Virus record (IMG/VR): IMGVR_UViG_3300009103_001934
Location: 96,001 to 160,000 of that record
DNA length: 64,000 nucleotides
DNA from: a virus
Reading direction: 5' to 3' (one strand)
Shown here: positions 1 through 64,000 of the stretch, in pieces
Position numbering within the stretch: the first letter of the stretch is position 1
Layout of the letters: each line of letters opens with the position of its first letter
Notes under the pieces: model-generated
Database searches by the model: none
Seen by the model: the letters and a program-made list of their open reading frames with translations, nothing else
Told to the model about the DNA's origin: nothing
Made by a program: the position numbers and the translations under genes

Positions 1-73
1 GAGCCCTTAGTTTGCGAAGAAACGCACCTTACGCAAGTTTTTTCAAAGCCTTCCGAATTAACAGGGGTAATTT

Positions 74-1696
74 ATGAGCTTATTAAAAGGGGTAAGGATA
101 ATAAAGGGTTTTGCGAAGTCAACGTTAAAGGACTTATGGAAAGCACTAGGAAATGATATGAGAGACTTTGAAGGTAGAAATTATATAAACGGAGAGTGGA
201 GAGCCACTTCAGAAATGTATACCAAAATTAATCCGTCTACGGGTAAAGCTCAGGGAGCGTTCCCCTCGAGTGGGCCAAGTGAGGTAGCTAAAGCTGTACT
301 GTGTGCGAGAAAGGCCTTTAGAAAATGGAGAAAAGTCAGCAGATTTGTTCGTTCGGATTATATGAATAAGGTGGCGCAATTAATTGAAGAGCGCAGAGAT
401 AAGCTCGCAAAGGTGATTTCGTTAGAAACTGGAAAAAATTATAATGAATCTATTGCGGAAGTGAATGAGGCCCTACATATGGCCCAATTCGCTTTCGGTT
501 CTGGCCGCTACCCTCATGGAGAAGCGGTAGCGTCTGAAATTGAGGATAAAGATTCTTATATGCTTCGTAAGCCAAAAGGTGTAATAGCTATAGTAACACC
601 TTTTAATTTTCCACTAGCTATCGGTATGTTTTGGAATGCCGCACCGGCCCTAGTGGAAGGAAATACGATTGTAATTAAACCAAGTGAAGATGCTCCGATG
701 TCAACGCAAATGGCTGTCCAAATTTATGCGGACGCTGGTATCCCACGCGGGGTCATTAATATGGTTCACGGTGACGGTACTACTGGTAATCTCTTGGTTC
801 GTGATGATGTCGATCATATTTGTTTTACTGGTTCTGCCGATGTCGGACAACATATTCGTAAAGTGGCTGCTGAATCTTGGCACAAAACTACCTCCTGCGA
901 ATTAGGAAGTAAGTCGGCCTGCATCGTTTTCGATGACGTGGAGTTAGACTTGGCCGTGGAAGCGGCGGTAGCAAGCGCATTTAAATTATCTGGACAGAGA
1001 TGCGTTTCTTCTGGACGGATGATCGTTCAAAGGAACATCTTGAATGGGTTCATCGCGAAGTTCGTAGAAAAGGCCTCCAAATTAAAGACGGGTAATCCGT
1101 TTACATCTAATCTCGGTACGTCAGGATGCCCTGACGGTATGGTTTGGGAAGAGTTAGTACCGGATAATAATATTTATTACGGCCCCATAATAAATAAACA
1201 AGGGTTTGAGAAAATAAAAAAATATAACGAGATGGTTAGGGTTGATAGAGATGCTGAAGTCTTACTCGAGCCAAGCTACGAGACAATAAATGATAAAGCT
1301 TTTTATTCGACGCCTATGGTATATAAGAGTGAATGGCGTGGTATTGATGCCCCATATCTCAGGGACGAGGTTTTTGGTCCTCACGTAGCCATTATCCCCT
1401 TTGATACAGTCGAAGACGCGATTCGCATTTATAACGATACGGAATACGGGCTTGCGGTTGGAATCTTGACAAACGACTTCAGGAAAGCTAGGCTTATGCG
1501 GGACGAGTGCGACGCGGGTATGATTTATTGGAATGGTGGTTCTATTGCCGCCGAATCTCATCTTGCTTTTGGTGGTGTTAAGAAGTCTGGAAACGGATTC
1601 CCAAGTGCTGCCAGAACTTTTAGAGCAGTAACCCATGAAATAAGTTGGACGGTTAATCATGCGGATAGATTAACTTTTCCCCAAGGAATGAAATAA
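74..1696 (+). CDS. NAD(P)-dependent aldehyde dehydrogenase
   Basis: ALDH motifs PFNFP, FTGS, ELGSK (catalytic Glu), SGQRC (catalytic Cys), EVFGP, FGGVKKSG. True start may be the Met at about 158 (MRDFEGRNYING). Confidence 0.95.
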   Translation: MSLLKGVRIIKGFAKSTLKDLWKALGNDMRDFEGRNYINGEWRATSEMYTKINPSTGKAQGAFPSSGPSEVAKAVLCARKAFRKWRKVSRFVRSDYMNKVAQLIEERRDKLAKVISLETGKNYNESIAEVNEALHMAQFAFGSGRYPHGEAVASEIEDKDSYMLRKPKGVIAIVTPFNFPLAIGMFWNAAPALVEGNTIVIKPSEDAPMSTQMAVQIYADAGIPRGVINMVHGDGTTGNLLVRDDVDHICFTGSADVGQHIRKVAAESWHKTTSCELGSKSACIVFDDVELDLAVEAAVASAFKLSGQRCVSSGRMIVQRNILNGFIAKFVEKASKLKTGNPFTSNLGTSGCPDGMVWEELVPDNNIYYGPIINKQGFEKIKKYNEMVRVDRDAEVLLEPSYETINDKAFYSTPMVYKSEWRGIDAPYLRDEVFGPHVAIIPFDTVEDAIRIYNDTEYGLAVGILTNDFRKARLMRDECDAGMIYWNGGSIAAESHLAFGGVKKSGNGFPSAARTFRAVTHEISWTVNHADRLTFPQGMK

Positions 1697-1697
1697 T

Positions 1698-3299
1698 ATG
1701 AAAGCGAAATCACTTTATACAATTTGCGTTAATCAGGATATACTCAGAAAAACGGGGCATGAATGCATAAGGTCATTTTTTAATGAAGGGATAGAGGGAG
1801 ATCTCTTAGTCGCGTACGAAGGGGGAGACCCAATCAAAAGCGAAATATTGGCGTTGGCGACGAGCGTTGAGTCGGCTAAAAGTAGACTATTATTAGTGCA
1901 CGATTTGGATAAGAATGAAATTCTCAATAAGGTACTTGAGGAAAACAAGGACGTGATTCCGGAAGATTACGGCGGCTCTAACGCAGAGATGAATAGAGGC
2001 AATCTCCCCGAAAGCGCTTTGATAGCGCTAGGAGCTAAAAAATATTTTAAATACAGAGCGTCAAAATGGTGGAGGGTATTTGCAACTTTAGACGCTGCAG
2101 CTAAGCAGCCAGATTACGAATACGTAATACAGATTGATGCGGACGTGGCATTCGTTAAGCCTATAACTCAGGACAAAATAGATTTAGAAATGGAAGACAA
2201 CGCCATACTTTACCACGAAGGCCCACATCGTCAAGGCAAAGTCGAAGATGGGGTTCAAGGCTTGGGGGTAGAAACTTCTTTTACAGTATACAGTAAGGCG
2301 CATGGTGGATATGATATAATTTATAAATTAATGGATAAATTAGTCAGCAAGGATTTTAAGAATTACGATAGATGGGACGATAGCTTTTTGTTGGGCAAAA
2401 TAGTCAACGAAGAAGTAGATTTTAAATGTAGAGATGCTTCCGAAGGGGACGAAACAAAAAATACTGACGTCGTCGATAGGGGGCCGTTCAAAGAGCACGT
2501 TCGTCATTTTAAAGGGCTAAATGGGGGGTGTCCTATAGGTAGAGCAAAACTTGTAACGTACCTTAAAAATAAAGGAGATCAACTTAACTCGGACGCTTAT
2601 AAGGATGCGGTCGAGGAGGAAATAAAATCTCCCACAAGCGTACAAGATATAGCTAAGTATATAGATCACAGTGCTGCGAGCGCAGTTAGTAGGGTACAAA
2701 CCCCGCCCACTAAAACTAGGCTAAGGAATAGTGAGCGATTAAAAAGCGGCAGAATAAAAACCACGGAGGATAAGGGAGTTAAATTAAATTTAGCTTGTGG
2801 GTCCATGTACTTAGAGGGATATATTAATATTGACGATAATAGTCACGCTTCATGGGCGATGGATAATGGCGTGCGAGGAGCGTATTTAGATAAAGTGGAT
2901 AAAGAAGAAAACATATTTGAATTGGAATATGAGGAGGAATCTGTAGATGAAGTTTTATTATCTCATTTTATGATGTATATTGATAGAAATGAAGCTCCGC
3001 GTTTTATAAATAAAATATATAGATGGTTAAAGCCGGGCGGTAAATTTACGGTAGAGACAGGGGATTTAAAAGCGGTGTGTAAAAATATACTTACAAGTAG
3101 TGACCCGGAATATCTTGATGGATTTGACGGAATAAGACAACTGTTTGGCTGGGAACAGTCTTGTTGTCATAAGTGGGCTTGGTGTGAAGATAATTTGAAG
3201 CCGCTATTCGTGAGCGCAGGCTTTAGCGAGATCTCAATCGAGCGCGGAATTTATCATAAAAATCCAAAAAGAGATTTTATAATAGAAGGGATAAAATAG
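1698..3299 (+). CDS. Glycosyltransferase-like N-terminal domain fused to class I SAM methyltransferase
   Basis: N-half has IDAD (DxD). C-half has KLNLACGSMYLEGYINID and WLKPGGKF, typical of Methyltransf_11-type domains. Confidence 0.7.
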   Translation: MKAKSLYTICVNQDILRKTGHECIRSFFNEGIEGDLLVAYEGGDPIKSEILALATSVESAKSRLLLVHDLDKNEILNKVLEENKDVIPEDYGGSNAEMNRGNLPESALIALGAKKYFKYRASKWWRVFATLDAAAKQPDYEYVIQIDADVAFVKPITQDKIDLEMEDNAILYHEGPHRQGKVEDGVQGLGVETSFTVYSKAHGGYDIIYKLMDKLVSKDFKNYDRWDDSFLLGKIVNEEVDFKCRDASEGDETKNTDVVDRGPFKEHVRHFKGLNGGCPIGRAKLVTYLKNKGDQLNSDAYKDAVEEEIKSPTSVQDIAKYIDHSAASAVSRVQTPPTKTRLRNSERLKSGRIKTTEDKGVKLNLACGSMYLEGYINIDDNSHASWAMDNGVRGAYLDKVDKEENIFELEYEEESVDEVLLSHFMMYIDRNEAPRFINKIYRWLKPGGKFTVETGDLKAVCKNILTSSDPEYLDGFDGIRQLFGWEQSCCHKWAWCEDNLKPLFVSAGFSEISIERGIYHKNPKRDFIIEGIK

Positions 3300-3302
3300 C
3301 CC

Positions 3303-4424
3303 ATGGATCCAATTATAAATAAATCAGCAGATAGAGTAATTCCCGTCGCTCAACCATTTATAGGTAAGCAGGAAACCAAAGCGGTATCTGATTTGGTTGA
3401 GAGCGGGTGGATTTCTCAGGGACAGAAAGTTAATGACTTTGAAAGGGTATTCTCTCGTTCGCACGGTAAGCAATATGGTTCAGCTTGCAACTCGGGCACA
3501 ACGGCTCTGCATTTAGCCTTAGCCGTATGCGATGTGTCTGAGGGCGACGAAGTTATAATGCCCGATTTCACCATGATTGCTCTAGCGAACGCGGTACTTC
3601 TTACGGGGGGTACTCCCGTATTTGCCGATGTGACTTACGGTGTAGGAAATTTGAATCTTGAATTAATTAAGGCCAAAATAACAAATAAAACTAAAGCTGT
3701 TATTGTAGTTCATACTTACGGAGAGCCTATAGATGATATTATAGAAATAAGCACTTACCTAAAGGGGAGAGGAATAGCTCTCATAGAGGACTGCGCTGAA
3801 TCTCATTACGCTGTACATAAATCTGGTCGAGTAGTAGGTTCTTTCGGCGACTTAGCAGTTTTTAGCTTCTATGCAAATAAAAATATCACCACGGGTGAAG
3901 GGGGAATGGTAACAACGGACGATAAGGAAGTAAAAGATAGATTGGATAGAGTAAGGATGCACGCTTTCACTCCGGGAATGCACTTTACTCATACGGAGAG
4001 GGCTTTCGGGTATAGAATGACAAATATGCAAGCGGCTATGGGTATTGTCCAGCATAATAGACATGAAGAGTTTATGACTTACAGAGGGAGCTTAAGGAGA
4101 AGATACGAAAACAATCTTAAGGATATACCAGCGAACTTCTTAGAAATACCCCCGACGACAGCTAGTTCTGCTTGGTGGATTATGCCGATCCTAGCAGATG
4201 GACATAGAGATTCTATGCGCATAGCGTTAGCAGATAACGGGATAGAAACGAGAACGTATTTTTTCCCGATGCACACGCAGGCTTTTTTAACCGAGTATAG
4301 CTCTGGAGCGTACCCTATATCAGATAAACTGGGGCAGATCGGGTTCTATTTACCATTAAACCCAACCCTGTCTTTTGACGATATAGATTATATTTCTGAG
4401 GTGCTAGTTAACTATAATAAATAA
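3303..4424 (+). CDS. DegT/DnrJ/EryC1/StrS PLP-dependent sugar aminotransferase (perosamine synthase-like)
   Basis: NSGTTALHLAL, IEDCAES, FSFYANKNITTGEGGMV (PLP lysine), GYRMTNMQAA. Confidence 0.95.
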   Translation: MDPIINKSADRVIPVAQPFIGKQETKAVSDLVESGWISQGQKVNDFERVFSRSHGKQYGSACNSGTTALHLALAVCDVSEGDEVIMPDFTMIALANAVLLTGGTPVFADVTYGVGNLNLELIKAKITNKTKAVIVVHTYGEPIDDIIEISTYLKGRGIALIEDCAESHYAVHKSGRVVGSFGDLAVFSFYANKNITTGEGGMVTTDDKEVKDRLDRVRMHAFTPGMHFTHTERAFGYRMTNMQAAMGIVQHNRHEEFMTYRGSLRRRYENNLKDIPANFLEIPPTTASSAWWIMPILADGHRDSMRIALADNGIETRTYFFPMHTQAFLTEYSSGAYPISDKLGQIGFYLPLNPTLSFDDIDYISEVLVNYNK

Positions 4425-4433
4425 GGAAAAAAC

Positions 4434-4766
4434 ATGGAAGAAAATAATAAACAAGAAAATAACGAGGAGAACGTGGGGCTACCTAAGTTCAGCGATCTAG
4501 ACAAAAATGATGACGGAGTCCTGTCTCAAGAGGAGTATTCTGGCGCAGCGCCCGACCTTCCTCAACTACAAGATAGTGGCCCAGCAAGCGTCTGGAGATC
4601 TAAACACGGTTATTCTCTTAACGTTGACCCTCAAGCTTGGGGCCTAACCGAAGAAGAAGCGTTCAAGGCCCTATCCGAAGCAGAACAAAATAAAAGCTGG
4701 GACGACCCGCAAGTGGACGCGGACAGCGTTTTGCGAGCGGCACAGAACAGAAAATCAGGAATGTAG
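4434..4766 (+). CDS. Acidic protein with one EF-hand-like Ca-binding loop
   Basis: DKNDDGVLSQEE fits the 12-residue EF-hand loop. Confidence 0.6.
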   Translation: MEENNKQENNEENVGLPKFSDLDKNDDGVLSQEEYSGAAPDLPQLQDSGPASVWRSKHGYSLNVDPQAWGLTEEEAFKALSEAEQNKSWDDPQVDADSVLRAAQNRKSGM

Positions 4767-4770
4767 TTAT

Positions 4771-5043
4771 ATGATAGATATCGACAAAATTGATTTTGAA
4801 GACAGTTGGGATAAAGCCGAGCCGCCCGACCCGTTAGCGTTCGATTCTCGTAACGGTTGGGGCATATGGGTAAAATGGTTAGGTTACGTGCACGAAGAAA
4901 CTGGGAAAAAGCTCACAAAAGAAAAAGCTTTAGAAATGTGCAAAGAAGAAGACGACGCGCATCACTACAAGGATCATGTCGGGTTTAGACCTAGGCGCAT
5001 TTTTGAAGCTCGTGGCTGGAAGTGTTTAGACTGCAGGAGCTAA
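4771..5043 (+). CDS. Hypothetical protein
   Basis: ORF tightly packed in the operon. Confidence 0.6.
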   Translation: MIDIDKIDFEDSWDKAEPPDPLAFDSRNGWGIWVKWLGYVHEETGKKLTKEKALEMCKEEDDAHHYKDHVGFRPRRIFEARGWKCLDCRS

Positions 5044-5045
5044 AT

Positions 5046-5696
5046 ATGGAAGTTGAAACGTATTTGCTTCAATCAAAAGCCGACGCAGAAGCACGACAAG
5101 TTAGAATAGAGCCAGTGTGTCTCGAAAATCATGAGCGTGACCCTCTTAAAACGGGAGGTTTTACTAGGCATTACATGATGCTTTATGCTCTAGTTTATGG
5201 CATGGAAGCCAAAAATGTTTTTGAATTTGGTATGGGGTTTACCACGCAAACCATATTTGAAGCATTAAAAAGTACGGGCGGGCGACTTACTACGGTTGAC
5301 TTAAGAAGTAAAGAGCATTTTGGTGAACTCCCTATCTTTAAAAATGACCTAGGAGCATGGGTATACCACAACGGAAAGTCTGGAGAGGTAGTCCCGCAGA
5401 TCGATCATTCTCCGTACGATATTGTACTTCATGATGGCTCTCACAATCCAGAGGAGGTAACGGAAGATTTAAATAATATTCTTCCTTATATAAAAAAGGG
5501 CGGGCTTTTGTTAGTGCATGATACGAATCATTACGCGCTGGGAGTGCGCATGATGAGCGGAGTCGAAGGTAGCGACCTAAAAGACTACCAGTACGAAATA
5601 CTAACATTACCTTACAGTTTCGGATTAACTATTATAAGGCTGTTAAGCTCTAAGACTGACGAGGAAGTTGAAATAAATTGGCAACCTAAGAAATAA
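5046..5696 (+). CDS. Class I SAM methyltransferase (Methyltransf_24-like)
   Basis: VFEFGMGFTT, TVD, VLHDGSH, GGLLLVHD. Start moved to ATG 5046 to avoid overlap with the upstream ORF. Confidence 0.8.
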   Translation: MEVETYLLQSKADAEARQVRIEPVCLENHERDPLKTGGFTRHYMMLYALVYGMEAKNVFEFGMGFTTQTIFEALKSTGGRLTTVDLRSKEHFGELPIFKNDLGAWVYHNGKSGEVVPQIDHSPYDIVLHDGSHNPEEVTEDLNNILPYIKKGGLLLVHDTNHYALGVRMMSGVEGSDLKDYQYEILTLPYSFGLTIIRLLSSKTDEEVEINWQPKK

Positions 5697-5701
5697 ATAT
5701 T

Positions 5702-5803
5702 ATGGCAAACAAAGAAAAAAGAAAAAAAGAGAAAAAGAAAACCCCCAAATTAACCCCAGCAGAGAAGCGGAAGAAAAAAAGAGAAAAGAAGAGACAAAAG
5801 TGA
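5702..5803 (+). CDS. 33-aa lysine-rich peptide (not in ORF track)
   Basis: MANKEKRKKEKKKTPKLTPAEKRKKKREKKRQK fills the gap, and its TGA overlaps the next GTG. Confidence 0.5.
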   Translation: MANKEKRKKEKKKTPKLTPAEKRKKKREKKRQK

Positions 5804-6438
5804 GAAAAAAAGTACTAATAGATATTGGTTCAAACGTCGGAGATTCAATAAGGCTCTTTAAGGAGCATCTTGGGCCGTTTGACGAGATATTCGCTTTTGA
5901 ACCGAACCCCCACCACTTTATTCTTTACGATGATTTTCCAGATGTAAAATTAAATACGGCAGCGGCGTGGACTTACGACGGAAAGATTAAATTTAATATA
6001 TACAACGATAAAAACATGGCTTGTTCGGGCTTATACCAAAGAGAGAATATGCAAGCGGAAGAAATAGAGGTAGATTGTCTGGACATTTCTAATTGGCTGA
6101 ATCGGAATATAGGTTACGGTCACGCTCCCGAAAGAAAGGATGATTACGTCATCATGAAAGTCGATATTGAAGGAGCAGAGTTTAAAGTGATAGAGCACCT
6201 TCTTAAAAATGGAGGTCTTGAATATGTTAACCAGCTTTATGTAGAGCATCACAAGCGAGGAAGAAACACGGCTCGAGGCGGAGGAGGAGGAGACGGTAAA
6301 GGAAAAACTGGAAATATTATCAGAGATGAATATTGGGAAGCAAGTAAATTACGTACGCAGTTGTCTTCTTTAAACTTTGATAGATTAGAATTTTCTAAAA
6401 GCGATTTGGCGCTATTGTTTAAAAACGACATGTTATGA
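5800..6438 (+). CDS. FkbM-family methyltransferase
   Basis: IDIGSNVG, FAFEPNP, MKVDIEGAEF, YVEHH. Confidence 0.85.
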   Translation: MRKKVLIDIGSNVGDSIRLFKEHLGPFDEIFAFEPNPHHFILYDDFPDVKLNTAAAWTYDGKIKFNIYNDKNMACSGLYQRENMQAEEIEVDCLDISNWLNRNIGYGHAPERKDDYVIMKVDIEGAEFKVIEHLLKNGGLEYVNQLYVEHHKRGRNTARGGGGGDGKGKTGNIIRDEYWEASKLRTQLSSLNFDRLEFSKSDLALLFKNDML

Positions 6439-6851
6439 GAAATCAACATCCAGAAGCAGAACAATATAGGCAACTAGCAAAAGACATGCATTTTCATGAG
6501 TCAAAAAAGTTGTCTTCTGACGATAGGCAGGTAGTGTTAGTGGATATTGACGAGACAATTTGTTTTTACCCAGACAAGAGGCAATATAACCTCGCCGAAC
6601 CGAGTCACGAAAATATAGCAAAAATAAATAAGATGTATGACGAGGGCTGGTATGTAGTCTATTGGACTGCCAGAGGCGGCTCCCAAAAATCTATTTCGTT
6701 GGGTAAGTGTTATTATGAGTTTACTTGGAAGCAGCTAGAATCATGGGGTTGTAAATTCCATGACCTTTCAACAGGATCAAAAGGTAAATACATTAAGCCA
6801 GCTTGTGATCTGGTGATAGACGATAAGGCGAAAAGAATTGAAGAAATATGA
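6435..6851 (+). CDS. HAD-superfamily phosphatase (capsule-biosynthesis phosphatase type)
   Basis: Motif I VDIDETI, motif II WTARG, motif III/IV KP..DLVIDDKA. Confidence 0.85.
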   Translation: MRNQHPEAEQYRQLAKDMHFHESKKLSSDDRQVVLVDIDETICFYPDKRQYNLAEPSHENIAKINKMYDEGWYVVYWTARGGSQKSISLGKCYYEFTWKQLESWGCKFHDLSTGSKGKYIKPACDLVIDDKAKRIEEI

Positions 6852-7069
6852 AAAAAACAATACTAATAATGATCGTGGCCGTAGGCTTTTCTACGGGCTG
6901 TATAACTAAAACTGGAACCGGCGCGCTTGCTGGTGGAGCGTTAGGGGCGCTTGCTGGGCAAGCAATTGGCAAGGATACCAAGGGTACTTTAATCGGCGCA
7001 GGAGTTGGTGCTGCGCTGGGAGGAGCGCTAGGAAACCAAGAGGACGCGAAAGACAAGAACAAGAAATGA
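6848..7069 (+). CDS. Glycine-zipper lipoprotein
   Basis: Signal peptide with lipobox STGC, followed by GALAGGALGALAG..GAGVGAALGG. Confidence 0.85.
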   Translation: MKKTILIMIVAVGFSTGCITKTGTGALAGGALGALAGQAIGKDTKGTLIGAGVGAALGGALGNQEDAKDKNKK

Positions 7070-7225
7070 ATAAAGTTAAATGCGATATACTAATGGCTAT
7101 GTATAGGAGCGTCGATAGACAAAACTCACATATTGCACGGGGCAATCATGATAGCGCCGAAGCCGAAAAGTGGTTACAAGTCAATCTTCGTCATAATTTT
7201 AATGAAGTAGATAAAAGGAGAGACG

Positions 7226-7366
7226 ATGACTAAAAATAGCTTTGTTTATCAGCGCGAAGGAGTTAGGAAGAAAACTCGACAAGGAGCAGGAAGACGCAGT
7301 AAGGGTATGAAAAAATATAGGGGTCAAGGAGGGCCGCGAAAAAGATGTAAACTGTCTAAAAAATGA
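7226..7366 (+). CDS. 46-aa basic peptide (not in ORF track)
   Basis: AAGGAG SD upstream, sequence contains KKYRGQGG, and TGA overlaps the next ATG. Confidence 0.5.
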   Translation: MTKNSFVYQREGVRKKTRQGAGRRSKGMKKYRGQGGPRKRCKLSKK

Positions 7367-8487
7367 GAGCAATAGTACTAGGAGTAGGGAGAATGGGGAC
7401 AGCCATCGCTTATGCGATGGACAAGTTTGGGTTTGAGGTGACAGGTATGGACACAAACCCAGATGCGGCAAAAAATATGCCGTTTAAAATAAATAATCAG
7501 CCCGACCCTAGAAATGACTTTTTCATCGTAAAGGACGCAGAAGACATTTGCGACGGAATAGTAGCGAGCGGGCCTAGGCCAGATGTTGTTATTAGTAGTT
7601 TACCCTATCACCAAACAGAAGTGGTGGGAAAATGGTGCGTGGATAATGAGGTTCGTTACTGTGACTTGGGGGGCAGAGTAGACGTTTCTAAAAATATTAA
7701 CGACCACGCTAAACAATTTGCTACTCGCCCAGTGTTTACGGATTTAGGTCTGGCCCCGGGTTGGGTAAATATTTTAGCCGAACAAGGGTACAAAGAACTA
7801 AACGGGCCAGCGGATGATACACATATTGAAATGATGGTCGGAGGTTTACCGGATTATTTAAAAAGCTCGAAAAACCCTTTGCGTTATGCAGTTACTTGGT
7901 CTGTTGACGGATTAATTAATGAATATAGGGATGATTGTCTCGTGCTTGAGAATGGGCAAATAAAAATCGTAAAAGGAATGGAGGGCTTAGAGCAAGTGGA
8001 GGGTGAAAAGTTCGGCCCGATGGAGGCTTTTTATACTAGCGGCGGAGCTTCGCATTCTATTTATTCCATGCAAGCTCGTGGGGTTAAGAATTGTTCATAT
8101 AAAACTCTGAGATATAAAGGGCATAGAGATATTGTTAAATTTTTGATTAGAGATTGCAATTTGGCTGACGAGACATTAAATAAAATTTTTCTTGAAGGCT
8201 GTGGGACGACAAATAAGGACGAGGTTATTATTGTAGCTAGAGTGAAAAGGGGCAATAGAGCTTGGGTGGAAGAAAAGGTTATTAAAGCTGATGATAAATT
8301 TACAGCTATGCAAAAAGCTACAGCGTTTTCAATTTCGTCTGTCGCAGCGATAATGGCTGAAGGAAAATTGGAGGGAAATAAAGAACAACACAGGGATTAT
8401 TGGACTCAATATCCAAAAGCTTTATCCTATGCGGACGTACCGTTTGATAAGTTTAATGCTAATTTAAAGTTTTTGTTGGAGCCATGA
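7363..8487 (+). CDS. Saccharopine dehydrogenase family / lysine 6-dehydrogenase-like
   Basis: GVGRMG Rossmann motif, YCDLGG, DLGLAPG, VGGLP, WSVDGLINEY, EAFYTSGG, YKTLRYKGH. Confidence 0.9.
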   Translation: MRAIVLGVGRMGTAIAYAMDKFGFEVTGMDTNPDAAKNMPFKINNQPDPRNDFFIVKDAEDICDGIVASGPRPDVVISSLPYHQTEVVGKWCVDNEVRYCDLGGRVDVSKNINDHAKQFATRPVFTDLGLAPGWVNILAEQGYKELNGPADDTHIEMMVGGLPDYLKSSKNPLRYAVTWSVDGLINEYRDDCLVLENGQIKIVKGMEGLEQVEGEKFGPMEAFYTSGGASHSIYSMQARGVKNCSYKTLRYKGHRDIVKFLIRDCNLADETLNKIFLEGCGTTNKDEVIIVARVKRGNRAWVEEKVIKADDKFTAMQKATAFSISSVAAIMAEGKLEGNKEQHRDYWTQYPKALSYADVPFDKFNANLKFLLEP

Positions 8488-9194
8488 TTTTTAAAAGCTT
8501 TTCGACAGAAGGCCAAGATAAGTTTGTTTCTAATTTACTCGGCCCCTGCCCCTCCGGAGATTCATCGTTCGGCAAGAGGGGGTATTTTTTAGACGTGGGC
8601 TGTAGACACCCCGTATATTGTAATAACACTTTTGCTCTGGAGGAAGAACTTGAGTGGGGAGGATTACTCTTTGATATAAACGTGGGGCCGAGCTATAGAA
8701 GATGGATGCGCCGAAGACCTCACAGCAAAATCTATAAAGTAGACGTAGAAAGCGAGAGGTTTTTGCATATTTTAAAGGCAGAGTCTTTACCGTGTGTGGA
8801 TTATGTTTCTATTGATGTGGAAGGAGCCTCTCTTCAGGCGCTGTGTAACTTGTTAGACGCTGGAATTCAATTTAAGGTAATGACCATAGAGCATAATAGT
8901 TATCTTGACGGAATCAACAAAACCGGACAAAAAGGGCATAGACAAATTATGCGTAGACTATTGTTTTCTGAGGGCTATCACCTTTTGTTTGGAGACGTTC
9001 TTCTGGGAAGAAAGGGCGGGAGGTCTAAACTTTTTCATCGTAAAGATGGGTCTCGTTGGAGGAAGCCTGTCGGAAAGCCTTTCGAAGACTGGTGGGTTCA
9101 CCCTAACTTTTTTAACGAAAAAGTTTTAAATAAAGGAGGGAGTAATCTTTATTGGGAAGAGTGTACAAAAAGAGTTAGTGATTTGGGCATTTAA
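8484..9194 (+). CDS. FkbM-like methyltransferase
   Basis: FLDVGC..P..NNTFALE, SIDVEG, TIEHN, EDWWVHP. Confidence 0.7.
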   Translation: MIFKSFSTEGQDKFVSNLLGPCPSGDSSFGKRGYFLDVGCRHPVYCNNTFALEEELEWGGLLFDINVGPSYRRWMRRRPHSKIYKVDVESERFLHILKAESLPCVDYVSIDVEGASLQALCNLLDAGIQFKVMTIEHNSYLDGINKTGQKGHRQIMRRLLFSEGYHLLFGDVLLGRKGGRSKLFHRKDGSRWRKPVGKPFEDWWVHPNFFNEKVLNKGGSNLYWEECTKRVSDLGI

Positions 9195-9375
9195 CCTGCT
9201 TTGCTACACCGTGTATACCTTCCCTTACTAGAACGCTTGTTCCACCGTGCAGATGGATTAAGGTCATACTACGTTGAGTAGAGTTATCTTCTTCAAGGTA
9301 TTGTACTTTGTTGCAATTAACAAATACTTCTTCCCCTTGCGGCCCTGTCAATTTAATTAGAGGTACATTATCCAT
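9175..9375 (-). CDS. FlbD/SwrD-like small protein
   Basis: IKLTG..GEEVFVN...V..LE...T.I.L.GG..VLVRE pattern resembles the FlbD family, judged by eye. Confidence 0.5.
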   Translation of the reverse strand: MDNVPLIKLTGPQGEEVFVNCNKVQYLEEDNSTQRSMTLIHLHGGTSVLVREGIHGVAKQVKCPNH

Positions 9376-9390
9376 TTTCTATTATATACA

Positions 9391-10014
9391 CTATTTACGT
9401 TTTTTAGCAACTCTCTTTTTTGAGGCTCTCTTTTTGGGCGCTTTCTTCTTGCTTTTTTCTTCAGCTATCATGTCTTCAGTCTTTTTTCTCGCCAATTTCC
9501 AGCCAAAATACATAAGCGCCAAAAATCCTATAGCTACTAAATAAAACTTAAGTAGTTGTGGCCAATCTATTTTTACCTCAGAACCCTCTTGCGGCCCAGC
9601 TATCTCTGGTTCAGTAGGGAGGGTTACATTTACGTTGTTTTCATTCCCCACGTTTTTAAGGTCTTCAATAAGGATTTCGGCGGGAGATAGTTTTGCCTCT
9701 TTTACTGTCGGCTCGAAAGGGGTAGGTTTACCTATGGCTGATTCTGGCTTAACGTAAGCGGGTTTAGCTATGGCTGATTTCGGTTCAACTGGAACGGGCT
9801 TACTCTTAACGGGTTCTATCTTTACGGGCTTGAGTTTGTAAATACCATTTGGCTGGCGAATTAGCTCCGAGCTAGTAATTGTTCTACCCGTGGTGCTGGC
9901 ATCAACTGTCCTGCCTCCCTTGATGCACCCAGAACAGGTTATTAGCATCGCAATTAAAATAAATAAAATTAATCCCGACAACTTCATTATGTCTACTTTT
10001 TGAAATATATTCAT
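9391..10014 (-). CDS. Pro/Lys-rich lipoprotein with C-terminal TM and basic tail
   Basis: Lipobox CSGC, imperfect KP/EP..SAI repeats, TM FYLVAIGFLALMYFGW. Confidence 0.7.
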   Translation of the reverse strand: MNIFQKVDIMKLSGLILFILIAMLITCSGCIKGGRTVDASTTGRTITSSELIRQPNGIYKLKPVKIEPVKSKPVPVEPKSAIAKPAYVKPESAIGKPTPFEPTVKEAKLSPAEILIEDLKNVGNENNVNVTLPTEPEIAGPQEGSEVKIDWPQLLKFYLVAIGFLALMYFGWKLARKKTEDMIAEEKSKKKAPKKRASKKRVAKKRK

Positions 10015-10015
10015 G

Positions 10016-10447
10016 TTAACTCACTTTCGCACTTGCATTACCGAAATAAAAACCGATAATGGCGGTTAATGTCTGACGAACTTCTGGAACCATTAAGTAT
10101 CCGTCTAATTCAACGAACTTAATTTCAGTTCCTCCACCAAACAATCCCCACAAAAAAGTACCTCCCGTTTCTTCTATTTGGACAATCGTAGATTGACCCA
10201 TCATCGAAAGGATAAAGGGGGCCAAAATAACCCCAAATAAAACACATACGACGATTGCTCGGCGTACCCATTTTCCAAACTCTACGGGGACTCGTTTCGC
10301 AGCGGCATCGGCGCTTTCTAACTCTGCTTTTTTGGTTCCAATAGCGATTTCGTAAAGCTGCGACCTTTCTTTAGCTCGTTCAGCCATGTATCTAAATATG
10401 AAGCCGGTAATAGCCCCACCCGCCATAGTTAGTAGTTCAATAGGCAT
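10016..10447 (-). CDS. Three-TM membrane protein (holin-like)
   Basis: Three hydrophobic segments, the last ending TAIIGFYFG. Confidence 0.5.
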   Translation of the reverse strand: MPIELLTMAGGAITGFIFRYMAERAKERSQLYEIAIGTKKAELESADAAAKRVPVEFGKWVRRAIVVCVLFGVILAPFILSMMGQSTIVQIEETGGTFLWGLFGGGTEIKFVELDGYLMVPEVRQTLTAIIGFYFGNASAKVS

Positions 10448-10518
10448 ATACTATAATACACCTGAAAAGTTTGAAGAATTAGCTTGACCAAATAAAGGAA
10501 ATAAAGTATCATTAAAGT

Positions 10519-11160
10519 ATGAAAAAAGTGACATTAACTGATTTGAACGGGAAAGAGATAGAAGTATATTTTGCAGATGATAAAACAGTGAAAAGCGTGA
10601 AACATAGTGATAACTATGAAGTAAAGATTGAGGATGTTCCCACAGACCAGAATTGGTTTGAAATGACGGGGGGAAAACCTGCCGTTGGCGAGTGTGGGTC
10701 TGATTATGATGACCCTGACCATCCCCTAAATAAGCATGATGAAGGCCAAACGTACTGGTTTAGCGGGGGTGAGCAAGACGTAAACGAAAATAGCGCATGG
10801 TGCGGCGCGGGTGATGAGGACTGCGGAAAAGAAACGAAAGAAAATTTTTACCAAAAGTTAAATAAACAGTGGCTAAATAAAGCAAACAAGCTTGAACAGT
10901 CTGGGAGCCAAATAAAGATAGACGATACGATTCCTAGCGATTTTCTTGAAACGCTGGAGCTACGCCCCCAATCAATTTACAGAGTAGCGGGATTGGATTT
11001 GCTCGCAAAATTTGTGGGTAGTTTTTCCACGGTAGTACCCGATGGTAATAAAATCTTGCTTCAAATGAAAAGACATGGTACTATATTCTATGTAGAAGAA
11101 GACAGCTTAATGAAAGCTACTGACCTAGAGGTACAAACCTATCTCGAAGAATCTAAATAA
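10519..11160 (+). CDS. Hypothetical protein, leaderless
   Basis: TTGACC(10484)-17-TATCAT(10507), with ATG 6 nt downstream. Confidence 0.75.
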   Translation: MKKVTLTDLNGKEIEVYFADDKTVKSVKHSDNYEVKIEDVPTDQNWFEMTGGKPAVGECGSDYDDPDHPLNKHDEGQTYWFSGGEQDVNENSAWCGAGDEDCGKETKENFYQKLNKQWLNKANKLEQSGSQIKIDDTIPSDFLETLELRPQSIYRVAGLDLLAKFVGSFSTVVPDGNKILLQMKRHGTIFYVEEDSLMKATDLEVQTYLEESK

Positions 11161-11184
11161 ATAAATAAATAAATAAATAAGACT

Positions 11185-11478
11185 ATGGAAACTAACGAAG
11201 TAAATCCCACGGAAGAATGCAAAGATTGCGACAACAAGCCCAATTTTTCCGAAATGAGCAAGCAGGAACAAAACTGGATGCTTATGACGATTTTGCAAAT
11301 GCCTTGGCATCATGCAAATAAAATTGAAGATGAGTCCGATAGGCTTTTTCTTTTGAAGAAGGCGCAGGAGATTCAAATCTTTATGCAGCAACAAGAGCAG
11401 ATGAGGATGCAGCAACAGCAGATGCAAGAGCAACAGGACATTATTATGCCTCCCCCATCTTCAATCGTTACCCCGTAA
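11185..11478 (+). CDS. Hypothetical protein with Gln-rich C-terminus
   Basis: MQQQEQMRMQQQQMQEQQD. Confidence 0.7.
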   Translation: METNEVNPTEECKDCDNKPNFSEMSKQEQNWMLMTILQMPWHHANKIEDESDRLFLLKKAQEIQIFMQQQEQMRMQQQQMQEQQDIIMPPPSSIVTP

Positions 11479-11484
11479 ATAAGA

Positions 11485-11790
11485 ATGAAAACATTTATTG
11501 TCGTAGGCAACCAGTGGGAGCGCAAAATCGAGATAGATGAAAGTGACTTTGAAAAGTACGGAGACATGGCGATGGAAGCGATGACCCGTGTGACAGAGAG
11601 TATTCTTAATGATGAAGAAGAAACGATGTGGGGTTTTATATTAATGACTTATGAAGAAGGCTATAAAGATGACCCCGATAAGACGGTTGCGTGTTTGTGT
11701 GAGATAGTGTTTAGAAATGCGGGTTATCATACCCTTGCAGACCAAGCGCGTAAACAAGCGCAAAAAATGATAGAAGATAGCACTAATTAA
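11485..11790 (+). CDS. Hypothetical protein
   Basis: Packed operon ORF. Confidence 0.7.
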   Translation: MKTFIVVGNQWERKIEIDESDFEKYGDMAMEAMTRVTESILNDEEETMWGFILMTYEEGYKDDPDKTVACLCEIVFRNAGYHTLADQARKQAQKMIEDSTN

Positions 11791-11800
11791 ATTAATTAAA

Positions 11801-11995
11801 ATGAACCAATTAAAAGTATTCATTAAATCGGACAGGGTTAATGAGAGATTTGAAGGGGTCTGGGAGTGTTTTGTTACCACAGAGGAACTAGAGACTTACA
11901 AGATTACATTTGAGCAACTTGCTAGACCTACGTTAGACGAGGTAAAGCTCATGTTTATACAGAATAAAGATAATTTTGAAAAAGTAGAAGATTAA
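11801..11995 (+). CDS. Hypothetical protein
   Basis: Preceded by TAATTAAATTAATTAAA. Confidence 0.65.
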   Translation: MNQLKVFIKSDRVNERFEGVWECFVTTEELETYKITFEQLARPTLDEVKLMFIQNKDNFEKVED

Positions 11996-12044
11996 TTGTC
12001 AAAAAGTGCTTGACTTCATTTTGGATATACCGCATAATGAGGTC

Positions 12045-12794
12045 ATGCAAGCAAAACAACTCGACTTTATCGGAACGCCGAAGATTGAAAGGGGCGTTGA
12101 GCAATTTGATTTGTGGGGAGATGATTGGAAACCCACAAAGATTCGTAATGATGTAGATTTCAGTAAGGTCGATGCCTTATTCAACTCTTTCGACATGAAA
12201 GAGGTTGAGACTTACAAGACTTACTGGGAAACCATCAAGCCAAAGAATGAGACAGAGATGTTTCAGCGTTGGCTATTCGCTTTTATGTCCGTCCATACCA
12301 GTTGGGAATCCAACGTGCGAGGATACCTCGCGGTTAAGGATTGGACTAAATGGGTAAACCGCGACGATGAGCTTGAACGACTACTCGTAGAGAGTCGAGT
12401 AGGCTTGCATAAAAATCGTACAAGATTTGTCTCGCAGTTTGCCCATCACTTTTGGAGCAACCCCGAAGAATATAAGTATGATGGAGGGAACTGGCAAGAG
12501 TTCCGCAACAAGTTAGTGAAGAAGATACTCGGACTTGGGATTGCGAAGGTATCATTTGGATTTGAAATGATTTATCCTAATGAAGCGGAAGTGACCTGTA
12601 TGGACACTCACCTCTTTCAAGCGTATGGACTCGACCAGAGTAAGGACGCTACGAGGTATATGGAGATTGAGAATTATTGGCTGGATATGTGTCGTATGTG
12701 GAATGTGCCGTCTACGATTGCCCGTGCAATCTTGTGGGACAGGAAGCAAGACCAAGCTGATAGCAGATATTGGACTTATGTATTGGAGGATTAA
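12045..12794 (+). CDS. HhH-GPD DNA glycosylase/AP lyase (8-oxoG glycosylase Ogg-like)
   Basis: HhH hairpin ILGLGIAKVSF with Lys, catalytic Asp in MDTH, C-terminal RYMEIE..AILW. Start moved because promoter TTGACT(12010)-17-CATAAT(12033) overlaps the track start. Confidence 0.7.
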   Translation: MQAKQLDFIGTPKIERGVEQFDLWGDDWKPTKIRNDVDFSKVDALFNSFDMKEVETYKTYWETIKPKNETEMFQRWLFAFMSVHTSWESNVRGYLAVKDWTKWVNRDDELERLLVESRVGLHKNRTRFVSQFAHHFWSNPEEYKYDGGNWQEFRNKLVKKILGLGIAKVSFGFEMIYPNEAEVTCMDTHLFQAYGLDQSKDATRYMEIENYWLDMCRMWNVPSTIARAILWDRKQDQADSRYWTYVLED

Positions 12795-13037
12795 GAATGT
12801 TATTTAGATACGAACACGCCGCCCGAACTTGGGCATATCAACAGAAACAGTGGTATGGCAGAACAGTCAAAGTAATTGAGATTAAAGAAACTCCAGAAGG
12901 AGCAAGATGGAAAGTATTATGAGAGAACCAGACGGAAGTATGTTTATTATTGGGGTCTTAATTGTCTGCGCTATTGTTATAGCAGTAATAGGACTTGGTT
13001 GGGAGGCTTATTTAGCATGGTATATTAGAAACTAAAA

Positions 13038-13214
13038 ATGAAACAATACTGGATTCAAAAAAGGTACGAGGACGGCAAGAAGCGATGGGAACTCACTGTC
13101 GCTCAATTTAGGAGCGGCGACCCCGATGCAGTCCGTAGAGCATACGAGCCGCAAGCAAAGGCTTTTAATTATGAGATACTCGATGTGAAGGAATATATTA
13201 TTAGATACGAATAG
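13038..13214 (+). CDS. 58-aa hypothetical protein (not in ORF track)
   Basis: MKQYWIQKRYEDGKKRW... fills the gap before the ligase. Confidence 0.5.
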   Translation: MKQYWIQKRYEDGKKRWELTVAQFRSGDPDAVRRAYEPQAKAFNYEILDVKEYIIRYE

Positions 13215-13235
13215 AGAATTAAATTAATTAAAATT

Positions 13236-14459
13236 ATGAGTTATTGGGAAGAATTAGTTAAGCGAGAACAGAATATGAAAAAACTACCTACACTATACAA
13301 AAAGACCACTATTGGTAAAACACAAACTTGGGAAATCGAGGTGGACGGGAATAAGTTCCGTACTATTTCTGGACAAGCAGACGGCAAGAAGGTCGTAAAC
13401 AACTGGACTGTTTGCGAAGGTAAGAATGTGGGAAAGAAAAATGCTACCACTGGTGAGGAACAAGCACTCAAAGAAGCAGAGGCGAAGCACAAGAAAAAGC
13501 TGGAGGCTGGATACCACTTGAACCTCAAGAATATCAGTAAGAAGCGTTTCTATGAGCCTATGCTCGCACAGGATTTCAAGAACAAGAATCGCCAGAAGGA
13601 GGTAATGTTTGAGATTGATGAGGAGGGCATCGGTGCGCCTGTATTCTCTCAACCCAAACTGGACGGCATACGTTGTATCGCCATGCGCGAAGGATTGTTT
13701 ACCCGTACTGGTAAGGAGATTACTGCCGTGCCTCATATCCATGAGGAACTGGAACCTTTCTTTGAGAAGTATCCTAATGCTGTTCTTGACGGTGAATTGT
13801 ATAATCATGCTTACAAAGATGATTTCAACAAAATCATTCATCTCGTTCGCAAGCAGAATCTTACTGACGAGCATTTGGAGGAGAGTAAGAAGATGATTCA
13901 GTATCATATTTATGATGCGCCCGTGATTGGTAGTGGACGATACGCTATGACAGAAAAGGATTCATTTTCGGATAGAACCTCCACGTTAGATGGATTTTTT
14001 AGGTATTTGAATAAACCGAACTTGAATACCAAGTACGATGATGCTCTCGTTATTGTCGAGACTACCGAAGTGGACGGTAAAGAGCATCTCGACGAACTGT
14101 ATGGAGAATATATTGAGCATGGTTACGAAGGGCAAATGATTAGACTCGATGGCCCTTACGAGAATAAACGCTCGCCAAGGTTGCTAAAACGCAAGGAGTT
14201 TATTGACGAAGAATATACTATTCTTGGATACGAAGAAGGCGAAGGTAATCGTGCTGGAACCATTAAACACTTCAAATTCAAAAACAAGGACGGCAGAGAG
14301 TTTAATTCAAATGTGAAAGGCTCATTTTCGTACTTGACAAAACTACTGGAAATCGGGGATACTCTAATAGGTAAGGACGCGACGATTAAGTATTTTAATC
14401 TCACGCCAGACGGTGTACCTCGCTTCCCGTATGTAATCGCAATCAGAGACTACGAATAA
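13236..14459 (+). CDS. lig: ATP-dependent DNA ligase with N-terminal WGR-like domain
   Basis: Motif I QPKLDGIRC, LDGELY, YHIYD, YEGQMIR, LLKRK, OB-fold GVPRFP. Confidence 0.95.
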   Translation: MSYWEELVKREQNMKKLPTLYKKTTIGKTQTWEIEVDGNKFRTISGQADGKKVVNNWTVCEGKNVGKKNATTGEEQALKEAEAKHKKKLEAGYHLNLKNISKKRFYEPMLAQDFKNKNRQKEVMFEIDEEGIGAPVFSQPKLDGIRCIAMREGLFTRTGKEITAVPHIHEELEPFFEKYPNAVLDGELYNHAYKDDFNKIIHLVRKQNLTDEHLEESKKMIQYHIYDAPVIGSGRYAMTEKDSFSDRTSTLDGFFRYLNKPNLNTKYDDALVIVETTEVDGKEHLDELYGEYIEHGYEGQMIRLDGPYENKRSPRLLKRKEFIDEEYTILGYEEGEGNRAGTIKHFKFKNKDGREFNSNVKGSFSYLTKLLEIGDTLIGKDATIKYFNLTPDGVPRFPYVIAIRDYE

Positions 14460-14460
14460 A

Positions 14461-14664
14461 ATGAAAGACTACGAGATAGTGGACAAGGATGACGGTTATT
14501 GGGTTATTGACGAAACAGGCTACGCTCAAGGCCCATACGATAACATTAAAGACTGCCATGACGATATTCCAATAACGGCAAATGTTCAATATCCTTTGCC
14601 TACGTTTGGTAGTCTGCTTGAAGAAATGAGAGACTATCCCCACAGGGACAACCACATGGATTAA
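14461..14664 (+). CDS. Hypothetical protein
   Basis: Packed ORF. Confidence 0.6.
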   Translation: MKDYEIVDKDDGYWVIDETGYAQGPYDNIKDCHDDIPITANVQYPLPTFGSLLEEMRDYPHRDNHMD

Positions 14665-14667
14665 TTT

Positions 14668-15033
14668 ATGAAACTAAAATGGGAAAAAAATACACGGGTA
14701 ATGGGTCTTGTCAATCAAGGTAAAATTGATGCCAAGGACGTTATAGAACGCACACAAACTGCGAACTTTCCTGCTGGAGCAGCAACGGTAAGACTGCGAA
14801 TGGTAAGAGAGAAGAAACCATTTGTCACGGTTCACATTCGCGGCAAGTCAGACATTAGGAAGCATCCTTGGGGAAGCTACGAGTACGCTCCGACTTGTCG
14901 AATCAATTTCGGAGGTGCATGGCAAGGTACGCCCAACGAGTTCATGGATTCAAATGGACAGTTGGATGCGGATTTGAATTGGCTCGACGTACACAACGTA
15001 GTCGAACGCGCAAAACAAGCACTTGGAATCTAA
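14668..15033 (+). CDS. Hypothetical protein
   Basis: Packed ORF. Confidence 0.7.
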   Translation: MKLKWEKNTRVMGLVNQGKIDAKDVIERTQTANFPAGAATVRLRMVREKKPFVTVHIRGKSDIRKHPWGSYEYAPTCRINFGGAWQGTPNEFMDSNGQLDADLNWLDVHNVVERAKQALGI

Positions 15034-15047
15034 TTAAATTAATTAAA

Positions 15048-15209
15048 ATGGGATACAAGATACTAGACGTTAAAGCAGACATTCACGAAGATATTGAAAG
15101 GTACTTTGAGGAAAAATGGCCCCAACTACGAGAGTTCGGTTGGAAAAACCAACTAGAGGGGGATGTTCTCGACATAGTAGACGAACACTTTGAAAAAATC
15201 GAGCGATGA
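15048..15209 (+). CDS. Hypothetical protein
   Basis: ATG after the TAATTAAATTAATTAAA motif, in frame with track ORF 14868. Confidence 0.55.
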   Translation: MGYKILDVKADIHEDIERYFEEKWPQLREFGWKNQLEGDVLDIVDEHFEKIER

Positions 15210-15388
15210 GAAACTACGAATTAATTAAGGCAATCTACGATAGATGCCCAGATGCAACAGACCATCCTTATACCATAGACCAATACTTTGACCGTTGCCA
15301 AGACATTATAGACATGATTGAGCGCGAAAGACCAGAACTTAAAAGTAAGAATCATTACCCACAACAAGAAGCAGGAATAGATTACTAA
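15206..15388 (+). CDS. Hypothetical protein
   Basis: ATGA overlap with the previous gene. Confidence 0.6.
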   Translation: MRNYELIKAIYDRCPDATDHPYTIDQYFDRCQDIIDMIERERPELKSKNHYPQQEAGIDY

Positions 15389-15390
15389 TT

Positions 15391-15579
15391 ATGCCAGAAT
15401 CAAAGCATCACAGAAAAGGCAGGAGTCACAGTCAGTGGCGTAAGGCTCGGAATAATCGTCGCGCAAACGAAAGGCAGCGTAAAGCAGCAGAGAGGCGCGG
15501 AATGGTAAAAGCGATGGAGTTAATGCGTCAACAATATGAAAGTGAGAAAGTTGTTGACATTAAATCGGAAAGCGAATAG
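15391..15579 (+). CDS. Basic hypothetical protein
   Basis: Arg/Lys-rich helical ORF. Confidence 0.6.
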   Translation: MPESKHHRKGRSHSQWRKARNNRRANERQRKAAERRGMVKAMELMRQQYESEKVVDIKSESE

Positions 15580-15590
15580 AATTACAAAAG

Positions 15591-15839
15591 ATGACTGATA
15601 AAGAAATCCTAAACGAAGTTTACGCTCGTCTAAATTTGAAAACGGACAATAGCTTTGAAGTCCATACTTTCAAGTCGATTACTGAATTTATTGAGAGAGA
15701 ATGGCAGAAGCAAGACGAGCAGGAATACGATGAAACCGTCCCTAGTTTTAGTAAACAGTGGTACACGGATGTTCGTGATATGGAACGTCATCGCGGATTG
15801 GAAATCGGGCCTGACGGCACAGTGATGGAGGTCAAATGA
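15591..15839 (+). CDS. Hypothetical protein
   Basis: Promoter TTGACA(15554)-17-TAGAAT(15577). Confidence 0.65.
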   Translation: MTDKEILNEVYARLNLKTDNSFEVHTFKSITEFIEREWQKQDEQEYDETVPSFSKQWYTDVRDMERHRGLEIGPDGTVMEVK

Positions 15840-15998
15840 ATTTTAATATAGAAAAGATAGATAGTCTGTATTACATCACCGATAGCGTGATGACCACTCC
15901 ACCATGCGTAGATAGATATGGGCCTTTTAAGACCTACAAAGAAGCAACTAATTTTATGGAAGAACAACTATCAATACTAAAAGAATACGGAGAATAAA

Positions 15999-16193
15999 AT
16001 GACCAAAGGATTTATTATTTTAATTATTTTAATTACGAGTGGGTGCTGCTGCTTATGCGAGAAAGAACCAGAGTTTAAGCCTCTGCCGCCCGAAAAGTTG
16101 CATGACCTACTTCATATCAGCAACAATTACGCTTACAAAAGCGTTACAAAAGAAGATTATGATATAGAAGATTTCTGCTCGACAGAAGGCTAA
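15999..16193 (+). CDS. Small putative lipoprotein
   Basis: Hydrophobic N-terminus then TSGCCC. Confidence 0.55.
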   Translation: MTKGFIILIILITSGCCCLCEKEPEFKPLPPEKLHDLLHISNNYAYKSVTKEDYDIEDFCSTEG

Positions 16194-16207
16194 AAGAATA
16201 GTACCTT

Positions 16208-16405
16208 ATGAAAACATTAAAGAGAAAGAATAAAGGGAAACAAGAATATAAGCGAGTCTTTGACATCGTTGCAGACAACATGGTTAAAAACCAAGGATGG
16301 GCATACTGCCCCAAGTCTGAATGGCGCGAGAAGGTGCGAGACGCTAAACCAGTAGAGACTAAAAAGAAAGTGAGTAAGAAGCGTGACAGAAAAGCAAAAA
16401 ACTAA
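16208..16405 (+). CDS. Basic hypothetical protein
   Basis: GWAYCPKSEW core. Confidence 0.6.
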   Translation: MKTLKRKNKGKQEYKRVFDIVADNMVKNQGWAYCPKSEWREKVRDAKPVETKKKVSKKRDRKAKN

Positions 16406-16744
16406 ACAGTACCTAGATAGTATGTTGAGCGATAGTCTCCAAGAGACACTTGAACGTAAGGCTCAATCCTACAAGAAAAAGGGTTTGGAGAAACAGGCCA
16501 AGAAGATTCGCGCCTTCAAAAAGGATGTGCGGAAAATGGTAGGTTCACTATGAGCGACGAAGGTTCAAGAAATCGGAGCGGAAAATATAGGCAACCTTAT
16601 TGCCAGCCTATTGACAATCCCGAAATTCCAAGTAAAAAGGATTGGTGGCAGGAGGTTTGCGATGCAGCAGGAGAAAAAAATTATTGGGTAAAAAACAAGA
16701 ATAAAGTTGACAAAGAAAGCTAATTATATTATTTTTATTAAACT

Positions 16745-16951
16745 ATGAAAACATTAAAGTTGACATTACATAACGAAAAGCCGATTGTGCTTAACATGGA
16801 CAAGTTCATTCACGCTATGACTATTCGTGACGAAGCTGAAGAAGGGGAGACGCAAGAGCATACCCGACTTCTTTTCGAGGGCGAACAGGAAATTGATGTG
16901 AAAGAGTCTCTTGAAGATGTGAGTACGAAAGTGTGGGAACTTAAAGAGTAA
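16745..16951 (+). CDS. FlbD/SwrD-like small protein (second copy)
   Basis: LKLT..NEKPIVLN.D....T.L.F.G...I.VKESLEDV. Confidence 0.5.
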   Translation: MKTLKLTLHNEKPIVLNMDKFIHAMTIRDEAEEGETQEHTRLLFEGEQEIDVKESLEDVSTKVWELKE

Positions 16952-16969
16952 TTAAATTAATTTAATTTC

Positions 16970-17209
16970 GTGTCTAAAGAGATTAAAAATCTTCACAGGC
17001 GCAGAAAAAGGCTCGGCTTGAGCCTACTGCGCTATTTTCATGCTTTTATGGCAGGGTATGGAGACAAAAGAACAAGTAAGGACTGTCCATACGAAACAGA
17101 GTCTTTGAGTAAAGCCTATTGGGAAGGCAGAAAAACTAGGATGAATTATGATGGTTTGACTGGATGTGGCTTTATAGCAAAAAAGACCTTGACTCCATAT
17201 CGGGATTAG
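16970..17209 (+). CDS. Hypothetical protein
   Basis: AFMAGY..CPY..AYWEG. Confidence 0.55.
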   Translation: MSKEIKNLHRRRKRLGLSLLRYFHAFMAGYGDKRTSKDCPYETESLSKAYWEGRKTRMNYDGLTGCGFIAKKTLTPYRD

Positions 17210-17240
17210 ACTATACTGGTCTTACAGTTAAGCAAAACCT

Positions 17241-19523
17241 ATGAAACCTATTACAAACCAACAAACCGTCAAGTCTAGCGGCATCCAGAAGTCTGTATCT
17301 TTTGGAATCAAATCCTCTGGACTCCATCACATCCTCGGAATCCTCCGAAATCAACTTTACTCGGATAAGGAACTTGCGGTTATCCGTGAATACTCCTGTA
17401 ACGCAGTTGACGCACACACAGCAGCAGGGCATCCAGAACGCCCAATCGAAGTTACCTTGCCGACCAAAATGAGCCTGTTCTTTAAGGTTCGTGACTTTGG
17501 CCCAGCACTTTCTGAATCTGAAATTCAAGAGGTGTATGCCTTCTATGGTGAGTCCACCAAGCGTAACACCAACGACCAGATTGGTATGCTGGGTATTGGT
17601 TCCAAAGCGGCATTTGCCTACGGAGACAATTACGTTATCAATTCGTACCTTGACGGCAAGAAGTATATCTATAACGCCTTTATCGACCCGTCACAGATTG
17701 GTCAGATTTCCAAGATTGGTGAAGAACCAACCAAGTTCGCAAATGGTATTGAAATCGTTGTTCCTGTCAGGGGCGAAGATGTAGACGCTTTCGTAGACAA
17801 ATCGAAAGACCTCTTTCGTTGGTTTAATGTGATTCCGACAATTAAAGGTCACTCGCAGTTTGAATATGAGAATGAAGCACTCTTTGAGGCAGACGAATGG
17901 AAGTGGTTAGCCGAAAAGCGTGACCGTTATGACAAAGGTGAGGCAATCGCAGTCATGGGGAACATAGGTTATCCCATCGACGTTTATTCCTTGGGAGACT
18001 TCAACGAAGAAGAAACTAACTTACAAGAGTTGCTTTGCGCCAATCTTGTGATGAAGTTCGACATCGGTGATTTAGAGATTTCAGCATCACGCGAAAAGTT
18101 ACAATATACGGAATATACTCGTAAGAAAATTAAAGAGAAACTGAAAACTGTTTCTGATGAGCTTATCAGCGTCATCAGCAAAGAGTTCAGTGGTTGCAAA
18201 ACGCTATGGGATGCAAAATGTCTCATGGGTTCCATCTTTGATATGGCAAGCAACCTCTACAACTTGCGGAACTTTGTAGCAAAGAAAATGAAGTTCAAAG
18301 GCAAGAAGATAGGTGATACCAGCATCGGTGCTTACTATCAGTTCGGCAAGGATTCAAAGGGAGACTACACCGACTCTGAAAGCGTCGAAATGCACACTTG
18401 GAAAAAGTCATGGAGAAGCGAGAAGTATCGCATCGAGGAGACTAATCACCTTACTGCATCCAAAAAGGTAGTAGTTATTGAGAATGACCAAGGGCATCGT
18501 CGCGGAATCATGGGCAAAGTATTGCCTTACATTCTGGAACAGGAGAAGAATGTCTATTTAATTAAATTTAATAGCGAGGCAGAGAAGAAGCGTTGGAAAG
18601 CGTATGCGGGTTTCGACACTAAAATGCTCAAATTGAGCGAGATGGAGAAACGTCCGTTGAGTGATTTCGCTGGATACTCTGCTGCTCCTGCTGGTTCTGG
18701 AGTGGGTGAGAAGAACAAAAAGCACTCTGCAAAGTGTTTCACGTTCAAATTCGACCACAAGGGACAGTATTGGGACAGAAAGAAGTCCTCTTGGTGGAGC
18801 ATCGCAGACGTAGACGTAGCAGACACTAGCGAAACGCGAGTGTACGTTATCCTAGACCAATTCCAAGCAGAGAGGAATAATGGCGATGGATACCCAACTA
18901 CCGAAGTACCTAACAAGATTAAGGAACTGAAGAACTGCTTTGAGCAAGCTCATATCCCCTTCCCCGAAAACGTGTATGGGTTCAAGCTCAAGAATCGTAG
19001 TGATGTGGAAGGTAAGGACGGTTGGATTACCCTCTGGGATTACATCCAAGTCACGCTCAAGGAGAAGCTCAAGGACGGTGAGTATGAATTGGCATGGGCC
19101 GATATGCTGGAATTGAAGGCACTTGAGAATGACCGTGACCTTGTGGAAGATTACTGGAATTGGGACGCTAAAGGACTCCTGACGCAATTAAGAGCCTCCA
19201 TAGAGGATATGGCACTCAAGGATGCAGAAGGTTCTGCTCATGCGTTAGCGTGTAATTTCGGGCTAATGAAGGCACGTTCTGGACGCGATGGCGTTGAGAC
19301 AATCAAGAACCTTTGCTCTCAATTCGGCATCGAAGTGAATCTGAAGGGTAAACCATCATTTCCGCTCATAAAAGAGTTCAAAAAGGCACTGAAACGCTAC
19401 CCGATGCTCAAGCACATCAAATCCGATGTGTGGAGGCACGGCAAAGTGCAAGGTATGAAGGAAATCGTCAACTACATCAATCTGGTTGACGTATGTAACC
19501 AATCCTCAAGCACAGAGGAGTAA
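17241..19523 (+). CDS. rIIA: rIIA-like protein (N-terminal GHKL/Hsp90-type ATPase)
   Basis: IREYSCNAVDAH, VRDFG, GMLGIGSKAAFAY, NGIEIVVPV. An rIIB-like gene lies nearby. Promoter TTGACT(17189)-17-TATACT(17212). Confidence 0.8.
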   Translation: MKPITNQQTVKSSGIQKSVSFGIKSSGLHHILGILRNQLYSDKELAVIREYSCNAVDAHTAAGHPERPIEVTLPTKMSLFFKVRDFGPALSESEIQEVYAFYGESTKRNTNDQIGMLGIGSKAAFAYGDNYVINSYLDGKKYIYNAFIDPSQIGQISKIGEEPTKFANGIEIVVPVRGEDVDAFVDKSKDLFRWFNVIPTIKGHSQFEYENEALFEADEWKWLAEKRDRYDKGEAIAVMGNIGYPIDVYSLGDFNEEETNLQELLCANLVMKFDIGDLEISASREKLQYTEYTRKKIKEKLKTVSDELISVISKEFSGCKTLWDAKCLMGSIFDMASNLYNLRNFVAKKMKFKGKKIGDTSIGAYYQFGKDSKGDYTDSESVEMHTWKKSWRSEKYRIEETNHLTASKKVVVIENDQGHRRGIMGKVLPYILEQEKNVYLIKFNSEAEKKRWKAYAGFDTKMLKLSEMEKRPLSDFAGYSAAPAGSGVGEKNKKHSAKCFTFKFDHKGQYWDRKKSSWWSIADVDVADTSETRVYVILDQFQAERNNGDGYPTTEVPNKIKELKNCFEQAHIPFPENVYGFKLKNRSDVEGKDGWITLWDYIQVTLKEKLKDGEYELAWADMLELKALENDRDLVEDYWNWDAKGLLTQLRASIEDMALKDAEGSAHALACNFGLMKARSGRDGVETIKNLCSQFGIEVNLKGKPSFPLIKEFKKALKRYPMLKHIKSDVWRHGKVQGMKEIVNYINLVDVCNQSSSTEE

Positions 19524-19527
19524 AAAA

Positions 19528-19571
19528 CAGGGGGGCGTGAGGGTTTAGTAGGTTTTCCCTCGCGCTCCCCG
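19528..19571 (+). terminator. GC-rich hairpin after rIIA
   Basis: GGGGGCGTGAGGG...CCCTCGCGCTCCCC. Confidence 0.6.
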
Positions 19572-19620
19572 TCTTAAAAAACGAACAAAAAAACTAATTA
19601 AATTAATTTTATTAAGAAAA

Positions 19621-20031
19621 ATGGAAAACAACGAACTATCAAAAACGGAAAAGCTCGACGTAGCACTCCAAAGTCATAAGTTCTACAATCACCAGTGCGT
19701 AGAATTAGAGAAGAAAATCAACATTAAGATTGATAGCATTTTTCAAACAGAAGAAACAGGAAAGAATATAAGTAAGAAAGATATTTTCGAGACGGTTGGT
19801 TTGGTAAATCAACTACTCTCCCTGTCAAGTAAGTATATGATGGAAGGCAAAAATGTTGTAAGTGAGTTAGAAAAAGTAGACCCAAAAGAAATTGAAGCGG
19901 ATTTTGCAAAAGTAATGAAAAAGCAATTAACCGCGATGAACGAAAAACAAGAGGCAATTCACGATAGAGTGAGAGAGATACAACAAATGCTGATTGAGAT
20001 GTATAATGTTGATGAAGATGATACTTTTTAG
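19621..20031 (+). CDS. Hypothetical coiled-coil protein
   Basis: AT-rich helical ORF between rIIA and rIIB. Confidence 0.7.
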   Translation: MENNELSKTEKLDVALQSHKFYNHQCVELEKKINIKIDSIFQTEETGKNISKKDIFETVGLVNQLLSLSSKYMMEGKNVVSELEKVDPKEIEADFAKVMKKQLTAMNEKQEAIHDRVREIQQMLIEMYNVDEDDTF

Positions 20032-20093
20032 TAAAAAAGACTTGTGTTAGAATAGGAAATCGACTAGAATAGAAAGATAGAGGAAACAAAATT

Positions 20094-20903
20094 ATGATAC
20101 CGCACATATTAACAGAAAACAGTCTGACAGTGGTGATAAATGGTCAGGCTCAAACCATGAACAGTGACCATCCAGCTTGGGAACAAGCGAAGGATGCACT
20201 CAAGAGTTCCGAATGGGAACGGCTTGAGAAGATGTTCGATGTGTCTCATGCCGTAGAGGATTACCTCGACGATGATGCCAACATCGAGGTAAAGGACGGA
20301 GCAGTATTCTACGGGGGCGAATCCGTTCATAACTATTGCGTAGACAAGATTCTCGATTTCATGCGGGATGGTCTACCATATCAACCCTTGGTTAAATTCC
20401 TTGGAAAGCTCATGGCGAATCCCTCTCGTCGTGCCACAGAGGAGTTGTATCGGTTCTTGGAGCATAAATCCATGCCCCTGACCCCAGAAGGCAACTTCCT
20501 CGCTTACAAAGGCGTGACGAACGATTTCAAGGATTGTTATAGCCGCAAGTTTGACAACTCTGTTGGACAGACCTTGAGCATGATTCGTAACAGTGTTTGC
20601 GATGATGCCAATATCGGTTGCTCTAACGGGTTTCATGCTGGCAGTTATGAATATGCCAAGGGTTACGCTTCTAGCGGGGGCAATCTGATGATTGTGGAAA
20701 TTGACCCATCTGATGTGGTCAGCGTCCCTCACGATTGCGACTGTCAGAAGTTGCGTACTGCGTCATATAAAGTCGTAGGTCACATGGAGAGTATCGACGC
20801 TCCCCCGCTGGACGATGGTATCAATTACGACTATTACTCCGACGAGGAGAATGAGGCATACGCCGAAGGGTACGAACAAGCCAAAAAGGACTTGGGGTAC
20901 TAG
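20094..20903 (+). CDS. rIIB: rIIB-like protein
   Basis: FLAYKGV, FDNSVG, V.DD..GCS.GFHAGS, EIDPSDVVSVP.D..KLR...YKV. Confidence 0.8.
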   Translation: MIPHILTENSLTVVINGQAQTMNSDHPAWEQAKDALKSSEWERLEKMFDVSHAVEDYLDDDANIEVKDGAVFYGGESVHNYCVDKILDFMRDGLPYQPLVKFLGKLMANPSRRATEELYRFLEHKSMPLTPEGNFLAYKGVTNDFKDCYSRKFDNSVGQTLSMIRNSVCDDANIGCSNGFHAGSYEYAKGYASSGGNLMIVEIDPSDVVSVPHDCDCQKLRTASYKVVGHMESIDAPPLDDGINYDYYSDEENEAYAEGYEQAKKDLGY

Positions 20904-21379
20904 AAGCACGGGGGGCGGGGAATAAACCCCGCTCCCCATATTATTTTTATTATTTTAATTAGCAAGTGCGGTTAATTGACTGAACTTTCATACCTTATAC
21001 ATATACAAAGGAACCTACTTATGATGAAATTACAACCTTATAGATATACCTTAACATATAATGGAATTTATTTTCTTTGTGGCGTTCTTTATTTGGTTTA
21101 TGAAGAACGGAGATGACTTATTCGGAGGGATGGGGGGAGATTAAATCCCCCCTTTCCCCCACTTTCCTCCCCTTTTCCCCACTTTATCTTCAACAAATTC
21201 ACATCCAAAATATACCTAGACAGACAGTAGTAATAGAAAGAAAGAATAAAGGTATTACTTATTGTCATATATTACGGGTCTGCGCGATTTATATTTATTA
21301 AAATATATTTAATTAATTTAATCTATTTATATAAGCAGGGGCAAAAATCATCTTATTATATTATAGTGTATTTATTTAT

Positions 21380-21631
21380 ATGGCTAATAGTCATAAAATT
21401 AAAGTTGTTGACAAACCTTTAGGTAGACAGAAGGCAGTAGGACAGGCTTATACAGAAGCAAGAGTAATTGAAATAGACCCAAGACAAAAAAGTAAAGCAT
21501 ATTTAGATACATTAATACATGAAATGCTTCATGTCTATAATCCAGAGTGGTCTGAAAACAAAGTTACTAAAACTGCAAATGAAATGACTGAAATTATTTG
21601 GCAAAAAAATTATAGAAGAATCAAAAGATAA
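21380..21631 (+). CDS. Minimal zincin-like protein (HExxH)
   Basis: DTLIHEMLH plus a downstream Glu (SENKV). GTGTA motif at 21366. Confidence 0.6.
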   Translation: MANSHKIKVVDKPLGRQKAVGQAYTEARVIEIDPRQKSKAYLDTLIHEMLHVYNPEWSENKVTKTANEMTEIIWQKNYRRIKR

Positions 21632-21689
21632 TTAGCCGCCAATTTTAATTATTTTATTTATTAAATTTAGGTTCGACGAATGTGACCTC

Positions 21690-21788
21690 GAAATATAGCA
21701 GGTTCGACTAGGGTGATGGTGAAATATAGCAAAAATGAAAATGACTTCGAACATTTTGACCTCGAAATATAGCGCGGCGAAATATAGC
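21690..21788. repeat. Four direct repeats GAAATATAGC
   Basis: Copies at 21690, 21721, 21764 and 21779. Confidence 0.9.
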
Positions 21789-21981
21789 CCCATCTCCACT
21801 GGAATGTCAAGAAAAAAATGCCCCAGACCCGTCCTTGAGAATGAGTCTCATTTGCGATTTTTAAGAAAATAACAAAGAAAAATGCTAATTTTATTCATTT
21901 TAATAATTTTAATTGCAATTATAGATATTTTTACGAATAATCTTGACACAAATTAGGAAATAGTTCAATATATTTAATAAC

Positions 21982-22221
21982 ATGACTGCTCCCAAAAAGA
22001 AAACCAAGAAAAATAAATATAAGTTAGATGAAGCTGGACTAAAACTCGCCCAACGCTACGAAATGGCATGGCATAAGTTGTTTTATTCTAAAAGTAGATG
22101 GACACAAGAAGAAATAATTAATGAGCCGCATGGTAGACACGCGAATGAGTTTGCCAAGGAAGTAAGAAGGATGGCAGAGAACAATAGTATAGATATAAAA
22201 GTAAGTGGGAAGATTTATTAA
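21982..22221 (+). CDS. Hypothetical protein
   Basis: Promoter TTGACA(21943)-17-CAATAT. Confidence 0.6.
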   Translation: MTAPKKKTKKNKYKLDEAGLKLAQRYEMAWHKLFYSKSRWTQEEIINEPHGRHANEFAKEVRRMAENNSIDIKVSGKIY

Positions 22222-22283
22222 ATTTAATTTTATTATTTTATTTACTTGACCTCAACTTGGATAACCCTTATACTGGTTGAAGG

Positions 22284-22571
22284 ATGAACGAAAAGAAAAA
22301 ACGTAAATCGGGTGCGGGTCGGAAGAAAGGGAGCGTTAGCTTCTGTATGGTTCCCCTCACAGAGTTAGTATCCAAACTGCCTAGCGGGGCAATTATCGTA
22401 GTGAGTAGGAAGTTCTGCGAATCTATGGGTATCGAGGGGCAACCTGTCGTATCCACGCCGACCATGATGATGCCTCTTGCTACTGCTGCCAAAGCTAATG
22501 CCGTACAGGTTACTGACTTGAATGAAAGTAAGAAAGAAACCGCGCCAGACTTTAGCGTTGACAACTGGTAA
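22284..22571 (+). CDS. Hypothetical protein with basic SGAGRKKG DNA-binding-like N-terminus
   Basis: Promoter TTGACC(22246)-17-TATACT(22269). Confidence 0.65.
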   Translation: MNEKKKRKSGAGRKKGSVSFCMVPLTELVSKLPSGAIIVVSRKFCESMGIEGQPVVSTPTMMMPLATAAKANAVQVTDLNESKKETAPDFSVDNW

Positions 22572-22594
22572 GAAATCCCTTACAATTAAAGACG

Positions 22595-23569
22595 ATGAGT
22601 GAAACCTACTTCCCAGATATAATTGGTCAGAACCGTGTCAAAAAAGCGTTGGGCTTTTATATTGACGGTTATCAAGAAACGAATTGCATACCGCATCTGA
22701 TGTTTACTGCACCTCGCGGGTGCGGCAAGACTACGATGGCAACTGCTATGGCAAAGAACCTTGTTGGGCCTGACGGTGCGATTAAGCCTCTTATTACTAT
22801 CAACTGTTCTACCATCAAGAGCCTCAAGCAGTTTTTCAATATGATTGTGATACCTCATATGGTTGAGCGTGATGCCACCGTGCTGTTTGACGAATGTTCT
22901 GAATTGCCCAAGGATGTGACGATGGCACTACTGACCATCACCAACCCTAATCCAGAGAACCAGAACGAGTTCTCCTATGAGGACTATAACGTGGTGTTTG
23001 ACTTTCGCCGCTTGAGCTTCATGTTCGCCACTACCGAAGGGCAAAGTATCTTCCATGCACTCATGGACAGAATGGAGCGCATCGACTTGGAAGAATATAA
23101 GTTAGATGAACTTGGTAAGATTGTGTTGCTTGGATTAGACGGTTATACTGTCGAGCAAAAAACGCTAGAGAGTATTTCTAACGTCCTGCGAGGCAACGCC
23201 CGTGCTGGTCAGAAAATGGCGATGAAGATGCGCCTATACCTTGATGCTAAAGGTCAGACTCATTTTGCCGACAAGGATTGGAAGGAACTTATGGACAAGC
23301 TCGGTATCCTGCCGCTTGGCATCTCCGTCCAAGAACTCAACCTCATGCGTTACATGGCGCGGAAGAAGGCAACTCGCCTTACCGAACTCGCCGCAATCAC
23401 TGGACTCTCCAAGGGAGCAATCCAAAAAGATTATGAGTTATATCTCTCCAAAATGGGTCTAATGGAGATACAACCAGAGGGTCGCTCCCTCACAACAAAA
23501 GGATTGGAGTATCTTAATGACCTCGATGGAGTTAAAAAGAACAAGTCTAACAAGGCTAGTAAAAAATAA
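22595..23569 (+). CDS. ruvB: RuvB-like AAA+ ATPase (Holliday junction branch migration)
   Basis: FPDIIGQ, Walker A APRGCGKTT, Walker B LFDE, FATT, Arg finger DR, C-terminal winged helix ending PEGRSLT.KG..YL. Confidence 0.8.
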   Translation: MSETYFPDIIGQNRVKKALGFYIDGYQETNCIPHLMFTAPRGCGKTTMATAMAKNLVGPDGAIKPLITINCSTIKSLKQFFNMIVIPHMVERDATVLFDECSELPKDVTMALLTITNPNPENQNEFSYEDYNVVFDFRRLSFMFATTEGQSIFHALMDRMERIDLEEYKLDELGKIVLLGLDGYTVEQKTLESISNVLRGNARAGQKMAMKMRLYLDAKGQTHFADKDWKELMDKLGILPLGISVQELNLMRYMARKKATRLTELAAITGLSKGAIQKDYELYLSKMGLMEIQPEGRSLTTKGLEYLNDLDGVKKNKSNKASKK

Positions 23570-23597
23570 ATATAAAATAGATGATGAGCCTATACGG

Positions 23598-23819
23598 ATG
23601 TCTGATTACGAATGGCGCGGCACATTAAATAATAGTGATTTATTTGTAGTTATTAAATATAACCTTGGTGCTTGGAAAGTAAAATATGCTGAAACAGAAT
23701 ACGATCTAAATAATGTAGATTATATATATGTAGCGCAAGAATGGAGTCCGATGAAGTATATTATAAATAAAGATAAGATAGAAATAAATAACTTAATAAC
23801 ATTTTTAGGATGGAAATAA
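23598..23819 (+). CDS. Hypothetical protein
   Basis: The track ORF 23517..23819 actually reads on the + strand. Likely start is MSDYEW at 23598. Confidence 0.55.
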   Translation: MSDYEWRGTLNNSDLFVVIKYNLGAWKVKYAETEYDLNNVDYIYVAQEWSPMKYIINKDKIEINNLITFLGWK

Positions 23820-23866
23820 ATAAAAATAAACTTGAATTTAGTCAGGAAGTAGGCTAATATATAGAT

Positions 23867-23938
23867 GTGGGTGCAACGCCCACAGTTCGTTCATCATCAT
23901 CGAATCCTCCTGCGGGAAACTGCGGGGGGATTTTTTTT
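23867..23938 (+). ncRNA. Candidate 72-nt trans-acting sRNA
   Basis: Own promoter TTGAAT(23832)-17-TAATAT(23855), 5' hairpin, unpaired core AGTTCGTTCATCATCATCG, 12-bp GAAA-capped terminator plus T8. Confidence 0.65.
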
Positions 23939-24197
23939 GTATTTTCTTTAAAACAGTGTAAATAATAATAAGACCTTGCTAAATAAATAAATAAGGCAAG
24001 CTCAACAGGTTATGTTCAAATAAGCTTTGTAGAATAGGTTCGTCAAATATAGAACTGAAATAAAGTAAAAATAAAACAGGCCCAAATAAGGTAAGGTTTA
24101 AACTAAATGAGAGTCAATCTCAACGTCCCTCCTTTATGCTAATGAGACTCATTCTCAATTTCACCGGTCCCGATGTTGGCAATCAAAATTCCAAGAA

Positions 24198-24280
24198 AAT
24201 GATCGACAAACTATTTTGCCGCTCACGAATGATCGACAAACAAATTTGCCAATCAAAATCTTCCCAAAATGATCGACAAA
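24198..24280. repeat. Three direct repeats AATGATCGACAAA
   Basis: Copies at 24198, 24228 and 24268 (30- and 40-bp spacing). Confidence 0.9.
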
Positions 24281-24332
24281 AAAAAGTAAAAAAAGGCTTG
24301 CACTAAAATGGGATGTACGGTATACTATTAAA

Positions 24333-24785
24333 ACAGTGAGGGTAACACCTCCACGATCTTTGAGACAATTTAAGAAGGCGACTGTGGTAGTCCTCACGCA
24401 AGTGAGTGCCCTCGCGGGAAAGCCCCCAGTGGAAGCGCGACGAAACTGGACGGTGATACGATACCGGAGGGATGGGGTTCGACTCCTCACGCCCTAACAA
24501 TTTAAGCCTTGGGTGACGGAACAAACGTCCGACAGAGGAAACGGCCCAAGCAATTTTTACTCCGGCGACGGTTGGAGTAAGGGAATGGCTGAATAACCCT
24601 CCATCATAAGGGGTAAGGCACAGGGCCGCGCGTTAGAGTGCAATCGTATGAGGCGCGTGGTTCTGGTAGACTGGTAAACTTGAACTGTATTGTGCACTGG
24701 TCTTGATGGTAATGCAGCAATCCATCTTCCCATTAATTTAGCATAATCCTGAGGTTGGTGAAAACCATTAAAGAGATATTAAGCA
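24333..24785 (+). ncRNA. Candidate structured ncRNA(s) containing a tRNA-like T-arm
   Basis: Promoter TTGCAC(24298)-17-TATACT(24321), no + strand ORF, many hairpins with GNRA loops, T-arm TGGGG-TTCGACT-CCTCA. Confidence 0.55.
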
Positions 24786-24835
24786 ACAACGCCGAAATCC
24801 GCCTCTGATTTTTTTTGCCCTAATGTTAATTTTTT

Positions 24836-24873
24836 GCTTGACACGCCGGGACCGGTCCCGGCGCCTGTCAAGC
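24836..24873. repeat. Module A1: GCTTGACA-CGGGACCGGTCCCG-TGTCAAGC
   Basis: Core at 24847-24860, T-tracts on both sides, DnaA box at 24879. Confidence 0.95.
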
Positions 24874-25137
24874 TTTTTTTATTCACAGCCTGTGAGAATT
24901 TCTTAAAAAGGGGCGATTTCTCCGGTGTGAAATTCGGCGTATATAAGAAACTATTTGACCCCATACCCTGCAAAAACAGTGTCAAGCTCAAAAACAATTA
25001 CCCTATATAAACGCATTTAATTAGCCTAATTAAAAAAGATGTGTGTGACGTGCATTTTTTTCTTGCCAGTGATTAGGAAGTGTGAGATAATGGTTTTAGT
25101 CGATTGAGACATAACTACTAACGAAAGAGAACGAACT

Positions 25138-26073
25138 ATGCCTATTACCGCAAAACAAAGCAAAAACAAAGATTGGGATTTCACCGTAGCACAGGAGGAG
25201 CTTTTCCTGCCTGACGGCAAGAAGTCCGGTTTCTTCGCGTCCCGCCGCCTCGACAACAACGAGGTGCTGGGCTGTCACACTAGCCGCTACGGCATCGTCC
25301 AGAATGGCGACCTAGTGGAAAAAGCCGAGAGTGCTTTTCGCCGCAAGGGATTGGGCGATTTTGAGCGCAACATCTATGTGACTGACGGCGGAGCCAAGCT
25401 GCGCGTCAATTACGACTTCCAAGGTCACGATATTGAAGTGCCAGAAGTGGGTGACAAGATGGGCTTTCGCCTGACCTTGCAAAACTCATTTGACCGCTCG
25501 CTGCGCGTGTCCTTTGCGCTCGGTATGCTTCGCCTCGTTTGCACCAACGGTATGCAGACGCTCGAAAAGGAATTGGATATGCTCAAGAAGCACTCCAAGA
25601 ACTTTGACCTCGGCGCGTTGCTGACTGATGACGCAATCGACAAGGCTATGGCTACGTTCACCAACACGGGGAACACATACGCCGCGCTGGCTCGCGTTGG
25701 AGTTACTCAAGAGCAAGGCATCTTCGCCCTGCAAAACCAAGCCAACACTGGTTTGATTTCTGACAAGGTGCGCGAGGGTATCGCAAGCGTGTGGAACAAC
25801 CCACGCGAGGATGGTGCTGACGGTTCGGTTGGTGATGACCGCAACCTCTACCAACTCTACAACGCTGCCACGCAGTACCTCACCAGTGACAACTTGGTTG
25901 ACAAGAAGTCTGGCGATGCTGTCGGCACGTTCGAGTCCACCCGCTTCGAGTACGCGAACCGCGTTAGCTCGCAACTGCTCAAGCGGTTCAACCTCGCCAG
26001 CGACAACCCCAAGCGGTTTGACAAACTGGTTGCGGTTGCCAAGGCTGACGGCGTAAAGGTCGAGAACAACTAG
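25138..26073 (+). CDS. DUF932-family phage/plasmid protein
   Basis: YGIVQN, QNSFDRS, RLVCTNG, LYQLYNAATQY. Promoter TTGCCA(25063)-17-GATAAT(25086). Confidence 0.8.
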   Translation: MPITAKQSKNKDWDFTVAQEELFLPDGKKSGFFASRRLDNNEVLGCHTSRYGIVQNGDLVEKAESAFRRKGLGDFERNIYVTDGGAKLRVNYDFQGHDIEVPEVGDKMGFRLTLQNSFDRSLRVSFALGMLRLVCTNGMQTLEKELDMLKKHSKNFDLGALLTDDAIDKAMATFTNTGNTYAALARVGVTQEQGIFALQNQANTGLISDKVREGIASVWNNPREDGADGSVGDDRNLYQLYNAATQYLTSDNLVDKKSGDAVGTFESTRFEYANRVSSQLLKRFNLASDNPKRFDKLVAVAKADGVKVENN

Positions 26074-26089
26074 GCCAAACCTACAAACA

Positions 26090-26117
26090 CCCCCCGCCTT
26101 CGGGCGGGGATTTTTTT
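26090..26117 (+). terminator. Intrinsic terminator
   Basis: CCCCGCC-TTCG-GGCGGGG followed by a T-tract. Confidence 0.9.
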
Positions 26118-26136
26118 GCGATTGTGGAAACTTTTT

Positions 26137-26175
26137 GCTTGACATTCGGCGGGACCGGTCCCGATTTTGTCAAGC
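26137..26175. repeat. Module A2
   Basis: Core at 26150-26163. Confidence 0.95.
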
Positions 26176-26241
26176 TTTTTTTGTGCGTTTGCGAATAACT
26201 TTCTTCTTGACGTAAAAGCGGATGTGTAGTACTATATAAAC

Positions 26242-26478
26242 ATGATGAACGAATTAGATCAACTCAAAGAAGACATTTGCATGAAGAGCTTCGGTCGCAG
26301 CCGAAGTCTCGCGCTAGCCGCAGGGCAGTGTGTTAAGTGTGGAACCTATGACCTCGACTTTCGCGATGAACCATCGCAACGTGAGTACAAACTCACCGTG
26401 TGGTGTCAGTCGTGCCAAGACGATTTCTTCGGGCTGGATTCGGACGGTGAAATCGCATGGGAGGAGGATGAGGATTAA
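26242..26478 (+). CDS. Small CxxC...CxxC zinc-ribbon protein, leaderless
   Basis: CVKC and CQSC. Promoter TTGACG(26207)-17-TACTAT(26230). Confidence 0.7.
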   Translation: MMNELDQLKEDICMKSFGRSRSLALAAGQCVKCGTYDLDFRDEPSQREYKLTVWCQSCQDDFFGLDSDGEIAWEEDED

Positions 26479-26990
26479 TGGATATCGCAAACACACTTAA
26501 GCGCGAGGTCTATCGCAACCTTCACTTCAGGAACGAGACCGTTTATTCTGTACGTAAGGAAGGCCTTGTAGAGGGGCATGCCCTGATGGTCATCATGGAC
26601 GGAACGACTAAGACCCCAATTAAGTTTGCGGTCGGCCCTAAGGGCAACCAGCGCGTACGTGATGAAGAGCGCAAGAACGTGCACGCTGTTATCCGCGGGC
26701 ACATCAACAACGCCGTGTGGTATACAAGTGACATGGATGTGGATGCATTCGAAATGGGTCATGCTAAGGATGCCTGCGAGTACTTTAAAAAACAGTACAT
26801 GATCGAGCGTGAGGGATATCGATGGCTTGAGGTTGTATATAATCCTTACAAGTACCGCACCTTCATGACTCGTGACACGGATCCTTTCAGATCGAATGAA
26901 GACGTCTATGAGCCTATCTTTACCGCTCGCACAGTCATCATCGGCGAGACGTGCTGGGCGCAAGTCCGGGCGGAGCACGAGATGAATTAA
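26478..26990 (+). CDS. Hypothetical phage protein
   Basis: VYRNLH, RVRDEERKNVHA, YNPYKY. Confidence 0.75.
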   Translation: MDIANTLKREVYRNLHFRNETVYSVRKEGLVEGHALMVIMDGTTKTPIKFAVGPKGNQRVRDEERKNVHAVIRGHINNAVWYTSDMDVDAFEMGHAKDACEYFKKQYMIEREGYRWLEVVYNPYKYRTFMTRDTDPFRSNEDVYEPIFTARTVIIGETCWAQVRAEHEMN

Positions 26991-27005
26991 TATTTTTCCT
27001 CCATC

Positions 27006-27052
27006 AGGCGGGTCCGGGTTTTATGTGTTTGACCGGGCCCGCCTACTTTTTT
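27006..27052 (+). terminator. Intrinsic terminator
   Basis: AGGCGGGTCCGG...CCGGGCCCGCCT followed by a T-tract. Confidence 0.8.
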
Positions 27053-27090
27053 GCTTGACATTTCGGGACCGGTCCCGCGGCTTGTCAAGC
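27053..27090. repeat. Module A3
   Basis: Core at 27064-27077, TTATCCACA at 27096. Confidence 0.95.
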
Positions 27091-27166
27091 TTTTTTTATC
27101 CACAACCTGTGAATTATTTTTTCATTTTTTTCTTGCCTTTTTCTGCTCAACCTGTATAATGCTCGC

Positions 27167-27295
27167 ATGAAGATTAAAGCAAGAGTAAGCAAACAAGGAT
27201 TTATGGGCAGCGCGTCCCGTGAACACAGAGTGAAGAAGGGCAAAGGCTCTTTCACTCGCAAACAAAAACACAAAAAAAGTATTGACACAAACTAG
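27167..27295 (+). CDS. ArfA-like 42-aa peptide (not in ORF track), leaderless
   Basis: MKIKARVSKQGFMGSASREHRVKKGKGSFTRKQKHKKSIDTN carries the ArfA signature KKGKGS[YF]xRKxKH. TATAAT at 27155. Confidence 0.7.
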   Translation: MKIKARVSKQGFMGSASREHRVKKGKGSFTRKQKHKKSIDTN

Positions 27296-27314
27296 GATAT
27301 AGGAGATAATCATA

Positions 27315-27746
27315 ATGATGATGGACGATATAAAACTGACCTACATTCCAGACTCTCACGACTGGATTAAAGTATATTTGCAAGCACCTAACGCAGAACT
27401 TGCCGAGGCGTGGTTTAATTCCTTTTGGAATCACAACGCTACAAGCCAAGACGAGCCAGAATGGATATTCAAAAACGAGTTGGCATTTTGTACCACTTGG
27501 GACAAGCTAACCAAGGCCATGAATGATATTTTTCTTTTCATCCTTCTTAATGATGATGAAGATGCTTTCAAAGGCGAGGAAGGCGGCGCGATGCCGTTTG
27601 CCAAGGAACTAGCCAAGGCCAAGATTGCAGAGATGAACAAAAAAGATTCATCCATGCGCTACGGTCGCCAAGGTCACGTTTACACACTCGGCGATGTTTA
27701 CACCAACGAGGAAAAGTCATTTTCTTCTGGAACGTGCGACGTTTAA
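27315..27746 (+). CDS. Hypothetical protein, leaderless
   Basis: Promoter TTGACA(27282)-17-GATAAT(27305). Confidence 0.7.
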   Translation: MMMDDIKLTYIPDSHDWIKVYLQAPNAELAEAWFNSFWNHNATSQDEPEWIFKNELAFCTTWDKLTKAMNDIFLFILLNDDEDAFKGEEGGAMPFAKELAKAKIAEMNKKDSSMRYGRQGHVYTLGDVYTNEEKSFSSGTCDV

Positions 27747-27783
27747 GCTTGACCTTTAACCCTCAAACCTTTATTATACTCTG

Positions 27784-28497
27784 ATGTTGAAATTCAAAGA
27801 TGCAAACGGTAAACTCAAGAAGATGGCAAAGAAGCTTGGCGTTAAGCTTAAAACCTTCACTCTCCCTGCGGGCTATACTTGCGGCGGTGCAAAGGATTGC
27901 CTCGCGTATGCCGACAGAAAAACGGGCAAAGTGAGAGACGGCAAGGAAACACAATTCCGTTGTTTCATGGCATCGCTCGAAGCCACCTTTCCAAGTCTCC
28001 GCGCTATGGTGTGGGAGAATTACGAGCAGTTACAAGCGGCACTGAAAAACGGCGTTGATGCTTGCGCGGATCTGATCCACAACAGCTTGCCAAAGAAGTT
28101 TGACGTAATGCGCGTTCACGTTGGCGGCGATTACTTCAGCAGGGCGTATTTGCAAGCGTGGATTGAAGTTGCCAAGCGAAACCCTGACAAGGTGTTTTAC
28201 TCTTACAGCAAAAGCTTGCACCTGTTCAAGCAATTTGCGTTACCGGAAAACCTTGTGTTGACCGCTTCCCGTGGTGGCAAGTACGATGATTTGATTGACC
28301 TCCACGCATGGAAAGAGGCGATTGTCGTATTCAGTGAAGAGGAAGCGGAAGAGCTTGACTTGGAAATTGACCACGACGATTCACACGCAGCGTTTGGCGC
28401 GGAGAATTTCGCGTTACTCATTCACGGCACACAGCCAGCAGGGAGCGCAGCAAGTGAAGCTTTGAAAGTCATAAAGAAAAAGGCAAGGGCTGCGTGA
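27784..28497 (+). CDS. GP88-like Cys-containing phage protein
   Basis: LPAGYTCGGAKDC, FRCF, RVHVGGDYF, FYSYSKS, IDHDDSHA. Confidence 0.65.
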   Translation: MLKFKDANGKLKKMAKKLGVKLKTFTLPAGYTCGGAKDCLAYADRKTGKVRDGKETQFRCFMASLEATFPSLRAMVWENYEQLQAALKNGVDACADLIHNSLPKKFDVMRVHVGGDYFSRAYLQAWIEVAKRNPDKVFYSYSKSLHLFKQFALPENLVLTASRGGKYDDLIDLHAWKEAIVVFSEEEAEELDLEIDHDDSHAAFGAENFALLIHGTQPAGSAASEALKVIKKKARAA

Positions 28498-28570
28498 TGG
28501 AATTTATTGTCCTTGTTGCCATCGGGTTGTATTTCGGCGCAAAGCTTAGTCGATAAAAATGACATTTTTT

Positions 28571-28610
28571 GCTTGACAGCCGGCGGGACCGGTCCCGCGA
28601 GATGTCAAGC
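28571..28610. repeat. Module A4
   Basis: Core at 28584-28597. Confidence 0.95.
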
Positions 28611-28701
28611 TTTTTCTTTGTTATTTTTTTATTTGACACAAAGTCGGAAGTGGGGTATTATATAAACAGTGCGAACGAACTAACTAAAACTAAAAAAACT
28701 G

Positions 28702-29169
28702 ATGAACAACCTACATTCATATACTAACTACATCACTGGCACAGAACTTGAGAACGGAAAGATTCTCCTGTATGCTGGCAAAACACGCAACGGTATCGAT
28801 GACCGTAAGAAAGGCAAAATGGCTTGCGGATTCATCGCTGGCGTTGGCCTAGATGGTCGTCTGTTTGACACCGTCCATTCTAACACTAACACCAAAAACG
28901 ATAAGCTCACGGAGCAACGTCACATCAACACGATTCGTGCCGTGGCGCAATTACTCCCTGACGTTATCGTTGCTGGTAACACTTATGACGATGGATTTTA
29001 TGGGGGAATCATTTCGTCCATCAGTCCTAGCGTCTACGACAAAGTCGTAAGCTGGGTACAGGGTACGCGCACTATGACAGAAAAGCGCATGGTGGCGAAC
29101 AAGCGAAAGCTGGCTCGAAAGCTCGCTCAAGTGAAGCGAGCTAGGCAAGCAAAGAAGGCTTTGGCTTAA
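28702..29169 (+). CDS. Hypothetical protein with basic C-terminus
   Basis: Promoter TTGACA(28633)-17-TATTAT(28656). Confidence 0.7.
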   Translation: MNNLHSYTNYITGTELENGKILLYAGKTRNGIDDRKKGKMACGFIAGVGLDGRLFDTVHSNTNTKNDKLTEQRHINTIRAVAQLLPDVIVAGNTYDDGFYGGIISSISPSVYDKVVSWVQGTRTMTEKRMVANKRKLARKLAQVKRARQAKKALA

Positions 29170-29269
29170 CCCTAGTAGGGGGGAGAGAGTTTGGCGTGAA
29201 TGCTTCGCCTCTTGAGTGGCTCTCTCCCCTCTTGACTTTTCAACAGAAACCCATTATACTTTTATACTT

Positions 29270-29743
29270 ATGGAGAGAATACATATAATTATTGGATTGA
29301 TAATCTTCTTTATTATTAGCATAACCGCTTCGGGCGATGAAGTCTTAACAAGGGACGAGCGTATTGTTGCACTCACTATACTGGGAGAAGCCCGTGGTGA
29401 AGGTAAAAAAGGAATGTATGCTGTCGCCTGTGTAATTCAGAAACGCGCGTCAGAACGCAACCTCACGCCAGCAAAGGTATGCCACCAACCTTATCAGTTC
29501 AGCATTTGGAACGCTGGAAAGGGTAAGATAAAAAAAGAAAGTGAGTTGTATTATTTGTGGAAATCTAAATCCATGATGTACGCCAGAGAGTTAGCGAGAA
29601 CAGTTTGCAAAGGTAAATTGTTAGATCAAAAATTCACTGGTAACGCAAATCACTATTGCAGAAAAGAAATCAATAACTATTGGACAAAGAAAGGAACAAT
29701 AACAAAGGTAATTGGAAATCATAAATTTTTCAAATTACGATAG
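29270..29743 (+). CDS. Cell wall hydrolase, SleB/Hydrolase_2 family, with signal anchor
   Basis: ALTILGEARGEG, AVACVI.KR, PYQFS.WN, IGNHKFF. Promoter TTGACT(29232)-17-TATACT(29255). Confidence 0.85.
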   Translation: MERIHIIIGLIIFFIISITASGDEVLTRDERIVALTILGEARGEGKKGMYAVACVIQKRASERNLTPAKVCHQPYQFSIWNAGKGKIKKESELYYLWKSKSMMYARELARTVCKGKLLDQKFTGNANHYCRKEINNYWTKKGTITKVIGNHKFFKLR

Positions 29744-29772
29744 GCTTCAAATAATAAATCAGTGCAAATATG

Positions 29773-29838
29773 ACCCGTCCCGAATAAGGGGCGGGTTTTT
29801 TTAGGGCAAAAAAAAGGCCCGCTTTCGCGGGTTGTGTT
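29773..29838. terminator. Back-to-back terminators for convergent genes
   Basis: CCCGTCCC..GGGGCGGG-T7 on +, and A8-GGCCCGC-TTTC-GCGGGTT read on -. Confidence 0.75.
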
Positions 29839-30044
29839 TAGCCCTCCAAACTGGAGGGGGTGAAATCACCGTGTCCGGTGATCTCAAGGGCACGCCCGTG
29901 ATCATACTCACGGATATGCTCCTCGCGCATCCGCACGGTGCGACCATCATCCTTGAGGATGAGCCACTTGCCGTGGCGCGGAGAGGCGGCGACCACGCCA
30001 ACGTAACCGTTGACGTCTTCGACTTCCATTCCTAATGTAATCAT
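29838..30044 (-). CDS. Small SH3-like hypothetical protein
   Basis: GMEVEDVNGYVGVV pattern. Confidence 0.55.
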   Translation of the reverse strand: MITLGMEVEDVNGYVGVVAASPRHGKWLILKDDGRTVRMREEHIREYDHGRALEITGHGDFTPSSLEG

Positions 30045-30095
30045 AATGATATTGATAGGGCGCGAATTCTTAGGCAGTCGCGCTCGCCCATGATG

Positions 30096-30305
30096 TTAGT
30101 CCTTCCAGACCATGTCCAGATATTCACCGTAAGTAGCAAGGTAATCCTGCCATTCGGTGTCCGTCATTAGCGGCCCATGGATTGCAACCAGATTCGCCCA
30201 ACGATCTTGGGTTTCCTGTTCGCGTGTCCACTCTTCATGCTCAAGCTGAGCTTCGATGTCTGCACTTATGGTCTCTTCTATGGTTGGCATCATGTCGTTC
30301 ATCAT
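30096..30305 (-). CDS. Hypothetical protein, leaderless (MMND...)
   Basis: Minus-strand promoter TTGTGC-17-TATATT, with ATG 7 nt downstream. Confidence 0.65.
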   Translation of the reverse strand: MMNDMMPTIEETISADIEAQLEHEEWTREQETQDRWANLVAIHGPLMTDTEWQDYLATYGEYLDMVWKD

Positions 30306-30394
30306 TAGAAAGAATATAACACGCATCTAAGAAAAGCACAAGGAAAAAATTCAAAAACTATTAACAAAAAAAATGCAATTGTGAGCAAAAAAGA

Positions 30395-30455
30395 CTTGAC
30401 AGCCGCGGGACCGGTCCCGCTTATTGAGACCGAGTCTCACTAAAGTTGTGAATAA
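30395..30455. repeat. Module B1: CTTGACA-core-TGAGACCGAGTCTCA-TGTGAATAA
   Basis: Core 30406-30419, 7-1-7 box 30425-30439, DnaA box 30447-30455. Confidence 0.95.
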
Positions 30456-30498
30456 CTTTCTCCTTGACAATTACATCCTTTTGTAGTATATTATTTAC

Positions 30499-30687
30499 AT
30501 GATGAACGATCCATATAGCCAGATAACCAGCGGAGACCGTGACAACCTGCGTGCGGAGTTTGACGAACAAATGGCGATAATTGACGGCGCGAATAACCCT
30601 GACATGATTTGGGTTCGTGGCACCCTGCCCTATGATGATGAGGGTGTACGGTGCGGGTGCGAAGACTACCCCTGTTGTGGGCATTAG
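30499..30687 (+). CDS. Small protein ending CGCEDYPCCGH, leaderless
   Basis: Promoter TTGACA(30464)-17-TATATT(30487). Confidence 0.65.
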   Translation: MMNDPYSQITSGDRDNLRAEFDEQMAIIDGANNPDMIWVRGTLPYDDEGVRCGCEDYPCCGH

Positions 30688-30707
30688 TAACTTGTGAGTA
30701 AAAAAGA

Positions 30708-30764
30708 CTTGACAGCCGCGGGACCGGTCCCGTTGAGACTCAGTCTCATTAAGATTGTGAATAA
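30708..30764. repeat. Module B2
   Basis: Core 30719-30732, 7-1-7 box 30734-30748, DnaA box 30756-30764. Confidence 0.95.
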
Positions 30765-30815
30765 CTTTTTGAAAAAACCGCTTGACTTTTTGGCATTTAT
30801 GGGTTATATTTAAGC

Positions 30816-31049
30816 ATGATTAAAACGAACATGAAAACTTACAACGTAGAGTTTACGACAGCATTCGCTGGCTCTCCGTTCGTCAACATCGTTCTTGAAG
30901 CCAAGGACGAAAAACAAGCTGAATGGGTTGCCCGTAACCTTTGCCGTTTCGGTTACATTAGCAACATCACAAAAACTGATGAAGTTGCTGCTTTTACCGA
31001 AGAAACTCACGCTTTTGCTTATGATGAAGATTATGAGATTTATTCATAG
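30816..31049 (+). CDS. Small protein, distant paralog of 32802 and 33941 ORFs
   Basis: YNVEF...IVLEAKDEKQAEWVA. Promoter TTGACT(30782)-17-TATATT(30805). Confidence 0.65.
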   Translation: MIKTNMKTYNVEFTTAFAGSPFVNIVLEAKDEKQAEWVARNLCRFGYISNITKTDEVAAFTEETHAFAYDEDYEIYS

Positions 31050-31085
31050 GTGGGACTGCGGATGTCCCACCCAGTATGCTATACT
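31049..31085 (+). promoter_or_regulatory. Palindrome-type promoter P1
   Basis: GGTGGGAC-N7-GTCCCACC-N8-TATACT with TG extension. Confidence 0.7.
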
Positions 31086-31091
31086 AGACGC

Positions 31092-31547
31092 ATGATAATT
31101 AAGAACGAGATGAAAGAAAAACTAAAACCACTATTTGACCTAGACGGAACCCTTATCCGCGAGGAGCGCGGCTCAGATCGCCTATTTGATTTCCTACGGC
31201 CTCACGCTATTCTTAATCTCACAGAACACGACCTCACTCCTCTCGGAGTGTTAGTCAGAGACTCAGGCAAAGAATTTGACATTCTTACAGCACGCGGCCC
31301 AGAGAATGCGCAGTTTATCCGTATAGCTCTTGAAGCTCTCGGATTCAACGTCGGTCGAATCGTAACCGTAGGCGTAGACATTAACGAGCCAAAGGATTGG
31401 GCTAATGTTAGCAGCAAAAGAGTAGCGGCAAAGAAAATCAGAATTGCCAAATTCGTCCAAAGGAAATTGGTTGACAACGATGCTAGGAATCTGGTAGGAT
31501 TAGGAGAGTTAGGAGAGCTAGTAGCTCAAGACCAAACAGAGTTTTAA
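31092..31547 (+). CDS. HAD-superfamily phosphatase-like protein, leaderless
   Basis: LFDLDGTL, ILTARG, LVDND. Confidence 0.75.
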   Translation: MIIKNEMKEKLKPLFDLDGTLIREERGSDRLFDFLRPHAILNLTEHDLTPLGVLVRDSGKEFDILTARGPENAQFIRIALEALGFNVGRIVTVGVDINEPKDWANVSSKRVAAKKIRIAKFVQRKLVDNDARNLVGLGELGELVAQDQTEF

Positions 31548-31548
31548 G

Positions 31549-31803
31549 ATGATGAATAAGATTATTACAATTAAAGCAAAAGCCAACGCAAGCCGGCGCA
31601 CTAAAAACCGCATTCGTGGATTTGGCCCACGTTTCATCGTAGAGAAGAAACATGACCTTAATGACATCATGGCCCTTATCGGCAAGCGTGATTCAGAGTC
31701 TTGGTTGCTGCGCGAAGTGGGCGGCCCAGACGGTGATCCGTGGTTTGGCTGGCTGCCAGCTAATGAATTTGAAATTGTTGAAACTGAAGGATTTTGGTCT
31801 TGA
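31549..31803 (+). CDS. Hypothetical protein
   Basis: SRRTKNRIR..G, WFGWLP. Confidence 0.65.
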   Translation: MMNKIITIKAKANASRRTKNRIRGFGPRFIVEKKHDLNDIMALIGKRDSESWLLREVGGPDGDPWFGWLPANEFEIVETEGFWS

Positions 31804-31836
31804 CATTTAATCGGAAAACCCATATACTATAAACAG

Positions 31837-32061
31837 ATGATGAAGAAACACAACATACAAAACGCAAGCGTATTTGCCACAAAGCAATTACGCGACAATC
31901 TTAACAAAGTGCTTACTCGCAAAGAGCGGCAACAACTTGACGAAAAAGATGCTAAAACAAAATGGTATCTTGAATTGATGATTGCTGCTTGTCTCGGTGC
32001 TGCTCTTGCCCTTGGCTTTGTAGTCGCTCACGGTATGCTCACAACTGACTGGACTTGGTAA
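31837..32061 (+). CDS. Small protein with C-terminal TM
   Basis: Promoter TTGACA(31800)-17-TATACT(31823). Confidence 0.65.
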   Translation: MMKKHNIQNASVFATKQLRDNLNKVLTRKERQQLDEKDAKTKWYLELMIAACLGAALALGFVVAHGMLTTDWTW

Positions 32062-32067
32062 AGAACG

Positions 32068-32178
32068 ATGAAAACACTATTCGAAGCAATTGACTCCCTT
32101 GTGATGCCACTCACATTCTTTATTATGATGCACCTTGTTGTGCTTTACATTATTATTCCTTTAATTATTTGGCTTTAA
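32068..32178 (+). CDS. 36-aa TM peptide (not in ORF track)
   Basis: MKTLFEAIDSLVMPLTFFIMMHLVVLYIIIPLIIWL. Confidence 0.5.
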   Translation: MKTLFEAIDSLVMPLTFFIMMHLVVLYIIIPLIIWL

Positions 32179-32192
32179 CAAAAAACAAACCT

Positions 32193-32309
32193 ATGCAAAC
32201 TAAAACAAAAAAAGATTGGACACAAGCTCTGTTTGTGGGAAACATCGCAACCGTAACATTTATTGTCGGCGTGATCGTCGGTCAATTTGTCAAAGTCATA
32301 ATTATGTGA
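32193..32309 (+). CDS. 38-aa TM peptide (not in ORF track)
   Basis: MQTKTKKDWTQALFVGNIATVTFIVGVIVGQFVKVIIM. Confidence 0.5.
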   Translation: MQTKTKKDWTQALFVGNIATVTFIVGVIVGQFVKVIIM

Positions 32310-32429
32310 TTTTGATAGGGGTCTGAAAACCTACGCTTGAGCCTTTGAGGTCTGACCTGTAGCGACACAGCGTGATGACTACGACCCCACCCCCCTAGGG
32401 GTACCCCCCGGGGGGGGTCTAAACTTTTT

Positions 32430-32476
32430 GCTTGACATCCGGCGGGACCGGTCCCGCTTATTGCGACTCGGTCTCA
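32430..32476. repeat. Module B3
   Basis: Core 32443-32456, degenerate 7-1-7 box 32462-32476. Confidence 0.95.
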
Positions 32477-32502
32477 GTAAAACTTTTTTTAATTATCTTA
32501 TG

Positions 32503-32539
32503 GGTAGGACTGCGGATGTCCCACCCTCTGTGCTATACT
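32503..32539 (+). promoter_or_regulatory. Palindrome-type promoter P2
   Basis: GGTAGGAC-N7-GTCCCACC-N8-TATACT. Confidence 0.7.
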
Positions 32540-32545
32540 ATACGC

Positions 32546-32749
32546 ATGATGATTAAAGAAGATAAGAAACCAACATACACCCTCTGGAACGGTGTGCAAC
32601 TCATCGCCACCTACCCACACACACGTGAGGGCATGAATGCAGCCATGCTACGTGCATCAGAGCTAGGCATAGGGGCCAAGCTATACTCATCACGTGATGA
32701 CCTAGTGTGGAGCGCACGCATGGCAGATGACATGATGGATTGTGAATAA
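32546..32749 (+). CDS. Hypothetical protein, leaderless
   Basis: ATG 6 nt after TATACT. Confidence 0.6.
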   Translation: MMIKEDKKPTYTLWNGVQLIATYPHTREGMNAAMLRASELGIGAKLYSSRDDLVWSARMADDMMDCE

Positions 32750-32801
32750 CTTTCTTAAAAAACCGCTTGACTTTTTGACATTAATGAGCTATATTATACG
32801 T

Positions 32802-32978
32802 ATGTTAAACAAGATAGAAAGCATATTCACAGTAACATTCACCAACGACAGTACCGTGTTCATTAAGGCAAGGGATAGGGGACACGCGCGCCGCATCGTG
32901 GAGCGGAACGGTAGCACATGGACACGCGCTGATGAGAGCGTTGAAATGGTGATTAAAAAAATTGAAAGAAGTTGCTAG
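32802..32978 (+). CDS. Small protein, paralog of 33941 ORF
   Basis: FTVTFTNDSTVFIKARDRGHARRIVE. Promoter TTGACT(32767)-17-TATATT(32790). Confidence 0.7.
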   Translation: MLNKIESIFTVTFTNDSTVFIKARDRGHARRIVERNGSTWTRADESVEMVIKKIERSC

Positions 32979-33014
32979 GTAGGACAGCAGATGTCCCACC
33001 TCGTATGCTATACT
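32978..33014 (+). promoter_or_regulatory. Palindrome-type promoter P3
   Basis: GGTAGGAC-N7-GTCCCACC-N8-TATACT. Confidence 0.7.
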
Positions 33015-33032
33015 AGACGCAGTTAAAAGATT

Positions 33033-33323
33033 ATGGAAAAGAACAAGATGAACGAAACGATGACAGTAGAACAAGAAGCCCAACTCCTCCTTAATCAGGA
33101 TGTACGCGTGACATTCGCGCAAAGCCAATTTTGGAACTGCACAGGTCGTGTGCGTAACATCATGGCCGATGGTCGCACACTTGAGATTGACCTTGATTGG
33201 GACGGCAAGACCGTTCTTCTCGATGTCACCTTCGTGGGTGAGATTCAAGAGCGGACACAGTTCGCCAAGACCGAGCAAAGCCTCGGCCCAATCGCTAACA
33301 GTGTTGTAAAGTCTACCCTTTAA
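33033..33323 (+). CDS. Small SH3-like hypothetical protein
   Basis: DVRVT....WNCTGRV pattern. Confidence 0.65.
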   Translation: MEKNKMNETMTVEQEAQLLLNQDVRVTFAQSQFWNCTGRVRNIMADGRTLEIDLDWDGKTVLLDVTFVGEIQERTQFAKTEQSLGPIANSVVKSTL

Positions 33324-33324
33324 G

Positions 33325-33567
33325 ATGAACTACCATTATCAATTCGGCATGATTAAAACCACATCAAACAAAGAGCCTGTTGTAACTGATTTAGATAGTC
33401 AGTTTATGACTATCGACGGAGTGCTGCACTCTATTATCAGCCATCATTCATTTGATGATTTTGGTGCTACGTTGGACACTTTCAAAGTGATTAACTACGC
33501 TGGAACCATTCGAGAGATTTACTCTTTTGATGAGTGCGAAACATTCACCTTTGACAACGGAGAATAA
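33325..33567 (+). CDS. Hypothetical protein
   Basis: Packed ORF. Confidence 0.6.
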   Translation: MNYHYQFGMIKTTSNKEPVVTDLDSQFMTIDGVLHSIISHHSFDDFGATLDTFKVINYAGTIREIYSFDECETFTFDNGE

Positions 33568-33571
33568 TTAT

Positions 33572-33748
33572 ATGTATAATCCAGAAAACCTTAAAGTAGG
33601 CGACAGAGTAAAGTCAACGGCCAGTGGTTGGGTTGGCGTAGTAGTCGGCGAAGGCTTTGGCAAACCAGACAAGGGAATGCTGCGCGTTCAACTCTCTTTC
33701 GGATTGACGCACGACTTTTATCCTAGCCACTTGGAAAAGATTAACTAA
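33572..33748 (+). CDS. Small KOW/SH3-like protein
   Basis: LKVGDRVKST..GWVGVVV. Confidence 0.6.
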   Translation: MYNPENLKVGDRVKSTASGWVGVVVGEGFGKPDKGMLRVQLSFGLTHDFYPSHLEKIN

Positions 33749-33785
33749 AAGAGCCTACCCCCTAGGGGGGGTGTGAATAACTTTT

Positions 33786-33848
33786 GCTTGACAGCCGGCG
33801 GGACCGGTCCCGCTTATTGAGACTTAGTCTCATTCCAATTGTGAATAA
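33786..33848. repeat. Module B4
   Basis: Core 33799-33812, 7-1-7 box 33818-33832, DnaA boxes at 33772 and 33840. Confidence 0.95.
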
Positions 33849-33940
33849 CTTTTTCATTTTAGGGGTTGACTTTTTGTCATTTTTGTGGCATACTATATGT
33901 ATTGAGAGTGAGAGAAACAAAAGAAGAAACTAAAAAGATT

Positions 33941-34135
33941 ATGAGAAACCTACCAGCACTACCAGAGATGACCTTCGAGGTTACATTTGACAACGACAGC
34001 ACGGTGTTCATTAGCGCACGCAACAAAGAACACGCTCGCCGCATCGTGGAAAACAACAAAGGATTTAGCCTGTGGCGTAGAAGAGACGACGAAGAGTGGC
34101 AAAAGCGCACCATAAAAAAGATTGAGATAAATTAA
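33941..34135 (+). CDS. Small protein, paralog of 32802 ORF
   Basis: FEVTFDNDSTVFISARNKEHARRIVE. Promoter TTGACT(33866)-17-CATACT(33889). Confidence 0.7.
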   Translation: MRNLPALPEMTFEVTFDNDSTVFISARNKEHARRIVENNKGFSLWRRRDDEEWQKRTIKKIEIN

Positions 34136-34136
34136 T

Positions 34137-34173
34137 GGTAGGACTACAGATGTCCCACCCTATGTGATATACT
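34137..34173 (+). promoter_or_regulatory. Palindrome-type promoter P4
   Basis: GGTAGGAC-N7-GTCCCACC-N8-TATACT. Confidence 0.7.
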
Positions 34174-34185
34174 AGACGCAGTTAA

Positions 34186-34617
34186 ATGATTATGAAAGAA
34201 CAAAACACTATGAAAGCAAACAACCTAATCCTCGGAGCGGTTTACATCAACGCAACCACTGGCCAGCCTTGCCGCTTGGTCAACATCGTATCCTGCCAAG
34301 GTGTTTGGCTTGAGTCCTATGATGGACAAGGGTATGGTGAACTAGTCAGCTTCGATGATTGCCACTATGCAAGTCAGGATGAAGTGGAAGATTATCTTGA
34401 GGACTTGCGCGTTTACACCGCAAGCAACAAAGCACCATCTCACAAGTCACCAGTGAGCTATGATGAAGGATTAGACGAGGATGAAATTGCAAGCTATGAA
34501 AGCAAGCATGACATCACACCGAACACTTCCTCGCGCGTTAAGAACTACGACACGTATTGGAACGTGCAAGGTTACTACGAGGACAGCTACGGCAACGACA
34601 TCCGTTGCAGGGATTAA
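34186..34617 (+). CDS. Hypothetical acidic protein
   Basis: Last ORF of the early block. Confidence 0.7.
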   Translation: MIMKEQNTMKANNLILGAVYINATTGQPCRLVNIVSCQGVWLESYDGQGYGELVSFDDCHYASQDEVEDYLEDLRVYTASNKAPSHKSPVSYDEGLDEDEIASYESKHDITPNTSSRVKNYDTYWNVQGYYEDSYGNDIRCRD

Positions 34618-34725
34618 CCCCCCCACTCCCCCCGTATTTATGAAAAAACGGGGGGTGACGTTTTTTAAAAAACCGGGGGGTGGGGTCGAAAAGAGTCTCC
34701 CCGAAGGGTCGAAAAATCCCGGGGG

Positions 34726-35610
34726 TTATACGTTTTTTAGGGGATGCGGAGATTGATTGTTCCTTTTCGCGTTTTCGTACTTTTTCTTGAGCACGTATTC
34801 GGCTATGCCTTTATATAGCTCTTCTCGGGAAGGCGGCTCATCAATTATGTTTTGTTTGTTTTTGAGCATTTCTTTTAAAGCCCAAAAGGAGTTTCTTTGG
34901 AAATTGACTTTGTCTTTGTCACTTGTGTTAGAAACGCTTTCCGAATGGACATAATATAGGTGTACGGGCTCTGAGTTATTAGTATGAGCGATAGGTTCAT
35001 GTTTTTTAATGTACTTTAAGTAGTTCCACGCGAGGAGGTCTTCATATCCGCAGTTATTGATTTCGTCTTCTGGAAAGAACTTTCCGTCTTGAGGAAGAAA
35101 ATCGCAGTGAAATAAAGTGGCCCACGGTCCGAATTGTAATTTTTTAGCGGCCGATCGGGCCGTTTTTTTCATTTCCTTGTCCCAGCCGTAGCTTTTAGGC
35201 ACAGACGAGTGTTTTAATCGTTGCCAGCAGCCAACAACATATTTAGAATTATATTTTTTTGCGGTTTCGAGCATCTTTGGGCGCTCCGGTAACATTTGAT
35301 CATCTGCATCCATCATAAGGACCGCGGGATATTCGTCCTTATACTTATGACATTCTTTAATTAATTTGTTTTTCGCTTGACCAACGGTGTCGGCCTTATT
35401 AAAATTAAAAAAATGAACTTTTTGAGCGGTAGATTTAGGAATATATTCTATAATTTCCAAAAGGCTACCGTCAGTACTGCAGTCGTTACCGATAAGAAGT
35501 ACCCACTTGTATTCTTTTAATGAATTTTCAAGGCTATCGAGACACATCTTAAGATACTTCTCAGCGTTATATACTGATAGTAACACTTGAATTCCATCTG
35601 TCGTCCACAT
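34726..35610 (-). CDS. GT2-family glycosyltransferase
   Basis: VLLSVYNAEKYL..CLDS, NDCSTDGS, MDADD, GYED. Confidence 0.9.
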   Translation of the reverse strand: MWTTDGIQVLLSVYNAEKYLKMCLDSLENSLKEYKWVLLIGNDCSTDGSLLEIIEYIPKSTAQKVHFFNFNKADTVGQAKNKLIKECHKYKDEYPAVLMMDADDQMLPERPKMLETAKKYNSKYVVGCWQRLKHSSVPKSYGWDKEMKKTARSAAKKLQFGPWATLFHCDFLPQDGKFFPEDEINNCGYEDLLAWNYLKYIKKHEPIAHTNNSEPVHLYYVHSESVSNTSDKDKVNFQRNSFWALKEMLKNKQNIIDEPPSREELYKGIAEYVLKKKYENAKRNNQSPHPLKNV

Positions 35611-35658
35611 TTTAGTTTTTAGTTGATTTCTTTGCAGAAAAAGTATATTATATATTAC

Positions 35659-36375
35659 ATGAAATCTTTCATTTTTGCAACATCTTACATAGACAGTGAC
35701 GAAAAATATGAAAAAAGATACTTAAAATGGATTAATTACCACAAGACTCTTCCTTTCGCAGAAGATAAACAGATTTTCCTCATGGACGATGGCTCACCCG
35801 AAGAGTATGTCTCTAGATTCGAAGCGAAAATAATCAAACCAGAAGAAATCAATACAAATTATAAAGTTCCCCAAGGAAAATTGTGGCTAGACAAAGTTAA
35901 CGTCTACCATTTTGACCAAAGACTAGGCATTAACCCCAAAGACAACACCCCGGGTATTTATGGAAGCACCTTGGGGTGGTACAGAAGCGTTTTCGAAACA
36001 GTCAAAATCGCTCGTAAATTTCAATATGATAAAATTATTCATGTTGAATCCGACGCTTATTTAATTTCCAAACAAATATGTACTTTTATTGACGCTTTAG
36101 ACTCGGGATGGACAGCGTTATGGTGCCCTAAGTACTCTTTTCCGGAGACTTCTATACAAATTATTTGTAAAGATCAATTTGATAAACTAGAAGAGCTAAG
36201 AAATGCGGATTTAAATCAATTTAAAAATCTTCAAGCAGAATGGAACCTTCCAATTAGTCAGGTAGCAAAGTCTTTTGAGGGAGATAGGTATGGAGAAATG
36301 ACAAATAAACAATTACCGGGAATAGATTACTATTGTCAGTGTGGATTGGACACAATTTTAAAATACAAAGGCTAA
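35659..36375 (+). CDS. Glycosyltransferase-like hypothetical protein
   Basis: MDDGSP and HVESD (DxD-like). Lies in the glycan cluster. Confidence 0.55.
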   Translation: MKSFIFATSYIDSDEKYEKRYLKWINYHKTLPFAEDKQIFLMDDGSPEEYVSRFEAKIIKPEEINTNYKVPQGKLWLDKVNVYHFDQRLGINPKDNTPGIYGSTLGWYRSVFETVKIARKFQYDKIIHVESDAYLISKQICTFIDALDSGWTALWCPKYSFPETSIQIICKDQFDKLEELRNADLNQFKNLQAEWNLPISQVAKSFEGDRYGEMTNKQLPGIDYYCQCGLDTILKYKG

Positions 36376-37241
36376 TGAAAGGAATAATTTTAACTGGAGG
36401 GCACGGCTCAAGACTTTACCCCTCTACCTTGGCGACAAATAAACAGCTTTTGCCTGTATTTGATAAGCCTATGATTTATTATCCCATTACGACTTTAATA
36501 GAAAATGGAGTAAATGACATTTGTATTATTACTAATCCCGTATCTACATCAAATTTCAAACAACTGTTGGGGGATGGATCCCAGTGGGGTGTAAAAATTT
36601 CATATAAAGTTCAGAAACATCCGAATGGGATACCCGAGGCGTTTATAATTGCTAAAAGTTTTTTAAATAAAAACGAAGGAGTAACGTTAGTACTTGGTGA
36701 TAACATATATTCTGGAGCAAATGATATTTTAACTGACGCTTTTCTTAATTTTAGCTCTGGCGGAACCGTATTTGGTTATAGAGTAGAAGATCCGGAAAGG
36801 TACGGTGTTGTAGAAATGAGCGGAAACAAAGTTTTGTCCATAGAAGAAAAACCTAAAAAGCCTAAAAGTAATTATGCGATACCGGGACTCTATATTTTTG
36901 ATTATGAAGTAATAGAAATTGCAGAAAAATTAAAGCCCTCTAAACGCGGCGAACTTGAGATTACAGACGTTATAAAAGCGTACCTGCGTGATGATACTCT
37001 AAGCGTATTTAAACTTCCTAGGGGCACTGTGTGGCTCGATGCGGGTACTTCTAGTAGCTTGTTTGACAGCTCCGCATACGTTCAAGCTATCGAAAAGCGG
37101 CAAGGAATAAAAATTGGCTGTCCAGAGGAAGCAACATACAATCAGGGCAATATAAACAAAACACAATTAAGAAAACTAATAAAAAATATTCCTAATTCTG
37201 AATATAAGAATTACTTATCAACGGTATTAAAATATGAATAA
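36375..37241 (+). CDS. rmlA: Glucose-1-phosphate thymidylyltransferase
   Basis: GIILTGGHGSRLYP, KQLLPVFDKPMIYY, LGDNI, EEKP..PKSNYA, RGELEITD, WLDAGT. Confidence 0.97.
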   Translation: MKGIILTGGHGSRLYPSTLATNKQLLPVFDKPMIYYPITTLIENGVNDICIITNPVSTSNFKQLLGDGSQWGVKISYKVQKHPNGIPEAFIIAKSFLNKNEGVTLVLGDNIYSGANDILTDAFLNFSSGGTVFGYRVEDPERYGVVEMSGNKVLSIEEKPKKPKSNYAIPGLYIFDYEVIEIAEKLKPSKRGELEITDVIKAYLRDDTLSVFKLPRGTVWLDAGTSSSLFDSSAYVQAIEKRQGIKIGCPEEATYNQGNINKTQLRKLIKNIPNSEYKNYLSTVLKYE

Positions 37242-37440
37242 AGACTTTTATAATGATTTTATGTCTCCTATACCAAAACATCTCACGCCAGAAGAGAGAG
37301 AAGAGTGGGAAAAGGAACTAGAGTGGGAGCGACAGGAAAGAAAAAGAAGGGAAAAAGAGGGTTTTTACGGAGAAAAACCCAAAAAGAAGGTTATTGGTTG
37401 GAAAACTATACAAAATTTATTTAGGAGAAAGAAAAAATGA
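37234..37440 (+). CDS. Charged hypothetical protein
   Basis: Overlaps both neighbours. Confidence 0.55.
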   Translation: MNKDFYNDFMSPIPKHLTPEEREEWEKELEWERQERKRREKEGFYGEKPKKKVIGWKTIQNLFRRKKK

Positions 37441-38348
37441 TATTCTTAATAGGAGGAACCGGTTATATAGGCAGCCAATTTGCCACAGACTTAGAAAGAA
37501 GAGGTATAGAATACCTGAATCTTTCAAGAAGCGAATATGATTATTATAATTATGATTTGTTTTTACAATTATTGAAACAATATAAACCAGATTTCGTAAT
37601 TAATTGCGCTGGATATACAGGTAAGCCTAACGTAGACGCTTGCGAGTACTTTCAAGAAGAAACTTACAAAGGAAATGTCACTCTTCCCGCTGTAATTGGC
37701 AAGGCTTGCGAAATGACAGATACTCCTTGGGGGCATGTTTCGTCCGGATGCATCTATAATGGCTACAAAAAGGACTTTACAGAGAAAGACGACCCTAATT
37801 TCTGTTTTGATATGCCTCCCTGTAGTCATTACAGCGGAACCAAGGCTCTCGGCGAGCAAAGGGTACAGGAAATCGGCGGTGAATACTATATTTGGCGCTT
37901 AAGAATAGCTTTTGATGAATTCGATAACCCAAGAAATTACCTTACCAAGTTGCTAAGCTATCCAAGATTACTCGACGCTAAGAATTCTATTTCACATAGG
38001 GCTGATTTTGCTAAGTATTGTAATGATTTGTGGCTACATGAATGTGAATTAGGTATTTATAACGTTGTTAACACAAATGCCGTATCAACTAAACAAGTTA
38101 CTGATAGAATAAACAAATATCTTAAAATTAACAAAAACTTTGATTTCTTTAAAGATGAGAAAGAGATGTATGAGTTTGCAGCTAATACCCCTAGGTCTAA
38201 CTGTATATTAGATAATTCTAAATTAAGAAAGCAATTAGGTAAACACAACATTAAAGTAAGAACAACTCTCAAGGCGATAGAGCACGCGTTGAAGAACTGG
38301 ACGGGAGAAAATGAAGATAGCAGTGTTGACAAGTCTTTTTGGGAGTGA
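37437..38348 (+). CDS. RmlD-like SDR, NRS/ER-type (probable 3,5-epimerase/4-reductase)
   Basis: GGTGYIG, NCAGYTGKPNVDACE, SSGCIY, YSGTK. Confidence 0.8.
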   Translation: MIFLIGGTGYIGSQFATDLERRGIEYLNLSRSEYDYYNYDLFLQLLKQYKPDFVINCAGYTGKPNVDACEYFQEETYKGNVTLPAVIGKACEMTDTPWGHVSSGCIYNGYKKDFTEKDDPNFCFDMPPCSHYSGTKALGEQRVQEIGGEYYIWRLRIAFDEFDNPRNYLTKLLSYPRLLDAKNSISHRADFAKYCNDLWLHECELGIYNVVNTNAVSTKQVTDRINKYLKINKNFDFFKDEKEMYEFAANTPRSNCILDNSKLRKQLGKHNIKVRTTLKAIEHALKNWTGENEDSSVDKSFWE

Positions 38349-39039
38349 GCACGATCTCTTTCCCTTAGCGAATCCATACGAAAGCGCAGATTACTACGCA
38401 TTCGTCGATCGTGACCATCCGAATGCGGAAGGCTGGCGGCTAATTAATTCTCCTGACTTTTCTATTTGCGACTCTGTATACTATAATAGAAGAAATGCTA
38501 AAATATATAAAGTAGCCCCCAGTTTATTTTTGCCAGATTATGATTATTATATTTGGATGGATGCTTGTAATTGTCTTTCTATAGATCCTAAAGAACTAAT
38601 AGAAGGATATGTGGGAGAATCAGATTTAGGACTGTTTGCCCATCCCCATAGAAACTGTCTTTATGAAGAAGCGCAAGTAATATATCAATATGAATTAGAT
38701 TTACCTGAAATCGTACAAGACCAGATGAACGCTTATAAGATGTCACGCTTTCCTAGTAATTATGGTTTATATGAATTATCTTGTTTTATTATGAAAAACA
38801 ACGAAACCACACGCAAGATGGGTCTCATGTGGTGGGAGCAAATCTGCCGTTTTAGTTCTAGAGATCAAATTAGTTTTCCTTTTGTCTTGGCACAAGTACA
38901 AGAGGAATTAAACATTTCCATTCTTCCCGGATACGTTCATCATGAAGATGGAAATAAGCTTTTCCTTTTCTTAGATAAACATGGACAGCCTACTGAATGG
39001 GCTAACCGAGCATCCCTTGTGAAAAGGCAAAATTTATAA
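38311..39039 (+). CDS. DUF616/TOD1-like glycosyltransferase
   Basis: AKIYK, YIWMDA, HPHRNCLYEEA, SRDQISF. Confidence 0.75.
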   Translation: MKIAVLTSLFGSEHDLFPLANPYESADYYAFVDRDHPNAEGWRLINSPDFSICDSVYYNRRNAKIYKVAPSLFLPDYDYYIWMDACNCLSIDPKELIEGYVGESDLGLFAHPHRNCLYEEAQVIYQYELDLPEIVQDQMNAYKMSRFPSNYGLYELSCFIMKNNETTRKMGLMWWEQICRFSSRDQISFPFVLAQVQEELNISILPGYVHHEDGNKLFLFLDKHGQPTEWANRASLVKRQNL

Positions 39040-40370
39040 TGTGCAGTATATATTCGTCAAATATTGATCAAGATAATTATGATGATATTAATTTCTTGTT
39101 AAAGCCTAGAGGTCCAGATAATACGTCTATAGAGCGTGTCTCTCATGGTTTTACCCTAATACATAATTTATTGAGCATAACTGGGGAATATACTATCCAG
39201 CCCTTTATCGAAGATGATATTGCATGTTTGTATAATGGGGAAATTTATAACTTTAAAGAATTTGGAGATTATAAAAGCGACGGCTTATGTTTAATAGATT
39301 TATATCGAGAATATGGAGAACAATTCGTACGAAAGCTTGATGGCGAATTCGCAATTCAAATATTTGATTTTAAAAACAACAAAATTCTAATATCGTCGGA
39401 TATTTTTAGGACTAAGCCTTTATTTTACTCTATAGATTACGACAAGTTTGGATGTAGCACTTTTCGGACTCCTTTAGAGCTATCTGGACACAAAAATATC
39501 AAGAAAATGCCGCCCAATACAACCAAGGTGTTTGATCTAAGCAGTCTGGACTTAATCGCTGAATATCCGATATATGAATTCGACTTGGATCAGAATAAAA
39601 ATTATTACGATGATTGGAATATCGCATTTGAAAAATCTATATCCAAAAGGGTCTCAAATACGGCCTGTGAGGTCTTTATGGGCCTTAGCAGCGGGTATGA
39701 CAGTGGCGCGATATGTAACGAGCTCATACGCCAATCTGCGCCTTTTAAAACGTATACTGTGATGGGGTCTGAAGACGAAAAAGTCATGAGCGAAAGATTC
39801 TTTATTTTAGATTCTAATGAAGGGTGTTCTTATGCAAAGCTAGACAAAACAACAGATAATTTGACAAGAAACTATGAGCATATTAAGAGGTATACTGATC
39901 ATTTTGTTTATACCATTAAGTCTTCTCGTGGATATACTGATTTTATTAAGTTAATAGATGATGCTGGTTCTTCTTGGTTATCTTTCGTATGTGAAGAAGC
40001 TAAAAAAGAAAATAGAAAAATTTACCTTTCTGGAATGGGGGCGGACGAAATATTTTCAGATTATGGATTTAATGGTAAGCCTAAATTTAGACACAGTAAT
40101 TTCGGGGGGCTATTTCCTAAAGACTTGACTACGATATTTCCGTGGAATAGCTTTTATGGTAGTACTATGGAATCTTATCTAGCTAAAGAAGAATATGTCG
40201 CTGGCGCGCACGGACTGGAAGGCCGTTATCCATTTTTAGACAAAGAGGTCGTGCAAGAATTTCTCAATTTATCCGAAGATATTAAGAACTACTCTTATAA
40301 GAGTGTTTTAGATAATTATTTATCAAAGCATGAGTATCCTTATGAAATCGGTAAGAAAAGGGGCTTTTAG
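39039..40370 (+). CDS. Asparagine synthetase-like glutamine amidotransferase
   Basis: N-terminal Cys2, RGPD, NGEIYN, LDGEFA, LSSGYDS PP-loop, SGMGADEIF, RYPFLD. Confidence 0.9.
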   Translation: MCSIYSSNIDQDNYDDINFLLKPRGPDNTSIERVSHGFTLIHNLLSITGEYTIQPFIEDDIACLYNGEIYNFKEFGDYKSDGLCLIDLYREYGEQFVRKLDGEFAIQIFDFKNNKILISSDIFRTKPLFYSIDYDKFGCSTFRTPLELSGHKNIKKMPPNTTKVFDLSSLDLIAEYPIYEFDLDQNKNYYDDWNIAFEKSISKRVSNTACEVFMGLSSGYDSGAICNELIRQSAPFKTYTVMGSEDEKVMSERFFILDSNEGCSYAKLDKTTDNLTRNYEHIKRYTDHFVYTIKSSRGYTDFIKLIDDAGSSWLSFVCEEAKKENRKIYLSGMGADEIFSDYGFNGKPKFRHSNFGGLFPKDLTTIFPWNSFYGSTMESYLAKEEYVAGAHGLEGRYPFLDKEVVQEFLNLSEDIKNYSYKSVLDNYLSKHEYPYEIGKKRGF

Positions 40371-40395
40371 GAGCGTAAGGGGTGTAATAATTATT

Positions 40396-40920
40396 ATGTC
40401 GCACAGAAAACAAAGACATTACTGTAATGAAATTAGGGATATTTTCCCGAATCATTTCAACGGTAAAAAAGTTTTAGAAGTCGGTTCTCTAGACATTAAT
40501 GGTAACAATAATCGTTTGTTCGAAAATTGTGAATTATTGAGAATAGATTTAGGTCCGGGCAAAAACGTAGACTTAGTATGCCATGGGGCAGATCTAGATC
40601 ACCCAGACAATAGTTACGAAACAATTTTATCAACAGAGGCTTTCGAACATGATAGCAGGCTAGAAGAGACACTAAAAAATATTATCAGGCTTTTATCAAA
40701 CGGGGGGTTATTCATCTTTACTTGCGCTGGCATAGGAAGAAAAGAACACGGGACAAGCGCGTATCATTCTTTCGCTAGCCCCTATACCCTAGATTTCTAT
40801 AAAAACCGCTCAGAAGACGAAATCAGGCGAATAATCGACATCGACGAAACTTTCGAGACATACGAATTTCAATTTAATGCGACCTCTTCAGATCTTTATT
40901 TTTGGGGGATTAAAAAATGA
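40396..40920 (+). CDS. Class I SAM methyltransferase
   Basis: VLEVGSLDING, GKNVDLV, TEAFEHD. ATG follows GTGTAA at 40382. Confidence 0.85.
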   Translation: MSHRKQRHYCNEIRDIFPNHFNGKKVLEVGSLDINGNNNRLFENCELLRIDLGPGKNVDLVCHGADLDHPDNSYETILSTEAFEHDSRLEETLKNIIRLLSNGGLFIFTCAGIGRKEHGTSAYHSFASPYTLDFYKNRSEDEIRRIIDIDETFETYEFQFNATSSDLYFWGIKK

Positions 40921-41891
40921 ATTTACTAATTACAGGTGGCGCGGGGTTCATAGGGACCAATTTTGTTAAGATGATGCTCAAAAAAAGGGCTGGTCAAAAA
41001 TTAATGGTTGTTATGGATAGCTTAACCTACGCTTCGGACTACAAAAACATTAAAGAAGATATTTACGATCATCCCAAATTAAAATTTGCAAATGTTGATA
41101 TAAGAGACTCTAGATATGTAAACGCTACGTTTGAAAAATATGGTATAACTCATGTTGTTCATTTTGCTGCAGAATCTCACGTCGATAATTCTATCCTTGG
41201 CCCAAAAACGTTTATCGAAACAAATGTGCTAGGAACGCTTAACCTTTTAGAGGCGGCGAAGACATACCAAGTAGAAAGATTCCATCACATTTCCACAGAC
41301 GAAGTGTTCGGCCACTTGGGTGACAAAGGTAAGTTCTCAGAAAATACCCCTTATGCTCCTAGGAACCCATATTCTGCTTCTAAGGCGGCTTCTGATCATT
41401 TGGTTAGATCATACTACTATACCTATGAACTGCCCGTAACGATATCAAACTGCTCCAATAACTACGGTCCCTATCAGCATGATGAAAAGTTTATTCCAAC
41501 AATCATCAATTCGATATTGAAAAGAAAAAAGATTCCCCTATATGGACAAGGTTTAAATGTAAGAGATTGGATTCATGCAGAAGATCACTGTAATGCGCTG
41601 TTAACTATTTTAAAAAAGGGCAAAGTGGGAGAAACATATAATATTGGTGCTGACTGCGAAATGAGAAATCTTGATGTAGTTAACTTAATATGCGAGATCT
41701 TAAAGGTAGAGCCTGACGACTGTATAGAATTTGTCTGTGATCGATTAGGGCATGATTTTAGATATGCAATAGATTCATCTAGAATCAGAAAAGAATTGAG
41801 ATGGAAGCCTAAAATTTCATTCGAAAAAGGTATACTTAAAACCGTATCTTATTACAAAAGTAAGTATGATACTGAATTTAGAGACTTATAG
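40917..41891 (+). CDS. rmlB: dTDP-glucose 4,6-dehydratase
   Basis: TGGAGFIG, HFAAESHVD, ISTDEV, YSASK, NCSNNYGP, RDWIH, DRLGHDFRYA. Confidence 0.97.
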   Translation: MNLLITGGAGFIGTNFVKMMLKKRAGQKLMVVMDSLTYASDYKNIKEDIYDHPKLKFANVDIRDSRYVNATFEKYGITHVVHFAAESHVDNSILGPKTFIETNVLGTLNLLEAAKTYQVERFHHISTDEVFGHLGDKGKFSENTPYAPRNPYSASKAASDHLVRSYYYTYELPVTISNCSNNYGPYQHDEKFIPTIINSILKRKKIPLYGQGLNVRDWIHAEDHCNALLTILKKGKVGETYNIGADCEMRNLDVVNLICEILKVEPDDCIEFVCDRLGHDFRYAIDSSRIRKELRWKPKISFEKGILKTVSYYKSKYDTEFRDL

Positions 41892-41907
41892 TGTGTAATT
41901 ATAATTA

Positions 41908-42699
41908 ATGCCTACTAAGAAGACTAATTCTGATGGTAAGGTTAAGATCCGACGCGACCGAGAGTTTGCAGAACATCTAAACGAAACTGAAAACAAATTT
42001 GTCCCAGATAATCCAATCAAAAGACAAATTAAAATTAACCAACTACCGTGGACTGATAAGCAAAAAGAGTTTTTCCGAATAGCGCTAGATTATCATACTA
42101 AGATAGTCTTTGTTAATGGACCAGCGGGTACATCTAAGACTTTGTTATCGGTCTATTGTGGATTACAGCTTTTAAATATGAAAGCTATCTCAGATATTAT
42201 GTATTTGAGATCCGCAGTAGAAAGTTCTGAATCTAAACTGGGTTTTCTCCCGGGGTCAGCAGACGATAAACTAAAATTTTATAACTTGCCATTTTTAGAT
42301 AAATTAGACGAGCTACTAATAACTACCAAGCCCGAAAAGCTAGAAGAGGAAAAAAGAGTTTCCATGTTTCCAGTAAACTTCGCAAGAGGAATGAACTGGA
42401 AAGGTAAATGCATTATTTTAGATGAAGCGCAAAACTCTACCATGAAGGAGATTACGACCGTTCTTACTAGAATGGGTGAGGGGAGCAGATGCTTTGTATT
42501 GGCGGACCCTATGCAAACCGACTTGAGAGCAGACTATCAACAGGGAGCCTTCGAAAAGTTAGGGGGTATATTCTCCGATGAGGAAAGCATGAATATGGGG
42601 ATTTATAATTTTAACTTTACTGAAGAAGATATTATGAGGTCTGAATTAGTTAAGTTTATCGTTCGAAAAATCAACCGAGAGGGAGAGAACCATGAGTGA
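41908..42699 (+). CDS. phoH: PhoH-like ATPase
   Basis: GPAGTSKT, GFLPG, FARG, LDEAQN, LTRMG, DPMQTD, IMRSELV. Confidence 0.9.
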   Translation: MPTKKTNSDGKVKIRRDREFAEHLNETENKFVPDNPIKRQIKINQLPWTDKQKEFFRIALDYHTKIVFVNGPAGTSKTLLSVYCGLQLLNMKAISDIMYLRSAVESSESKLGFLPGSADDKLKFYNLPFLDKLDELLITTKPEKLEEEKRVSMFPVNFARGMNWKGKCIILDEAQNSTMKEITTVLTRMGEGSRCFVLADPMQTDLRADYQQGAFEKLGGIFSDEESMNMGIYNFNFTEEDIMRSELVKFIVRKINREGENHE

Positions 42700-43471
42700 A
42701 GAAGTAAAAAGAACTAAAAAAGAAATAGAAGCTGATTTGCTCTTAAAGCAAGCAGAGTTAGATCAGAAACTAGCCGAAATAGAAAAGACCAAGGCTGAGA
42801 CAGAAAAAATGCAAGCTGAAGCCGGAAAGGCTCACCTCGAATATGAGAAGGCCCACAATAACAGGAGCAAAGAGCTATATACAGATGAAGAAAATTATTT
42901 ATATAGATTTTCTAAAGACGTTTCTCATCACTCAGTTCAGGCCTGTATGAGTAAGCTTACAGAATGGCACAGAAAGGATCCAAAGTGCGCAATAGAAATT
43001 ATCTTCTCATCTCCCGGAGGAAGTATTATTGATGGATTTGAATTATTCGATTTCATACAAGAGCTTAGGCAAAAGGGGCACAAAATAACTACGGGCTCCT
43101 TGGGCATGGCCGCTTCCATGGCAGGCATCTTATTGCAAGCGGGAGACGTAAGGTGGATCGGGCATCAAGCATGGATGATGATCCATAGGGCTGCATTCGG
43201 AGCGATTGGTAAAACATATGAGGTGGAAGATGAAGTAAGGTTGGTAAAAAGAATTGAAGGAAGAATTTTAGATATCTTTACTTCTAGATCTAACCTAACT
43301 AAAATTAAAATAAAAAGAAATTGGGACAGAAAAGACTGGTGGATAGACGCTGACGAAGCTGTATCTTTAGGGTTAGTCGACGAAATTCGAGCGATGATGC
43401 CTGAGCACCAAAATAATAAAAAAATAACAAAGAAAGTAAAAGCAAATGTACGGAAGACTAAAAGATCCTGA
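42692..43471 (+). CDS. clpP: ClpP-family serine protease with N-terminal coiled coil
   Basis: SPGGS, AASMA (catalytic Ser), MIH, WIDADEA..GLVD. Confidence 0.85.
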   Translation: MSEEVKRTKKEIEADLLLKQAELDQKLAEIEKTKAETEKMQAEAGKAHLEYEKAHNNRSKELYTDEENYLYRFSKDVSHHSVQACMSKLTEWHRKDPKCAIEIIFSSPGGSIIDGFELFDFIQELRQKGHKITTGSLGMAASMAGILLQAGDVRWIGHQAWMMIHRAAFGAIGKTYEVEDEVRLVKRIEGRILDIFTSRSNLTKIKIKRNWDRKDWWIDADEAVSLGLVDEIRAMMPEHQNNKKITKKVKANVRKTKRS

Positions 43472-43590
43472 AAAATACGGAGCGTGGACTAGAGCAATTA
43501 AGAGTTGGCTTAAAAAAGCTTGGAAAAAAATTAGACATTATTGCTGTAGCGTGGGATTATGTACTATAGATAAGTGCAAATGCTCATGTC

Positions 43591-44301
43591 ATGAGAGTAA
43601 GTAGCAAACATAAGTTTATATTCCTCAGTAATCCTAAGTGCGGATCTACAAGTATAGATTACGCTTTACAAGATTATTCTACCTTCGGGCACGAACACTG
43701 TAGGCCTGACGAAAACTATGTCCCTCCAGAAGACGGAGGATTTGATAATAGAGCAATACGACATATTAACGCTTACCAACTAAAAGTTTACTTTGATCAC
43801 ATGAAATCTACGGACGACAGTGATTTTGATTGGGAGTGGGATAATTATTATAAATTTACCACAATCCGAAATCCTTGGGAAAAAATGGTGTCCTATTATT
43901 TTCTCTCCAAGCCCGATAAAGATAACAACTTCTTTATGGAAGTGGATAAGTGGAATAAAGACACAGCATTTAGCAACGGATTTAATAGTTGGCTAAAGTG
44001 GGTTATATCCCTCCACGGACTCCCTTCTTACGAATACTTTTGTTTAAATCACGAAACGAAAGAAGAAATGATTGATGAAGTCTTTGACGTGGCCGAAATA
44101 AATGGAGGACTAATTACTAAACTAAATGAATTAGGATTGGATATTGAAGAAATTCCCAAAAGGCAACCTATGAGCTTAGAGGTAACTGCTTCGAACATAA
44201 CGGAAGACTATTTTTCTTTGTATAATACAGAATCAAAAGAAATTATAGAAAAAGTGTATGCCTCAGATATAGATAAGTTCGGCTATACTTTTGGGGCTTA
44301 A
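43591..44301 (+). CDS. Sulfotransferase (Sulfotransfer_2-like)
   Basis: 5'-PSB PKCGSTS, 3'-PB IRNPWEKMVS, YASDI.KFGY. Confidence 0.8.
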   Translation: MRVSSKHKFIFLSNPKCGSTSIDYALQDYSTFGHEHCRPDENYVPPEDGGFDNRAIRHINAYQLKVYFDHMKSTDDSDFDWEWDNYYKFTTIRNPWEKMVSYYFLSKPDKDNNFFMEVDKWNKDTAFSNGFNSWLKWVISLHGLPSYEYFCLNHETKEEMIDEVFDVAEINGGLITKLNELGLDIEEIPKRQPMSLEVTASNITEDYFSLYNTESKEIIEKVYASDIDKFGYTFGA

Positions 44302-44462
44302 TTTAGCCGTCTTTCTATTAGAACTTTAAGTTCATGCGCTATATTATTAACCCTTATTGAATAAGCTCTGATCTCATCATCTGTATCTTTACAGTAATGT
44401 AGAGATAACTTCATAATCTCCTCAGCCTTTTCTGCAGCTTCCTTTTTAGCCAAGTTATCCAT
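44298..44462 (-). CDS. 54-aa helical hypothetical protein (not in ORF track)
   Basis: MDNLAKKEAAEKAEEIMKLS... fills the gap. Confidence 0.45.
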   Translation of the reverse strand: MDNLAKKEAAEKAEEIMKLSLHYCKDTDDEIRAYSIRVNNIAHELKVLIERRLN

Positions 44463-44530
44463 ATCTTATTTTAGCCTAAAGTTAGAAAAAATTAATAAAA
44501 TATTTCAAATATGTGGTATAATAAGTAGAT

Positions 44531-44890
44531 ATGTTAAAAATATATTGTCAAAAATGCGGGGGCTTAAATGCTTATGTCTCAGAAAAGCCAAAATTCTGCC
44601 AAAAATGTGGTAATACTTTCGGCTCAATAGGCGCACCAAAAAAACTTGAAAAACAGGCGCGAGCTTTTGCTGAAGATGAAGATTTAGAAATACATCATAT
44701 CCCCGATATTGATGGATTGTTGGTAGACATAGATGTAGCCGGACCCAGTAGTAGCACAATCGGTAATATTGCCGGAACGAATAAAGAAGGATTAAAAATA
44801 GAGCGGAGAGAGTTATCTCCGGAAGAAGCCAATATGGACCCCGTGGCTGAGTTAAAAAGAGAAGGGTCAACACTAAGACAAAATGAATAA
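44531..44890 (+). CDS. Zinc-ribbon protein
   Basis: CQKCG...CQKCG. Confidence 0.7.
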   Translation: MLKIYCQKCGGLNAYVSEKPKFCQKCGNTFGSIGAPKKLEKQARAFAEDEDLEIHHIPDIDGLLVDIDVAGPSSSTIGNIAGTNKEGLKIERRELSPEEANMDPVAELKREGSTLRQNE

Positions 44891-45611
44891 AAAAAAGCCT
44901 AGCAAAAAAGCTAAGGCGCAAGCAAAGAAAAAAAAGGAATTAAGGTTTGAGGACTGCTTAGGGATAATTAACGAAGAGATAGCGAAAAGGAGAGGAAAAT
45001 GGAATTTATCGGTTATAGCTTGGATGGATTTTGAAGATGTATCACAGATACTAAGAATACACATTTATAGAAAATGGCATCTTTATGATCAAACCAAAAA
45101 TCTAAAGCCATGGATTAGGACAATAATTGGGAATCAAATTAAAAATTTAGTTAGAAATAACTATACTAATTTTGTTAAACCCTGTGCTAAATGCGCTGCA
45201 GCTGTAGAAGAGCATGGTTGCCTAATTTATGAGCAACAGTGCAGCGCTTGCCCATTATACAAAAATTGGGAAAAAAATAAAAAAAGTGGATACCAAGCAA
45301 AAATGCCCTTATCTCTTGAAAACCACTCTCAAGAAGTTTATCATTTACCAACGCATAATGAATTTAATCTTGAGATATCTATTAAAAATTTAAATAATAA
45401 GATGCAGGAAGTTTTAAAGCCTCACGAATGGAAAATTTATTGCTATTTATATGTTGATAACTTATCGGAGTTAGAGGTAGCAAAGAAAATGGGCTACAAA
45501 ACTTCAGAAAAGAATAGGTCCCCGGGGTATAAACAAATTAAAAATGTTAAAAAGAAAATCATATTAAAAGCCAAACAGTGTTTGGAGAACGACGAAATAG
45601 ATATATATTAA
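44883..45611 (+). CDS. Phage sigma70-family RNA polymerase sigma factor
   Basis: Region-2-like DFEDVSQ..W..YD..KPWIRTIIGNQIKN. Region-4 HTH LSELEVAKKMG. Confidence 0.7.
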   Translation: MNKKKPSKKAKAQAKKKKELRFEDCLGIINEEIAKRRGKWNLSVIAWMDFEDVSQILRIHIYRKWHLYDQTKNLKPWIRTIIGNQIKNLVRNNYTNFVKPCAKCAAAVEEHGCLIYEQQCSACPLYKNWEKNKKSGYQAKMPLSLENHSQEVYHLPTHNEFNLEISIKNLNNKMQEVLKPHEWKIYCYLYVDNLSELEVAKKMGYKTSEKNRSPGYKQIKNVKKKIILKAKQCLENDEIDIY

Positions 45612-45619
45612 AGTAAATT

Positions 45620-46708
45620 ATGTCCGGCGCAAATTTAACAGAGGAGCAAAAGGAGGAAGTTTTAAAAGAGTGGGAAAAGAGATCTGATAATCCACCCTCA
45701 CTTTTAGAACTAATTAGAATCGCTTACCCAGATCAACCACATTTAGACGGAAGAAGTAAAGAAGGAAAAGCGGTTAAAGCTTTTCTAGCGACGAAAGAAA
45801 TCTCGCCCCTAGCATCTCATCAATACCAGCCTAAAAAGATCGAATTAACAGAGGAACACAAAGAGTTTATTCGTAACAATTTTCAAATGATGTCATCAGT
45901 AGAAATGGCAAGAGTATTGTTCAAAAATAACGAACTGACAAACCTTAGTGCGGAATCAAGAGCGGTAGACGAATACGTTAAGACTCTAAACCCTACTATC
46001 GCTTTTCGACCAGAATCGGAAATTCCCGATGAGGATTATAAACCCCCAAAAACTACCCACGCCGCCATAACGAAAATAAATACTTATGTTTTAGAAGGCA
46101 TAGATAAAAATAAAATAACTCCCAGCGAAAAAAAAGGCATTAATAGTTTAATCGGCTATCTTCATACTTACAGATTCCTTCATCAAATAAATACCTATGA
46201 AAATCAAACTGTTCGAGAGTTATTTGAAAGTAGCTTTATTAGATATACGTGGGACAAATATGATCTAACACAAGAAGAAGTAGATCAATATATAGTTTTA
46301 TCTGGTGAAGTAGTTATAGCCTCTAATATTCAAAGGCGAGTAGAAAGACTACAGCAGCATCTAGACGAGTCCGCGGAAGATTCGGAAGGAAGGCGTATAG
46401 CTATGTCTCTCGTAGAGTCCATAAGCACGGCGCAAACGGAATATAATCAGTGCGTCAATCGACAACAAAAATTACTCGAAAGCCTTAAGGAAAAACGTAG
46501 CGATAGACTTAAAAAGCAAGTGTCAGATACGGCGAGCATACTTAACTTAGTCGAGATGTGGAAGGAAGAGGAGTCTCGTAAAAAAATGATTCAAATCGCC
46601 GAATTGAGAAAAGAAGTAATTAAAGACGAAATCGAAAATCTTACTTCTATGGACGAGATGAAAGCAAAAATAATGGGAATATCACAGGGGGAAATTTTAG
46701 ATGGTTAA
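45620..46708 (+). CDS. Hypothetical protein (HTH repeats plus coiled coil), possible packaging partner
   Basis: Two LTEEQKE/LTEEHKE helical repeats. Located upstream of the terminase. Confidence 0.55.
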   Translation: MSGANLTEEQKEEVLKEWEKRSDNPPSLLELIRIAYPDQPHLDGRSKEGKAVKAFLATKEISPLASHQYQPKKIELTEEHKEFIRNNFQMMSSVEMARVLFKNNELTNLSAESRAVDEYVKTLNPTIAFRPESEIPDEDYKPPKTTHAAITKINTYVLEGIDKNKITPSEKKGINSLIGYLHTYRFLHQINTYENQTVRELFESSFIRYTWDKYDLTQEEVDQYIVLSGEVVIASNIQRRVERLQQHLDESAEDSEGRRIAMSLVESISTAQTEYNQCVNRQQKLLESLKEKRSDRLKKQVSDTASILNLVEMWKEEESRKKMIQIAELRKEVIKDEIENLTSMDEMKAKIMGISQGEILDG

Positions 46709-47654
46709 ATGTGCGATATGTAAAGAAGAATACGAATCCGATAAGGAACTGCATAGGCATTTGAGAAGTCACAAAATGTTATTGGTAGATTATTATCATA
46801 AATATTTTCCAAGGAAAGACCTTTACACTGGCAACTTACTAAAATTTAAAAACAAAGAATCATACTTTGAAAACGACTTTGATAATAAAACGCATTTAAA
46901 GAAATGGTTAAATGATCAAGAAGAAAACGTAGCAAAAAGTTATTGCGTAAGGCTTTTATCTAAAAGGGTGAGAAGGCTAGGCCTAAAATACGTTCCCACT
47001 GAAGTAGAACTTAAAAGCTCCATGATACCGCCCACATTATATCTAGAAAGAATTTTGGAAGGGTATTATTCTTTTTGTCGAGAACAGCTGTCTTTAACTC
47101 AAAAATTTAAGGCGCTCCCCAAGGGACTGGGTATGCCTCACGATCTATCCGAAAATAGCTTTAACGTATCTAACTTTACTATTTATGTAGACACTAGGGA
47201 GCAAAGGCCTTTAAAATTTAATTTTCCGATTGAAGTCAAAACTCTAAGTTTCGGAGATTACGCTTGTAGCGATAATAGAATAAGCGCGAATATTTATATA
47301 GAAAGAAAGTCTTTAACGGATTTTATAGGGACTATGAGCGGGGGGCTAGAAAGATTTAAAAAAGAAATAGAGCGATCTAAAGAAGAAAAATGCAAGTTAA
47401 TTGTTTTGGTCGAAGAATCGTTAAGTAACGCGCTGTCTTTTAAATATTTACCATACATTTCGAAAAAGATAAGAGCCACGCCAGAGTTTATCTTTCATAA
47501 TGTTCGAAGCCTATGTCAAGACTATGATAATATACAATTTCTATTTGTAAAGGGAAGAAAAGAAGCAACAAGGGTAATAGAAAAACTTTTTACTTACGGC
47601 TCAAAGTACGCACAATATGATTTACAATTAGCTTATGATAATAAGGAATTATAA
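46701..47654 (+). CDS. C2H2 zinc finger fused to ERCC4 (XPF/Mus81-type) nuclease
   Basis: CAIC..H...H, VDTREQ, GDY, IERKS. Confidence 0.8.
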   Translation: MVKCAICKEEYESDKELHRHLRSHKMLLVDYYHKYFPRKDLYTGNLLKFKNKESYFENDFDNKTHLKKWLNDQEENVAKSYCVRLLSKRVRRLGLKYVPTEVELKSSMIPPTLYLERILEGYYSFCREQLSLTQKFKALPKGLGMPHDLSENSFNVSNFTIYVDTREQRPLKFNFPIEVKTLSFGDYACSDNRISANIYIERKSLTDFIGTMSGGLERFKKEIERSKEEKCKLIVLVEESLSNALSFKYLPYISKKIRATPEFIFHNVRSLCQDYDNIQFLFVKGRKEATRVIEKLFTYGSKYAQYDLQLAYDNKEL

Positions 47655-47656
47655 TT

Positions 47657-48274
47657 ATGAATATCAATATAAAACGAGAAGAATATTTTGATCATCCCCA
47701 TAATACGACGATAGAAAACGAGCGGGCTATAGAAGTAGTTATGGGACTTAGATACCTTAAAGAATGCGGAAAAAGCTTAACAAAAGATAGGATAATCGAA
47801 ATTGGCTCAGTTATGCCTCATTACTTGAAACAACCAGTATCTCATGAAGTTTTAGACCCAGAAGACCCATACGCTACGATAGTAGATTTTGCGGAAAATC
47901 ATAGCTATAAAGGAGATCATGTCTTAAGTATATCAACAATCGAACACATAGGAAAAGTGGGACCACGAGACCAATTTAAAAACGCAGAAGAAGAAAATTT
48001 GCCCTTGGGCTACAATTTGTTATGCAGAATCTATGAAGAAAGTAAATCATGTTTGATTTCTTGGCCGATAGGCTATAATACATTCCTTGATAATAGCGTC
48101 TTAAACTCTAAAGAAAATGGTGTTGAATTAAATTATTTTTTTTATATAAAAATGTGTTCCGAGCCCGAGCCCGTATGGGAATTGGAGCAAAGTGATGAAG
48201 GATTTAAACATTTTTATGGTACGCCGTTTTCACATGCGAACAGCGTAATTTTTGTCCATAACATGACTTCATAA
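47657..48274 (+). CDS. Methyltransferase-like hypothetical protein
   Basis: IEIGS and SISTIEHIG. Confidence 0.5.
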   Translation: MNINIKREEYFDHPHNTTIENERAIEVVMGLRYLKECGKSLTKDRIIEIGSVMPHYLKQPVSHEVLDPEDPYATIVDFAENHSYKGDHVLSISTIEHIGKVGPRDQFKNAEEENLPLGYNLLCRIYEESKSCLISWPIGYNTFLDNSVLNSKENGVELNYFFYIKMCSEPEPVWELEQSDEGFKHFYGTPFSHANSVIFVHNMTS

Positions 48275-50101
48275 ATGTGGTACTGTCCAGAAAAGTATAC
48301 AAAAGATATTCCGAGCGTTAACGGAGAACTTCTTAAACTAGAAGGAGACCTTAATACTAAGGAAGCCAAGATTTCTTTAGCTAAGTTCTTGCGAGCAAAT
48401 CTAGGCTTTACCACAGAATTGATCTCAGGGATCAAACTCGCCCCCTTTCAAGAGATAACCCTAAAGGGTATGATGAATCGAAATTTTTCGATGTGCGTCT
48501 GGGGTCGCGGTTGCGGTAAAACCTTCATAGCTTCCATCTTTTGTTTCTTGCAGTGCATTTTTGAGCCCGGAACTAAAATACTTATAGCTGGCCCTACATT
48601 CCGTACCGCCCGTTTTATTTTTGAAAATTTAGAGAAAATCGTAGACTCAAAAGGCGCACAATTTTTAATGCAGTGTTTCGGCGCAAAGTCCAAACGGAAT
48701 GATCAATTTAAGTGGGATATTAATGGGGGAACTATCACCGCTATTCCGTTATCTGGAGAAAAGATCCGCGGTTTTCGTGCAAACGTTTTGGTCTTGGACG
48801 AATATTTATTACTTCCCGAAGATCTCATTAAAACTGTACTTATGCCATTCTTAGTCGCTCCTCAAGACATGAAGGAGAGAATAGAAATAAGAGAAATAGA
48901 AGATAAGCTAATTAAAGAGGGCAAAATGAAAGAGAGCCAGAGAATGGTATTTGAAAATGATTCTAAAATGATTGCTCTTTCCTCTGCCTCTTACACGTTT
49001 GAAAATTTATATAAACAATATAAAGAATGGACAGACAAAATTTACTCTAAAGAATCTATAGACGCAGATTATTTTATTTCACAAATGGGTTATGAGTCCT
49101 TACCGGAGCATATGATTGATACGACAATTATCGAAGAGGCTCAAAATGGTGGCCAAAGTCATTCTAGTTTTTTACGTGAATATTGCGCTCAATTTACTGA
49201 CGGCTCAGATAGCTATTTTAGCGCAAAGAAAATGTATGAATGTACTATCCCTGATGGAGAGTTACCCAGCACAAAAATAGTGGGAGACTCAGGAGCTAAG
49301 TATATTTTAGCTATTGACCCTAGTTTTTCTAATAGCCCCACTTCTGACTATTTTGCTATGTCTATTTTAGAATTGAATGACGAAACTCAACAAGGGACTC
49401 TTGTTCATAATTATGCTGTTGCTGGCGGAAATCTAAAGGATCATATTCATTATATGTATCATGTTGTCAAAAATTTTGATTTAGAAATGATCGTTATCGA
49501 TAATGCAGGATATCAATTTATTGATAGCTGTAACGAAAACGCCCTTTTTAAAAAGGATAAAATTGAATTAAAATTCTTTGAGTTTAAAAGCGATGCGGAC
49601 GGGGCAGATTATCAAAAAGCATTAACGAAAGTAAGAAGGCAATATAACAAAGAAAACCAAACTATAGTGTTTAAACAAGTATTTACTTCAGATTTTATTA
49701 GACAAGCGAACGAGCATTTACAAGCCTGTATAGACCACAAAAAGATTTGGTTTGCTTCTAAAACCGTCGCTAATCCGGAAGCTTTTAATCGGTATTCTGG
49801 CAAAAAAGTAACCTTAAAACATATCGGAGAAAAAAGCCTTATAGAATTTATAGAGGCTCAAGACGCATTAATATACCAAACGAAGAAGCAGTGCACCTTA
49901 ATCGAAGTAAAGTCAACGGCTAGGGGTACACAGACCTTTGACCTCCCCTTGCATTTAAAACGCTCCACAAGCTCGTCTAGAGCCCGCAAGGATAATTATA
50001 CGACGCTTATGTTATCTAATTGGGGAGTTAAAAGTTATTATGATATCATGTCCAAACCGCTTGACGATAATACTGGCACTTTTGTTCCAAGGATGATATA
50101 A
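48275..50101 (+). CDS. terL: Terminase large subunit
   Basis: Walker A GRGCGKT, IRGFRANVLVLDE, coupling motif LSSA, nuclease AIDPS..SD, KDNYT. Confidence 0.9.
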   Translation: MWYCPEKYTKDIPSVNGELLKLEGDLNTKEAKISLAKFLRANLGFTTELISGIKLAPFQEITLKGMMNRNFSMCVWGRGCGKTFIASIFCFLQCIFEPGTKILIAGPTFRTARFIFENLEKIVDSKGAQFLMQCFGAKSKRNDQFKWDINGGTITAIPLSGEKIRGFRANVLVLDEYLLLPEDLIKTVLMPFLVAPQDMKERIEIREIEDKLIKEGKMKESQRMVFENDSKMIALSSASYTFENLYKQYKEWTDKIYSKESIDADYFISQMGYESLPEHMIDTTIIEEAQNGGQSHSSFLREYCAQFTDGSDSYFSAKKMYECTIPDGELPSTKIVGDSGAKYILAIDPSFSNSPTSDYFAMSILELNDETQQGTLVHNYAVAGGNLKDHIHYMYHVVKNFDLEMIVIDNAGYQFIDSCNENALFKKDKIELKFFEFKSDADGADYQKALTKVRRQYNKENQTIVFKQVFTSDFIRQANEHLQACIDHKKIWFASKTVANPEAFNRYSGKKVTLKHIGEKSLIEFIEAQDALIYQTKKQCTLIEVKSTARGTQTFDLPLHLKRSTSSSRARKDNYTTLMLSNWGVKSYYDIMSKPLDDNTGTFVPRMI

Positions 50102-50120
50102 TTAGTGTAATAACAAAAAG

Positions 50121-52160
50121 ATGAAAAAAGGTCAAACAAGGTTAAAACAGACTAAACCAGTAAAAGAAGAAATCGTTGCTACTTCTGCTCAACCGCTCAT
50201 GACAGAAAGCACAGCTTCTTATTCGGCTCGGCCGACAAGGAGTCGCAGGAATAAAGCAGGAAATATAGAAAGAACGGACAGATTTAGTAATATTGAAAGC
50301 GGAATCGTCCCCTTTAATTATAGTACAACCGGATACGGCAGTAAAACATCTAATATTGACATTAGGGATACAGTTATGCTGTGTCAAAAAGCTTATTATA
50401 ATTTTGCCGTATTTAGGAACGCCATCGATTTGATGACTGAATTTTCTATTAGCAAGCTCTTTATGAGAGGCGGAAGTAAAAAGTCTCAAGTTTTCTTCGA
50501 GGCCTTCTTCGATAAAGTCGACGTTTTGTCTTTAATGGATAGATTTTTTAGAGAGTATTACAGAAGCGGTAATGTTTTTGTTTATAGGTACGACGGGCTT
50601 ATTAATAAAAAGGACCTAAATAGAATGAGTCAGACCTTCGGAGTGTCAAGAGCAAACACAAAGTATTCTATACCTCTTAGGTATTCGATTTTAAATCCTG
50701 CGGATATACAGGTGGGAGGAAATATCTCATTTGCTAATAGTCAATATTACAAGCTGGTAAATGGCTATGAATTAGAAAGACTTAGAAACCCAAGAACGGA
50801 CGAGGATGCGAGCGTTTTTGAAAGTCTCCCGGAACAAATTAAAGATCAAATTAAACAAAAAAGCGCTAACGTGACTATTCCGCTAGAGCAAGAAAAAATT
50901 AACGCTGTATTCTATAAAAAACAAGATTACGAACCATTCGCTGTTCCCATGGGATACCCAGTGCTAGATGATATAAATTGGAAAGCGGAAATGAAGAAGA
51001 TGGACATGGCTGTAGCAAGAACTATGCAGCAGACTATCCTGTTGGTCACCATGGGTACCGAACCCGATAAGGGGGGCGTTAACCAACGGAACTTGGCTGC
51101 CATGCAGGACTTATTTACAAACCAATCTGTAGGCAGAGTATTAATCGCGGATTATACTACAAAAGCTCAATTTGTCATCCCAGAGGTAGGGAGCATTTTG
51201 GATGCAAAAAAATATGAGGTAGTAAATAAAGATATAGAACTGGGATTAGGAACAATTATCACTGGCGGAGCAGAAAAATTTGCAAATCAAAGCGTGAAAG
51301 TAGAAATGTTCATGGCTAAGTTAAAACAGGCGAGAGAGGCCTTTCTGCATCAGTTTTTGATTCCCGAAGTCAAGCGGGTCGCTAAAGATTTGGGTTTTAA
51401 AAATTACCCTACTCCTTATTTTCATAAGCTATCTTTAAAAAATGATGATATTATGGCTCGTATATATGCAAGACTAATTGAAATGGGTATTTTAACTCCA
51501 GAAGAAGGCATGGAGGCCTTAGACACAGGAAGACTGCCGACAAATACAGAATCTATTGAGTCTCAAGAAGCGTTATTAAAATTAAAAGAGAAAGGCTTTT
51601 ATGAACCCATGGTGGGCGGGCCTCAAACTCAAATGGAACTGGCAGACAAGCAGGCCGATGTTCAAATTGAGATGCAAGATAAAAACCTTAAGACTCAAGA
51701 AAAAATAAATCATGAAAAAGTAAAACAAGCCGAAAAATCTAGCAAACAAAACGCGTCTCCTGCTAAGAAGCCGGGGCAACAAGCGGGAAGGCCTTCGGGG
51801 ACGAGCTCTCCGCAGACAACAAAGAAAGTTTCTCCGATCGGGGCCAACGAATCTTATTCAGTTCTTAAGGTTAAAGACAATTTCGCTTTAGCGGACAAGT
51901 TATATAGAAAAGTAGTCACCTCTTTAAAACGTAAGCATAAAATTAAAGAATTATCAGAAAGCCAAGAAGGTATAGCTTTTGAAATTACGAAAACGATTGT
52001 GGCCAACGAAGAATCTTCAAATTGGAATAAAAAAGTAAAAGACTATCTCAAAAGCCCAATTGACACCAACCCGGAAAGAATTGCTAAGATACAAAAAATA
52101 TCTTATGATCACCAAGTAGACGATTATCTAGCCAGTATTTTATACATTAGTAAAATATGA
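50121..52160 (+). CDS. Portal protein
   Basis: Follows terL. NAIDLMTEF, RE..RSGNVF, LNP, 679 aa. Confidence 0.75.
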   Translation: MKKGQTRLKQTKPVKEEIVATSAQPLMTESTASYSARPTRSRRNKAGNIERTDRFSNIESGIVPFNYSTTGYGSKTSNIDIRDTVMLCQKAYYNFAVFRNAIDLMTEFSISKLFMRGGSKKSQVFFEAFFDKVDVLSLMDRFFREYYRSGNVFVYRYDGLINKKDLNRMSQTFGVSRANTKYSIPLRYSILNPADIQVGGNISFANSQYYKLVNGYELERLRNPRTDEDASVFESLPEQIKDQIKQKSANVTIPLEQEKINAVFYKKQDYEPFAVPMGYPVLDDINWKAEMKKMDMAVARTMQQTILLVTMGTEPDKGGVNQRNLAAMQDLFTNQSVGRVLIADYTTKAQFVIPEVGSILDAKKYEVVNKDIELGLGTIITGGAEKFANQSVKVEMFMAKLKQAREAFLHQFLIPEVKRVAKDLGFKNYPTPYFHKLSLKNDDIMARIYARLIEMGILTPEEGMEALDTGRLPTNTESIESQEALLKLKEKGFYEPMVGGPQTQMELADKQADVQIEMQDKNLKTQEKINHEKVKQAEKSSKQNASPAKKPGQQAGRPSGTSSPQTTKKVSPIGANESYSVLKVKDNFALADKLYRKVVTSLKRKHKIKELSESQEGIAFEITKTIVANEESSNWNKKVKDYLKSPIDTNPERIAKIQKISYDHQVDDYLASILYISKI

Positions 52161-52164
52161 TATT

Positions 52165-53991
52165 ATGTCCAGAAATAGAATTATACATAATGTCCAAGAG
52201 GTCCTTGTTGGTTCTCCAGACGGTGAAGATGATGCAATCGTAACGGGAATAATTGGGCATCAAATTTTAAAAAGATTAAACCTCGTTCAGTCTTTTAATT
52301 ATACCGTCGGCACTAAAACAAATACGGCTGATGTCTTAGGAAAATCTGCTCCCATAGCGGAAAAAGTAGATCGGCCTCCGGACATAACATTAGATTTAAG
52401 CTATTATTTAGACGGAGTGAACAACGAAAAAAGGTTAGGGCTCACATGCGCAAATGGAGCAACTACAACAGACCTTTGGAATAAAAATATAATTCACGAA
52501 ATAACTGATAATTCAAGAGATAAAGACAAAAGGAATATATATCTTATAGTTAATAAAAATGCTCAAGATATAAATAATCCGACGAAAGACTACCCTAGAG
52601 TAGACTACATGAATGACTCTACGCTCGAAACCCAGAAGGGCGATTTAATTAATCCAGAAAGTACGGGATATGGAGTGGTAATTTTTCAAAATTGTTATTT
52701 AGACTCTTACTCATTAAATGTTGAACCGGGATCTATGCCTCTTGTAAATATTAGTTATGTCGCAGATAACATAGTAGCTTACGCTTCTGGGAGTGGAATT
52801 AATATTCCTTATTTGGATTCGAAAAAGGGAGAGGTAACGGATACTGTTGCTAGTGTTTATACTTCAGATTTTTACAGCGACACCGTAAGACTTCAATCCG
52901 CAGGAAGCGCAATTGAAGGTTGGACGCCCAGTGATGGAGAGATATCTTGGGGCATAACAAGTTACAACGGAGAAACTTATCCTCTAAAAGTTATATTTAG
53001 TACAACTAACGGCGGCCAAGATAATAGTAGTGGCCATTATACTTATAAAGACTTTCTAACTGTAGGAAAAAAATATAGGATAACAGGAAAAGTATACATC
53101 AATTCTAGCAATAGCAAAGTGAATGTCGTCGGAATTGACAATTATATTCCCGGAAACCAAGCAACAATAAAAGACATTACCACCAAAGGAGAATGGGTTA
53201 GTTTCGATGAAGAATTTACGGCTGTTGGATCTGTCCTATATTTCTGGGCAAAAGAAGGTACGGGAGACTATACTTTTCAAATCACTTCTGGAAGTGACGA
53301 ATTTGCAATTAAAGATATTGTAGTAACAGAAATCAAAGAATTCATTATACCAAGACATTTTAAAAATATTTCAAATACGGACACGCTTGACTTTAAGAGT
53401 CTTGAGATAGACAGTGGCACCGAAAGGGAAGCTTTAAAGTCTAATAATATTGAATTTACTTTATCTCCGGAAAGCGAGAACGGTATAGCTTTTTATAAAG
53501 ATACGGTTCAGTCTTGTAGTATCGATTTTTCATTAGAGAGAGAAAATATAAATCTCTTTGCACATAATTTATATTCCGATCGACTCCCTGAATTTCCCGT
53601 AGAAGTATCCATGTCGGTAGATCTTTTATCGAAAGAAACCTTAACGGGTTCTTTTTTAACTAACGTAGACGAAAACACTTATTATAATGCGACTATAGAT
53701 TTTAAAAATGAAAGTGGAGAAATCGCAGCGAGGTACAGCTTATCTAAGGCTAAATTAAAATCCACCTCGCAAGACTCTTCAGTACGGGAGAATAAAACTG
53801 CGTCACTTAATCTCAAAAGCTATATGAATTTCGAAGATAACGATAGGGGACTGTTCGTCAGCGGGAAGGTCCTAGGCTTAGTCGTAAACATATTAAATGA
53901 AGATCAAAGTACACCACCAGAGGGGCCGGAGTACGTTTTAAATGACGATGGGGAGATATTAAAAGCGACCGTAGGGAATCCTCAATTTTAA
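52165..53991 (+). CDS. Virion structural protein (tail-tube-like) with inserted carbohydrate-binding-like domain
   Basis: QSFNY..PDITLDLSYY and SCSIDFSLERE beta-rich halves interrupted by GKKYRITGKV..GEWVSF..IKDIVV. Confidence 0.5.
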   Translation: MSRNRIIHNVQEVLVGSPDGEDDAIVTGIIGHQILKRLNLVQSFNYTVGTKTNTADVLGKSAPIAEKVDRPPDITLDLSYYLDGVNNEKRLGLTCANGATTTDLWNKNIIHEITDNSRDKDKRNIYLIVNKNAQDINNPTKDYPRVDYMNDSTLETQKGDLINPESTGYGVVIFQNCYLDSYSLNVEPGSMPLVNISYVADNIVAYASGSGINIPYLDSKKGEVTDTVASVYTSDFYSDTVRLQSAGSAIEGWTPSDGEISWGITSYNGETYPLKVIFSTTNGGQDNSSGHYTYKDFLTVGKKYRITGKVYINSSNSKVNVVGIDNYIPGNQATIKDITTKGEWVSFDEEFTAVGSVLYFWAKEGTGDYTFQITSGSDEFAIKDIVVTEIKEFIIPRHFKNISNTDTLDFKSLEIDSGTEREALKSNNIEFTLSPESENGIAFYKDTVQSCSIDFSLERENINLFAHNLYSDRLPEFPVEVSMSVDLLSKETLTGSFLTNVDENTYYNATIDFKNESGEIAARYSLSKAKLKSTSQDSSVRENKTASLNLKSYMNFEDNDRGLFVSGKVLGLVVNILNEDQSTPPEGPEYVLNDDGEILKATVGNPQF

Positions 53992-54013
53992 AAGTGTAAT
54001 ATAAGGAAGAAAA

Positions 54014-54433
54014 ATGGCACAGAGTACAAAATTAAAAGATCTAGATAAAGTAATCATCATGGGTAAGGTCGGTATTGGAGATACACAACCCGCAGACCGA
54101 TTGGTTTTAAAGCCGGACGCGAATGGAAACTCCACAATTCGCGTAGACCATAGTAATGACGGCAACGGCGTAAGATTTACCTCAATTGATAACGCGGGAT
54201 ACAAGGCGGGAATTTATTGGAACAATTCTGGCGGGCTAGAAAAATGGAGAATAATCGCAGATCCTAATGGAGATAATACCGGAAATTTACAAATTAGAGC
54301 ATATTCAAATACCATAACTGCAATTGAATTAACACAAAACGGTGAAATAATTATGCCCAATTTACCTACGGAAGAGCCTGATACTACAGGGGCCATTTGG
54401 AACGATGGAGGCACTTTAAAGATTAAAAGCTAG
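54014..54433 (+). CDS. Short fibre-like structural protein
   Basis: GKVGIGDTQP, GAIWNDGGTLKI. Confidence 0.55.
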   Translation: MAQSTKLKDLDKVIIMGKVGIGDTQPADRLVLKPDANGNSTIRVDHSNDGNGVRFTSIDNAGYKAGIYWNNSGGLEKWRIIADPNGDNTGNLQIRAYSNTITAIELTQNGEIIMPNLPTEEPDTTGAIWNDGGTLKIKS

Positions 54434-54454
54434 TTATACGGTGTAACTATATAT

Positions 54455-54643
54455 GTGCTAACCTATCCAGAAATTCGAGGCGTCTTGGCCGAAATGGAGG
54501 CAGAATTTAAGGAGTCTGCAGAAAAGCCTCAACAAGAATCGTTTTCTAAAAACGCTATTTTTGTCTTAGCTATGGTTGACCGTAGGCTTGGAAAAAGACT
54601 CCAAGCAAAGGTAGCTAAGAGTAAACAAAAATTCTTTTTTTAA
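54455..54643 (+). CDS. Hypothetical protein
   Basis: Follows GTGTAA at 54441. Confidence 0.45.
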   Translation: MLTYPEIRGVLAEMEAEFKESAEKPQQESFSKNAIFVLAMVDRRLGKRLQAKVAKSKQKFFF

Positions 54644-54645
54644 TT

Positions 54646-55098
54646 ATGAAAAACCTACTACTTAAATTTAAAGGCTTGCTCGGCTCCGTATGGAGTCGCG
54701 TATTGAATCATTATATTACTGTTTGCGCCGTATTAATTGTATCTATATGTTTCTTGGGAAATACATTAAGGATTCAAGTAGATTATGAAAAACAACTGTT
54801 AGATTTAGAAAAAAATCATATTGAAGCGATGGGGTTGATAGAAGAGCAAGCGGTAGTTATAACTGAGCAAAACGAGGGCCTTGAAGACCAAAGTGGTCTC
54901 ATACAGGAACAAGGAGCTTTAATCAATAGGCTGATAGGTATAGTTAATGAGCAAAAGAGTATTATTCATTATCAAGGGCAAATCATTCAAGAGCTAATGA
55001 AAAGACTCAGAGATAACGGGCTTTTACCTAAGGCCCCGAACAAGGACAGGAGCGACGCGAATTGGATTCTCTATGAAAGACCTTCGGATACTCAATAA
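54646..55098 (+). CDS. TM plus coiled-coil protein (i-spanin-like)
   Basis: N-terminal TM, then Gln/Glu heptads. Confidence 0.5.
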   Translation: MKNLLLKFKGLLGSVWSRVLNHYITVCAVLIVSICFLGNTLRIQVDYEKQLLDLEKNHIEAMGLIEEQAVVITEQNEGLEDQSGLIQEQGALINRLIGIVNEQKSIIHYQGQIIQELMKRLRDNGLLPKAPNKDRSDANWILYERPSDTQ

Positions 55099-55354
55099 AA
55101 CCAACGTTCACTACTGGAATAAAAAAAAGACAGACTGGGCTGTTCAGGATAAAGACGGATACTGGTGGATAATCCCCGGGTCTGAGATGGCGGAAACGAG
55201 GCTTGATAAAAACAAAAAGATGAAGATGCCGTCAAAAAAGAAAATACGCCAATCCTCTGTCAGGGCGTCTTTAGAAATTATGTTGTGGATTATTTTTGCT
55301 TCTCTAGTCGGCGTGAGTTTTGCTTTAAACGTAATCTATTATTTATTAAAATGA
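55073..55354 (+). CDS. Protein with C-terminal TM
   Basis: IMLWIIFASLVGVSFALNVIYYLL. Confidence 0.55.
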   Translation: MKDLRILNKTNVHYWNKKKTDWAVQDKDGYWWIIPGSEMAETRLDKNKKMKMPSKKKIRQSSVRASLEIMLWIIFASLVGVSFALNVIYYLLK

Positions 55355-55872
55355 ATTTAATTAAAAAGCCAGCTTGGATTTTAGCTTTGATGTTAGCTTT
55401 AGGACCAATACCGGGGTGCGCTTTATTCGACAGGCACCAAAAAAATTCAGAAGGATATTACGAAAGACACTTCTGGGCGTGTGGGCCCATAGCCTTGGAA
55501 AAGGCCTTCTCGAAGAAATATGAAAGACGAGGTATTGCTTATTGCGTAAGCAGAGAAGAATTAAGCAAGCAGATCCAAGATTATGGAATGCTTAGAAAAG
55601 AGCTACTTTCTTATTTCGATAAAGAAGCCGTGGGCATTACTTGGCCGTCAGAAATTAAAAAGCTTGCAAGGAAGCATGGATTCGATGTTACAAAGATAGA
55701 CGATATAAACTCTTTGGATTCAAATGAAGATATTGCAATTGTTTTAATTCATGGTAAATTTTTTAGCAAGCAGTATCACTGGTTGGTATATCCACTGGAT
55801 GACGTTAAAAATTTTTATGGGAAAAAAACAGTAATTGACGTCATATACTTGTTAAAATGGAAAGGAGAATAA
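55351..55872 (+). CDS. Lipoprotein with C39-like papain-fold peptidase motif
   Basis: Lipobox IPGC, ACGPIAL (Cys), YHWLV (His). Confidence 0.55.
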   Translation: MNLIKKPAWILALMLALGPIPGCALFDRHQKNSEGYYERHFWACGPIALEKAFSKKYERRGIAYCVSREELSKQIQDYGMLRKELLSYFDKEAVGITWPSEIKKLARKHGFDVTKIDDINSLDSNEDIAIVLIHGKFFSKQYHWLVYPLDDVKNFYGKKTVIDVIYLLKWKGE

Positions 55873-55876
55873 AATT

Positions 55877-56014
55877 ATGAAAAAATTATTAGCACTTTTT
55901 GCCGCAGTACTATTCATGGGCTGCAATTGGGGTTCGAGTGTCTGCTCTTGTGGGGTAGATTGCTGCGAGTCTGGTAATTGCTCTACAGTTGATTGTAATT
56001 GTGCCTGTAAGTGA
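55877..56014 (+). CDS. 45-aa Cys-rich, metallothionein-like lipoprotein (not in ORF track)
   Basis: MKKLLALFAAVLFMG-C-NWGSSVCSCGVDCCESGNCSTVDCNCACK. Confidence 0.7.
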   Translation: MKKLLALFAAVLFMGCNWGSSVCSCGVDCCESGNCSTVDCNCACK

Positions 56015-56091
56015 AATTTTTTACTTGCTTTTAGTCTGGTACTCTGCTATTATTAAATCACCCTTAAGTAAGGGGTTTATTGATAAATAGT

Positions 56092-56316
56092 ATGAAAATG
56101 ATTAAAATTATCTGTATCGGGGCACTGCTCGCGGCTTATTCCGTGGGTTGTGCCGTAACTCAAAATCTGCCGTCGGTCACCCTTGGCCCTAAAGCTAACC
56201 ACGATAAGTTGCTTGGCGCTAGCGTCAGTAAGGATGGTGTAGCGGTAGTTGCTCCTCTCGTAGAGGTCGGTATTCCGGCCCCATCCCTAAGGGTAGGAGA
56301 CGGAAAGAAGAAGTAA
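56092..56316 (+). CDS. Small lipoprotein (o-spanin-like)
   Basis: Lipobox SVGC, Pro-containing mature part, terminator at 56341-56375. Confidence 0.55.
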   Translation: MKMIKIICIGALLAAYSVGCAVTQNLPSVTLGPKANHDKLLGASVSKDGVAVVAPLVEVGIPAPSLRVGDGKKK

Positions 56317-56439
56317 GTAAATTCTATATTTAGAATTAGCAAGCCTCCCATTTTATATGGGGGGTTATTTTTTTTTAGTTTTAAGTCTAAATCAGACTAA
56401 AATAAGTGTATTTTATTATAGCGCTTATAATATACCTGT

Positions 56440-56964
56440 ATGGAAAATTTAGAATTCGAAAATTTTGATGTGAACGAAGAGACTGTTTCCAGTTCTCAGC
56501 CTGATTCTGTTTCCCCAGAGGAAGAGCAACGGGAGAATATAAACTTTTCCAATAAGGTCATCAAAGCGCTGGAAGACAAAATTAAATTAAATAATACTAA
56601 TTCAAATTTTAACATTATTCAACTGAAAAGGGTATATACACATGGAGCTAAAGCGGCAGAAGAAGACAGGGGACTATTCGCTATGGCTAGAGTTAATATG
56701 TACATGAGGATGAAGAACGAAAAACAAATTATCTTAGGTAAGAAAAAAAGCGCTAAAAAAGAAAAACTTACCGAACTAGTCTTGGAAGATTCATCTGTTA
56801 ATCGTATAGATAAATATATAGATGCGACAGCAAATTGGCATCCTTCCGAAAAAGATTTCGAAGAGGCTAAAGTCGATATTGTTAAATATGAGTTAGATTA
56901 CGAATTTAAAGATATAGATGATTTATATTTGGACGAATACAAAAGAATAGAATTCGAGTATTGA
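56440..56964 (+). CDS. Hypothetical head-region protein
   Basis: LKRVYTHG..FAMARVNMY. Confidence 0.65.
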   Translation: MENLEFENFDVNEETVSSSQPDSVSPEEEQRENINFSNKVIKALEDKIKLNNTNSNFNIIQLKRVYTHGAKAAEEDRGLFAMARVNMYMRMKNEKQIILGKKKSAKKEKLTELVLEDSSVNRIDKYIDATANWHPSEKDFEEAKVDIVKYELDYEFKDIDDLYLDEYKRIEFEY

Positions 56965-56965
56965 C

Positions 56966-57277
56966 ATGGAAATAGACTTTACAGATCAAATTAAGCAGTT
57001 AAGGGCTGATGACAAAGCGGGGTACCCGCCTAACTGTAAAGAGGGATATGAAGAAAAAGAGGGCAAGTGTGTTGAAATAGAAGGCTACTGGAAGAAAAAC
57101 GTAGCCAAAGATTATCCGGGTAAAAATGTAAAACGCCGTAAAGATGGAGTGCCCGTGAAAAAGAAAAAAAAGAGAGCCTGTAAGCCGGGAGAGCATAGAG
57201 ATAAAAGCGGCAAGCTGATTAAAAATAGTAAATCAGCGTGCTACAAAGAACTATATAAGAAAGTAAAAGGACTTTAA
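56966..57277 (+). CDS. Basic Cys-containing hypothetical protein
   Basis: PNCKEGY..GKCV. Confidence 0.6.
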   Translation: MEIDFTDQIKQLRADDKAGYPPNCKEGYEEKEGKCVEIEGYWKKNVAKDYPGKNVKRRKDGVPVKKKKKRACKPGEHRDKSGKLIKNSKSACYKELYKKVKGL

Positions 57278-57278
57278 G

Positions 57279-57584
57279 ATGCAAGGAAACAAAAGATATC
57301 AACCAGAAACGTTCCAATACGTAAACTCGAGTGGGGCAGCGGCATCCATTTTAATTCCCACTCCGGGAACGGACAAGCGAATTGTGGTGCATAGTGTATT
57401 AAGTGACACTCAAGGTTGGTTAGTTTGGGGAAATGATAATAGCGTGGGGCAAAACGGGGGGAAAGTGTGCCGCGTAGACAATCAAGGTCAAGTTACTTAT
57501 GACATAGTTATGGGCGAAGACAAATCTCTTTGGAAGGGGCCGAACCTCGGGGGGAACTTAACTGTAACTTATTATATTATATAA
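57279..57584 (+). CDS. Hypothetical virion protein
   Basis: Beta-rich and lies in the head module. Confidence 0.6.
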   Translation: MQGNKRYQPETFQYVNSSGAAASILIPTPGTDKRIVVHSVLSDTQGWLVWGNDNSVGQNGGKVCRVDNQGQVTYDIVMGEDKSLWKGPNLGGNLTVTYYII

Positions 57585-57596
57585 GGAGAATTTGAA

Positions 57597-59096
57597 ATGG
57601 AAGACCATAAGTATACAAGTATTTTTAGCTCAACAATTAAACCGTTAGTCTCAGAAGAGAAAGACAAGTATCTTTCTCTTGCGAGTCTAGTAAATATATC
57701 TGAGTTTATACCCGACGTGGACACAGAAAAGAACGTAGATCTATTACCTATCGCCTTTAACGCTTGTGTGGCTAATAGAGTTAATAAGAATGGGGATGTA
57801 ATTGATACCTCTGTTGCCTCTAAAATATATGAGAATTTTATTAATAAACCTATCAATATTGAACATAATAGAGATAGAGTAGTTGGTGTTATCTTAACCG
57901 CTGGGTTTAGTGAGTTTGGAACCGACAACGTAATTAAAGCCGAAGACCTTTCTGAGAAGAAGGGTCCGTTTAATATTACCCTAGGCGGTGTTATTTGGCG
58001 GGTGGTTAATAGCGACCTAACGGATTTAATTGAGGATTCGGGTGATCCTACTAGCGAGAATTATAGAAAAATCTCTGCTAGCTGGGAGTTAGGATTCTCA
58101 GACTATAATTTAGTTTTACTACCAGAAGGGCAGAAAAACATAGAAAATGGAAAATTTATTACAGATGCATCCGAAATTGAAGATATGGAAAAGCATCTTA
58201 GGAGTTTTGGTGGAGACGGGTCGTTGGAAGACGGCCGATGCGTTTATCGCCAAGTAATAGCTGAGGTTGTTCCCCTTGGGATCGGCCTCACCGAATCACC
58301 AGCCGCGGATGTCAAAGGGCTAGTAACAAAAGGGGAGGAAGAAAGGCCTCAAAATGAAGAACTTGAAAGTTCTCAAAATAACAAAAATAATGTAAAAATA
58401 GATAAAGTTATGAATATTAAGATTGACAATATGAAAGATATCAACGATGAGTCGTTGAAAGAATTATCTGCTTCGTCCATCACAGACTTTATCCAAAGTG
58501 AACTCGAAAAAGCTTCCGAGCAATATAAGAAGGAAATGACCGAAGCCGAGGAGGCCCTTAATGCCGCCAACGAAAAGGCTGAGACACTCCAGACTGAGCA
58601 AGAGAAGATTGATAAAGAGCTAGCGGAGGTAAAGTCTAATTTGGCTGAGCTTGAAAAAGCTAATGCCGAAAGAGCGGCCGAAGAAAGATTTAATCAACGC
58701 ATGTCTCTTATGGACGACACGTACGAATTAAGCGATGAAGATCGCGAGGTTCTTGCTAAGGACATTAAAGACATGGAAGAAGAAACATTTTCTAACTATC
58801 AAGAGAAACTAAGTATTCTTTTGAAAGAGAAAAACAAAGAAGTTCTTCGAGAAAAAGCTGAAGCTGAAGCTAAGGCCGTGGAAGACGCTGCTGTTGAAGT
58901 AGCCGAAACCGAGGTTAAAGAAGAAGCAAACGCCTCTACCGAAGAAGCAACCGAAGTGTTGGATCAGGCTGTTGAGAACGCCGAAGGCGAAAATCTGGAA
59001 GTACCAGAGGCCGCAGAAGCCGAAGAGCCCACGCTGTATGATAAATACGCTAAAGCTTTCGCTCCTGACCAATTCGAAATCAAAGTTAAACAATAA
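57597..59096 (+). CDS. Prohead protease fused to acidic coiled-coil scaffold
   Basis: INIEHNRDRVVG (His), ASWELG (Ser), PAADV, then an E/K/A-rich helical C-half, upstream of the capsid genes. Confidence 0.75.
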   Translation: MEDHKYTSIFSSTIKPLVSEEKDKYLSLASLVNISEFIPDVDTEKNVDLLPIAFNACVANRVNKNGDVIDTSVASKIYENFINKPINIEHNRDRVVGVILTAGFSEFGTDNVIKAEDLSEKKGPFNITLGGVIWRVVNSDLTDLIEDSGDPTSENYRKISASWELGFSDYNLVLLPEGQKNIENGKFITDASEIEDMEKHLRSFGGDGSLEDGRCVYRQVIAEVVPLGIGLTESPAADVKGLVTKGEEERPQNEELESSQNNKNNVKIDKVMNIKIDNMKDINDESLKELSASSITDFIQSELEKASEQYKKEMTEAEEALNAANEKAETLQTEQEKIDKELAEVKSNLAELEKANAERAAEERFNQRMSLMDDTYELSDEDREVLAKDIKDMEEETFSNYQEKLSILLKEKNKEVLREKAEAEAKAVEDAAVEVAETEVKEEANASTEEATEVLDQAVENAEGENLEVPEAAEAEEPTLYDKYAKAFAPDQFEIKVKQ

Positions 59097-59123
59097 TTTA
59101 TTAACAATTAAGGAGAAAATATT

Positions 59124-59714
59124 ATGGCAACATTAAGACCATTTAGACAAATTAGTGAAAACGACGTTGTTAACCTCTATGCGTTTGATTATGCCGGTAC
59201 GGCAATCACGCGGGGGCACCTCGTCAAGTTACGTAGTGATCGCGGTTGGATGGCTGACGATGAATTCCTGACGGAGTCCATCAATAACGACTATACCAAT
59301 ACCGTTTCTGATCGTTACGGATTAAACAGCCGAGTGCAAACTTGCACATCGGGAGATACGCCGCTTGGCATGCTTATGTATGACGTAGCGGAAGTGGATG
59401 AGAATGGAGAGAAGCTCGTGTGGCATCCTCGTAAAGCTCATGAAATGCAAACTGCGCTTAGTGGACAAGCTGTTCCGATCTTGACTCGCGGTATCGTTCT
59501 TGTGAACGGTATTGACGTATTCAACGGAGAGACTGTCGCTGCGGGGACACCGCTTTATGCTGGTGACAACGGAGCAATTATCACTAATACACTTGCCGAG
59601 AAAGAAAATTTGGTTAAAATCGGTCAGGCTTTAGGTCCTGCTGTAGATAATACGGCTGCCACCTATAATAGTCTCGGTAACCACGGTGACGTGTTAATCA
59701 AACTGGAACTCTAA
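59124..59714 (+). CDS. Head decoration/cement protein
   Basis: Between scaffold and MCP. PLGMLMYD, AVPILTRG, LIKLEL. Confidence 0.65.
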   Translation: MATLRPFRQISENDVVNLYAFDYAGTAITRGHLVKLRSDRGWMADDEFLTESINNDYTNTVSDRYGLNSRVQTCTSGDTPLGMLMYDVAEVDENGEKLVWHPRKAHEMQTALSGQAVPILTRGIVLVNGIDVFNGETVAAGTPLYAGDNGAIITNTLAEKENLVKIGQALGPAVDNTAATYNSLGNHGDVLIKLEL

Positions 59715-59738
59715 ACTTATTAAGGAGAAAGAATTATA

Positions 59739-60887
59739 ATGAAATTGAAATTAAAAAATACTCCAGAACAAGTTGAGCTTATTAGAGCGTTGGGATCGAA
59801 AGATAACAACATTTCTACAGAGGCAGCAACTGCGTTTGCCGCTTTCATCGGTCCAGTTATTCAGAAAGTAATCGCTCAGGCTAGTACAGCCGGACTGATT
59901 TTCTCTGATAGCTCTTACGATGAAGATGATAGCCCATCTTATCCTCTGGATTTATACTATAACGAAGGTGTTGGTTATATCAACACTTGGTCACAAACAA
60001 TTGCTGGTGGTATGCCTACCTCGCAAGTCGAAGGTGTGAAAGAGATGAAAATCTCCACCTATCGCCTCGATAGCGCAGTTAGCTTCCTCAAAAAGTATGC
60101 TCGTAAGAGCCGCTTGGATGTCATCAGTAAGGCTCTCGAGCGCATGGCGCAAGAGGTCTTGGTCAAGCAGGAAAGAAATGCTTGGTCGGTAATCATGAAG
60201 GCTCTGGCTGACGCCAGATCCACAGTGTCTACCGCCACGTCCGACGGACACGTGTTCGCTTCTATGGCTGCGAATCAGTTTAAGGTCCATGATCTTAGCA
60301 GACTGATGACCTTAATGCGTAGACTTAGTGGGTCTTTTGCTTCCGGTACTCCGGCTGGCGCAGACACCTATGGTCTTACGGACTTGTTCGTAAGCCCCGA
60401 AGTCAAGCAAGAAGTTCGCGGTTTTGCTTATCAGCCGATGAATACTTACACCACTGGTGGTGGCGGTATTGCTTTGCCGGACAGCGTTCGTGAAGATGTC
60501 TTCCGTGCAGCTGGAACCAACGAGATCTACGGTGTGAGAATCACTGACTTGATCGAATTGGGTGACGGACAAAAGTATACCAAGCTGTTCAGAGAGTTCA
60601 ATCAAGCATCTACTGGCACTCCTACCGTGGCTCATACGAGCAATACGGATTCGGGCGCGCAAAGTAGCGCTATGAGCGCTACAGTTGACGATCTTATCGT
60701 CGGTGTAGACGCTTCTCGTGAAGCGTTCATCCGTCCTGTTGCACAGCAGCATGATAGCGGTGGCTCATTTGTGACACTTCCTGATGATCAGTTCGCGTCT
60801 CGCGCTGACAAGACCGGCTTCTACGGTTTCCTAGAAGAGGGTCGTGTTTGTATCGATTCACGGGCGATTGTTGGTATGATCGTCTAA
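59739..60887 (+). CDS. Major capsid protein (HK97-fold)
   Basis: Position, size (382 aa), own terminator, LERMAQEVLVKQE backbone helix, C-terminal EEGRVCIDSRAIVG. Confidence 0.8.
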   Translation: MKLKLKNTPEQVELIRALGSKDNNISTEAATAFAAFIGPVIQKVIAQASTAGLIFSDSSYDEDDSPSYPLDLYYNEGVGYINTWSQTIAGGMPTSQVEGVKEMKISTYRLDSAVSFLKKYARKSRLDVISKALERMAQEVLVKQERNAWSVIMKALADARSTVSTATSDGHVFASMAANQFKVHDLSRLMTLMRRLSGSFASGTPAGADTYGLTDLFVSPEVKQEVRGFAYQPMNTYTTGGGGIALPDSVREDVFRAAGTNEIYGVRITDLIELGDGQKYTKLFREFNQASTGTPTVAHTSNTDSGAQSSAMSATVDDLIVGVDASREAFIRPVAQQHDSGGSFVTLPDDQFASRADKTGFYGFLEEGRVCIDSRAIVGMIV

Positions 60888-60906
60888 TCTACGGTTTTAT
60901 TACCGG

Positions 60907-60936
60907 ACTCGGGGGGTTTCCCCCGAGTTTTTTTTT
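60907..60936 (+). terminator. Intrinsic terminator after MCP
   Basis: ACTCGGGGG-GTTT-CCCCCGAGT followed by a T-tract. Confidence 0.9.
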
Positions 60937-60991
60937 GTTTTTATATAGCGCCCGTGCTATAATATTGTGTAACTTTTTATTAGTATTTATA

Positions 60992-62533
60992 ATGGCAGAT
61001 AACACCTATAGCCCGCAAACCCCGCCAATACAGGATTTAGATTATAAATCTTTCGGTCCGGATAGCATGGACGAAAACAAAAAACTGATGGTTTATAACG
61101 ATGGGTCCGTATTGGTTGAAAATATAGAAGAGCGAACTGCGGACGGGCTAAGCTACGAATTGGATAAAAAGAATAATTATGTTTATTTTTCAAATAACTT
61201 AGATGCCAATACTAAGGTAAAATATATCCCTAAAAACGTAGATAAAGTTTATTGTACTACTATTAATAAAACCTTTTCTATCAAAGGGGCTTTGGCTGTT
61301 TTTAAAAATGACGTAAGAAAGTTTATTGTTAAAAATTTAGATAGATACAAAACATCTAAGAAGTCACTCAAAAAAGAGATAGACAAGATCCTACTAAAGA
61401 AAAATCAATTTCTTTGGACCGAAAAAAGACTAAGTAGCGAATGGAACAAAACTTACGTTGATAGCGTTACTCTAGGACCGTATAGCTGCGACACCACCCT
61501 AACCGTTACCAAAGATATAGAAATGATTAATGACTTAATAGTTATTAAAACAGGGGATTGGGGCCAGCTTTATGACTCGAAAACAAAAAAGATGAACACG
61601 GTAGCTCGCGCAGGAAAAATTGTTTGGGTATCTCCCCACGAAATTTTAAATTATTCCGGAGAGGCAAATTATTATTCAAGCGGTGAAGTATGGACCTATA
61701 ACACAACTAACAGCGGTGTGTATTCAGGAGAAACTTTTTTGAATGTAAGTTATGGAGTAGGAAACAATAGGGAATCTTACGGTTTATCTTCTCGGTTTAT
61801 AAAAATTCCAAAAGACACTCAGATTAAGACTGAATTTCCATATGAAGAAATCCCAAGAGACGAAACACAATTATTTCTTGACACTCGTCAGGGGGTGGGG
61901 ATTGAAAAACAATTTTTTAATGGTATATATTCAGAGTGGGATTGGGCTCAAAGGGTATTAACTGGGACTTGGGATGGAGTCGTTCCTTCGGGTTCATATA
62001 TTGAATTGCAAACTTGGTCTACAAACCCTCAGTTCGTTGGCTTTAATGGAGAAATTACTGTTAAGCCTGTAGATACCACTTTAGTCGAGGATATTGATTT
62101 GTCTTACAATATAAGCGCTACAGCGTCGGATTTAAATTATCAAGCTTCAGTGAGAAAGGCGGTACAAAAGGCCAAAAATGTTTTTTATAAAAAATTGAAC
62201 AAACACTTGGTCTCTAAAGGCCTAAAGAAAAAATCTTCAAACCTTAAGAGGTATGATAAGATGCTGGAAAGAGTAGCTCAAAATGTATACGATGGATTAT
62301 CTTTTGTGAGAAATGAAAATATAGCAAAAATACAAGGCTTAGAAAGTAACCCCTTAGATGGACCGATATATTACGACGGCACAGCCAAAATGTATGGAGG
62401 AAGTAAGGAAGAGGCAGACTATGATTACTCACGAACAAAATCACAAAGAAGTTATTTAGGCTTGAATCCATCAAGCACGTCGCAATCTACCTCATCCAAG
62501 ACGAACGCTGGAGACATGGGAGGAAGTTATTAA
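60992..62533 (+). CDS. Virion-associated hypothetical protein
   Basis: ATG after GTGTAA at 60967. The track start upstream crosses the terminator. Confidence 0.65.
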   Translation: MADNTYSPQTPPIQDLDYKSFGPDSMDENKKLMVYNDGSVLVENIEERTADGLSYELDKKNNYVYFSNNLDANTKVKYIPKNVDKVYCTTINKTFSIKGALAVFKNDVRKFIVKNLDRYKTSKKSLKKEIDKILLKKNQFLWTEKRLSSEWNKTYVDSVTLGPYSCDTTLTVTKDIEMINDLIVIKTGDWGQLYDSKTKKMNTVARAGKIVWVSPHEILNYSGEANYYSSGEVWTYNTTNSGVYSGETFLNVSYGVGNNRESYGLSSRFIKIPKDTQIKTEFPYEEIPRDETQLFLDTRQGVGIEKQFFNGIYSEWDWAQRVLTGTWDGVVPSGSYIELQTWSTNPQFVGFNGEITVKPVDTTLVEDIDLSYNISATASDLNYQASVRKAVQKAKNVFYKKLNKHLVSKGLKKKSSNLKRYDKMLERVAQNVYDGLSFVRNENIAKIQGLESNPLDGPIYYDGTAKMYGGSKEEADYDYSRTKSQRSYLGLNPSSTSQSTSSKTNAGDMGGSY

Positions 62534-64000
62534 TGAGCTTTAAAACAAATAGAGTTAACAGAAATTTTGTTTTAACAACAAATTTATATTTTAATAGTAG
62601 CTCTTGGAATAGGTCTGGAGATACTACTCCTAGATTTTATTTAAAACCTTCGAACCTTACTCATCTAGAAAAAGTAGCTTTTAACTACAGCGGAGCGAAA
62701 GCTAATGACTATGTAAAACGAGGGCATAAATTTTGGGGATATAAAAAAGATGATACCCTTACTAATAAAGAGGTCCTAGAGCATTATGATCAAATTAAAA
62801 CATCTTATCCATATGGATTTGTACAGGGAGATATAGCGAGCGAGAATAAATATAATATTGATGTAAAAAATAATGATGCTTTTCAGTCTTTTTACAAATC
62901 TTATTGGGATAATAATCCAGATAAGATAAAACAACCCAAAAAGGATACGAAAGGCGAATGGGATCACCCTCACCCTTATATATCTTTTACGACAAATGAA
63001 ATTATTACCGCGAAACATAATGTAGGTACGGTCCCGGTTTTAGAGGCGGGAATACCGACATGGGCCGAATATGGCGTTGGCACCCCTTACTATTCTCAAC
63101 CAGAAGCCTATTCATGCATGGATCAAAACTTAAGCGCAGTTGCTTATGATTATTATGGCGATAATAAACTCGCTTTTATTATTGAAGGCGGCGCGCATAT
63201 GCCCTTAGTGCTAGCTAACAGTGGTCATTCTTATACATTTAATTTACAAAGTGGCGCTACTCCATGGGCTACCTCTAATGTGTGGCCCACAGGGGTCGGA
63301 GGAGCACACTCAGGAATAGATTTACACTTTAGCACTGGAAGGGATGGCACTTGGAATGGTTTCGACAAATTGGATGACGGCGTAGCCGGTGACGCGTTTA
63401 TTAGAAGAGCATACGAAAAACCGGGCACACACACCTATTACGTATCCTCTGCAGTTAAAGACGGTGATCCAAATACCGGGCATCCTTGGTATAATTCAGG
63501 TAGCGTTTCTGGATTTGTTATAAGTGGTGAAAGCCAACAGTCTGGACCATTAAATTTATATAGGGGTTGGACCTATGTTTTCAATCTAACTGGATCCTCT
63601 AACGTGTCTGAGCGAGGAACGGATGGCAATTCACAAAACGCTGGAGGGGACTATGATCGTAGCGCGTTATACTTCACTAATAGCCTTGTATCGGGCGAGT
63701 GGGGAAATGAATCTGAAAACGAACTTGGCGGCGGGATTTGGGCAACCGGTATCGGCGCAGGAATTTATACAATTAGTTTGGACTGGGACTGTCCAGACAC
63801 CTTCTTTTATCAAAATAGATATGCTGCGTATTATGGCGGCGTAGTAAACGTAACTGATCCTCCTACAGCTTTGGGTGATAAGCCGGGGCAAATAGTAAGG
63901 ATCACCTTAAGCGGGGGTAAAGACGAATATCTATTTTATTATTCTCCTAATCAATCTGGAATGGGAGGATTAATGATACTAAAGGGAACTTGCGACGGTA
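62533..64000 (+). CDS. Large virion structural protein, truncated by the window (not in ORF track)
   Basis: Hand-translated open frame from ATG 62533 with no stop seen. G/S/T/N-rich, HPWYNSGS..LNLYRGWTYVFNL. Confidence 0.75.
   Translation, partial: MSFKTNRVNRNFVLTTNLYFNSSSWNRSGDTTPRFYLKPSNLTHLEKVAFNYSGAKANDYVKRGHKFWGYKKDDTLTNKEVLEHYDQIKTSYPYGFVQGDIASENKYNIDVKNNDAFQSFYKSYWDNNPDKIKQPKKDTKGEWDHPHPYISFTTNEIITAKHNVGTVPVLEAGIPTWAEYGVGTPYYSQPEAYSCMDQNLSAVAYDYYGDNKLAFIIEGGAHMPLVLANSGHSYTFNLQSGATPWATSNVWPTGVGGAHSGIDLHFSTGRDGTWNGFDKLDDGVAGDAFIRRAYEKPGTHTYYVSSAVKDGDPNTGHPWYNSGSVSGFVISGESQQSGPLNLYRGWTYVFNLTGSSNVSERGTDGNSQNAGGDYDRSALYFTNSLVSGEWGNESENELGGGIWATGIGAGIYTISLDWDCPDTFFYQNRYAAYYGGVVNVTDPPTALGDKPGQIVRITLSGGKDEYLFYYSPNQSGMGGLMILKGTCDG

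Follow-up and report, generated by a model that had tools for sequence, protein, structure and literature searches.

Does the short element at positions 23832-23938 of this phage genome encode a regulatory RNA, and if so, which messages does it act on? A preliminary description had proposed a small RNA (sRNA) antisense to the start regions of about ten early genes, acting as a master translational off-switch for the early regulon. The window in which the element lies is a stretch of 64,000 nt (bases 96001-160000) from an IMG/VR virus record of 178,487 bp, complete according to CheckV. It comes from an uncultured marine T4-like phage of virulent type (178 kb), and its genes include rIIA, rIIB, an ATP-dependent DNA ligase and a RuvB-like AAA+ protein. 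The closest named phage is Ruegeria phage RpAliso, with an identity of only 29% in rIIA, and megablast and blastn searches of the sRNA region against 50,697 phage records returned no relevant match.

From ~21.9 to 33 kb, the window holds a dense block of small genes, each with its own TTGACA-17-TATAnT promoter. The ATG in this early block follows the -10 box by 4-9 nt, with a modal spacing of 6 nt, so that the mRNAs should be leaderless. Many of the early genes open with a doubled or tripled ATG, both here (21900-33000) and in related contigs (L008-L010, L138, L140 and L141), and the near-all-leaderless early architecture is common to relatives without the sRNA too. An almost entirely leaderless set of early genes is unusual, and this feature of the phage group merits its own description. 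Between gene cassettes, just past TTGACA, lie GGGACCGGTCCC palindromes (at 24847, 26150 and other positions up to ~33800), terminator-like hairpins that overlap the -35 boxes.

Anatomy of the sRNA unit

The element begins with a sigma70-type promoter on the + strand (23832-23860), made up of TTGAAT at 23832-23837, a 17-nt spacer and TAATAT at 23855-23860, and placed 12 nt past the end of the upstream gene, whose stop codon is at 23819. A 5′ hairpin (23867-23883) starts at the predicted transcription start, 7 nt past the -10 box; its arms GTGGGTG and CGCCCAC (23867-23873 and 23877-23883) form 7 bp around a CAA loop. There follows a single-stranded seed, AGUUCGUUCAUCAUCAUC (23884-23901), with an unpaired probability of 0.85-1.0 per base. 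The core singled out in the preliminary description, AGTTCGTTCATCATCATCG, spans 23884-23902, and the predicted unpaired length is 17-18 nt. An intrinsic terminator (23902-23938), identified by a terminator scan, closes the unit with a 14-bp stem (23902-23915/23920-23933), a GAAA loop and U8.

The predicted RNA is ~72 nt long and is ordered as hairpin, unpaired stretch and terminator; its fold has a minimum free energy of -35.1 kcal/mol (z = -4.8), and the genome carries one copy. Promoter, hairpin, core and terminator all lie where they had been placed at the outset, and at the sequence level the locus has the promoter and intrinsic terminator of an independent non-coding unit. The terminator probably also ends read-through transcripts of the upstream RuvB-like operon. 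The RuvB-like gene (22595-23569, + strand) carries the PHROGs label clamp loader and the domains PF05496, PF00004 and PF05491, its product ending in the RuvB C-terminal winged-helix domain. With more than 1,200 metagenomic homologues, this protein is a good marker of the phage group.

The DNA downstream of the unit has features of its own. Directly 3′ of the terminator, CAGTGTAAATAAnTAATAAGGACTTGC is followed by a short hairpin (23952-24010). This arrangement is found in both clades described below (L136 at 11379, L138 at 5481) and in L140 (6811), which is without the sRNA. Upstream of a DUF932 gene, TGATCGACAAA occurs in three repeats with TTTGCCGCTCACGAA close by (24176-24290); the repeats are conserved in distant relatives (L140, 6990-7020; L141, 12490-12560), and the set looks like an array of protein-binding sites. 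Next, at 24298-24550 (+ strand), comes a TTGCAC-17-TATACT promoter and then a GC-richer, helix-rich stretch with a tRNA T-loop-like GGTTCGACTCC; in the whole window, ARAGORN called neither a tRNA nor a tmRNA. This stretch may be a further non-coding RNA, upstream of or continuous with a manA RNA (RF01745) at 24558-24736 on the + strand (77.9 bits; gathering score 55.2). The manA RNA lies between the sRNA and the DUF932 gene, in a 1.2-kb stretch without a convincing open reading frame.

A conserved structure with two seed types

Three IMG/VR relatives, reached via the neighbouring RuvB-like protein, have an invariant promoter and core and show compensatory changes in both stems. A metagenome scan with the 18-mer core gave more than 119 stretches, with 23 further distinct true homologues among the matches listed. 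The related contigs come from marine metagenomes, Tara Oceans among them, and the sRNA family is abundant there (more than 25 contigs among the matches listed).

We aligned 24 distinct homologues and compared the alignment with 500 shuffles and with slid controls. Across the alignment, 95% of the pair cells are paired and 9 of the 21 pairs change on both sides, a level of pairing and covariation reached by 0 of 500 shuffles and by none of the slid controls. Pairing is complete in the 5′ hairpin (100% of pair cells in the 24 sequences, with 4 of 7 pairs changing on both sides) and stands at 92.6% in the terminator stem, where 5 of 14 pairs change on both sides. The promoter is near-invariant among the 24. 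The commonest pairs include several U.G or G.U pairs, which on the opposite strand would be A.C mismatches; because they are valid on the + strand only, the structure belongs to that strand. A self-contained unit of promoter, covarying hairpins and terminator is thus kept in 24 or more homologues as well as in a second clade, and the locus is very probably a real RNA gene.

Most homologues in the clade of this phage (clade A) were found via the seed itself, so that its invariance can be judged free of this bias in six sequences only. For this unbiased set, contigs were fetched through homologues of the RuvB-like protein and searched with a covariance model. Clade A (85-94% protein identity; L002-4, L146 and L147) has an identical seed, GGUUCGUUCAUCAUCAUCGAAUCC, and the seed is the same in all six clade-A homologues found via the neighbouring protein. 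Clade B (68-75%; L136, L138 and L142-145) has the promoter-hairpin-seed-terminator unit at the same place, with a TTGACT-17-TATAAT promoter and hairpins that are strongly diverged yet compensated. Its seed, UGUUUGUCUUCAUC, is related but distinct, and is invariant in six loci. Within each clade, then, the seed is invariant while the stems vary, and the accessible seed is better conserved than its flanks. We conclude that this is a genuine new family of phage sRNAs with two seed types.

More distant relatives, L140 and L141 (60-63% protein identity), have no sRNA unit at the syntenic site, and L140 still carries the flanking CAGTGTAAA...TAAATAAGGA element. Two weak covariance-model matches in these contigs were rejected. 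The match in L141 (18702-18795, E 0.065), which had resembled an sRNA beside a complementary start, is the 3′ end of a called 98-aa gene with its terminator, and the match in L140 (E 0.13) is a terminator only. Scans of IMG/VR with a 25-mer core, the promoter, the RuvB-like protein and the clade-B seed returned the same three relatives or nothing relevant; a looser core pattern gave three chance matches (L130-132), and no long clade-B contig was found there. The GTDB genome set held zero matches to the core. At gathering thresholds, Rfam 15 gave the manA RNA alone in the window and placed the sRNA in no family. In a permissive scan of 23500-24300, the best score on the sRNA was that of rli38 (RF01470; 28.4 bits against a gathering score of 49, E 0.1), and the PyrR binding site (RF00515) reached 22.6 bits against 54 (E 1.2). 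Both matches fall mostly on the terminator hairpin, and the sRNA is a member of neither family.

Seed complements at leaderless early starts

To what does the exposed seed correspond? By chance, ATGATGAACGA, an 11-mer, should occur ~0.09 times in 357 kb (both strands); it was seen three times, apart from the sRNA's own antisense. All three sites (26242, 30499 and 30305 on the - strand) are starts of leaderless ORFs, 6-7 nt past a -10 box. The three IMG/VR relatives have two or three ATGATGAACGA sites each, and those within the fetched regions are at leaderless starts. Matches of 9 nt are near chance level genome-wide, with GAACGAACT and GATGATGAA individually at chance.

Counting duplexes of -14 kcal/mol or better as strong, we found them at 6 of 13 early leaderless starts versus 0 of 15 leaderless candidates elsewhere. 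The seed is enriched at phage starts relative to shuffled controls: 0 of 500 full shuffles attained six strong starts (p < 0.002), and shuffling the flanks only, with CAUCAUCAU held fixed, gave p = 0.002. In all three clade-A relatives the mean duplex energy beats that of shuffles (p 0.002-0.042), and the count of strong sites is significant in G003 only (p 0.008; 0.052 in G001 and 0.11 in G002). The clade-B seed, assessed on its own genome (L138), forms strong duplexes at 4 of 9 starts (p < 0.002). When the whole sRNA is cofolded with the first 50 nt of each mRNA, the predicted duplex begins at the mRNA 5′ end, with a ddG of -14 to -19 kcal/mol for six genes versus -4 to -11 for five leaderless control genes.

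Of 12 early leaderless genes, 4 have AACGA immediately after the last ATG, a sequence outside the top ten five-base continuations at 182 starts genome-wide, and the Asn codon in the motif is always AAC, compared with 37% AAC across the genome. The sampled 16-21 kb loci of L140 and L141, which are without the sRNA, contain no ATGATGAACGA and, among a dozen or so leaderless starts, a single good site. L140 does share AACGAACT, the match in the DUF932 leader, despite its missing sRNA, which weakens the regulon idea.

Because of its CAU repeats, the seed should bind any AUG-proximal sequence with some affinity. In one alternative, the main targets of a real sRNA would be host mRNAs, with their AUG and purine-rich codons, and the matches at phage starts a by-product of shared AUG-proximal composition. 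Both seeds keep CAUC and are U/G-rich, properties of promiscuous binders of AUG-proximal A-rich sequence, and seeds A and B obtain similar scores when each is set against the gene starts of the other clade. Host genes are frequent targets of known phage sRNAs, and a lambda sRNA described in a preprint appears to be an example (10.1101/2024.10.31.621285). However, with CAUCAUCAU held fixed the order of the other seed bases still matters at phage starts (p = 0.002), and exact matches of 11-14 nt occur solely at the 5′ ends of leaderless phage genes. That the core occurs in no GTDB bacterial genome says nothing on host targets. We consider host messages unlikely to be the main targets, and turn to the phage genes.

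Candidate target genes

All of the complementary matches listed in the preliminary description exist (22283, 25129, 26242, 27315, 28673, 30305 on the - strand, 30499, 31548, 31836 and 33047), as does an internal match at 19935. The figure of about ten targets was nonetheless generous: at five sites (22284, 26242, 27315, 30305 on the - strand and 30499) the mRNA 5′ end pairs without interruption over 10-14 positions, 31837 is a marginal case, and all the others are matches of 9 nt.

Two of the five better sites allow 14 pairs. The gene at 26242-26478 (+ strand) encodes a zinc-ribbon-like protein of 78 aa (MMNELDQL...); it is leaderless, with a TACTAT -10 box 6 nt before the ATG, and its 5′ end, AUGAUGAACGAAUU, pairs over 14 bp (ddG -16.4). 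The gene at 27315-27746 (+ strand; MMMDDIKL, 143 aa) is likewise leaderless, with 14 pairs including one G.U (ddG -18.8); in this family the site is lost or interrupted in G002 and G003. Leaderless genes at 30499-30687 (+ strand; MMNDPYSQ, 62 aa) and 30096-30305 (- strand; MMNDMMPT, 69 aa) pair over 11 bp each, with ddG values of -14.8 and -14.6, and the MMNDMMPT orthologue on the + strand of G001 has the same start. At 22284-22571 (+ strand), the near-leaderless gene for a basic protein (MNEKKKRK, 95 aa) has 10 bp (GAUGAACGAA; ddG -14.3), and its relatives carry AUGAGCGAG, still with 10 pairs thanks to G.U. The weaker candidate at 31837-32061 (+ strand; MMKKHNIQ, 74 aa) has 9 bp plus an extension (ddG -15.8).

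On inspection of the translations, the candidate-target proteins are unrelated to one another, and a Pfam search gave no family match for them; we therefore rejected paralogy as the source of the shared starts. Two observations concern the surrounding genes. The MMNDMMPT gene and its promoter are on the - strand in the genome studied here and in L129 and on the + strand in G001 and G002, as for the copies at 30096-30305 (-) and at 8355 in L008 (+), so that a small early-region cassette has been inverted. A leaderless 42-aa ORF (MKIKARVS..., 27167-27295, + strand) that is kept in relatives matches Pfam ArfA (PF03889) with E 2.3e-4 and 21 bits, under the 25.5-bit cutoff, and is a possible phage-borne alternative ribosome-rescue factor.

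The zinc-ribbon gene at 26242 appears, from sequence comparison, to be the best conserved candidate target. In 17 relatives, a zinc-ribbon MMNEL(D/E)QL gene lies 360-420 nt downstream of the sRNA, and 12-14 bp of pairing with the seed are kept in 17 distinct variants. Only three of its first 14 nt are variable, with A/G opposite U or C/U opposite G, compared with at least seven of the next 14 (17 distinct sequences); these pairing-neutral substitutions are transitions, the commonest changes anyway. As to seed-target covariation, put forward at the outset as a check, target changes within clade A keep pairing, and there is no clean covariation between clades A and B. The clade-B neighbour start, ATGAACGAAC, pairs at -18.7 with the clade-A seed versus -13.6 with its own. 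Starts resembling ATGAAGACAAAC are complementary to the clade-B seed, and its exact complement is absent from the available 15-kb loci.

Such close linkage could mean that the sRNA is a dedicated regulator of the adjoining MMNEL zinc-ribbon gene, in the manner of a type I antitoxin, and that the other matches are incidental. The 17 clade-A relatives with their 12-14 bp argue for this, and the adjacency persists in clade B (L144). In the window, by contrast, a 2.3-kb insertion parts the sRNA from the zinc-ribbon gene; the zinc-ribbon start pairs more weakly with the clade-B than with the clade-A seed, and four or five unrelated genes have equally good sites. The neighbour (67-79 aa, with CxxC...CxxC motifs) is acidic, soluble-looking and without any hydrophobic stretch, matches no toxin family, and is thus no small membrane toxin of the kind that defines type I toxin-antitoxin systems. 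A role restricted to this gene seems to us quite unlikely.

Alternative readings: operon end or open reading frame

The position of the element, 12 nt past the upstream stop codon, raises another prospect: it may be no regulator at all and simply form the 3′ end and terminator of the RuvB-like operon, its resemblance to starts being a relic of an inverted copy of an early-gene start. The terminator must also end that operon, and the - strand does read AGGAGG, 5 nt and ATGATGATGAACGAA, a complete start region. A dead copy would decay, however, and here the seed is invariant in two clades, the stems are compensated and the promoter is conserved. Furthermore, the - strand ORF is frameshifted by indels, and CCUCC-to-CCUCU changes are compensated in the stem. 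We regard this explanation as very unlikely. The same changes led us to reject the idea that CCUCC and CAU together mimic an anti-Shine-Dalgarno sequence and an initiator anticodon, because CCUCC is hidden in the terminator stem, where it changes along with its pairing partner.

The preliminary description had named a conserved, translated 28-codon ORF as the finding that would speak against an RNA, and the homologues favour the RNA. On the + strand, MWVQRPQFVHHHR (28 codons) is without its ATG in 22 of 24 homologues, which have ATAGTGG in place of ATGTGG. The - strand offers MMMNELWALHPH (MMMNE..., 20 codons), which has AGGAGG 5 nt ahead of its ATG and which we dropped as a product in view of its frameshifts and of the strand-specific G.U pairs. 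That either ORF, both being present in the window, encodes a small protein as the conserved product is extremely unlikely, given the lost ATG, the one-base indels that at two places shift the frames of both, and substitutions that compensate pairs (CCUCC to CCUCU among them) and do not respect codons.

A proposed mode of action

With the locus read as an RNA gene, its most likely function would be that of a trans-acting base-pairing sRNA of ~72 nt that limits the translation of a subset of leaderless early mRNAs, a proposal whose chances we put at about even. We infer that the sRNA is expressed and pairs in vivo, and likewise the direction and timing of its effect. Host RNA polymerase would transcribe it from its own sigma70-type promoter, alongside the early mRNAs, and read-through from the upstream RuvB-like operon would probably also yield it as a 3′ end. 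The product would consist of a protective 5′ hairpin, then 17-18 exposed bases, and then the terminator with its U8 tail. These exposed bases would act as antisense to the 5′-terminal 11-14 nt (AUGAUGAACGA...) of some of the early mRNAs.

According to a review (PMC9031893), 70S ribosomes must bind the 5′ AUG of a leaderless mRNA. As the sRNA accumulates, it could pair with the 5′-terminal AUGAUGAACGA and bury the AUG that 70S ribosomes need, and a double-strand RNase might in addition attack the seed-target duplex. Five or six small early proteins, the zinc-ribbon protein above all, would then be made in smaller amounts or for a limited time. Whether the sRNA does act on these phage 5′ ends we judge, from complementarity and conservation, to be evenly poised.

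The broader claim of a master off-switch for the early regulon goes further than the sequence data. A subset of early starts is indeed complementary, and statistically so, but only 5-6 of ~13 leaderless early genes have a good site. The idea is weakened further by the 27315 family, which loses its site in relatives, and by the clade-B neighbour, which pairs worse with its own seed. Since the sRNA and the early genes have similar promoters, nothing in the sequence implies that an off-switch would come late, and a self-limiting pulse is equally possible. We therefore regard the target idea as plausible for a handful of leaderless early genes, and 'master switch' as overstated.

Relation to known systems

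In its architecture the phage sRNA is like the seed-type bacterial sRNAs of the RybB, MicC, SgrS and GcvB class, being ~70-80 nt long with its own promoter, a conserved single-stranded seed and a U-tailed terminator. As with those sRNAs, several unrelated mRNAs share a short complementary site at the translation start. Unlike them, it comes from a virulent-type T4-like phage, and it has no sequence or Rfam relationship to them. It is predicted to pair at the very 5′ end of leaderless mRNAs, with AUG at +1, rather than at the Shine-Dalgarno sequence as in the RybB/MicC class.

Other phage RNAs that pair with start regions include P22 Sar, P1/P7 C4 and lambda OOP, of which C4 acts in trans. A phage-encoded small RNA of lambda is the subject of a preprint (10.1101/2024.10.31.621285), and an sRNA of the ICP1/PLE system is described as acting in trans and regulating several phage genes (10.1101/2022.04.08.487710). 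These RNAs come from temperate phages or from satellites; the majority are cis-antisense RNAs or aim at a single gene or at the host. Here, in contrast, the sRNA is predicted to target several leaderless early genes of the very phage that encodes it, and it has no sequence similarity to Sar, C4, OOP or the lambda and PLE sRNAs. The type I antitoxin RNAs IstR-1/tisB and OhsC/shoB offer a further likeness, an sRNA beside a small-protein gene with short complementarity to the 5′ part of its mRNA. They differ in that the neighbour here is acidic and zinc-ribbon-like rather than a hydrophobic toxin, that the sRNA and this gene are in tandem on the same strand, and that there are further, unlinked candidate targets.

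In T4, the protein RegA is a translational repressor of many early mRNAs, and the nuclease RegB cuts early-mRNA start regions. The role proposed here would be similar, in that one factor would recognize a short sequence shared by initiation sites and turn down many early messages. RegA and RegB are proteins and the phage factor is an RNA, so the analogy is functional only. A RegA family search gave no match in the phage genome, a weak negative given that control genomes yielded none either. More tentatively, and with the chances somewhat against it, the sRNA may be an RNA counterpart of RegA that covers the 5′-terminal AUG and the next three codons. Selection for pairing would then have shaped the MMNE/MMND N-termini of unrelated early proteins, and the second seed of the sister clade would be likewise enriched at its own early starts.

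Few small RNAs are known from lytic-type phages. In the literature we found no report of a lytic-type phage sRNA that acts on a set of its own early genes, nor of a bacterial sRNA shown to cover the 5′-terminal AUG of leaderless mRNAs. If the proposal is true, the sRNA would let these phages shut off early genes in a simple way that needs RNA alone. The sRNA would also be a natural tool to control leaderless translation, and an example of a regulator that constrains the nucleotides of protein N-termini.

Follow-up and report, generated by a model that had tools for sequence, protein, structure and literature searches.

Positions 24298-24816 of the analyzed window, a 64,000-nucleotide stretch from the genome of an uncultured 178-kb marine phage, are as a whole probably best explained as a stand-alone non-coding RNA operon. 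From 5' to 3', the predicted transcript would contain a leader hairpin with a boxA-like element and spacer, a tRNA-like module, a module termed B, a manA RNA, and a 3' module that ends in a run of U residues. The manA RNA is matched by Rfam (E = 4e-18), and the tRNA-like module shows covariation over 34 homologues that is far beyond chance. manA is already catalogued, and the tRNA-shaped module ahead of it was previously uncatalogued.

Organization of the RNA Unit

The features of the unit and of its 3' boundary, all on the plus strand, are as follows.

24298-24326, plus strand: sigma-70-type promoter; -35 TTGCAC at 24298-24303, 17-nt spacer, -10 TATACT at 24321-24326
24336-24354, plus strand: 5' leader hairpin, GTGAGG/CCTC.CAC, in the position of the rrn boxB
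24352-24372, plus strand: boxA-like putative anti-termination element and spacer, CAC-GATCTTTGAG-ACAATTTA
24365-24374, plus strand: linker 1, ACAATTTAAG, direct repeat on the 5' side of the tRNA-like module
24374-24497, plus strand: tRNA-like module; covariance model R1, 73.9 bits, E = 1.7e-19
24497-24506, plus strand: linker 2, ACAATTTAAG, direct repeat on the 3' side of the tRNA-like module
24505-24551, plus strand: module B, forming a hairpin or a small junction, with outer stem GCC.TTGGG/CCCAAGC and inner stem GACG/CGTC; fold z = -1.9
24558-24736, plus strand: manA RNA (RF01745), full length; 77.9 bits against a gathering score of 55.2, E = 4e-18
24733-24739, plus strand: linker 4, TTAATTT, the 3' flank of manA
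24741-24816, plus strand: 3' module D and U-run; closing stem AATC..GAGG / CCTC.GATT, inner hairpin TGGT-GAAA-ACCA at 24756-24767, conserved CATTAAAGAG
24836-24881, plus strand: palindromic hairpin CTTGACA..GGGACCGGTCCC..TGTCAAG and U-run; -28.1 kcal/mol, z = -6.4

Re-reading of the sequence located every hairpin of the preliminary description at its position, and the view of the region as a promoter-driven, non-coding, multi-domain RNA unit with conserved A/U-rich linkers between the domains holds. The promoter had been called a consensus one; a promoter-like -35/-10 pair is indeed present at that place, but it matches at only 8 of 12 positions. The pair is preceded by an A-rich tract (24280-24296), and a transcript of about 480 nt would be expected from a predicted start near 24333. 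The promoter block is 93-96% identical in the related loci L002, L003, and L063. The distance from the -35/-10 pair to the boxA-like motif that follows it is fixed at 8-9 or 29-31 nt in 47 distinct arrays, and the pair scores at least 9 of 12 in 27 of them, compared with 8% of random 90-nt windows. The leader hairpin downstream is weak when folded alone (z = -0.5 against shuffles). Relatives carry a hairpin at the same site with a GAAA loop and other stems, namely TGAGG/CCTCA, TAAGG/CCTTA, AGGG/CCCT, and GATGAGG/CCTTATC.

The region had been ended at 24785, but the unit extends further, to eight U residues at 24809-24816, which together with module D form a probable terminator. The fold of module D alone is not significant (z = -0.9). 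Its homologues form the 3' end of 13 arrays, and the GAGG/CCTC pairing of the window corresponds to GTGG/CCAC in L004. The strong palindrome at 24836-24881 lies outside the RNA modules and is a cassette-boundary element; the same palindrome is found upstream of the array promoter in L002 and L003. It could also act as a back-up terminator.

The description of the region as free of open reading frames needs qualification, since mechanically defined frames of 53-109 amino acids overlap it on both strands. These frames are nevertheless not conserved, being broken by stop codons or only partly covered in relatives. The one frame that was searched, of 109 amino acids on the minus strand, has no Pfam match.

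The Leader Contains a boxA-like Element

Judged by its sequence, the leader looks like the anti-termination signal of ribosomal RNA operons. In E. coli, the rrn reference is CAC-ugcucuuua-acaauuua (PMC2724277, Table 1), and rrn boxA and spacer sequences bind NusB/E and NusA (PMC2724277). The leader is identical to this E. coli reference at 17 of 20 positions. The window reads CAC-GAUCUUUGAG-ACAAUUUA, compared with CAC-UGCUCUUUA-ACAAUUUA in E. coli, so that the 8-nt NusA-binding spacer is identical and the boxA-like motif differs by a G in place of an A and an insertion of 2 nt. As in rrn leaders, the operon is untranslated and has, close to its 5' end, the core and behind it a spacer that contains AUU. 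The element is conserved in 46 distinct arrays, with the consensus G-N-T-(C/T)-TTTGA-R-A...AATTT. Many bacteria may use a GUUCUUUGA-type boxA. The site at 24352-24372 is the sole good boxA-like match in the 178-kb genome. One degenerate boxA-like site, probably coding, is found at genome position 29884.

The likeness to the rrn leader comprises the hairpin, the CAC, the UCUUU core of the boxA-like motif, and the identical ACAAUUUA spacer (PMC2724277), and it extends to the organization of the operon, in which a tRNA-shaped unit stands between the leader and the main RNA of an untranslated, structured transcript. The differences lie in the boxA motif itself (GAUCUUUGAG versus UGCUCUUUA), in the tRNA-shaped unit, which is no tRNA in the phage, and in the products, which are phage RNAs. 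Pairing of the leader with the trailer (UCUUUGA/UUAAAGA) was considered as an rrn-like processing stem and was rejected because the duplex energies were no better than those of shuffled sequences in 9 of 10 arrays.

The tRNA-like Module

The T-arm unit at 24374-24497 is a member of a real RNA family that is unmatched by Rfam. Its elements in the window, on the plus strand, are listed below.

24374-80 / 24490-96, plus strand: acceptor stem, GAAGGCG with CGCCCTA; 5 of 7 pairs, with an A.C mismatch
24386-87, plus strand: GG motif
24393-24406, plus strand: P2 hairpin, CTCAC-GCAA-GTGAG, in the place of the D-arm
24409-13 / 24467-71, plus strand: P3, CCCTC/GAGGG, closing a three-hairpin central domain
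24426-24449 and 24451-24466, plus strand: hairpins CCAGT/ACTGG and CGGT/ACCG inside P3
24473-89, plus strand: T-arm, TGGGG-TTCGACT-CCTCA; discriminator A24497

Model R1 gives 48 matches in 87 sources, and these copies lie in marine phage and metagenome contigs. Nearly all 48 are situated directly or one module upstream of manA, and 35 distinct copies adjoin it. The common fold has four arms, consisting of an acceptor stem followed by the GG motif, a hairpin in the D place, an enlarged "anticodon" domain, and a canonical T-arm. The module measures 120-200 nt in total, of which 55-130 nt belong to the multi-hairpin domain that replaces the anticodon arm. The region had been thought to lack a cloverleaf; the homologues instead reveal a cloverleaf-like, four-arm topology, and the centroid fold of the window copy has this shape as well. 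As in tRNA, a 7-nt T-loop (TTCRANY) caps a 5-bp T stem, and this arm stacks on an acceptor stem of 7 bp. The TGGT motif and the T-loop bases do not vary among the 34 sequences. Of the five T-stem pairs, four are kept throughout the 33 distinct rows of the alignment (two invariant, one covarying), and the pair adjoining the acceptor stem is non-standard in 21 of the 33.

The window copy belongs to the most divergent subtype, scoring 73.9 bits where most copies score 100-142. Its T stem has five pairs, one of them G.U, and CGCCCTA pairs only partly with GAAGGCG, as had been noted. In the minimum-free-energy fold, the 3' strand of the acceptor stem is paired elsewhere, and an AGGG/CCCT pairing competes with the acceptor stem. 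None of the copies encodes a CCA end, which the three tRNAs and the tmRNA of the phage do encode, and a CCA-adding enzyme is absent from the phage.

Covariation was assessed on a structure-blind MAFFT alignment of 34 homologues for 30 proposed pairs. Paired cells amounted to 87.5%, compared with 41-46% when the partner was slid, and double-change cells numbered 161, compared with 12-34 in the slid controls. In 500 shuffles, the observed values of the covariation score, the percentage paired, and the double-change counts were never reached; for further pair types, the observed value was reached by 21 of 500. The acceptor stems differ fully between subtypes and stay complementary (GCCACGG/ACGTGGT, GTTGCGG/ACGCGAC, AAGGGTG/CACCCTG, CCGTTAG/TTAACGG). 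Acceptor stem, T stem, P2, and P3 all covary, which bears out the earlier view of this domain as a genuine tRNA mimic. The compensatory changes, which include P2, P3, and P4, indicate that there is selection on the fold of the module.

Folding no better than dinucleotide shuffles, with no covariation, had been named as grounds against a structured RNA. The energy is indeed at shuffle level (z = 0.04 for the tRNA-like unit and -1.3 for the whole 482 nt, neither significant), and only the boundary palindrome is significant among all elements; covariation is nevertheless present. RNA-library contigs from three studies cover 24354-24505, and one of these spans 24354-24651; the records are assembled contigs that may contain DNA. 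They show presence only and carry no information on ends, strand, or level, and gaps in their coverage have no meaning.

ARAGORN at default settings detected no tRNA in the window or in nine arrays, and Rfam gave no tRNA match at E values up to 10. The module does not have the cloverleaf with a 7-nt anticodon loop that tRNA finders look for. At a lowered threshold (-ps90), ARAGORN reported a weak "tRNA-Arg with 25-nt intron" in L007/L035 and, in L002 and L013, implausible tRNA-Lys genes with introns of roughly 300 nt; all of these lie outside the window and were discounted.

A degenerate or permuted tmRNA, another of the identities proposed earlier, does not fit. Rfam and ARAGORN are negative, the latter even at a lowered threshold, no acceptor type has a G3.U70 pair, and the phage has a complete tmRNA elsewhere, at genome positions 70910-71327. 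The module resembles the tRNA-like domain of tmRNA in its acceptor stem and T-arm, in the large insert replacing the anticodon arm, and in a GG five or six bases after the 7-nt acceptor strand with no D stem before it; in the tmRNA of this phage, the GG is at positions 12-13. It differs in its length of 120-200 nt and in having no tag reading frame, pseudoknot series, encoded CCA, or G3.U70. A decoy for anticodon nucleases, also suggested, is unlikely because the anticodon loop is absent.

manA RNA, Module B, and Linkers

The match to manA covers model positions 1-192 of 192 without truncation. The hairpin TTACTCC/GGAGTAA (24557-24580) and the roughly 150-nt domain closed by GGGAA/TTCCC (24581-24731), which the preliminary description had left unidentified, are both parts of this known RNA. 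The Rfam search, which covered 23800-25200 at E values up to 10 and 11 loci at E values up to 1, recognized manA only, and the T-arm unit and module B were unmatched. The remaining matches, for example to PyrR and miRNAs, were at chance level.

Module B contains CTTGGG/CCCAAG at 24508-24550. Its homologues occur in 20 arrays, before or after manA, and the outer stem covaries with GCATAGG/CCTATGC.

The similar (C/T)AATT(T) linkers described earlier do sit at the module borders, with the hexamer CAATTT at 24366, 24498, and 24551 and TAATTT at 24734. The 10-mer ACAATTTAAG occurs only twice in the 64-kb window (24365 and 24497), with 0.35 occurrences expected. The 3' flank of 34 of 35 tRNA-like modules is (A)CAATTT or a close variant. 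For manA, the linker motif borders the 5' side in 61 of 62 arrays and the 3' side in 73 of 79, compared with 10% of random 20-nt windows. The hexamer itself is frequent in this A+T-rich genome and shows no genome-wide enrichment.

Modules Are Shuffled in Related Arrays

A pattern scan of metagenomes yielded 77 loci. In L002, which has a single linker, precisely the tRNA-like unit between the repeats is missing; other modules are present in L003 and L004. The position of modules B, X, Y, and Z relative to manA varies, being either before or after it. The tRNA-like module is missing from about half of the arrays and therefore cannot be needed for the release of manA. True tRNAs adjoin 1 of 81 arrays (L096), where they lie behind a terminator.

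No match was obtained when the region was searched with blastn in 50,697 phage records, and the terminase is less than 27% identical to that of any cultured phage. An exact-pattern search for the array patterns (tRNA-like core and manA anchor) found them in 0 of 185,579 bacterial and archaeal species genomes. Genes for TROVE/Ro, RtcB, SmpB, and tyrosine integrase are absent from the phage.

Discussion

In the proposed mechanism, host Nus factors would bind the boxA-like leader and, as in rrn operons, keep RNA polymerase from Rho termination until this strongly folded and untranslated RNA is complete. It would then be cut into separate stable RNAs. Both the function of these RNAs and their processing by RNase P and RNase E are inferred. 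RNase P would cut on the 5' side of the tRNA-like module, before G24374. The remaining ends, including the 5' end of manA, would be released by a cut of the RNase E or RNase Z type within the single-stranded (A)CAAUUU linkers. The tRNA-like module would act like an rrn spacer tRNA or a mitochondrial "t-element", and it may persist as a stable tRNA mimic. manA would be a free RNA, trans-acting or self-assembling, rather than a riboswitch of a neighboring gene. The linkers would double as short stretches of homology that allow the gain, loss, and reshuffling of modules between phages.

Parallels exist for such an arrangement. Plant mitochondrial t-elements, the mascRNA of MALAT1, and the stable RNAs species 1 and 2 of the phage T4 tRNA cluster are acceptor/T-arm mimics beside an RNA whose end they define by way of RNase P or RNase Z, and in T4 these stable RNAs, which are not tRNAs, are co-transcribed with the tRNAs. 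The phage module likewise adjoins another RNA, and by analogy it may be a site of cleavage. It differs in its conserved enlarged central domain, for which a mere cleavage handle would have no need.

The main competing explanation, which we regard as unlikely, is that the RNA of about 480 nt stays uncut, so that manA oligomerizes and its subunits bear the tRNA-like arm and the other modules as a multivalent decoy or scaffold. Its targets could be proteins of the host that bind tRNA, for example RNase P, CCA-adding or modification enzymes, or toxins directed at acceptor ends. Such a role would suit the nearly constant position of the tRNA-like module directly or one module upstream of manA among the 48 matches, and the conserved GG and T-loop elbow is a feature read by many tRNA-binding proteins. 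manA RNAs also self-assemble in vitro into particles of 10 and 60 subunits (preprint 10.64898/2026.07.01.735769), and a single RNA-library contig reaches from the tRNA-like module through module B into the start of manA, although this contig may be DNA or a precursor. Against an uncut RNA stand the half of the arrays that have no tRNA-like module, the free variation in the order and content of the modules, which argues for independent units, and the conserved single-stranded linkers, which look like separators. Considerably less probable still is a bolder version, in which the whole cassette is transcribed by hijacking host rRNA anti-termination, and manA and the tRNA-like module form a functional pair, an RNA-only shell or ring with a tRNA mimic. 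The mimic, either as an uncleaved arm on the manA shell or as cargo loaded into it, would make this structure a multivalent sponge for host proteins that recognize the elbow and acceptor end of tRNA, such as RNase P, CCA-adding or modification enzymes, and defense toxins that target acceptor ends.

manA is classed as a probable cis-regulator by Rfam and by Weinberg et al. 2010 (PMC2864571), and a DUF932 gene (25138-26073) follows it on the same strand, about 400 nt downstream, for which manA could be a riboswitch or 5'-UTR element with the other hairpins as a long leader. We consider this very improbable here. The arrays have their own promoter and boxA-like leader, and between manA and the gene lie the U-run at 24809-16, the -28 kcal/mol hairpin with its U-run at 24836-81, and a separate promoter at 25063-25091. 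Moreover, the cassette that is upstream of the DUF932 gene in the window is downstream of it in L002 and L003. Because modules are shuffled and the whole cassette is moved in related phages, manA is not a 5'-UTR riboswitch at this locus. The copy agrees with the manA family in its full-model match, marine habitat, and phage carrier, and departs from it in being placed outside a 5' UTR, in a promoter-to-terminator cassette with a boxA-like leader and flanking RNA modules. For the T-arm unit, we give hardly any credence to a functionless relic, whether as the remains of a tRNA or tmRNA gene in decay or as a phage attachment-site core derived from a tRNA. Its T-loop TTCGACT is equal to that of the phage's own tmRNA, the 3' end of which is the next-best R1 match in the genome (only 13.6 bits, E = 0.06), and the acceptor stem of the window copy is imperfect. 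However, the covariation test largely refutes this reading, with compensatory changes in about 35 distinct copies that extend to P2, P3, and P4, which are not tRNA elements. An attP site with a tRNA-derived core was rejected as well; acceptor sequences vary between copies, the two strands of the stem covary, a feature for which an att core would have no use, the phage is without a tyrosine integrase, and the exact array patterns are unmatched in the 185,579 bacterial and archaeal genomes. YrlA RNAs, too, combine a T-arm with an acceptor-like stem and lack an anticodon loop, and the preliminary description had proposed a YrlA-like RNA, which as a bacterial Y RNA would tether a Ro/Rsr protein. 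This we hold to be scarcely credible. The two share a tRNA mimic with a T-arm and no anticodon, but there is no Rfam match at E values up to 10 and no TROVE/Ro gene in the phage, and the topology is unlike that of YrlA because the two ends of the module are in an acceptor stem rather than a Ro-binding stem.

The preferred reading, a processed non-coding operon, bears on an RNA that from 2010 onward has counted as a "riboswitch candidate" of orphan status (Weinberg et al. 2010, PMC2864571) and that is reported, in a cryo-EM study of 2026, to form RNA-only cages (preprint 10.64898/2026.07.01.735769). Neither of these works addresses the role of manA in phage. The locus and about 80 related arrays suggest that one marine phage lineage makes manA from its own rrn-like, boxA-led non-coding operon, as one cassette among structured RNA modules that are shuffled as a set. 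The upstream partner of manA is, in about half of the arrays, a well supported tRNA mimic unmatched by Rfam, which is a new RNA family for curation (model R1, alignments A2 and A3). If the proposed processing is true, the operon would be a bacterial-virus counterpart of tRNA-punctuated RNA maturation, used for non-coding cargo.

Organization of the RNA Locus

The core of the locus (24298-24816) is a known RNA family, manA, in an unreported context. The Rfam manA model RF01745 gives a full-length match at 24558-24736 with 77.9 bits (gathering score 55.2), and this match takes in two domains of the preliminary description, the TTACTCC/GGAGTAA hairpin and a region of 150 nt with GGGAA/TTCCC as its closing stem. 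Every stem and loop that it listed was present on reading the sequence. Its consensus promoter is a promoter-like TTGCAC-17-TATACT that departs from consensus. The region had also been called ORF-free; mechanical ORFs of 53-109 aa overlap it, but the frames are interrupted or partial in relatives, and the one overlapping ORF that was tested, of 109 aa on the minus strand, has no Pfam match.

Features of the locus and its 3' flank (strand as given)
24352-24372: boxA-like element and spacer, CAC-GATCTTTGAG-ACAATTTA, 3' of the leader hairpin
24374-24497: tRNA-like module
24558-24736: manA RNA
24809-24816: U8 run that, with module D, forms the 3' end of the unit
24836-24881: palindromic hairpin CTTGACA..GGGACCGGTCCC..TGTCAAG with U-run (-28 kcal/mol, z = -6.4)

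A 2010 description (PMC2864571) presents manA as a riboswitch candidate, with examples from marine metagenomes, cyanophages, and two gamma-proteobacteria. One array has the same leader, a tRNA-like module, and module X, and at its end is a larger RNA of ~235 nt that resembles manA (contig L119, 9130-9365). This RNA has a P1 hairpin, GAACTTTATC, and GGTAATAAAGAAATCC and scores below the gathering score of the Rfam model.

A Family of tRNA-like Modules

In 38 arrays, representing 35 distinct modules, a T-loop motif is found 150-260 nt upstream of the 3' anchor of manA. These share a plan that starts with a 7-nt acceptor strand followed by AA(A/G)TTGGTG, where TGGT is invariant. A variable hairpin (P2) takes the place of the D-arm, and a 6-bp stem (P3) around a central domain takes that of the anticodon stem; there is no variable loop. 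On the 3' side come a T stem of 5 bp carrying TTCGAAT and the second acceptor strand, then the discriminator (A or T) and an (A)CAATTT linker.

Thirty proposed pairs were tested in a MAFFT alignment (A2) built without structural information. They are paired in 87.5% of cases, compared with 41-46% in controls where the 3' partner was slid along by 1-3 columns, and 161 cells are changed on both sides, compared with 12-34 in the slid controls. The covariation score of 0.49 (0.07-0.15 when slid) was reached by 0 of 500 shuffles. Acceptor stems have wholly different sequences between subtypes, with complementarity kept. Folding energy alone does not tell the region apart from shuffles, since z is 0.04 for the tRNA-like unit and -1.3 for the whole 482 nt. 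The preliminary description would have been abandoned on poor folding combined with a lack of covariation; covariation is present, so the finding stands and is real. The tRNA-like module is a new, well-supported RNA family.

The covariance model of this family (R1) detects 48 copies in 87 sources, and a single copy in this genome. Together with those of L063 and L086, the window copy forms a divergent subtype with a short P2 (CTCAC-GCAA-GTGAG), a CCCTC/GAGGG P3, and three small hairpins inside it; all three copies keep an A.C mismatch in the acceptor stem. The centroid fold of the window copy is four-arm, whereas in the minimum-free-energy fold the 3' strand pairs with AGGG instead. Non-standard G.A and C.A pairs, unexpected in true tRNAs, are kept by 20-21 of 33 distinct copies at the acceptor pair adjoining the T stem and the first T-stem pair (A2 columns 7/250 and 233/249). 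No tRNA-like copy encodes CCA, which is present in the tRNAs and tmRNA of the phage. Near-identical copies of the module occur in RNA-library contigs from three studies, one of these contigs reaching into manA, which is evidence of presence only. L089 carries a chimera (268-438) whose 5' half comes from one subtype and whose 3' half comes from a different one, so that its two acceptor strands fail to pair, and in L013 (array extract 690-715) the module is reduced to an acceptor-stem hairpin, GTTGCG-GAAA-CGCGAC.

Related Cassettes and Module Borders

Three related phage contigs were reached through the downstream DUF932 protein. All have the same promoter, leader, and manA, with the cassette downstream of the DUF932 gene, whereas it is upstream in the window. 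In L002, the leader is followed directly by module B without the tRNA-like unit, the break coinciding exactly with the linker. The array of L003 carries two other modules, and L004 contains the tRNA-like unit plus one more module 3' of manA. Scans with manA-specific words yielded 81 non-identical arrays, only one of which is adjoined by true tRNAs; in this subclade a tRNA mimic stands where they would be. The representative modules B, X, Y, Z, and D have no Rfam match, and each occurs in 5 to 20 arrays, 5' or 3' of manA. The recurrent modules unmatched in Rfam include at least three further ones, X (~82 nt), Y (~137 nt), and Z (~112 nt, starting with GGTGCTGG(A/G)TTACAGGCC), whose varying positions include L003 5137-5420, L004 8215-8330, and the 3' side of manA in L006 and L013.

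The linker motif flanks manA on its 5' side in 61 of 62 arrays and on its 3' side in 73 of 79, compared with 10% of random 20-nt windows. The linker hexamer is not rare within the window; the 10-mer ACAATTTAAG occurs there only twice, exactly on either side of the tRNA-like module, an arrangement consistent with modules being gained or lost when linkers recombine. In sequence the linker is identical to the rrn spacer. It would also suit RNase E, which prefers single-stranded sites rich in A and U. The palindrome bounds the RNA cassette 3' in the window and 5' in L002 (5003-5040) and L003 (5005-5042); it could serve as a terminator and also as a -35-bearing operator.

Leader and boxA-like Element

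The predicted start is followed by a hairpin that covaries in relatives, where it has a GAAA loop. The E. coli rrn anti-terminator is CAC-ugcucuuua-acaauuua, in which the last eight bases are the NusA-binding spacer, and rrn operons contain a boxB hairpin, boxA, and boxC (PMC2724277). The window is identical to the E. coli rrn leader at 17 of 20 positions, including the whole spacer. The boxA-like motif is kept in 46 distinct arrays, and it lies at a fixed distance 3' of promoter-like sites. Across the 178-kb genome, this locus gives the sole good match; one degenerate site (genome 29884) is probably coding. A Nus-dependent anti-termination leader would make functional sense, because a ~480-nt untranslated transcript is otherwise an obvious Rho target. 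A conserved C(A/G)TTAAAG(A/T)G in the 3' module (24768-24777 and 20 other arrays) is complementary to the leader boxA-like UCUUUGA; duplex energies give no support to a leader-trailer stem between the two.

Phage Setting

The window covers bases 96001-160000 of an IMG/VR virus record that totals 178,487 bp with 40.8% G+C. Neighbors of the RNA locus are phage-like: a RuvB-like ATPase, DUF932 (with its own promoter, downstream of the cassette), homologues of L5 gp82 and gp88, a T4-type large terminase, and PhoH. The terminase shares <27% identity with its counterpart in any cultured phage, and the lineage is therefore uncultured. Every related sequence found is marine, from either a metagenome or a viral contig. 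Outside the window, at genome 70910-71327, the phage has a complete tmRNA whose tag (EADEILAKFGYVEEEELQLAA) is acidic and unusually long. It also has three tRNAs (Arg-tct, Ile-tat, and Leu-taa), but no SmpB gene was found in it. At 24170-24285, immediately 5' of the RNA promoter, AATGATCGACAAA occurs three times, alternating with TTGCC(A/G)..TCA(AAAT) repeats. These repeats also adjoin the L007 and L035 arrays, there on the other side and in the opposite orientation, and the block looks iteron- or operator-like, apparently traveling with the cassette.

Possible Function

The evidence best supports an rrn-like operon of the phage for structured RNAs, with the transcript being cut into its modules. 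We infer the mechanism: the tRNA mimic would supply an RNase P site for cutting the transcript. Isolated manA RNAs are reported to assemble into decamers and a 60-subunit cage (2026 preprint, 10.64898/2026.07.01.735769). In the main rival reading the multi-domain transcript would stay uncut, with manA multimerizing and displaying the tRNA mimic. Readings as a cis-regulatory element, a relic or attP site, or a YrlA RNA were disfavored by the tests. What is new here is the tRNA-like RNA family itself, together with a context not previously reported for the manA family.

Follow-up and report, generated by a model that had tools for sequence, protein, structure and literature searches.

Locus Layout and Gene Content

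The window analysed here, 64,000 nt in length, corresponds to bases 96001-160000 of the 178,487-bp IMG/VR record IMGVR_UViG_3300009103_001934, which CheckV rates as complete. On its plus strand, positions 27167..27295 encode a peptide of 42 codons, referred to here as mini-ArfA, with an ATG start and a TAG stop at 27293-27295. A preliminary description of this DNA had reported a leaderless ORF of 42 aa with a basic motif, its own promoter and a genuine stop after the motif, and both its coordinates and its description of the ORF are correct according to the sequence and the ORF list. A sigma70-type promoter (27133..27160, plus strand) is made up of TTGCCT (27133-27138), a 16-nt spacer and TATAAT (27155-27160), with 10 of 12 consensus matches; the -10 box ends 6 nt 5' of the ATG with no Shine-Dalgarno motif upstream, and the TAG lies 7 codons past the KH pair. 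From this 6-nt gap and the absent Shine-Dalgarno, the transcription start is predicted at 27167 (plus strand), which is the A of the mini-ArfA ATG. The peptide can be divided into a clade-specific head (residues 1-16), a putative equivalent of the RF2-docking strand (17-22), a predicted mRNA-channel tail (23-35) and a variable end (36-42).

The gene upstream of mini-ArfA (26478-26990), which Pfam matches to phage L5 gp82, is ended by a terminator-like hairpin with a T-run (27007..27052, plus strand), the arms of which (27007-27017 and 27033-27043) read as complementary save for one G-T pair and are followed by TACTTTTTT. Next to it, an inter-cassette palindromic module (27053..27097, plus strand) contains, in order, GCTTGACA, CGGGACCGGTCCCG (27064-27077) and TGTCAAGC, and then a T-run. 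In the ORF list of the window, this module recurs as in-frame translations at 24834, 26135, 27051 and 28569. The gene downstream (27315..27746, plus strand) encodes an acidic protein of 143 aa from no known family, and has an AGGAG ribosome-binding site as well as a promoter-like site of its own at 27282-27310. Only 19 nt lie between the mini-ArfA stop and this gene, and since no terminator separates them, the two are probably co-transcribed. Homologs of the 143-aa protein are found within 3 kb of mini-ArfA in 18 loci, often immediately downstream.

Conservation of the Reading Frame

A word-index search with mini-ArfA retrieved 43 homologous metagenomic protein clusters with 64-93% identity, and its relatives are encoded on 32 IMG/VR contigs and 2 MAG contigs. 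The profile search across 1.84 billion cluster representatives gave 153 at E <= 1e-3, including 53 at E <= 1e-10. Among 24 distinct homologs, the differences at codon positions 1, 2 and 3 number 1640, 1589 and 4096, respectively, the third being ~2.5 times the first or second. Synonymous pairs make up 56% of the codon pairs that differ. The relatives conserve the frame, the start and the position of the stop, 3-10 codons after the KH pair, with a single exception (L005).

By this pattern of substitution, mini-ArfA is a true protein-coding gene under purifying selection. The alternative, no functional protein but a small RNA or a chance ORF lying between genes in promoter-rich DNA, would fit a very short, lysine-rich peptide with promoters and hairpins dense around it; however, neither the 1:1:2.5 codon-position pattern and the synonymous share, nor the reading frame, start and stop positions kept on 32 viral contigs, nor the 153 cluster representatives agree with it, and this alternative is extremely improbable and already effectively refuted by the alignments. 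In the exception, L005 (454-864), the mini-ArfA frame has no stop and runs through the promoter of the next cassette into the next gene, giving a 136-aa frame, which may have arisen through natural fusion, loss of the stop or an error in sequencing. A frameshift site in the A-rich 3' end of mini-ArfA was also considered and rejected, because no in-frame X XXY YYZ heptamer is present.

Promoter Geometry and Predicted Leaderless Start

In 15 of the 28 distinct homologous loci, a promoter that passes a strict sigma70 test leaves 4-9 nt between its -10 box and the start codon, compared with 5.7% of control ATG triplets passing the same test. Among those 15 loci, 12 have a gap of 6 nt, two of 7 nt and one (L031) of 9 nt; in most of them a perfect TTGACA is combined with a 17-nt spacer, and two start with GTG (L011 and L017). 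Several further loci have weaker promoter boxes in the same register, and a Shine-Dalgarno motif is absent in all 27 of the 27 mini-ArfA family loci. The sigma70 promoter is replaced in L009 and L028 by a sigma54-like -24/-12 box, TGGCACG-N4-CTGCT, located ~30 nt upstream of the start codon and lying 12 nt before the ATG, which would again yield a leaderless transcript. In further relatives, the N-terminal extensions assigned by gene callers correspond to the translated extended -10 box.

The leaderless design is not special to mini-ArfA, since other ORFs of the window share the 6-nt geometry. Those at 10519, 12045, 26242, 27784, 30499, 32802 and 37261 begin 6 nt after a -10 box with a good -35, and further ORFs of the promoter-abutting type (6, or 7-8 nt) are found at 15591, 22595, 27318, 31837 and 35659. 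Across this phage clade, leaderless early cassettes thus appear to be commonplace.

Homology to ArfA

Pfam ArfA (PF03889) was the only family match to mini-ArfA, with 21 bits (E 2.3e-4) over profile positions 26-44 of 44, which falls below the gathering score of 25.5 bits. In a six-frame search of the phage genome, the same profile scored 19.4 bits at mini-ArfA. The close homologs P0022 and P0032 pass PF03889 in the precomputed Pfam assignments, and IMG labels several close homologs as "stalled ribosome alternative rescue factor ArfA". The NCBIfam search with mini-ArfA gave no match, and the PHROGs search gave one weak match, phrog_2701 (function unknown). A profile of the mini-ArfA family searched against the PDB matched ArfA chains only (E ~0.01), over ArfA residues 28-49, and hhalign of 24 phage sequences against 11 bacterial ArfAs gave a probability of 96% and an E value of 3.5e-9, with phage residues 17-39 corresponding to E. 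coli ArfA 27-49. Among the weaker matches of the profile search, 77 of the 79 scanned are Pfam ArfA-positive (best E 9e-24), so the mini-ArfA family grades into canonical ArfA. As for the sampling of bacterial ArfA, the best 120 hits of a word-index search with the E. coli protein were all enterobacterial, and in the classes and orders around two MAGs the sampling yielded 2 of 201 genomes plus a few more.

In E. coli ArfA, residues 15-24 form a helix at the decoding centre, F25 makes RF2-specific hydrophobic contacts, Q27-E30 form a strand that augments the domain 2/4 sheet of RF2, and the C-terminal tail with residues 33-45 occupies the mRNA channel, while the A18T substitution blocks RF2 activation, leaving binding and RF2 recruitment without release (PMC8012679). 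Between mini-ArfA residues 23-35 and ArfA 33-45, the alignment is gapless and 10 of 13 positions are identical; the motif attributed to the E. coli protein is indeed present in the ArfA read from NC_000913. Both family alignments keep K24, G25 and K26 without exception, and show G27, S28 and R31 as invariant or almost invariant. In the hhalign alignment, phage S17-H20 stand opposite the sheet-augmenting strand Q27-E30 of ArfA, and the formation of such a strand on RF2 by the phage peptide is a prediction; variants of the mini-ArfA family have S-R-V-H at the site where canonical ArfAs have S-R-V-E.

On these alignments, mini-ArfA is a phage-clade-specific minimal member of the ArfA superfamily, with homology confined to the C-terminal ~23 residues. 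The proposal of an ArfA-like peptide, for which an HMM search had been suggested as a check, is therefore sustained for the C-terminal half, where the Pfam match is backed by hhalign and the profile search, and is tempered by a score below the gathering score and by a match restricted to the end of the profile.

The Head of the Peptide

The head is the most conserved stretch of mini-ArfA besides the tail. It begins with Lys-Ala-Arg, followed by Gly, an aromatic residue and Met-Gly-Ser-Ala-Ser-Arg-Glu-His, a motif nearly invariant in 44 sequences, and such near-invariance points to a specific partner rather than a mere plug. Residues 1-16 were left unaligned to ArfA by Pfam, by the PDB profile search and by hhalign, and no counterpart of the ArfA helix 15-24, of A18 or of the L24-F25 patch is detectable in the mini-ArfA sequence. 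A conserved Ala and an aromatic-Met pair are spaced similarly to those of ArfA, a correspondence made by eye only, and the distance from the hydrophobic pair to the basic motif is 3 residues longer in the mini-ArfA family than that from F25 in canonical ArfAs. The preliminary description had noted that an LLHDPLF-type segment is missing from the N-terminus; this is so at the sequence level, but the head is strongly conserved rather than degenerate, and the aligned part spans the equivalent of Q27-E30.

The profile search retrieved at least three head types on one tail type, namely the mini-ArfA head, a Trp-Asn-Thr-Gly head and a canonical ArfA-like helix. AlphaFold predicts mini-ArfA to be disordered (pLDDT 61), with no helix in residues 1-16; predicted disorder is what is expected of ArfA-like peptides and is uninformative on function. 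Longer proteins bearing the motif were inspected for fusions and matched no further Pfam domain. Very large proteins (L033:2176-5685; P0262, 1789 aa; P0221, 532 aa), likewise without another Pfam domain, contain the ArfA-like tail motif internally or at their end, and some of them may be gene-calling run-ons.

Stop Codon and tmRNA Control

E. coli arfA is translated from a truncated non-stop mRNA and is targeted by tmRNA (PMC8012679). The E. coli gene, used as a control, has a long hairpin in its 3' part; unlike it, mini-ArfA was found to have no strong 3' hairpin of the arfA type, and it is also devoid of a hydrophobic C-terminal extension. Because an ordinary stop replaces the RNase III/terminator hairpin and the hydrophobic tail, mini-ArfA would stand outside tmRNA control. 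The earlier suggestion that the ORF is unregulated is accordingly borne out in the sense that tmRNA-linked non-stop control cannot apply as in E. coli. In its layout, mini-ArfA corresponds to a "pre-truncated" ArfA closed by an ordinary stop codon.

A bacterial contig (L040, G063:C62:74-253) encodes a Pfam-positive ArfA (36.9 bits) with a real stop directly after the KH-type motif, and stop-terminated short ArfAs may thus be present beyond phages too.

Phage Clade, tmRNA and Cassettes

The carriers of mini-ArfA form one clade of large phages, with contigs that are 39-96% complete and 68-162 kb long. Their large terminase is only ~25% identical to that of any cultured phage (Bacillus, Microcystis and other phages), and megablast, tblastn and blastn searches with the region or the peptide returned nothing meaningful from 50,697 cultured or deposited phage records; five blastn hits were discarded as chance matches of 31 A-rich nucleotides. 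Phage-like contigs were found in two MAG bins (Pseudomonadales and Ignavibacteria), a link too weak for naming a host.

The phage has a one-piece tmRNA at G000:C1:70910-71327 (L045 511-928), ~25 kb before the window, detected by ARAGORN and by Rfam RF00023 with 125.7 bits, and its tag peptide ends in Leu-Ala-Ala. No gene for SmpB, a release factor or a hydrolase was found in the phage genome. The two other near-complete genomes of the clade likewise encode a tmRNA, as does one record that is 64% complete, and none was found in six fragments of the clade; mini-ArfA and tmRNA occur together in all three near-complete clade genomes searched.

Members of the clade share early cassettes that encode DUF932, zinc-ribbon, L5 gp82-like, 143-aa, GP88-like and endolysin-like proteins in a shuffled order. 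A fixed partner gene for mini-ArfA was rejected, as the order of the cassettes varies among relatives. Positions 24000-32000 of the window have a G+C of 0.45-0.475, compared with 0.35-0.42 elsewhere in the window. The shuffled order of the cassettes in related phages suggests that they are mobile units of the moron type, with the CGGGACCGGTCCCG palindrome modules as their boundaries. A full-length manA RNA motif (RF01745) is located at 24558-24736 on the plus strand, scoring 77.9 bits (E 5e-19) where the gathering score is 55.2; it is non-coding and precedes the DUF932 gene.

Proposed Function

Here it is proposed, with somewhat better than even confidence, that mini-ArfA is a constitutive ribosome-rescue factor of the RF2 type. 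Host RNA polymerase would transcribe the gene early as a leaderless mRNA, and the peptide would accumulate regardless of tmRNA activity, since it would be made independently of a non-stop mRNA and lacks a degradable tail. On ribosomes stalled at the 3' ends of truncated messages, the basic tail would enter the empty mRNA entry channel, while the strand before it and the conserved hydrophobic pair further upstream would dock a class-I release factor of the host, most likely RF2, which would hydrolyse the peptidyl-tRNA and return the ribosome to the pool. Mini-ArfA and the phage tmRNA would together raise the ribosome-rescue capacity of the infected cell, where ribosomes may otherwise be trapped through mRNA decay, nucleases or defence toxins that cleave mRNA or tRNA. 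The source of stalling named in the preliminary description, host mRNA cleaved during takeover, is speculation.

The main argument against rescue is that the RF2-activating helix is missing (ArfA 15-24, with A18, required for turning RF2 to the open, active conformation), to which the sub-cut-off Pfam score, the homology restricted to the C-terminal half and the 3-residue longer spacing add further points against the RF2 type in particular. The same absence is what a channel-plugging mimic would build on, as had also been considered earlier: the tail would fill the channel and the head would activate no release factor, so that vacant or non-stop ribosomes are blocked or parked, or the peptide competes with the host SmpB-tmRNA, for example preventing the tagging of phage proteins. 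Such a role would be compatible with a head that does not align to the activating helix and has no predicted structure, and ArfA(A18T) shows that binding and recruitment of RF2 can occur without release (PMC8012679). However, the putative equivalent of the RF2-docking strand is conserved, a competitor for the channel would antagonise the tmRNA encoded in the same genomes, trapping ribosomes early would cost the phage its own translation, and the conservation of the head exceeds the needs of a passive plug. Rescue is favoured over inhibition for the first two of these reasons, and the plug is considered quite unlikely.

The head also bears on a rescue factor with another partner, in which it would recruit RF1, either release factor in the manner of ArfT, or another factor encoded by phage or host, in place of RF2. 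Its motif is unlike the RF2-specific hydrophobic patch of ArfA, the profile search found several head types on the one tail type, and ArfT, which pairs a tail like that of ArfA with a different head, is active with RF1 or RF2 (PMC6299226). Against this, the searches of the phage genome revealed no release factor, SmpB or hydrolase gene of its own, the longer homologs include no informative fusion, and the neighbouring cassettes are shuffled with no gene fixed beside mini-ArfA; this variant of rescue is regarded as unlikely. A broader scheme, in which mini-ArfA, the phage tmRNA and the leaderless early cassettes belong to one takeover strategy, is a distinctly doubtful extension: tmRNA-independent rescue on truncated host or toxin-cut mRNAs would free ribosomes for the leaderless phage messages, and the new head may touch the release factor in a manner that none of ArfA, ArfT and BrfA shows.

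If mini-ArfA is active, these phages would carry a deregulated back-up rescue factor besides their tmRNA, which would point to ribosome stalling as a real bottleneck in infection, or an outcome of host defence. The combination of one tail with at least three heads is a natural experiment that could reveal what is minimally needed to recruit a release factor when no stop codon is present. Additionally, the conserved geometry in which the promoter abuts the ATG provides a large comparative set of candidate leaderless genes from uncultured marine phages.

Comparison with Known Rescue Systems

ArfA (YhdL; PDB 5MDV, 5U4I, 5H5U, 5MGP) is the alternative ribosome-rescue factor A of beta- and gammaproteobacteria. 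Mini-ArfA has in common with it the basic KKGKGS-aromatic-x-R...KH tail, preceded by a putative counterpart of the short strand Q27-E30, a size close to that of mature truncated ArfA, and predicted disorder off the ribosome. In contrast to ArfA, mini-ArfA is phage-borne and predicted to be leaderless, lacks the helix 15-24 with the A18 segment as well as the first 10 residues, and has a real stop instead of the RNase III/terminator hairpin and the hydrophobic tail.

Similarly to mini-ArfA, ArfT of Francisella tularensis has ~40 aa, a basic ArfA-like tail and a head unlike that of ArfA; however, its tail reads KKGGSTNKK, its gene is chromosomal and its activity with RF1 or RF2 has been shown, the two being compared here from the published description (PMC6299226). 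The C-terminal tail of SmpB, the tail of ArfB and BrfA resemble mini-ArfA in that positively charged tails sense the empty mRNA channel, although the sequences are unrelated. ArfB has a hydrolase domain of its own, and BrfA, like ArfA, is made from a non-stop mRNA.

Genes for ArfA in phages are already known from annotation in two papers and by IMG, the latter including members of the mini-ArfA family. In Pelagibacter phage HTVC027P, gp30 is annotated as ArfA and its transcript levels are high both early and late, at 3 h and at 12-15 h after infection (PMC12753301); in Citromicrobium phage RXM, g10 bears the ArfA annotation (PMC8953757). What is new here, from the comparison of sequences, is the clade-specific head, the comparative support for a leaderless start, the graded series of heads carried by one tail, and the presence of a phage tmRNA in the same genomes.

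ArfA-like ORFs of ~40 aa with real stops are found in HTVC027P (gp30), Cr30, CRP-212, RsoM2USA and Acinetobacter phage ZZ1. These five share with mini-ArfA the short length, the ArfA tail and a stop of their own, but keep the canonical ArfA-like head, with an Ala-Lys segment followed by Pro-x-aromatic-basic, from which the mini-ArfA head differs. In gp30 of HTVC027P the aromatic residue lies 8 residues before the basic motif, whereas the spacing in the mini-ArfA family is 3 residues longer. The ORFs of Caulobacter phage Cr30 (L055, KF301602 ~11139-11290), Roseobacter phage CRP-212 (L056) and Ralstonia phage RsoM2USA (L057), of ~40-50 aa and with real stops, are either unannotated or lie under or opposite other annotated CDSs.
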